From Paramicrosporidium saccamoebae KSL3 (taxonomy: Eukaryota; Fungi; Cryptomycota), in the NCBI GenBank assembly GCA_002794465.1, contig MTSL01000169.1, positions 16,546-48,545 on the forward strand: a DNA stretch of 32,000 nucleotides. Direction: 5' to 3'. Shown piece by piece: positions 1 through 32,000 of the stretch. Numbering within the stretch: the first letter of the stretch is position 1; every line of letters begins with the position of its first letter. The notes beneath the pieces were generated by a model. That model ran no database searches, was not told the origin of the DNA, and saw only the letters and a list, made by a program, of their open reading frames with translations. The translations under genes were made by a program, and so were the position numbers.

Positions 1-125
1 AATGAAATATCCATTCTTTATCTGGTGCCATATGTCACCTGTCAGTTATTATAGTGCTTTATACGGTTATTCTAATCTCAGCAAAAGTCTTATGGCTTAT
101 GAATCACAGGAATCACGGTTGTGAG

Positions 126-778
126 CTAGGGCTTCTTGGAAACACCAACATCGGCAGGACGGATCACTCGTTGGTTCAACATATAACCCTTCTTTTGCAC
201 CGCCACAATTGTCCCCGCATCTACGTCCCCTTTTGGCACTTCATACAGTGCATTGTGGGAATTCGGATCAAATTTTTGATGCATCGGGTCAATAATGCTC
301 AGTCCATGACGTCCAAACACCCTGTGCAGCTCGTCCATTGTCATGGAGAGTCCAGACACCAAGTCGTCTAGTCGTTTCTCGGCCGGCACCGATGTATCGG
401 GCTTGGTGCTCCCGAGAGCCATCTCCAAAACGTCAGCAACTGACACAATATCTTTGCAGAAACGCTGAATGGCAAATTGACTGGCCGCCTCAATATCTCT
501 CTTTGTCCGTTGTCGCAGATTCTCCATGTCTGCCAGCGACAGCAAGTATGAATCCTATGCGTTAGAAGCAGTTGCGATGGTACTTTGAGCTCTTTAAGCT
601 GTCCATCCTTCTCGGCCAAATCCTTTTTGAGGGCATCTATCTCTGAAACGGACCCGCCGTTGCTGGTCTCTTTCTGTTCGGTAGAGTACAGTCTTCTTCC
701 CACGACTGCGCTTCTAGTCTTTTGGGCTACATTAAATGTTCTGCTGGCTAGGCAGACTCGTCTCAACGCCTGCATCAT
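126..778 (-). CDS. MGE1: Mitochondrial GrpE co-chaperone (Mge1); 2 exons, intron 555-583 (29 nt)
   Basis: Joining ORFs 368..778 and 126..545 over GTACC...CTAAC...ATAG gives LKELK|DSYLLSLADMENLRQRT...KFDPNSHNA...KGYMLNQRVIRPADVGV (GrpE motifs). The N-terminus is Arg/Ser-rich and presequence-like. Confidence 0.95.
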
Positions 779-841
779 AATGACGCTACAAAATGGCTCG
801 AATTCAAAATAAAATATTCTCTTTCTTAGACATGGGTCTTT

Positions 842-847
842 AAAAAA
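842..847 (-). terminator. Pol III poly-T terminator of tRNA-iMet
   Basis: T6 run on the minus strand 7 nt after the discriminator base. Confidence 0.75.
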
Positions 848-854
848 GGAAACT

Positions 855-926
855 TAGCAGCGAAAGGTTTCGATCCTCCGACCTCGGGGTTATGGGCCCC
901 GCGCGCTCCCACTGCGCCACGCTGCT
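855..926 (-). tRNA. Initiator tRNA-Met (CAT)
   Basis: Cloverleaf AGCAGCG...CGCTGCT-A with A1:U72, three consecutive G:C pairs in the anticodon stem, CCCATAA loop and ATCGAAA T-loop (A54/A60). Confidence 0.97.
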
Positions 927-1325
927 TGCTGAACTACTATTATGTGTATTTTTCATGTAATTTTCACAGCAAAATGCTACGAGTTGCCAGTGTTTCACAG
1001 CACAAAACTTAATAGCGGACCCTGTCACTCTGTTGATTGGTCATCAACTACAATAGGTTCATTAGCAGTAATCTCGTCTAATAAACAACCTTGTTCACAC
1101 CTGCCCATCGCACATGTTTATTAGCATCTTTGGTCAGGTGCATACAAATTCTTATGGACCCCACTGTAAAGTAGTGAAATAACTGGTCGGGTGGTAGGTG
1201 ATGGACCAAATGCAGGATGACTGATTGATATTAGGTATTGGTTACGCGATCAAATGTAGAAGTGAGAGACGAGATGAGTGGCCTCCCAACGTTCGACATT
1301 TTTCTTACCACACAACGTCAAAATG

Positions 1326-3283
1326 CTATTTCATGTATTTCTGGATTAAATTTGTCACTTCAGGTCGATCCCCAAGACACTTTAGACAGTCTTCTAGCTT
1401 CCGCAATAAAACCTCCACCTCATCCACTAAAGGTATCTGAAGGGATATCTTGGACCTCCATCGTGTTCCCTCCTTTTCGCGCACGGCTAGCTGATCAAAC
1501 TGAACAGAGCCTCCTTCACGCTGTAAGAACGAGACCAGGTCTGTTTGTAGATGAGCCAAGCTCGGGTTTTCAAAGACAGACAGATCTGAAGCAAACCGTA
1601 AATAGATTTCGCAATCTCTTAAGAACGAGACGGAGGCTCGAGTGTTTGGGGGACAGCATTTGAGCAACGTTGTTTGGAGAAGCTCTTTCCATTTGGAATC
1701 TGTAAAGTCGAGGCTGGGCACTAGAGCCGCCGATGATATCAAGGACATTGAAATGAATGGAGGCAACTTTTCTATACAATTTAACAAGTCTGGTGTCTCA
1801 ATGGGCTCAAAGTATTTTAGCGATAATCGCAGTGCCCGTCCGCACAGAGCTATTAGCCTTGGGCATTTAGCTCGCTCCAAAACCGTCTTGACTGTGGCCC
1901 GCAGTTCACGGCACGAGGTGGGTTGTGGGAATTCAGTGCAGAAATTTGTAGCTGCAGCTAACGGCCAATAAAAGAGCCTGTCATCCAAATCGGCAGATTC
2001 GGTGTGCATCTTCAAGATGAGATCCAAGGAATCTCGAAAACTTTCTTTCACAAGCTACAAAGTAAGTATGGCATCACGATTCGTACCTGCTTCAGAGCAG
2101 CCTTCTCAAGGTGAGCCAATACGACCAGTCCCTCGATAGTTCCAAAGTCCCTTACATCTTTAATTCTAGACCGTGACAACAGCTTCTTCAATACAATCCT
2201 TAACAAGAGAAGTTCCCAGTTTTGTTCTGGTTGGAAACTGTGCTGAGCGACTAGAGCGGCAAGTGTCTTTGCAATCCGGAGAGATTTTTGTTCTTCCTTG
2301 ACGCTCCACAAAGTGGTGCAAAGATTCATCCAGAATCCCAATTGGACTACCGAGTAGCTTTTACTCTGACGGACGCCACTAGCCGAATCTACGTCCATTG
2401 CTTTAGTCTTTGTATTTAGCAAGGCTCCTCCAACGGTGCCAGGAGCGTAATGCTCGTTCTTGACAATTGGCCTCAGACTCTCACCCAGATCTGCTGGCAC
2501 TGGGCAATCGGGGCCGCTTCGAAAGGGGAGAGAGAGTAAATCGGCAACAAGAGAGCCGTCCGGCTGGGTTTGGATTATGGCTACAATGTCAGCGAGGGAG
2601 GAATGAGGAATCTTGATGCGTTTTAGCGAATACTTGTTCAGCTTTAACGAGGCTCTTACAAATTGAAACCATTTGCCGAGATCAAACAGCTGTGAATTTT
2701 TGGACACTGTGGCGCAATGCTTCAGTAATAGAGTCAGAGCACATACTCTAATATCATCGCCAATTGTAGGGTTCTTTGCAAGCACCTTGAGACAACACTG
2801 CCACAAACTGATAGAATTTAAATCAGTTGGATCAAGCAGCTCCATCACCTTCAAGCATCTTTCGGTAATTGACCTGTACAAATTGGCATCAGAGGCGTAT
2901 GGGCCGGTTAGAATGACGCAGAGTAGACTGGAGGCATTTGACGTGAATGCACCGGAAAGATTCAGCGGGACAAATGACAGCCCGACCCGGCACAGATTTA
3001 ATGCAGTGTCAATTATTAATATCACCTCTTGAACAGCGACCTTTCCAGACCCGCAAGCTTCAATTACTTCGGGAAACAGCGCAATCGCCTAAAATATAGC
3101 GGGCAATGACTAGTGATACAGATACAACTGCATTATCCACATCCACAGTCTGCCCACAATTGAGACGTGTAGAAATGGCCTCTAGCTGGTTCACTTTCTA
3201 CCAAATTATTGTATCAATCAAGAGTGTACATCGGAAAGACCCCGAATAAGATGGCCTGCGGGTACGCGCTCTTCAAAAGTCAT
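1326..3283 (-). CDS. Hypothetical Leu-rich, probably alpha-solenoid protein (about 620 aa); inferred introns 3198-3229, 3089-3125, 2055-2086
   Basis: ORFs 2048..3025 and 1326..2051 join in frame over a 32-nt GTACG..TAG intron (ALKQ|LVKESF). Two further GT-AG introns extend the frame to an ATG at 3283. No family recognised. Confidence 0.65.
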
Positions 3284-3316
3284 GCAGCCCCTGATTGGTT
3301 GCCCTGCAGCTCTTAA

Positions 3317-3691
3317 ATGACGATAGCAGAGAGCTCCGACAACCATGTGCCAAAGCCATATCAAATCCCACACTTCTCCGGTCCCAAGACGACTGAGGAA
3401 TACATGGAGGAAGCAAAGAACTGCGACAACCCGAATACACTCTATATGGACAAAAAGTCGGAGCGCAGCCGAGAACTGCTCATCTTTATGGGAGAGACCA
3501 ATATTTGGGAGGATATCTTGCAAGATTGCGTTAATCGTGCCGGTGTGAATGCAAGCGGTGCTTGCGCAAAGTTGCATGAAATTGTTGATGAGCGAAACAA
3601 GTATTATAATTCAAACTTTAATGCTGGTCTGAGGCCCACAAAAACTCCTGGAATCCCCCCAATATTTGAACGACGGCCTCCGCCATCATAG
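3317..3691 (+). CDS. NDUFB10: Probable complex I accessory subunit NDUFB10/PDSW-like
   Basis: RE..(x)..E..I.E..L..C-x11-C pattern with GVN (CVNRAGVNASGAC), recalled as typical of NDUFB10; 124 aa. Confidence 0.55.
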   Translation: MTIAESSDNHVPKPYQIPHFSGPKTTEEYMEEAKNCDNPNTLYMDKKSERSRELLIFMGETNIWEDILQDCVNRAGVNASGACAKLHEIVDERNKYYNSNFNAGLRPTKTPGIPPIFERRPPPS

Positions 3692-3843
3692 CAAGTTTTG
3701 GAGATAGAGAACTCTCCCGATACACCTCCTCGAGTTACTTTGGTCATAAACGCATAATTTATTAATTGTTTTGTTAAGTTGCGAGGTTGGTTGGTTGGAA
3801 GTAAAGAGCCTTTTACTATTTCTGTTACACACAAATTCACGCA

Positions 3844-5289
3844 ATGTCCCATATTTTTTACAAGTTCAAGTCTGCAAAGGACTATGACGCGTACAAGTTT
3901 GATGGAGCAGGCATCCCGGTTTGGGAGCTGAAGAGGGAAATTGTGCAAGCCAAAAAGTTGGGAAAGTCAACCGACTTTGATTTAATCCTCACTAACGCCC
4001 AGTCTAGCGAAGATTACACTGACGACATGAAAATTATCCCAAAAAATGCACAAGTGGTTGTAAAAAGAGTCCCTGCCGCAGCAGGAAAGAGGATGCCGGC
4101 ATTCCAACCTAGGGCGCCATCAACCTTTTCGACCATTACCCGGCCCTTTATGGCAACGCCTTCAACAGCCGGCGCCACTGGAGATGAAGATTCCAAAATT
4201 GCAGCCATGATGGCTGCTACGGGAAGCCACTGGGAGCAGAATCAGCAGGACATGCCTATGCAGCAGCAAGGGCCACGCCGCTTCTTCCGACCTCCCAACT
4301 TTAGAGGTCAAGCAGCCCAAGCCCCACCAGATACATATGTTTGCTATCGTTGTGGCCAAAAAGGTAAGATCCTGCCATGTCCGCTCTGACAATATTTAGG
4401 TATCCATGATCTTATAATAGTTTTAATAAGTTTGTACGTAGGCCATTATATTCAATATTGTCCAACTAATGCTGATCCGACATTTGATAGGACTCGAGTG
4501 AGGAAGACTACTGGCATTCCCAAAAGCTTCCTCAAGCCAGTCAGCAGTGAAGCCGCAGATCCCTCTTCGTCAGCAGCAGTGCTGGTGACGCCGGAAGGAA
4601 ATTTGGTAGTGGCAGCACCAAATGAGCGCGAGTGGGACCGAATTTCCACAATCAAATCATTGGCAGATACTGCGGCGTCAATTCCTCCCGAGGCAGTTCC
4701 TCAAGAACTCAAATGCGCTTTGGGCGATCATTTGTTAAACAATGCGGTTCGAGTTCCCTGCTGTACAGCGGCATTTTGTGACGATTGCATGAGGAAACTT
4801 TTTGAGGAATCTAGCACCAGTGCCGGCGCTGCTACTACTGGAATTGTGTCCATCGAATGTCCTAGTTGCAAGAAGCAGATCATCCAGGATAAAGTATTGC
4901 CTCATGAGGAGCTTCGTGCCAAGGTTATCCTGTTCCTCGAGAGTCACAATAAGTTTGCCCTGCCCAAAGAGAATAATGAGGAGGGGATTTCGGCCCAAAA
5001 GAGCCCCATGATGAACGAACCCCCCAAACCATCGCCGCCATTACCACCACACATGTTCCCCCCGGGAATGCCACCCCTTCCGTTCTTCTTGCCAGGATTC
5101 TTACCTCCTGGCCTGCCACCAATGTTTCCCCACCCACACCATCCAGTTAAGCGAGGAGCACACGATGATCGTCGTGGACGCGATCGATCACAATCTCCTT
5201 CTCGGTCCAGGTCTAGATCGCCGAAGCGAGGAAGGCAACGCTCGAGGTCACCAAGACGGCGTTCCTATTCCAGATCGAGATCACCTTGA
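3844..5289 (+). CDS. MPE1: MPE1/RBBP6 cleavage-polyadenylation factor (DWNN, zinc knuckle, RING-like, Pro-rich, RS tail); complex intron 4364-4441
   Basis: DWNN start MSHIFYKFKS...LKREI. Splicing 4364-4441 restores the knuckle CYRCGQKGHYIQYC. PCC..FCDDC..CPSC RING-like region; RS dipeptide C-terminus. Confidence 0.93.
4364..4441 (+). other. Complex intron made of two abutting GT-AG units (4364-4399 and 4400-4441)
   Basis: GTAAGA...CTGAC.AATATTTAG|GTATCC...TACGTAG. Each unit falls in the size range of the other introns in the window. Confidence 0.7.
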
Positions 5290-5604
5290 TCATAGATAAA
5301 CTACAGGATTTATTGATTTCTAAAATTACCAAACATGGGAGTGCATAATTGAGTAAATGTTTCTTTGATTCTCCCTCACCTCGGTCCCAGATAAGCTACC
5401 GATGTACAGTAATGAAATGATTAGCTGGGTGATATGTGGTGAGCCCTACATGGAGACAAGAGATGCAGGATGCGAAACGAAAGGCGCGAAATGGAAAACA
5501 CGAAATAAAAGGTGAGAGACGGAAAGATTGACCCTTTACCCATGCCTTGGCATCTTTCCCACTATATATCATATTCCCAGCTTCCACCTCCCAAATCTCA
5601 ACTC

Positions 5605-5631
5605 CCACCACACAACACACCACACCACACA
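5605..5631. repeat. Low-complexity CA/CACCA tract
   Basis: ccaccacacaacacaccacaccacaca upstream of the TMEM115-like gene. Confidence 0.6.
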
Positions 5632-5760
5632 TCGCATGATTGATCGATTTCTTAGTATAATCCAAATCCGCCAAATTTCTAAAATTAGAAGTGTTTTACC
5701 AAATATGGGAATACATAAAACTAGACTAATGGTCGCGTCCCCGCAACCACAACTAATCAT

Positions 5761-6779
5761 ATGTCTCTCCGATTTTCGCTCGACTCTGTGCCCAAGTCTA
5801 CAAAAGTTCTGGTTGGCACCTTCTTAGGTCTCTATGCCATTTATCGGATTACTGGAGTGCCAATGTCGGTGACACCGGGATTACAAATGTTCCTCAAACC
5901 GTGGACATTTCTAACTGCCACATTCTTCCTTCCAGATTTGCTATCCGTAAGCCCCTCCAACTCTTGTAAATGGTGGTAGATTATCCTAGTAGTACCTGGT
6001 GTGGTCTTGTGTACCACTAGATTGGAACGCACAACTCAGCCCGCCGAAATGCTGCGTACCTGCGGGATTGCAGCATGCCTTTCCACTGTTGTGACCGCCA
6101 TGATCTATACATTTAAATCAATGCTCATCAACTTGGAGGAGTACTACTAGACGCCTTTATTAATGCTGCTAGATACGACATTGTCACAATATCGGGGCCG
6201 ATGGCACTCTTTGGTTCATTTGCCGTGAGCATTATGCAACAAAGCCCCGATGCAACCTTTTTGATGCTCCCAAACATTTCCATCTCCGCAACTATGCTGC
6301 CAGCGGGAGTGCTCATTATTGCGCTTCTCTCGTCGCTGGCTGTGCAGTCATTTGCCCCATTAATTTTGTCGACAGGTGGAGTACTCAGTACGTATTGGTA
6401 TTTGCGATACATACGAATTGTTGATGGCCATAAAGGCGACCGATCGATTGGAATGTCCTTCTCCATCATGTTCCCTCCCATCCTGAGACCTCTGGGCGAA
6501 TTGCTAGCCGAAAGGTCTTACCAGATTGCAGCAAAGTATGACAAATGGTCCTTATTGCAGGACACTGATCTCGAAGGGCGTCCAACAACTCGTCGGCTGT
6601 CAGCACAGGAAGAAGGAAGACGCCGACAATTGGCATTGCAATTATTGAATGAAAAAATGTCGCAAAAGCGCGAGAAGGAGGGGGCACCGGAGATTCTAGA
6701 AGAATTGACCCAATCAAGCACAGGGAATCCAAACATTCCATTGGAGACTGGTCGTCCTATGATGCTTCAGCAAGCATGA
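5761..6779 (+). CDS. TMEM115/DUF1751-like (rhomboid-superfamily) membrane protein; introns 5947-5979, 6141-6172
   Basis: PWTFLTATF motif, hydrophobic segments and C-terminal RRRQLALQLLNEKM. Both GT-AG introns restore a single frame. Confidence 0.75.
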
Positions 6780-7252
6780 TCCTCTCAGAGCAGAGCGGAG
6801 CCGAGAGCTACTAGTATCTCGATGCATGATGAAAACAGAACATGGTACTATTACACTCTTGTACTCCTGTAATAAATGGCCACCATAATACTCATTATTA
6901 CCCAATCACAAAGAACCCATATCGGCCAATTATGCTATAGCAAGTCTAATGCCCCGTCGGGGTCCAATAGCATCTCAGTGCATAACGGAAACAGGAGAAT
7001 GTAATAAATATCCAACCAACGGTAGCCGCCTTAATAATAGTGACACCCCCTCCCCCCGCGAATAACCTTCCTAATCCGGTACATCCGTAATATCCTGCAA
7101 TTAACTAGATTAATTTAGCCGGAACAACGCAGATTAGGTAAACAGATTAAATTGCCGTCACACTCTCAGCACTCATCCACCACTAGGCTAGACGCAACTC
7201 CAATACCTTTACAATCTACTCTGTCACTTGCCACCCTAGAAGAACTACTAAA

Positions 7253-9314
7253 ATGCAGCCCTCCATAGAGTCCGCACCCGAGGTTCTTGTGGGCACTCGT
7301 CCAAAATGGAACAGTATCGTAAAGTCCGACGACCAAGACCGAATCGGAAAGCCAATAGTCATGCCCGGCATGCAGTCCAACCAGCGCTCACGGGTATGCA
7401 ATTTATCAGGACGTTTATTAATTCGGTAGAGCGAGTCAGTTCCGGAAATCAGGACCACCTGTGCCACAAGTCCCGAGGGCTCCTTGCTGTTGTCGTCAAA
7501 CCTTGGAGCTGACTCTTTGTCCAAAATGTTGGACATTTCCTTGAAATGGGACCAGCCTGACCAGGCAATTTCGCCGCTGAGTCCATTAAGGTCGCCGATT
7601 GTGGCCGATTGGAAGGCCGTGGGCAGTCCCATTGCCCCACCGAGCCAGGACGAGAAGAAAATGTTTAACGGACCATCATCCGAAGCAACAGCGAACAAAA
7701 GTCCACCAAGCGAAACAGCCTCCCGCATCCGTCGACAGCGCGCAATGAGTCTTAGCGAGAAGGGCGTCTTTTCGCAGCGACCATTCTCTCCATTCGACTT
7801 GCAAAAGCTAGAGATCGATTCGCTGAATGGGGAGCCGGAAAAGTCTAGCATTAGTAATGCAACAAGCCCTGACAAGCTCGGCCGACCCAATTTGTCGTTG
7901 CAAGTGGCTCAGCTTCCTCCAGAACTTCACAAAGAACTTGGCGTGGAGAACGCCGACGAGGCTACTGAGATATTTAAGCGTTCATCGATGGATTCCCTCC
8001 GAGTAAAGAACACTAGCCAAAGCCCCATTGACAGTGACTCGTCCCCGGCGAAACAGCCACTAAGCACAATGCCGAGTCTATTCGGCCGAATGCCTTTTGG
8101 CCCTGCTGCAATGGTTTTTGGCTCTGAACAGCAGCCACCAAAGGATGCAGCCGAGAGCGAGGATATGGACGAATTGAAGGGGGACGGATTTGGTCGCCGG
8201 CATAGTTCCCTTTTCGGCCTTCCTGCAGACTGGTCTAATGAAGCCCCGTCAGAGTTTTCTGTAGATGATTATTTTACAAATGCCACTCTCTCCAGGTACA
8301 TTAGTGTATATTTACTGAGCGTATAGGTCTTCCTCGACTAGAGCACATCCTCGGCGTCATTCCATCGCAGCCACAGCTCTCTTCCCCGAGGTTGAAGAGC
8401 ATTTGGGCTCATTGTCATTATCGTCAAATCACCTCGAGTCTAGCCTAAGCCCTTCGGCTGCCTCATTCCACTTTCGAGGATATGGTTCACAGTCGGCAGC
8501 CTCCATTCTGGACTACATGTCAATGGCTTCTTCAGGTGATGATATGATTGGCAGTCTGCATGGAGCGTCATATCCGTCCATCTCTTCGTCTTCAATGCGC
8601 GATGCAAGCTTTCAACTATCCTCTTACAAAGGCCCTCTTTATGCAGTTGAATTCAAGGCCGGAAGAACCGAGATTTTCTATGTATTGGAGATTGACGGCA
8701 AGCCGCAATTGCGTGGAGTCCGAGTGGGAGATTTGGTCATTGTAGAGGCCGACAGAGGCGAAGACTTGGGCAAAGTGACCATTGAGATTACAGTGGACAA
8801 GTTGAAGCAGCTCATGATGCCCGGGTCTGAGGCCCACAATCGAGCTGACAAGGACAGTGATATTCTGACCCCCGAACTGGCCGCTTTGGTCCACTCCAAG
8901 GAGATTGTTCCCAAGAGGATTCATCGATTGGCGCAGCAAAGCGATCTAAAACTTCTCCAAGCCAAAGCACAAGAAGAGGCCATTGCAATGGTGCGTTGTC
9001 AAAGTCGAATTCGCCAAAAGAAGCTGCCCATGGAAGTCGTCGATGCCGAGTATCAATGGGATCGTAACAAGCTGACTTTTTACTTTTGTGCCGATCGTAG
9101 GATTGACTTCCGTGAGCTCGTCCGCGATCTCTTCCGCATTTACAAGACTCGAATTTGGATGTGCGCTGTGGACAAGAGCAGTCCTCGTATGCTAATGTAT
9201 ACTTCACCAAGTGGTGCTGCTGGTTCAGCTTCACTAGGGATGAGCAGTGGAGATGCGTCCGTTCCGTCCACCACATTCTTCTCCTTTGGAGGAGGACATC
9301 CAAATCTATCCTAG
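7253..9314 (+). CDS. PSP1-family protein with C-terminal PSP1 domain; introns 7394-7429, 8296-8326
   Basis: VEFKAGRTEIF, GDLVIVEADRGEDLG, DAEYQWDRNKLTFYF...RIDFRELVRDLFRIYKTRIWM. Long Ser-rich N-terminal region; introns restore the frame. Confidence 0.88.
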
Positions 9315-9494
9315 ACCGGCTCCGCTTGCTGTAGTATCTTTGACCACCCACCCACTATTACTGTTGATTGCACTTTTTATACATCTGGCCATGATGCTGG
9401 TCTAGATTAAAAATAGATGGTAGACCGCTTAGTTTGATAGCCACCGAGGCTGTAAATAAAAAAAGCTCGTTATTGTGAGTTGCTGCCAAGCTGA

Positions 9495-9564
9495 TAACCT
9501 CTATACTCTATCTGGCAACCCCTAATAATATAACCTATACTCTATCTGTCAACCTCCAATAATA
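9495..9564. repeat. Imperfect tandem duplication (36+34 bp) upstream of RPL3
   Basis: TAACCTCTATACTCTATCTGGCAACCCCTAATAATA followed by TAACCTATACTCTATCTGTCAACCTCCAATAATA. Confidence 0.85.
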
Positions 9565-9617
9565 TATCACTATATAACACGGCACGGCCAGGGTCAGAAT
9601 ACCTCGTTTCATTTCAA

Positions 9618-10838
9618 ATGGTATGCCTCGTCATGTCGGTTCATCCATCTAACTCTATGTAGTCTCACCGTAAATTCGAAGCTCCCCGTCACGGTTCTCT
9701 CGGGTTCTTGCCCCGCAAGCGCGCTGCCCGCCAGCTCGGCCGCATCAAGGCCTTCCCCAAGGATGACGAGAAGAAGCCCTGCCACTTGACCGCCTTCATT
9801 GGCTTCAAGGCTGGTATGACTCACGTCGTCCGCGATCTTGAGCGTCCTGGCTCCAAGATGAACAAGAAGGAGATTGTTGAGGCCGTCACCATCATTGAGA
9901 CCCCTCCCATGGTTATTGTGGGATTGGTCGGATATGTCGAGACTCCTCGTGGTCTTCGCTCCGTCACAACCGTCTGGGCTGAGCATCTCAGCGATGACAT
10001 CCGTCGTCGTTTCTACAAGAACTGGTACTGCAGCAAGCGCAAGGCCTTCACGAAGCACGCCAAGAAATACAGCGTCGAGTCTGGAAGCGCCATCACAGCC
10101 CAGCTTGAGCGCGTGAAGCAGCACTGCACTGTTGTCCGTGTCTTGGCTCACAGCTTGCCGCGTCGCGTCTCCACAGGCCAGAAGAAGGCTCATCTTGTGG
10201 AAATCCAGGTGAACGGTGGAACCGTCGCTGACAAGGTTGACTGGGCATATCGCCACTTTGAAAAGGAAGTCGAGGTCACTTCCTTGTTCGAACAGGACGA
10301 GAACGTTGATGTCATTGGTGTTACTCGCGGAAAGGGATTCGAGGGAGTCACTGCCCGTTGGGGAACCCGCAAGCAGCCCCGCAAGACCAACAAGGGTATC
10401 CGCAAGGTTGCCTGTATTGGAGCGTGGCATCCGTCTCGCGTAATGTTCACCGTTGCCCGCGCTGGTCAGAACGGATTCCATCACCGTACTGAGATGAACA
10501 AGAAGATCTACCGTCTTGCCAAGGGTACTGATGCCAACGGTGCCTCCACCGAATTCGACTTGACCGCTAAGGGTATTACCCCCATGGGTGGCTTCCCTCA
10601 CTACGGTGCCGTCAAGCAGCATTTCCTCATGATCAAGGGTTGCTGTGCCGGTACCAAGAAGCGTGCTCTGATCCTCCGTAAGTCTCTGGTTGTCCACACC
10701 AGCCGTGCCTCTTTGGAGAAGATTAAGCTCAAGTTCATCGACACCTCCTCCAAGTTTGGTCATGGTCGTTTCCAGACCTCCGAGGAGAAGCGCTCCTTCA
10801 TGGGAACCCTCAAGAAGGATTTGGAACAGAAGGCTTAA
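9618..10838 (+). CDS. RPL3: 60S ribosomal protein uL3; intron 9621-9662 directly after the ATG
   Basis: ATG|GTATGC...CTAAC...TAG|[20 protein letters not shown]; [11 protein letters not shown]; [10 protein letters not shown]. Confidence 0.99.
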
Positions 10839-11169
10839 GACTCTATTTAAAAGATGTGTGTGGGTGGGTGTATGCACATGTTATATGCATAGGCTATTCT
10901 ATTATAATAAACCAGCACTTCAAGAATATAATTGTTGAGGTTTAAGTAAAGATTTAATGCAAACCTTATCCCCTTTTATTATATACAATACAGTTTATCA
11001 CTTTCAGGCGGGAAGGGAGCTTGTTCACTGTTTATCCTCGCATACCCGGCTAATCAATCTGCCCCCCCCCACATACATACGGCCAGGGGTTCGAATTAAG
11101 AAACTTTACTTCCTGTCCCAAACAATGAAATTAATTTTTCTTTGTGCTTTGCATATTTTGGAACTCTTT

Positions 11170-11853
11170 ATGAGCACTGCAAGGTCTAGCTTAACTCGCA
11201 GAGTATTCGACTTTTGGTTTGGAGGTACACGTTGGCGCGGTGCTTAAGGTCTAGGCGAGCTAGCCGCTGGCAAACCCCTGGACCCAAAATTGGCAAAATT
11301 GTGGTTTGGTGCAGAGGCGAGCGTGGATGCTGAAATCAGAAGCCAGTTCCTTCAAGACGTAGAGTCGACCGTAGAATCCACCGCCAAGTTCGAGTCGCTC
11401 CAATTAGACCCACAAGATGCCCTCGCTGGCACCATCCTTCTGGACCAGTTCACTCGTAACATGTTCCGCGATTCGCCCCGCATGTTTGCTCACGACCCAT
11501 TGGCATTGCAACTCGCCCGTGTCGCCGTAAAGAAGGGTTTTGACATGCAGATAAGTCACCCGCTGATGCGCACATTCTTCTACATGCCATTCATGCATTC
11601 GGAAGATTTAGTCGCTCAGGATGAGGGAATGGAATTGTTCCAAAAGGCATTTACGATTGAGCCTGAAGAGTCTCCATATAAGGAAAATCTAGCCGGCAAT
11701 ATCAGTTACATGAAGAGACACCGCGATATTATTGCCAAGTTTGGGCGCTTCCCGCATAGAAACGAGAATTTGGGCAGAACTAGTACTGCCGAAGAGACGG
11801 CGTTTTTGACTGGTGGTGGAGACACTTTTGATAGCCGCCAGAACAAGAAATAA
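11170..11853 (+). CDS. DUF924-family protein; intron 11225-11254
   Basis: VFDFWFG|GE...LWF...VDAEIR; ILLDQFTRNMFR; FFYMPFMHSEDL; HRDIIAKFGRFPHRN. Confidence 0.9.
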
Positions 11854-12129
11854 AAACTGGCTTTGTGTAGTTACAAATCAAGATTCGAGAATATTCGATC
11901 CGCCATCATGTGGTGACTTTGCTGGCCAAAGATGGAAATGCTCAAGACCTGGTTAGGTATGAACGCAAGTAGCAAGTTAAACTGCTGCGTGATGGGGAAA
12001 ATACCACGTACTTTTTGTCAGGCTGGAAGAGACGAGAATGAAATATATTCGCTGTTAATCCAACGGCCTATTTATAGTCTCACAAATAATGTGATAGCCG
12101 GCTGATCAGCCCTCGACATTACACTTCTA

Positions 12130-13392
12130 TCAGCGAAGAGTTACTTGGAGCTGTCTTGTCACCCTTGCCCGCAGCTCAGATTGAAGGTTGTTGACAAGAG
12201 TGTCAGTCAGAGTCTTTTCCATTGATCGATAGACAATCCGGTAGCACATGCTCATTCTATTGATCTTGGTGTCATGGTACTCGTCAGCCAAAGTGACAGC
12301 CTCAACCAGATCGGGAGCAACATCGCGGATAATTTCGTATAGCTCGTTGGGCTGGAAATCCCGTGTAGTTGGTAAGTAGAAACTAATATCGCGGCATATT
12401 GGAGGATACTTTGAAAAGGGAACAAACTTGATTGGTTCCGAGTCTTCCTTTTGTGATGAAAACTGGGATATAAAACGATCATCTTGGGACCAAAATAGAC
12501 GAATGTCATTGATCCCATGAAGAACCATGGCCACACGTTCCAAGCCCATTCCAAATGCCCACGCAATGGCGTTTGGATCTCTTTCTAGGACTGAAGGGTG
12601 CAGAACCTGCCGCTGGAGAATTCCACTCCCAAATACTTCAAGCCACCGATTGTCATAAAATACCTCAGCCTCGGTGCTAGGTCGGGTGAATGGAAAAAAG
12701 GTTTCTTGCCAGCGGATCCTTGAATTCTCTCCAAAAAGAGTTTTCATTAGCCCGTGCAAAGTAACGTAGAGATCGGCGAGCGCCAATTTCACAATCTTCG
12801 GATCATGTTCTACTTGTAACACTTGACTGCCAATGGCTTTTTCAATCTCCCCAACGAGATGGGAATATTCAGCCTCTCGGGAGAGCAGCTCGTCGGGAGA
12901 AAATATGCAAACTCCCTCTAGCTGATGAAATACGGGCATATGACTGCAATCAATTTGATCCCGTCTATAAACATCCCCCACGAGAAAAAAACTTTTTCGT
13001 CCTGTGGCCATCACTTCCCTCTCATGAGCAGTCATGTGTGTACGTAGCATCATCTTCCTATTGAGGTAATACGAGTCGTTTGGCGAACGGCTAGGATGAG
13101 AAGCCGGTATGAGGAGCTCGTCAAAATTTTGCTGCACGGGGACGATGGGATCGTCGTGGCGAAGGAAATCAAAGACTCCGGGATGTCGGCTATCAAAATG
13201 TCTCTGGATACGACGCCACAGAAGAGCCAATGGTGAGCTAGGCTGGCTGAGGAGTTTGTGTGACAGACGACTGGCAATGGCAGGAGTAATGTTGGTCATT
13301 GAGTCCATTTCGTATTCATGCCCACAAATAGTCCTTGTGGGAATGCTCTTCATCGTCTGCAAGCTAAAGCGACGCCGACATGCGGAGATCAT
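12130..13392 (-). CDS. MSF1: Mitochondrial phenylalanyl-tRNA synthetase
   Basis: LRTHMTAH, GDVYRRDQID.SHMPVFHQLEG, FPFTRPSTEAEV, WAFGMGLER, and a C-terminal FDX-ACB domain (RDISF...YRSMEKTLT). Confidence 0.95.
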   Translation of the reverse strand: MISACRRRFSLQTMKSIPTRTICGHEYEMDSMTNITPAIASRLSHKLLSQPSSPLALLWRRIQRHFDSRHPGVFDFLRHDDPIVPVQQNFDELLIPASHPSRSPNDSYYLNRKMMLRTHMTAHEREVMATGRKSFFLVGDVYRRDQIDCSHMPVFHQLEGVCIFSPDELLSREAEYSHLVGEIEKAIGSQVLQVEHDPKIVKLALADLYVTLHGLMKTLFGENSRIRWQETFFPFTRPSTEAEVFYDNRWLEVFGSGILQRQVLHPSVLERDPNAIAWAFGMGLERVAMVLHGINDIRLFWSQDDRFISQFSSQKEDSEPIKFVPFSKYPPICRDISFYLPTTRDFQPNELYEIIRDVAPDLVEAVTLADEYHDTKINRMSMCYRIVYRSMEKTLTDTLVNNLQSELRARVTRQLQVTLR

Positions 13393-13669
13393 ACCAAAAA
13401 ATAATGATTTAGCGGGTCTTTAGTTTAGAGAATAAGTTGTCTGAAATGTGCACCTCATCGAGCAGCTAACTGGAGAGAATCATACCCAAACGACTGTGAT
13501 GCACCCTACTAACCACAACCGAGACTGAGCCGTTGGTAATGTTTCCACAAGTTCTGCTCAGGCCGGTGGACAATGTACATGGCAACCTGTCTCTTGAATC
13601 CATCTCTGGTGGGATACTCGACAAAGTTCCTGTCCTTTCAATAAAAATCGTCCTTACTGATCAGGTTAA

Positions 13670-14443
13670 ATGGAATTTGACAAAATCAAGTGGCCAGCCC
13701 TAATAAAGTCCCATAACAGATGCCGGGGACTCATGTTGACACGAATCATCAGTGGAAGGGCAGCACACGTTTCGCAATGTTTGCTCCATAGGGGCACTTT
13801 GTTAAGAATGAACACAAAGTACAGTCGTCAGGAACTCCAGCGGATATGGACGATTCCCAATGCGCTCTCTGTAGGACGCGTATTAATTACACCGGTGATA
13901 GGACACGCCGTTCTTGCAGATAAACCCGTCCTGGCGTTTTCTCTGCTCTTCGCCTCGGCTTTGTCGGATTTTGCGGATGGATATCTTGCCCGTCGATGGA
14001 GACAACAGAGCGCTTTGGGGTCGCTGCTTGACCCGCTTGGGGACAAAGTACTGGTGGGTGTACTTGCTGCATCGCTGGCTTGGAAGGGGCTACTGCCCGG
14101 CTGGTTGATGGCAACAATCCTCCTGAGGGATGTAGGGTTGATTATTTCAGGTATCTATGTGCGGTGGAGGACTCTTCCAGGCCCATTTACAATCCGAAAG
14201 TACTTTGATCCCACCATTGCAACGGCAACCGTATCGCCCACTCTCATCAGCAAAGTCAACACTGCCTTGCAGATCCTGCTATTAGGATGTACTCTAGCTA
14301 CACCTTTGCTGGTTGATTCGTATCCAAGCTTTATTAGCCATTGTCTTGTTCCATTGCAGTGGACTGTCATGGGGACCACCGTAGGAAGTGCTCTATCGTA
14401 TATCAAAGACTATAGAAAGGTTGTAAAGTTTATTAAAAAGTGA
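13670..14443 (+). CDS. CRD1: Cardiolipin synthase-like CDP-alcohol phosphatidyltransferase (start codon uncertain)
   Basis: WTIPNALS, DFADGYLARRW.QQSALGSLLDPLGDK motif, PTLISKVNTALQ. Confidence 0.88.
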   Translation: MEFDKIKWPALIKSHNRCRGLMLTRIISGRAAHVSQCLLHRGTLLRMNTKYSRQELQRIWTIPNALSVGRVLITPVIGHAVLADKPVLAFSLLFASALSDFADGYLARRWRQQSALGSLLDPLGDKVLVGVLAASLAWKGLLPGWLMATILLRDVGLIISGIYVRWRTLPGPFTIRKYFDPTIATATVSPTLISKVNTALQILLLGCTLATPLLVDSYPSFISHCLVPLQWTVMGTTVGSALSYIKDYRKVVKFIKK

Positions 14444-14468
14444 ATCGACATTGTGGGAGGGGAGTAAA

Positions 14469-14618
14469 TAATGGATCCAGCTACGAGGTAAACATATTCA
14501 GGTACGAGATAGAACGTATTGAGTATGAGGTAGAGCAGATCCAAGCACGAGGCGGAACGGATTCGAGTATGCGGTGGAACGGGTTCCAGTACAAGGCAGA
14601 ACGGATCCAAATACAGGC
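14469..14618. repeat. Degenerate minisatellite, 7 units of 21-22 bp
   Basis: Units approximate RGAACGGATYCAGTACGAGGY, e.g. agaacgtattgagtatgaggt, ggaacggattcgagtatgcggt, ggaacgggttccagtacaaggc. Confidence 0.75.
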
Positions 14619-14658
14619 TCCCCCGCAATACCGCTGGGTTCACTAATGTGCTGGCTTT

Positions 14659-15858
14659 TTATTGCAAGATTGGTCCCAGTACGCTATTCCATTCATCAGT
14701 CCAGGATTTGGTAGTAGGATTTTTACATTTTACTTTTCCGTCCAAAAGACTTGTGATCGACTCGGCAAGCTCCTCGGGCGTCTTAAATAGAACACCCGTC
14801 TTTCCATCTTCGATCAGCTCGCCGATCGCAGTGTAACTATAAGCAACCACAGGCAACTCGGCACCAATCATGTCGACAACTTTCATCGGCAAATCAACCC
14901 CCGAGGATGATGTGTGCATGCAAATCCCAATGTCAGCAGAGCCCAATAGTCGCCTATAGTCTTCAGAACTTAGCCATACTGACGCAAACTGGATCATACG
15001 TAGGCCAAGATGGACAATTTTCTCTTCGTAAAAGGTCTTCAAGGGGCCTTTTCCGGTGACTACCAGCTGTATTGGTTTTTTTAGAGAGCCTTCTAGTATT
15101 TCGAGAGCATCTACCAGTATGGAAAAGTCTTCATCGGGTGTCCAACTGGTACTGCTCACAAGCAACGACACATCTTCTGAATCCCACCCAAGTCGCTCCC
15201 TGATATTACGTCTAAAGCTCTTCCTATCTGCTCCCTGTAGGGCCTTGGAGATTCCAATATTAGGACGATCATACAGGACAAGTGTCGTAATCCCAGCATT
15301 GATCTGCATCCATTCTTTTTGAGCCTGACTGACAACCAAATTAACTGATGAAAGACGCGTCGAGTATATTTCGACTGCCTTTGCAAGCGCAACTATAGCC
15401 GGATAGTGGATGGTCTGGGCGAGGAGTGTGTATCCGACATTATGCCAATCGGTAATAAGGCGGGCTCCGTGCCACCAGGACAACAATTTACCAACAAACA
15501 GGGTGGGAAACACGGGCGGACTTTGAACCAAAATAATGGTGGGCTTTCTCAGCGTGCAAAGACTCAACCAGATCACGTAGAACGTCTGGAACACCATCCT
15601 AATAAACATCCCAACCATACGGCCAACCATGCTGGGAAGAAGAGGGATATTTAATCGGCATGGAGGGATGGCCACCACATTGGTTTGGCTCGCAACATCC
15701 TCTGGCAACTCTGACTCTGCATAGCCAGCAAAGTCCACGCTGAATCCAATTTTTCCAAGTTCTCGGACATGATTTTGCATGCGGGGAGAATGTCCCACGT
15801 CGCCCAAAACAAGAACCAGAGCATGCTTCACTTGCCCTGACATTTCAGCATGGGTCAT
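14659..15858 (-). CDS. ALG1: Chitobiosyldiphosphodolichol beta-mannosyltransferase
   Basis: VLGDVGHSPRMQNH, DWHNVGY, SSTSWTPDEDFSIL, GICMHTSSSGVDLPMKVVDM. Confidence 0.96.
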   Translation of the reverse strand: MTHAEMSGQVKHALVLVLGDVGHSPRMQNHVRELGKIGFSVDFAGYAESELPEDVASQTNVVAIPPCRLNIPLLPSMVGRMVGMFIRMVFQTFYVIWLSLCTLRKPTIILVQSPPVFPTLFVGKLLSWWHGARLITDWHNVGYTLLAQTIHYPAIVALAKAVEIYSTRLSSVNLVVSQAQKEWMQINAGITTLVLYDRPNIGISKALQGADRKSFRRNIRERLGWDSEDVSLLVSSTSWTPDEDFSILVDALEILEGSLKKPIQLVVTGKGPLKTFYEEKIVHLGLRMIQFASVWLSSEDYRRLLGSADIGICMHTSSSGVDLPMKVVDMIGAELPVVAYSYTAIGELIEDGKTGVLFKTPEELAESITSLLDGKVKCKNPTTKSWTDEWNSVLGPILQ

Positions 15859-15913
15859 AAGGCAAACAAAATTTTTCTATTGATTCTACATCACAGACAG
15901 ACTGCAGCAAAGT

Positions 15914-16342
15914 CTAATGTTCGCGTACTATAGACGCTATTTCTTGGTTGATGCCCGCAATCTCTTGCTGCATCCTTCGGAGACTATCAGAAATTTCATC
16001 GGCCATTCGGGTGTGCACGCTTGTCCATCCTGCACTGCCTTCCCGGCCGGATTCCTTGTTCACCCGCTTTCCAATTCGGCGATTCATCTCAATGCCTTTG
16101 TCCTCCAATACAGAAATCTTTGTCATGGACTCGGAAGCCATATCCTTTGATCTTTTGGTCAAGTGTGCCGGCTTCAGTCTGTTATGAGCCAACTCTGCGC
16201 TGTCATGTAGTCCAAACTCGCGCTCAAGCACCTCTTCACACTCTCCTCGATCTTCAGTTTGGAAGGATTCCCGACAGTCAGAGTATTGAGTCTCTCCAGT
16301 GCTGGTTCGACATCTGCTAAAAATGTTTCTTAGCCATCTCAT
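15914..16342 (-). CDS. Hypothetical 142-aa protein with C-terminal coiled-coil-like segment
   Basis: ATG-initiated ORF fills the gap upstream of ALG1; heptad-like LRRMQQEIAGINQEIASIV. No family recognised. Confidence 0.5.
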   Translation of the reverse strand: MRWLRNIFSRCRTSTGETQYSDCRESFQTEDRGECEEVLEREFGLHDSAELAHNRLKPAHLTKRSKDMASESMTKISVLEDKGIEMNRRIGKRVNKESGREGSAGWTSVHTRMADEISDSLRRMQQEIAGINQEIASIVREH

Positions 16343-16517
16343 GGGATTGCTTGTTTACTTTGTTCACAGCCCCACCGCAAGCCTTATACTCGCCAGAATG
16401 TATCTCCAAGGCAACCTTCCCTAAACGTGCAATATTCATAGTTAATGGGACTTGTCTACCTACAATCCGAGAACATTGCATTTGTAAGGTTAAAAGCAAA
16501 GGCGCTTTATTCACGCG

Positions 16518-16620
16518 ATAAATTGTAGATTTATCTATTCACACAAGTGCCATCACTACATGTGATTTCACTAAATAAATTGTAATTTCATCTATTCACA
16601 CTCAAGTACCATCATTATGT
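16518..16620. repeat. Two imperfect 46-bp direct repeats (16518-16563, 16575-16620)
   Basis: ATAAATTGTAGATTTATCTATTCACACAAGTGCCATCACTACATGT vs ATAAATTGTAATTTCATCTATTCACACTCAAGTACCATCATTATGT. Confidence 0.85.
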
Positions 16621-16686
16621 CATTTTGCATAAACTGCATCTACCCCAACATCAATAACAAATCACACCCTCCCAACTCCAGCTAAT

Positions 16687-19144
16687 CTATTCGCGACCAA
16701 AAAATAGCATCGACCTTGAATGTTCTCGTTGCTTGTTCTCCCTCATTCTAACTGATAGCTCATCAAACTGGCCATCAAGGACATCAACTGGAGCTGAAAT
16801 AATATCCGAGTGGGCTAGACTGGACGATGATACTGTCAACGTTCTGGCCGGTTGGCCACCTGCCAATTCCGCGCGATAAAAGGCCGGCGCAGTGGCTGTG
16901 CTAAGGGCAGAAGTTCCCAGCTTGGAAAGACGAGAAAATGTTCCAGTTGACGAACGATCAGAGGGAACATGGAGTCGGATCGATGGTGGCGGTTTGTCAA
17001 CCGAAGGAATTAAGGATAGCAATAATTTTTCATCCACCTCAACTTGATATTTTTCAATCTCCTTGAGTAGCAACTCTATCTTGGGATCCCCCGAAGAAGA
17101 GAGAAAAGCGTCTCGCGCAGCGGACAATGTAGGAATCATTTTCTCGGGCTTAAACTCTTTAGAGCCGGATATTATGGGACCAGTCTGTGAAATGTTCAAA
17201 ATGTCCTCCATCTTTATCATACTCACCCCCACACCCTCAAGCTTAGAAATGAAATCTTCGGCTAAATTAGCGAGGTCCATTTTGCAAAGTCCAGTGCCAA
17301 TATCTCGGATTATGTAATTTGTAAAGAGAGCTACACAGGACCGATCTTCAAAGGTTAGTCTTGGAACCCGCATGGCAGACTCGCCAAACCATATGGTAAA
17401 GTGGAGATAGTGGAACAGCTGGGAAGTATCACACTCTGCAACCAGAATTTGCAGCAGGGACAGCGCCGCAGCAAGGTGTATAATTGAAATAAAATCGGCA
17501 TGTCCTCCGCCCGGGAAAATGGACTCGGCCAGCGTAATTCGGCTTTTGGTAAGAATATAGTAACTCGATTTTCCCAACACAATCGCAGCAGGACTGCCTG
17601 GCGATTCCGAGGGAGCCCGACGATTTGGCACAATAGACAATCCATGACGGATCAGTCGTTGCCAGAGAACAAGAGTATTGAGGCAAAACTCATCATCTGA
17701 AAACACCGCCATCCGGAACAAAAGCTCAAACAAGCGTATGTGCAAATCCACAAACGCCAATCTTAGAACAGAAGGAGGAGTTCCCTCTTCAGCCAGCGCA
17801 AACAAGATTCCCCAAACAACCGCTCTAAAATGCCCCTCCTCAGTGCTATCCAACGTCACGGTTCCAATGGAATGATGATCAGGAATTTTCAGAGTAGGCC
17901 GAGGTGACAACTCTTCACCTGCAAGACGCAATCCAGGGAAAAACGCCTTTGAAATCAAATGCTCAATCACTTCATACTTTTGGAGGGCAAAGTTTGCGTT
18001 TCGCAAAAGAGACACAAAGGCATTGCAGATGGAGAAGACGGTGCGTGGGGGCGGGACCGTAAAGTTGATAAAAGAAGAACGAAGGTTCGCCTCTTCCCTA
18101 GAGTTCAAATTCCGCTGTTTTCTCAAAAGCTTCAAAATGTTATTCGTAAGCTCGAGGGCAGAATAGCCTAGCGGGCTCCGATTAGATCTCAGTAGCTCTG
18201 CTATAGCATCTGCCAAAACGGCGGTTACAAGGTCTTCAGCGACTTCCAACTTTCGAAACATTTCAGAGAGTACAACACAGAGATATTGTGCAGGCACTGC
18301 GTGAATTAAAATGCTATGTACAAGTCCACAAAGCCTCTGTCTCTCCCATCCGTCGCGGTCAAATTCGCAAAAAATGCTATCCATGACCATAGGGACGGAG
18401 GTAGAGTTGCAACCCTCTACTAATGCCACAAGAGCAGACAGATTCATTTGAGATGAATCCATCCGTAATGCCCCACCTGCTCGAATCTGGTTAATTTCTT
18501 CAAAAGTGCGAGGGGTGCTTTCTTGGGTGCGCAATTCACGGATTATTGTGCTGACGATCAGATTAATACGTTGCTCGCCCAAAGGTGCACGAAAGTCTTC
18601 CATCGCAACCGCAGCCAAAACATCTTTGGCAACTTCCCTAAGGGATAAGACTCGAATATAAAGTGTACTCTGGATGTAGCTGGCCAGAAATTGGCTTTTG
18701 CAGCAGCCTCTCAAGCACTTTAGACAAGAGATCGAAAAACTCTGCATCGCGAATGGACGGAAGAATCCCCTTGGTCATTTTACAGAATTCCACAAACAAT
18801 TTATGCGCTCTAATGACAAGTTCGCTGGTAAGCATTGCTTCAGAATAAAGCATTATAATCCTCAAGACTGTAGGTGCAAATGTAACAAAATAATCACTAC
18901 AGCCTCGCATTATTCCCTCCACAATTTCCAAAGTCACGCCGTTGTATTGTGGCGATTCGCGTGTCAAATCTTTTGGGACTTTGCGTTCTAAATAGGCAGA
19001 GACTTTTAACAGCTTCGCAGGCTTGGCATTGATGTAGAATGTGAGCGATGATATCTTTCCACCAGCCGCGCCTGTCTCGCCTGTGCCCTGGGGATAGCAC
19101 TCGTTAACCTTGTGCTGATGCTTTGCTCCAAAACGGCTCCCCAT
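16687..19144 (-). CDS. EFR3: EFR3-family plasma-membrane PI4-kinase scaffold; intron 18638-18668
   Basis: N-terminal KHQHKVNECYP...LTFYINAKPAKLLKVSAYLERK matches the Efr3 N-terminus. A 31-nt GTACA..TAG intron joins the two ORFs (HPE|EVAKDVL). Confidence 0.8.
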
Positions 19145-19273
19145 TACCACGCTGTCCTCTACTGGCCGCTATAAATACTGACTGCAGCCAATCAAAACTA
19201 TGCCCATCGGGTTGCCCCAAAATGGCGTTTCCATACAAATTTAATGGCTGCTCACTTACAGTTATGGTTGAAT

Positions 19274-19708
19274 CTACTTTGCGATGGAAGAGTTGAACGA
19301 GTTCTGAATGGCAACAAGCTCGTTCTGTTTGGCATCGAACAGGCCTCGTCCTTCTTTCAGTTGCCTCTCAATCTTTTCCATCTCGTTCCTAATAAACTCG
19401 ACACGCTTGGTGACATTGGACACTGCTTCGTCGCGCTCTTGCTTGAGCAGCACTGAGCCAACGAGTTTAAATACCGAGCGATCTTCTTCCACCAACTGCA
19501 GCTCCTACAAATCGACAAAGCAGCTTAAGCCGTCTACTTCTAGGACTATCTCGTTTTCCTTTAATTGAGCATCCAATAACTGTCGGTTTGACATTGCAGT
19601 TGTGAGTCCTCCAATTAAGAGATTGTATGTCGCGCATGTACCTTTTTCTAGCTCCCGAAGTTGCCGGACTCCATCCTGCATCTTGGTCTGTAACGTCTCT
19701 ACCTCCAT
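19274..19708 (-). CDS. PFD6: Prefoldin subunit 6; introns 19609-19641, 19505-19537
   Basis: RQLLDAQLKENEIVLE|ELQLVEEDRSVFKLVGSVLLKQERDEAVSNVTKRVEFI. Confidence 0.9.
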
Positions 19709-19732
19709 TACAACGAGACCGCTCCTAACAGT

Positions 19733-20224
19733 TTATTCTTTTCTTTTATACAATCGTCCGTTCCCAAGCCTTCTCTTACCATAACTCTGAGGAGCAGAAG
19801 CTCTACTGGGATTGAGGCCGGGTACTTTGGATGGAGACTTACGTCCTTTCTTATTCGTTCCCATTCCTTCATCAGAATTCACCGATCGTCCAAACATTTC
19901 GAGTATAAACTCCACTCTCCGTGCAGCGTCGCCACCCCGTTGTAGCAGAACAGAAATTGGCATGAAATGTTTTAGGGGGGAAAGTTCTTCCTCATTGACG
20001 GAAAATGGTATCTGAGTTAGCTCAGGATCAGGTTGTTCCTCAATGCTGTGGTCACTCTCGACGACCATTGTTGGCTCAATTGGCTTCAACCCGATGCGTC
20101 TCCGTTTCAAGGATGCTATATTATGGTAATTGCCATCTGGGTGTCCTGAATTCGGATGTCCTGAATCTGGTGTCAACAAGTCAGACATGAGCGGCAAGTC
20201 TTCGTCTTGTGGAAACCGCAGCAT
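19733..20224 (-). CDS. Hypothetical 163-aa basic, probably disordered protein
   Basis: ATG ORF between PFD6 and RSM27; basic NLS-like KRRR and S/T-P sites. No family recognised. Confidence 0.55.
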   Translation of the reverse strand: MLRFPQDEDLPLMSDLLTPDSGHPNSGHPDGNYHNIASLKRRRIGLKPIEPTMVVESDHSIEEQPDPELTQIPFSVNEEELSPLKHFMPISVLLQRGGDAARRVEFILEMFGRSVNSDEGMGTNKKGRKSPSKVPGLNPSRASAPQSYGKRRLGNGRLYKRKE

Positions 20225-20254
20225 TAATAGCCCCCTGGCGTCTAAAATCTGACT

Positions 20255-20319
20255 TTGGAAGCCCCACCCGTGTTGGAAGCCCCGCTCGAATTAAAAACCC
20301 ATCTTGATTTGGAAGGCCC
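20255..20319. promoter_or_regulatory. Three copies of TTGGAAG(C/G)CCC in a 109-bp divergent promoter
   Basis: Copies at 20255-20265, 20273-20283 and 20309-20319, between the head-to-head ATGs at 20224 and 20334. Confidence 0.4.
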
Positions 20320-20333
20320 TGTATCCTGTATAA

Positions 20334-20753
20334 ATGACGTCGTTATATCGCAATGAAGAGGTGCGCCGAATTGCCTGTCGCATTTTCCGGGAACCTTATT
20401 ATTCAGCAACACATGCCAGAAGGGGAGACCGGTTTTTAAATGGGCCGCTTTACGGCCCCCCATTGAAGAGCCACTGGCCCCTTCGATTAAAGGAACTTAC
20501 AAACTTTTGGCGTTCTCCATTTTCCACAGAAATCCCGTTGCCGAGAGCTACCAGATATGCAAACATTGTATCTCGTGCCTACAATAGTTTACCGTTCCCT
20601 CTTCATCGTGTATACCGCCTATCCATCGGAGAATGGCGATTTAACAGAGGAAAAAATGTTAAAAAAGGTAAACCTGCTACACAATTAGTTCACCTATCTT
20701 TAGGAGAGTCAAAGGTTACGGCGACCAACCTGGGAAAGATTGGAAAGAAATAA
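20334..20753 (+). CDS. RSM27: Mitochondrial ribosomal protein mS33/Rsm27-like
   Basis: RIACRIF....ATHARRGDRFLNGPLYGPPLKSHWP resembles the mS33 pattern; basic KKGKP tail. Confidence 0.7.
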   Translation: MTSLYRNEEVRRIACRIFREPYYSATHARRGDRFLNGPLYGPPLKSHWPLRLKELTNFWRSPFSTEIPLPRATRYANIVSRAYNSLPFPLHRVYRLSIGEWRFNRGKNVKKGKPATQLVHLSLGESKVTATNLGKIGKK

Positions 20754-20798
20754 ATCGCACTAGTTTATATTTTCCACTACCCAAAGGCCCATTAACAA

Positions 20799-22158
20799 TC
20801 ATTTAGACGGCCGATCAGGGAAACGTGCGCCAAGGCCATAGTGTTTCAGGAAGAAATCGTTCAGCTCGCTATTTAGCTCACAAGGGGTCTGCTTTAAGGC
20901 GTCTCGGTCTACAAAGTACCAGAAATCGTCCCGTCCGCGTCTGAAAAATTTGGGTCTCCATTCAAGATTCCCATCTTCTCGAAGCTTCGTTATGGCCCTC
21001 TGATCATCCTCAACGTGGGTCTTCTCGGCGCTCGCTGCATCAAAATCTTGGGCTTGAAGGGCCACGCTAACTTTTTTCCAGAGACGCCTACTCTCATAAG
21101 GATCTTGCCTCTCTATTGGAGCCACTAATTTGGGAACAATCTGGCATGAGGGCACGTGAAATAATGTCTCGGTTGAGGCACTGGCATTCTGCGGGCTGGA
21201 GATGTAGAGTGTGTCGGTCCATTTACCAGAAAGATCATACAATACCTCGCCGGTTGAGATCCGTTTGATCTTCCCAGATATGGAGTTGTAAGTTCCTGAA
21301 AAGTATCCCTTCACCTTGAATTCAATTTCTGCTACAAGATCGTTCTTTTCGCAGGTTATGCAAGCAACATCGCCAAGCTCCATGAGCATGGTGCCAAACA
21401 TAATACCACGGGCGTACACATTCGGATTGCTGATGACGTACTCTTCTCCAGGGCGGTTCGTAAAGTAAATATGGCTGGTGCCCTGCATTTGAGACATGAC
21501 GCTATTGCCGAGAAACTTTCCCTTTGGCTTAAAATTCCCCATACCCACTATGTAGTTCTCCGGATTCGCATAGAAATAAGCAGAGATTGGTGGATGATGC
21601 GAAACTTGCTCTGCAATATAAAAGCTGGACGAACCATCGTCGCACTTCCAACGACATCTGAAAAACTCTCCTAGAACCGGATTATATGGCTTTTTGACAC
21701 CCTAAGCAATCAATTAGGAGGTGCGTCAAGACAACCTTTGGCCTAATATGCCAGCCAGAAAGAAAATATCGTACAACATCTACAAAGCGTTCAACAGGAT
21801 CGTTTTTCAAAGGGGTTCTTCAAATTAGTAGGCCACAAGGATGTAAATACCTGAGGAGGAGCTGTGGGTGAGACATAAAGTCGGTAATTCTCTCTAGCAT
21901 TGAACGAGGCTCCAGAACAAATGTTGGGAATGTAATCCGGTGCAAATCCATCCCCTTTGTCACTTGGGAAAGCATTCCAAGAATGATGCTCCTTGGCTCT
22001 TCGGCCAGCTCCTCTTGAGTCACATCAGTTTCAAACGAGTTGGGTAGTGATGACTCCATCTCACTCTCCTCTGTCAATGGTGAGCTGATAGCGAGCGTAT
22101 CAAGTTTGGCAGCTGCCGTGCTTACATCATTTCGGTTCGTCATTGACTCTACTGTCAT
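20799..22158 (-). CDS. OSH6: Oxysterol-binding protein-related lipid exchanger, Osh6/Osh7 type; introns 21818-21850, 21702-21735
   Basis: DLHRITFPTFVLEPRSMLERIT; GVKKPYNPVLGEFF; EQVSHHPP signature after splicing. Confidence 0.9.
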
Positions 22159-22390
22159 AATGTTTGTAGCTGCTTTATAACGTCTTGTGAGAAGTCTTCC
22201 GTCGTCGTTAGACCGATGAAGGTTAGCCTCAGAATTAGACTGGAGCTAATTATGCTCCACCGTCTGGTGTTTTAATTGGTCGAAAATTGAAGCAGTCTCA
22301 CATTTTATCCAATAAATTAGAGGCTTAATTAACCCTTTGCCGTAACACTTGTTATCGGTTGGGGGCTCATTACATAGCATAGCTGTTTTA

Positions 22391-23038
22391 TTATTTTCCA
22401 GATAAATTCTGTTCCCTGCTCAAAACCTCGGCAGAAAATTTAATGAGAAAGACTGTGCGAGAAGGATATCCCTCTTGGGGCTGAGTGTGGGCGGATACTT
22501 TGGCAGGAAAATCCATGGCAGTCAGTACAGCCTCGATCATCCCAGCAACAAAAGCGCTGCAGCAAAACTGTGACAGCTCCTTGGGCACAGAAATGTACTT
22601 TGCAGTCACTGGCTTGAGATCAATGATCATGTATTCATCGGCCGCATCGTTGCTTCTCTCTAGTGAGTCCGCAACCTTGCCGAAAACCGACCTGTAGTAA
22701 GTGTTGTGCACATAGTACAAAGCATTTAGTAGGCGATTCTCCCGCCTTGACATTTTCTCAACATGGCAATGCAGCTGATGCAAGGAAAGTCCAACCTGTC
22801 GTCCAATTCCGGCCAGTCTGAGAATTAATTGGTCTCTTAGGCAAAGTTGTACTGTTCCTCCAAGTCCTCGATTCCCCGAGAGCGATTTTGAAAATAACGA
22901 ATTAATTCAGAGTATAGCAAGGCAAAGGCACTGAGGTTAACCTACATTATTTAGATGAATCAAAATTAAAACTTCATTCGTCTTTCCCTTTGTCGGTAGA
23001 GACCGTTCTAATATGCGGCTTGATGTCTTCAGGTCCAT
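22391..23038 (-). CDS. TRS31: TRAPP complex subunit Trs31/TRAPPC5; introns 22942-22972, 22818-22852
   Basis: VNLSAFALLYSELIRY; RRENRLLNAL; CSAFVAGMIEAVL...FPAKVSAH...RTVFLIKF. Confidence 0.92.
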
Positions 23039-23085
23039 TGGAGTTGTCCGACCCCGCCCCAACCCTTGCCTGCTCTGCCCAGTAA

Positions 23086-24128
23086 ATGTGGGCTTCAAGG
23101 AATGTAATGCTCTCAGAGACTATGCCCAGCATTCACGTTCCAGTTTTATTGCGCGAAATTGTTTCAGTTCTTCGGGACAACAATTGCTCTCGCATATTGG
23201 ACGCAACCCTCGGTGGTGGTGGATATTCAAGGGCTGCACTAGGTATTTTTCTGCCGATATTATTACGATTGACTGCAATTGTAGACATCCACTCCAAGAA
23301 TCGTGTGTGGGCGATTGATAGGGACCCATATGCTATTTCCCGAGCATCGATATTCGCCAATATGTACAATGGTCGTTTCCAAGCAGTAAAGTCATCATTT
23401 AAAGAAATCAATGTTGTGTTTGGCAAAGATCAAGCCTTTGATGCCATCATGTTTGATTTAGGCATGTCGAGCGATCAGGTATCAGATGCATCTAAAACTA
23501 ATCTGCACAGATTTCTGATAGTCGTCGCGGATTTTCATTTCGGAGTCCTGGGCCTCTGGACATGCGAATGGACCCAGCGATCGATACGTCTGCAGAGGAA
23601 ATTCTTCACTGGAGCTCTGAACGACAACTGGAAAAAATCTTCTCGGAATATGGGGAGGAGCAGTATTCTGCACGAATAGCGCACGCAATTGTGGAGCACA
23701 GAAAGACTTTGCCGCTGCGAGATACCCTAGAGTTGGCAAATCTTGTACAAAGGGTGGTTCCCATCAAAAACAGCAAAGATGGTAAAGGGTTTATTCACCC
23801 AGCAACCCGTATCTTTCAGGCATTACGGATTGCGGTGAATGATGAGCTTGGCCAAATACGTGATGGCCTATCAAACGCACTTTCAAGATTAGAGCCAGGA
23901 GGAATCCTTTTAGTTGTGTCTTTCCATGCTTTGGAAGACGCTCTGGTAAAGGAATTTGGTAAATTTGGGGCCAAAGGTACAGCTTTCATCAGATCTGTCA
24001 GTTTTTTAGACAATCTACTCGAGGATGTGCTTGGGGCACCCATTACTCCCAAAGCAGATGAGATTGAACAGAATCGGAAAAGTCGCTCGGGCAAGCTGCG
24101 AGTTTTCAGGAAAAATAAAATCACTTAA
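23086..24128 (+). CDS. rsmH: RsmH/MraW (METTL15-like) rRNA m4C methyltransferase; introns 23243-23284, 23479-23510
   Basis: HVPVLLRE, DATLGGGGYS, IDRD, DLGMSSDQ|I...RGFSF...GPLDMRMD, HPATRIFQALRIAVNDEL, VSFHALED, NRKSRSGKLR. Confidence 0.93.
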
Positions 24129-24171
24129 TTTCGTAAATTGGCGGTCAAACAACTCTCCGACCATTGCCTTT

Positions 24172-25305
24172 ATGAATTGGAGCATTTTCTGCAATCTTGA
24201 TGAGGCCGTAGTCGTAGGGGGAGGTGCTCTAAATGGCACCGTGATTTTGAGCCATGATGGAGATAGCGCTTCGACTGGTTTGAATTACTGCATGGGTTAA
24301 TTTATTTAGATTCACCACAAGTGTACTTTCGGCTTATTGGATTGGAAGCATTAAAACTGTTCCAAGTACAGATTGATCGCCATCGGTTGACTATATTAGA
24401 CGGATATTGGTATATCCAATAACAGCAAAGTCTTCCTTGACACAATGTTTACGCTTGAAGAAGCCATGCAGGAGAGCGACTTCATCGAGGATCGAGTATT
24501 AAGAGCCAAGTTTCGCTTCAACCTGCCAAAAAATCTACCGCCTGCCTTGTCTTTCTCTGATCTTGCAACAAGTAGCGTACCAAAGACGAATTTCTGGCTA
24601 GACTCGGCCTCTGGAGTCCACTATACCTTAATTGCGTCCATTGAACCTCTCACCCAAGATCTTCTTCGTATAATGGATGCTGATAAAATGTCTGCTTCAA
24701 AGAGTACAGGTGCATCTATCGATTACTTTACACACATCCCTGTGGACTTTTCTCAAACCGAACATGACCACACCAAATTCCAAACTTCTCTCCGTGTCCG
24801 AGTGGATCCATTTTTAGAACAATCGATGCTTCACCGTGGACCACTTGTCGAGACAAGCACCAAAAAAATTCCTGGAGAATCATTCTTTTCAGAATCAAAA
24901 GCCGTCGCCCTCACCGTCAATATTGACCAATATGTCATAATCATTGGCAATGCATTCCCCATATTACTATCTGTCGAAAATAGCTCGTCGCGAGAGATTG
25001 AAAAACTCGTGCCATGTCTGATATCCAAGGTTTCGTTCGGCGATAAGGCTGCAAATTTCGAATACGTTGCTTGCGCTGGACAGGAAATGGACTTGTCGGT
25101 TGCTCCTGGAGACACGGTGGAAGACGCAATGTATTGGTTCAAAATCTCTCCTGATGTTCGCATCCCTTCATCCTACCATACTTCTCTATTCAAAGTTTCG
25201 TATGAAATTCTGATCAAGGCGTGTCTCTCTGGTGGGCATATTGTCGAGGTAAATTCGGTCCCGTTACTCATACTCTTAGGTGCGCGTTCCCGTGTTCTTA
25301 GTTAG
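24172..25305 (+). CDS. Alpha-arrestin-like protein; introns 24278-24309, 24366-24399
   Basis: Spliced N-domain (LDEAVVVGGGALNGTVIL...VYFRLIGLE) and C-domain (GNAFPILLSVENSS...PSSYHTSLFKVSYEILI). Confidence 0.7.
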
Positions 25306-25404
25306 GGGCGCACAGCTCCAACAACGCCATTGTGACAATCCCAAGCTACACTCGAATGAAGTAGAACTAAATTTCCAACCGTCGTAAATAAAAAGTTGCC
25401 ACGA

Positions 25405-25477
25405 TGGAGAACCTGGGCATCGATCCCAGTACCCCTCGCATGCTAAGCGAGTGCTCTACCATTTGAGCTAGATCCCC
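25405..25477 (-). tRNA. tRNA-Ala (AGC)
   Basis: GGGGATC...GTTCTCC-A with G3:U70, CTCGC-TTAGCAT-GCGAG anticodon arm, and a T5 run at 25390-25394. Confidence 0.97.
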
Positions 25478-25522
25478 GAATATGGGGTGGTTTTCAATTA
25501 TTTTCTTCTAATCTACGCAAAT

Positions 25523-26971
25523 CTATCTACTCCATTTCTTCTTGTTAGTCTCGGCCTTTTCGCCGAATTTCCGATCGTGAAGAGCCATGCTCGCTGTCCG
25601 TTTGGCAGCAGAGACCTCATTCAAAATTTGGACCACCTCTTTTTCTGTAGGGGCGCTCACGTATGGTTCAAGCTTCTTCTGTATGCAATCTTCAATATTC
25701 TTCAGCAGATCCATGTCCAATTCATGTACAAAAGATATTGCGGATCCAATTCGTCCAGCACGAGAAGCACGTCCGATCCGATGTACATAATCATGGGCAT
25801 CCGCTGGAAGATCAAAGTTTACCACAACCTCGACAGACGGGATATCCAGTCCGCGACTTCCCACATCTGTAGTAATAAGCAACTTCATGGCTCCACTCTT
25901 AAACTTATCCAACGAGGCGATCCTGGCTTTTTGGGGCATTTGACCATGAAGGCCGATCACCTCGACTTTTAGCTGGCGGAGCATCCCCACAACAAGCTCA
26001 CAAGTTCTACATTTTCCGACAAATACAATCACCGTGCGACTTAAAAGGGGTCCGCGTAGAAGCTGAACCAGGTGTGAATCCCTCACCTGACTGGGAACCA
26101 GCATAAAGTATTGCTGTGCCGTCTCTACCGTTCCGAATTCTGAATTACCATCAAATTTAAAAGGAATAGCATCCGGACGCTTTAGGCGGTGGAAGGCAGA
26201 AACAGCAGATGTCATGGTTGCGGAGAAAAATAGCCACTGCGTGCGTCTGTTGCCGACATTTTCAAGGATTGTCGGAATTTCAGATTTAATAAAGGAAGAC
26301 TCCGGGGCTACTAGACGATCTGCCTCATCAAAGATGAGATAACGCAGGCGATCCATCTTCAGCTGCCCATTTGACATGAGGTCTGCCAGCCTTCCAGGAG
26401 TGGCTACAATAATGTGGGGCTTTTTTGTCATTTCTATGGACTGCTTCATCATGTCTTAACAATAATAAGGCAACTGTGATGAGAGAGTACCTAACCCCCC
26501 GACTGCTACACAAATGCTGATCTTCATGGCGCTACCTAGAATTTGAAACTGTTCGGCTATCTGAAGCGCTAGCTCTCTAAAATATAGCAAAATTCCTAGA
26601 ACATACCGTGTTGGCGTCAGAACTAGAGCGTAGAATCCATGTGGATCACGAGAAAGGCTATGCAAGATGGGGACGGCAAAAGCAGCAGTTTTGCCAGATC
26701 CCGTTTTAGCAGCTGCCAAAGCGTCCATCCCTTTTAGAACAGCTGGAACACATGCTCTCTGAACAGCGGTGGGATGATGGATACCCAAGCCCTTTAACGC
26801 GCAGGCTAGCCACCTATCGATCCCCAAGGCGTCAAAGGACAATAACTCGTTGTTCTCGATACCGTCAGTTTTCGTGTCAGTTTTGCTGGAATCCTTTGTG
26901 GCACATTCTACAGCGTCGATTTTGTTCTTTTTTGAGGAGGGGGCAAAGAAAACCACCTCACCATGTTCCAT
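25523..26971 (-). CDS. DBP8: DEAD-box RNA helicase Dbp8/DDX49; introns 26577-26606, 26455-26490
   Basis: Q motif, AKTGSGKT, RDPHGFYALVLTPTR|ELALQIAEQF, TPGR, DEAD, SAT, RGLD, HRIGR. Confidence 0.93.
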
Positions 26972-27579
26972 AGGAAACTGACCGGGGACTTTGATTTTGT
27001 GAAATATATTTCAATCATACCGAACTAAAATAAAAGCAATCAGCCTACTGTATTTATGTCGAGTTAGCACCAAGAAATTAAAAAAAGTAGACTCTTGTAT
27101 CTTGAGAGCCCTTAATAGATATTTCTAGCCTATCTCAATCCTTGTGCTATCTAATGCGTTTGCCCGACGATCTAGTATTGGTTTGTATGTTATGAGTGCC
27201 AACAGAATATTTTGTGTACTATTGTAGTAAAGCCTTTAAGAAAAGTGCTTGCCGATGGCTACAAAAATAAAACCGGCATACTGAGCGCTTTACATTTCGA
27301 AGCACAGTAAACTACTAGGTCTCTTGGTACAGCAAGTATAATGTGCAATGTGGGAGATCCGATAGACAGAGTTTTATAACCACGTTAGCCAGTATCAACC
27401 GCCCTTGCGCAATTCTGGCTTGAGCAGTGAATGTGTGCACAAAGAAAAGTTCAAGTATCTCACTGCATGTACACTGCATTATTAAACTGAAACTCTGGTA
27501 GCGAGGATTTATTAACCGATCATGAATTTTTCGAGAGAATGTAAGGCTTTTAACCGATATTTTGTAAAGTGCACTATTG

Positions 27580-27601
27580 AAAAATTGTGCGCACAATTTT
27601 T
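27580..27601. repeat. Perfect 22-bp palindrome
   Basis: AAAAATTGTGC|GCACAATTTTT. Confidence 0.9.
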
Positions 27602-28759
27602 GAAAGGTATTGTCAAAGCCCGACTGAAATGGCATGCTCTTGATCAAAATATTCGAAGCAAAACTGAAGAAATTTTATTACAGAGTATTGTCCTGTATGT
27701 ATTTGGATTGCACTCGGCTTTAAACGATATATGCCTCGTAAGCAGGCTCAAAAAATTTAGCCGTTCATATAACTCCCAGCGCTGACAACTTAATGTGTCT
27801 ATAATCATATAATTTAAACAAGTTACCCTAAAGGACACTGCACGCGTAATTAACAAGAGGTAACGAAGGCATTATAAATTTCGCTCGCGTTAAAGCTATC
27901 TTGCTTGGTAGAGGGCGCCGTGGAAATCCTAAGCAATTTGAGCTAAGGTTGTCAAACAGCCCGCATCACAATTATTGTGTCGTTGAAATTTTCGGAATAA
28001 TCTCCTGGATAATATTCCGTTTCGGTAGTCTGTCGCCATTGCTTGTATAGGCAGCAACATATAGTCCTTATTTCTGATTGGAATTGCCAGATATCAAGAT
28101 CTAGCAAGGCATCTCGAAATAATATTGTATGTCTTCTCTTTTAGCAAGTCCTGTTTGGGTAGAAAGGAACCTATTGCATCACGTGCATAGTGTCCCTATT
28201 GACAAGTGGCTGTCTAATATTTACGCCCTAAGTATTGACAGTAGCAAAGCTGCATATTGTCAGGCTAATATATTCTGCGCACTAGTGATATACGTTAATT
28301 GTGGTGTAGACGGGCAGCCTGCAATTCCACTAGTGTCCTCATGAGTGATAAGGTTGCTAATGAACCTTGGATAGAACGCCCAAGTTTATCAAATCGCTCG
28401 GATATATTTGAATCGTCCTTTTCCATGACTGGTCTACAAGTTCCGGAACAATGTTTTTACACATTGCAAGTATTAGAGCCCGTTGATCATTTGTCTCACT
28501 AGAATATACTTATCATTAGTAAATGAGCAAGTAGAAACGAGGATTATATAGTTATCAACGTCTCATGGCTTATGCGATAGGCCCAAGCATACGATCTTTA
28601 GTCAAGAATTTGATCTGAGATACATAAACTAGAGGTAACGGGCAAAGCAAAGACACAAGGCCTCTGATGAAAGCACCAGTATCAGCTTGCAGCTTCTGGA
28701 TATTCCCGTAATAGTCAATCACTGGTCGACCCCCGCGGTAAAGCAACCCATCGACATTC

Positions 28760-29902
28760 ATGGACGCACCTCAAGAGTCTGGCCCTTCCTTGGCTTCTTT
28801 CGAGACAGTTGTCACACTAGTTACTGAAAGGTCTCTTACGCCCTATACAATTTTTATGACGAGAGAGTGCTGGGCCTACATTCGGTATGCATCGTTAAAT
28901 ATTGACTGTAGGTTATATGTGGAAGAACATGAGCTTTGTTCGATTGGATTTTTCAAGAGTGCTGAAAAGATGCAAACTGCATCTAGTTGTGTAGGAATCA
29001 TCTCCTCTGGCAGTGTAAATTATGCAGCAATTAATAACGTGCATTTAGGGTCCAGACAATCGTAATGACCAAATTACAGACTCAAATTACATTATGTGCA
29101 AAATCAAACCCTCGTTCAAAGACCTCAATATCAAAGGTGGAACAATAATTCCAATATGTTGTGGAGAAAATATGCTCCGGCTTTTGGAGACGGCTTTGCA
29201 AACTGGCCATCCTCGGATTGTAATTATATCTCCAGTTGCCACCAAGTGCCTAAAGCTACGAAATCTGTACTTTGGATATCAACGTGAATTTGAAGTATTC
29301 AAAGCACCCAGAGTGCAAATTCCGTTTGAAGACCACATCTCAAATGGTCGTTTGTTAGTATTCGAGTCAATTAACGAAGAGTTGGTGTCTTTGGCATCAA
29401 GCATGTCTGATTCATGCATTTTTGTAGCTCCACTATGGCTGAACGAAGTGTCACAATTAATGGCCAGCCTTCGTGTCACGACGTGCGAATCTCAATTCTT
29501 TGTTCTAGAGAGAAAACCCCGCAGAAATCAAAGTTCAGTAATGCACATTGATTCTGGAGTCGCATCTAGACAGATTTTAAGCTCATTAATTTCGATCAAC
29601 AGTGTCTCCAATGCACATTACCCTCAATCTACAATCGGCTTACGCACACAAGAAGTATTAAATGGCAAAGCATATTCAGCTGATGCTTTTCTGAAGGTCC
29701 TCACAAAGGTAGAAATTTATAACCACTATATTGTTAGGCACAGTTCCGGTCTATAGAGTTGCAGGAATTTCCCGAGAACAGACTGTCTATCGAAGTCAAT
29801 CGTCTCGACACAAAATTCTTTTTCCATGAGAACATGCTCGAAAGGGTTGAAATCTTGGATCCCGATAGCTGTAGCCAAGTTATAAAAATAATCTCATCCT
29901 GA
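28760..29902 (+). CDS. Hypothetical orphan protein (about 350 aa); introns 28885-28911, 29015-29048, 29709-29737
   Basis: ORFs 28760..29065 and 29094..29756 and an unlisted open stretch to TGA at 29900-29902 join in frame over typical short GT-AG introns. No family recognised. Confidence 0.65.
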
Positions 29903-30079
29903 GATTCCGCATTCGCCTTGTGGCGTCAACACCTTCCCATTGCATATATTAGTTTCGGATGGCATCGGCCTATCGGCATCCTCGCATATGTTAACGCTAC
30001 ATTGCCCAGACCTTCCGTGGCTTCGCTTATCCTTATCAGCCAGCTCCTCCACCGATTCATGATCGAATTGCGTCCTGGG

Positions 30080-30613
30080 ATGGCTAACGATCAGTGGACT
30101 GACGTAGATGCCCAAGAAGATAAGGATATTCCCTCAAACAACCTGACACACCCGTCTTATGAATTAGAGATCCAAAAAGACTGGCTACTTCCTCGAATCG
30201 ATCTCCCATTCACAGAGCCAGATATATACGAACAAGTGCTAGCTCGTACATGGTCTAGTTACATGATGATGCTGTCAGAGGAATTTAGAAAAAATATACC
30301 TGTCAACAATGTCAATTGTTACGAGGAAAAGAATACCATTAATTTGTCAGAAATTTTTCCCCGGGAATCTTCAACTGCGATTGAAACTGATCAGGCTCTG
30401 AAGACTGCCAAAAAGGAAGATGCGAAACAGAATGTGTGTGAACACTGTGGTACAGACAAGACATCCCTGTGGCGTCGTCGGGGCGATCGGATCGTCTGTA
30501 ATGCATGTGCTTTGTATGAAAAGCTGCACGGCGTCCCACGACCTGCACATTTACTAAACCAGGCCATCAGACGACGAAACCGAACTGACTCGTTGCGTCG
30601 AAAACGTCAGTAG
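30080..30613 (+). CDS. GATA zinc-finger transcription factor (start could be 30059 or 30080)
   Basis: CEHC-GTDKTSLWRRRGDRIV-CNACALYEKLHGVPRP followed by a basic tail. Confidence 0.88.
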   Translation: MANDQWTDVDAQEDKDIPSNNLTHPSYELEIQKDWLLPRIDLPFTEPDIYEQVLARTWSSYMMMLSEEFRKNIPVNNVNCYEEKNTINLSEIFPRESSTAIETDQALKTAKKEDAKQNVCEHCGTDKTSLWRRRGDRIVCNACALYEKLHGVPRPAHLLNQAIRRRNRTDSLRRKRQ

Positions 30614-30699
30614 GCCCTTTTACATGTACAGAATAGTAGACAAACCACAATGAATCAAGTAATATATATATACACGCGTCTACTATTAATGGATTATTT

Positions 30700-32000
30700 C
30701 TAAAGAACACCTCCGGCCAGCTGCGAGTAAGCCTCAGCCCGACGCAAAACCTCTGAGATAGTAGGCCTTTTTGAGGGGTCTGGATCGGTCATGTCCTTTA
30801 TCAGCTGATTTAAAGCACTGGAAATGTCATCAAAGCTGAGCTCACTGAAGTCTCCGTGTCGTAGATTCTGCCAAGAAGCTCCTTGGGACGGCAGTTCTAC
30901 ATCTGTGGCCAGTTCCAAGATCAGCAGCCCCAGGCTGAATACATCCGCAGGCCTGTCATACTGGCCTTCCAATGTCTCCGGCGCCATGTAATATTTGTCA
31001 CCTTCCATATCAGGGTCATGTGAAGATCCAATCCTCATGGACAGCCCGAAGTCGCCAATCTTCAAGACGCCTTGTTGGTTAATGAAAATATTTGCCGGCT
31101 TTAAGTCAAGATGAACAATCTCTACCTGATGTATATGGTCTAAGCCAAACGCAATTTGAAGAAGGATTTGCCAAACCTGAAACTCTGTGAACCGGGCATC
31201 GGTCTGAGCCATGTAATCGATGACGTCTCTGAGACTACAAACGTATTAGACAATGACGAGCGGTACCTTCCGTTGTCACATAGTTCCATGAGAATATACA
31301 GATAACCATGCTGTTCCCACGACTCAAAAATTTGAATGCAGTTTGGGTGGCCGGACGAAAGCCACATGTTTTCCACCTCATGAAGCCGACGATACCTGTC
31401 TACGATGCCAGAGAATGGTGACCGACTCCTCTTCAAGGCCAAAATACACCCATCTGATTTTCGCTTCACACGGAATACATCAGAAAACGAGCCTCGGCCC
31501 ATCGCTTCCAAGACTTCAAAAAAATCTTCAAAGTATTCCAATTCGGTCGGAGAATTGTCAAAAGGGCCAGAGCTTGTGGGAATGGACACTGGGGCGGTTC
31601 TATCCCTCCATTCGTCACTAACGAAATATCCCGGAGTAAAGAAAAGCGCCTGCGGGGATTTCCAAGGCAAAGAGGTTAGCTTTGAGGTCGATAAAAAAGA
31701 CGGCTTTGTCTCCTCCACAGATGCTGGGTGTGAATCTACACTAAAGGGATCCTCAAAGTCCGAAAAGCCTATATCCTCGATATTTCCGAAGACATCCTCC
31801 ATTTTACATTCTCTCATATTCTGTACAGGCGAAGATGAACGGGTTTGGTGTCCATGCTGACTGCTGCGTTCATCAAAATCCATATCATTGCCGGCATTGA
31901 AAGATGCAGAGAGTTTGGTGGAATTTCGTACGGCTGAAGACGGTATCTTCCCGCTATATGAGGCAATCTGGTGAGGTGAGAGTGGAAATGGACTTATGTT
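30700..32000 (-). CDS. WEE1: Wee1/Mik1/Myt1-family kinase, 5'-partial; intron 31235-31266
   Basis: GRGSFSDV, ALKRS, ELCDNG|SLRD, HLDLKPANIF, KIGDFG, EGDKYYMAPE. The frame stays open to the window end. Confidence 0.9.

Follow-up and report, generated by a model that had tools for sequence, protein, structure and literature searches.

Abutting introns in the MPE1/RBBP6 zinc knuckle of Paramicrosporidium saccamoebae suggest removal of a 78-nt sequence in two steps

How is an intervening sequence of 78 nt removed from a transcript when the introns around it are typically about 32 nt long? The question is raised by the MPE1/RBBP6 gene of Paramicrosporidium saccamoebae, an intranuclear parasite of amoebae that belongs to the Rozellomycota, is close to the Microsporidia and has a genome of 7.3 Mb. 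The genome was assembled from an amoeba-culture metagenome, and spore RNA-seq of 73 million read pairs also exists (Quandt et al. 2017, PMC5701793). We analysed one 32,000-nt stretch of it, hereafter the window (contig MTSL01000169.1, positions 16546-48545), and coordinates below are those of the window. Its G+C content is about 0.46-0.50, apart from a section at 27001-30000 where it is 0.38-0.41.

The MPE1/RBBP6 gene lies on the plus strand at 3844-5289 and has a single intervening sequence, the 78 nt at 4364-4441, which is in phase 1 and falls within a CCHC zinc knuckle. Exon 1 ends with ...CAA AAA G (4363) and exon 2 starts with GC CAT TAT (4442). Removal of the 78 nt gives a 455-aa protein in which CYRCGQKG/HYIQYC is restored (CYRCGQKGHYIQYCP; here and below, a slash within a sequence marks a junction). 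This product can be aligned collinearly with all relatives from end to end and is 99% identical to the hypothetical protein PSACC_02594 of P. saccamoebae. In Pfam, residues 4-77 matched DWNN and residues 162-182 matched zf-CCHC_2, the latter with all 21 profile positions matched end to end. The DWNN domain, the zf-CCHC_2 zinc knuckle and a RING-like region together constitute the MPE1/RBBP6 architecture. As its removal restores a conserved, collinear protein, the 78-nt sequence fits a canonical U2-type GT-AG intron. A transcript-derived copy of MPE1 was sought in the protein collection, where identity above 90% was found only to the NCBI genomic model.

The 78-nt sequence is itself divided by an internal TAG/GTA (TTTAG/GTATCC, 4399/4400) into 36 + 42 nt, and each part has the anatomy of a complete intron (Table 1). 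The predicted branch A of unit 2, at 4426, is 27 nt from the donor of its own unit and 63 nt from the donor of unit 1. Keeping unit 1 brings an in-frame TGA stop into the message. Keeping unit 2 inserts 14 in-frame residues between the invariant G174 and H175 of the CX2CX4HX4C motif, and the zf-CCHC_2 match is then broken into two. A preliminary description of this DNA had divided the 78 nt at AG/GT into the same two units, and had held that both must go if CYRCGQKG/HYIQYC is to be restored. Its coordinates and sequences proved exact, and the stop in unit 1 and the split zinc-knuckle match with unit 2 bear out the second claim. The two-unit arrangement is therefore confirmed as a real feature of the sequence.

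Table 1. Features of the MPE1/RBBP6 gene and of the three validated introns, in window coordinates.
Feature	Position	Strand	Description	Basis
MPE1/RBBP6 exon 1	3844..4363	+	ATG to first base of Gly codon; DWNN and first half of CCHC zinc knuckle (CYRCGQK-G)	ORF, translation, Pfam
Unit 1	4364..4399	+	GTAAGATCCTGCCATGTCCGCTCTGACAATATTTAG, 36 nt, canonical GT-AG (GTAAGA...CTGAC...TTTAG), in-frame TGA	sequence
Predicted branch motif, unit 1	4386..4390	+	CTGAC; branch A 4389, 26 nt from donor, 10 nt from TAG at 4399	YTRAY scan
Internal junction TAG/GTA	4397..4402	+	unit-1 acceptor abuts unit-2 donor ('zero-length exon')	
Unit 2	4400..4441	+	GTATCCATGATCTTATAATAGTTTTAATAAGTTTGTACGTAG, 42 nt, canonical GT-AG (GTATCC...TTAAT...CGTAG), multiple of 3, no in-frame stop	sequence
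Predicted branch motif, unit 2	4423..4427	+	TTAAT; branch A 4426, 15 nt from TAG at 4441	YTRAY scan
MPE1/RBBP6 exon 2	4442..5289	+	GC of Gly codon, HYIQYCP..., RING-like region, Pro-rich region, RS tail, to stop codon	
Validated intron	26577-26606		30 nt	alignment to solved homologues
Validated intron	26455-26490		36 nt	alignment to solved homologues
Validated intron	555-583		29 nt	alignment to solved homologues

The NCBI gene models, which we reconstructed from gene ranges and product lengths, were rejected as a reference for local intron lengths, as they replace 30-32-nt introns by 90-101-nt ones, truncate GrpE and fuse MPE1 to an upstream ORF. One model has a 101-nt intron (2055-2155) where a 32-nt intron (2055-2086) joins two long ORFs. 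Another has a 90-nt intron (11225-11314) that deletes 20 codons (...ELAAGKPLDPKLAKLWFG...) kept by a 30-nt intron (11225-11254); these codons resemble what we take to be the usual N-terminal motif of DUF924 proteins. The GrpE model (126-583) is cut to 133 aa, and the 29-nt intron at 555-583 joins an upstream exon to it, as validated by alignment to human GrpEL1. In PSACC_02594 (550 aa), an unrelated 124-aa ORF with no Pfam match (3317-3691) is fused to MPE1 through a spurious intron of >200 nt, and the true MPE1 start, MSHIFYK, is dropped. Very short introns thus appear to be poorly handled in the annotation of P. saccamoebae, and at least three of the gene models nearby contain errors. Comparisons of gene content that rely on P. 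saccamoebae as an important relative of Microsporidia are affected. A search for published intron statistics for P. saccamoebae found none.

Because the NCBI models are a poor reference, introns were curated afresh, by hand, from ORF joining and homology; brute-force enumerations of possible ORF joins were too noisy for direct use. Three of the curated introns were validated by gapless alignment, across the junctions, to the solved structures of DDX47 and mitochondrial GrpE (Table 1). Curated introns invariably begin with GTA and usually end with TAG, and in half of them a strict YTRAY motif is present, at a distance of 7-21 nt from the 3' end. The 22 other introns inferred in the window are 27-42 nt long, with the addition of one unvalidated 52-nt candidate (15877-15928); the median is 32, the mean 34.0 and the SD 5.6 nt. 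The earlier statement that every other intron measures 27-42 nt is therefore almost correct, the one exception being the 52-nt candidate. The MPE1 sequence, while tiny in absolute terms, exceeds the local mean by ~8 SD and is ~2.4 times as long as the median intron. Its units of 36 and 42 nt both lie within the local range (n = 22).

The splice signals of the two units were scored with position weight matrices, which rest on 17 curated introns only and describe signals that are low in information in P. saccamoebae (essentially GTA...TAG); their leave-one-out medians were ~5.6 bits for donors and ~4.5 bits for acceptors. Unit 1 scored 8.3 bits at its donor and 7.8 bits at its acceptor, and unit 2 scored 7.6 and 6.3 bits, respectively. 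The two sites that meet at the internal junction, the 7.8-bit acceptor and the 7.6-bit donor, rank near the 99th percentile when compared with every AG and every GT in the window, and the 8.3-bit donor of unit 1 is likewise in the top 1%. In each unit the distances from the predicted branch A to the unit's own donor and acceptor are as in the curated introns that carry YTRAY. For excision in one step, the sole usable branch site would be separated from the donor by 63 nt, roughly double the maximum found among curated introns.

Chance rates were obtained from simulated 78-nt introns with shuffled or composition-matched interiors. Any AG/GT that leaves both halves at 27-52 nt occurred in 6-7% of these. 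Both internal sites reached the lower quartile of real introns in 0.7%, and both reached the observed scores in about 1e-4. The internal sites of the MPE1 sequence therefore exceed chance expectation. On both strands of the window YAG/GTA occurs 19 times, and the junction at 4399/4400 is the only intragenic occurrence with intron-like units on both sides. We also considered an RNA structure that would loop out one unit or mask the internal sites, and rejected it, as folding energies were no better than those of shuffled sequences (z = 0.07 for the 78 nt alone, +1.2 when the flanks were included). The minimum-energy fold includes 8 bp of complementarity between the unit-1 donor region at 4364-4371 (GUAAGAUC) and the start of unit 2 at 4407-4414 (GAUCUUAU), again with an energy not better than shuffled.

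Two further places in the window resemble the MPE1 junction in part. At 1194-1259, in apparently intergenic DNA with a minus-strand gene on either side, an intron-like pair of 41 + 25 nt abuts at TAG/GTA, so abutting intron-like patterns can arise outside genes in AT-rich sequence. The second intron of PSP1 (8296-8341) also ends in TATAG/GT. Here the reading frame is kept whether the acceptor is at 8326 (for an intron of 31 nt) or at 8341 (46 nt, the NCBI choice), so the 3' splice site may be an alternative one; the 15 nt in between could not form an intron unit, being too short.

Relatives carry an intron at the same place. The same Gly codon is split after its first base (AAAG/.../G-N CAT) in two Paramicrosporidium-like metagenome contigs (L001 and L002), in a marine (TARA) metagenome contig (L014), in Spizellomyces punctatus (L015) and in Basidiobolus meristosporus (L016). 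Comparison among orthologues had been called for in the preliminary description, and both position and phase turned out to be kept in these five other taxa. The position of the zinc-knuckle intron is ancient. It has been lost in three relatives (L003, L005 and L006). A second intron, in the DWNN domain after NAQ(S/T)N(D/E), is found in relatives (L003, ~2960-3000; L005, ~2660-2720; L001, ~270-340) and is absent from the window gene. The distribution of the DWNN and zinc-knuckle introns indicates that intron loss in MPE1 has been mosaic across the clade.

The length of the intron at this position varies, being 74 nt in Spizellomyces punctatus, 83 nt in Basidiobolus meristosporus, 57 nt in L001 and 31 nt in L002. 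The last of these is the nearest relative (71-84% protein identity) and is syntenic with the window over 4162-8299. A search of metagenomes for more close relatives gave only distant homologues, of 27-53% identity. Conservation of the internal AG/GT is not seen: at this position L002 carries just one intron, of 31 nt, and AGGT does not occur in the 57-nt intron of L001. Three other introns orthologous between the window and L002 measure 33/33, 32/33 and 36/37 nt, compared to 78/31 nt for that of MPE1. As these other introns differ by no more than 1 nt, the difference of ~47 nt in MPE1 points to one discrete event rather than drift. Such an event would be a change of ~42-47 nt beside a pre-existing splice junction, through either gain in P. 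saccamoebae or loss in L002.

Where might the extra length have come from? Origin by duplication was rejected: unit 1 was compared with unit 2, and the units with the flanking exons and the orthologous introns of L002 and L001, and against shuffle controls the best p was 0.08. Neither unit thus showed a resemblance, to its partner, to the exons beside it or to the introns of L002 and L001, that would polarise gain and loss. In a check for a mobile-element or introner-like origin, no further copies of unit 1 or unit 2 were found in the 38.7 kb of contig examined. In a test for target-site duplication, AGGTA was found to flank unit 1 and TAGG to flank unit 2, and repeats of this kind are forced by the splice-site consensus alone. 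Of 15 homologues, 7 have GT (Gly GGT) as the opening letters of exon 2, among them L002 and both outgroup fungi. The internal TAG/GT may therefore be the old, ancestral boundary between intron and exon, with unit 2 a later insertion that needed splicing from the start. An intron in another gene of L002 (~1796-1828, GTAAAATCCTCTGACGCCCATCAATATTTATAG) is closer to unit 1 (GTAAGATCC...CTCTGACAATATTTAG) than the orthologous MPE1 intron is. This likeness probably reflects a shared constraint on signals in introns of ~30 nt, and could be a hint of a family of related introns.

Two complete, normal-sized introns lying end to end suggest removal in two steps. Introns in this lineage have shrunk to ~32 nt, and the ancient phase-1 intron at this position consists here of two full units abutting at TAG/GTA. 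We propose that each unit is recognised by intron definition and that removal usually takes two reactions. Were unit 1 to leave first, a donor (AAG/GTATCC) would be regenerated, following the logic of a zero-nucleotide recursive splice site; were unit 2 to leave first, unit 1 would be left intact. Direct excision of the 78 nt may serve as a parallel route. All three courses (unit 1 then 2, unit 2 then 1, single excision) would yield an identical mRNA.

We favour sequential removal because the predicted CTGAC and the TAG of unit 1 have the spacing seen in the other introns of the window, no RNA structure hides the sites and the zinc knuckle must be intact. As a general rule, the first AG downstream of the branch point is chosen, and we infer that the predicted CTGAC, with TAG 10 nt downstream, will be used. 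On this reasoning from sequence, we lean slightly towards sequential removal, through a zero-length exon, as the main route. It counts against this reading that unit 2 belongs to a class of introns, stop-free and a multiple of 3 in length, that was reportedly found by Jaillon and colleagues in 2008 to be disfavoured in ciliates with ultra-short introns.

The sequence could instead be one ordinary 78-nt intron, with 4364 as its donor, 4441 as its acceptor and the TTAAT at 4423-4427 as its branch site. The internal TAG/GTA would then be unused, and be either a coincidence or an evolutionary relic, such as an earlier intron-exon boundary beside which 42 nt were inserted. The NCBI/MAKER model PSACC_02594 does remove the 78 nt as one intron, although several models next to it are demonstrably wrong for short introns. 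The single introns of 57, 74 and 83 nt at the exact position in L001, Spizellomyces and Basidiobolus are consistent with excision in one step, as are the possible 52-nt intron at 15877-15928 and the 120-bp intron reported in the RPS23 gene of P. saccamoebae (PMC6349667). While chance alone places an eligible AG/GT in 6-7% of simulated introns of 78 nt, the internal sites of MPE1 are far above chance and equal to bona fide sites. Moreover, a consensus CTGAC lies 10 nt upstream of the internal TAG and at the usual distance from the donor, so its being skipped would need explaining, and no RNA structure was found that hides the internal sites or joins the ends. Weighing these points, we regard removal as a single ordinary intron as a serious alternative, though a less likely one.

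The 120-bp RPS23 intron also implies that the P. saccamoebae spliceosome is not strictly limited to 30-40 nt. Of the reading first offered for this locus, the anatomy stands: the units are complete, canonical and of normal size, the internal signals are strong and both units are needed out. Its rationale, a spliceosome tuned to introns of 30-40 nt, is weakened by the RPS23 intron, by the possible 52-nt intron and by the orthologous introns of 57-83 nt. It is unlikely, in our view, that P. saccamoebae-like spliceosomes are efficient only over ~25-50 nt, with longer sequences surviving only as tandem minimal units removed in turn. If that were true, recursive splicing through a zero-length exon would have in MPE1 its first example on a scale of 78 nt, and the locus would capture the gain of an intron (or unit-wise loss in the sister lineage) beside an ancient intron, with the old AG/GT re-used.

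Regulated alternative splicing would account for the two units differently, with unit 1 constitutive and unit 2 an optional in-frame cassette that gives a second MPE1 isoform with 14 more residues (IHDLIIVLISLYVG). As unit 2 is 42 nt long, a multiple of 3, and stop-free, its retention would leave a translatable transcript that is not subject to nonsense-mediated decay. A stop-free frame is, however, expected in 38% of shuffles, and the insert between G174 and H175 would break the zf-CCHC_2 match in two. No relative has genuine extra coding residues here either, as those in one homologue (P0004) are the 57-nt intron of its species read through in frame. An optional cassette is thus very unlikely. 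The remaining alternative, that the extra 42-47 nt were misassembled or that the true gene structure is different, gains something from the origin of the assembly in an amoeba-culture metagenome (PMC5701793) and from the errors in neighbouring NCBI models. It has against it the end-to-end collinearity of the spliced product with all relatives, the lack of repeats or duplications of the 78-nt sequence elsewhere in the 38.7 kb of contig examined, and the presence of an intron at the same position in five other taxa. We consider such an artefact the least probable explanation.

If sequential removal of the two units is real, recursive splicing would not be confined to the very long introns of animals and would occur also in a genome with introns of ~32 nt. 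The MPE1 locus would then offer a natural test of how tightly intron length is limited by intron definition, and a dated example of intron doubling or halving between two closely related species.

Several known systems bear comparison. Microsporidia and their relatives have long introns in the genes for poly-A-binding protein and RPS23 (PMC6349667), which, like the MPE1 sequence, are outliers in length within genomes, from the one broad clade, whose introns are otherwise short or few. Those introns have in common a conserved stretch in their interior and a hyper-extended branch site, and each is believed to be removed efficiently in one piece, whereas the MPE1 sequence has neither element. It also differs from the zinc-knuckle introns of MPE1 in other fungi, which are single (31, 57, 74 and 83 nt), of normal length for their genomes and without an internal YAG/GTA split. 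In a search of full-text literature, we found no paper linking recursive splicing with microsporidia, Rozella, Paramecium, Cryptococcus or nucleomorphs.

Recursive splicing through zero-nucleotide exons is known from Drosophila, where it occurs at ratchet points, for example in Ubx, and has been surveyed genome-wide (Duff et al., bioRxiv 10.1101/006163). The MPE1 sequence has the pattern of such a point, namely a juxtaposed YAG/GTA within an intron and a predicted branch site (CTGAC) upstream. As in Drosophila, the YAG/GTA lies inside one annotated intron, a donor would be regenerated at the end of exon 1, and the mRNA would be the same as after one-step removal. Drosophila ratchet points, in contrast, are shared between species and lie in introns of great length (tens of kb), while the MPE1 sequence of 78 nt is >100 times smaller and made of pieces the size of minimal introns, and its internal site is absent from L002.

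The stwintrons of fungi consist of two U2-type introns removed by consecutive reactions, and are proposed to originate when an intron acquires new splice sites, either internally or next to it; for a given stwintron sequence of Lipomyces starkeyi, removal can take one reaction or two (PMC5639578, PMC6616335, PMC7138796). The MPE1 sequence resembles them as a two-intron complex in a fungus for which we propose consecutive reactions. It is not a stwintron sensu stricto, because neither unit interrupts the donor, branch site or acceptor of the other. Nor are its units nested, as in stwintrons sensu lato (PMC7138796); they are adjacent, and nested only in the trivial sense of lying inside a possible 78-nt intron. 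Unlike those of stwintrons, the two units of MPE1 stand side by side, each with all of its own signals, and removal in either order or in a single step would work.
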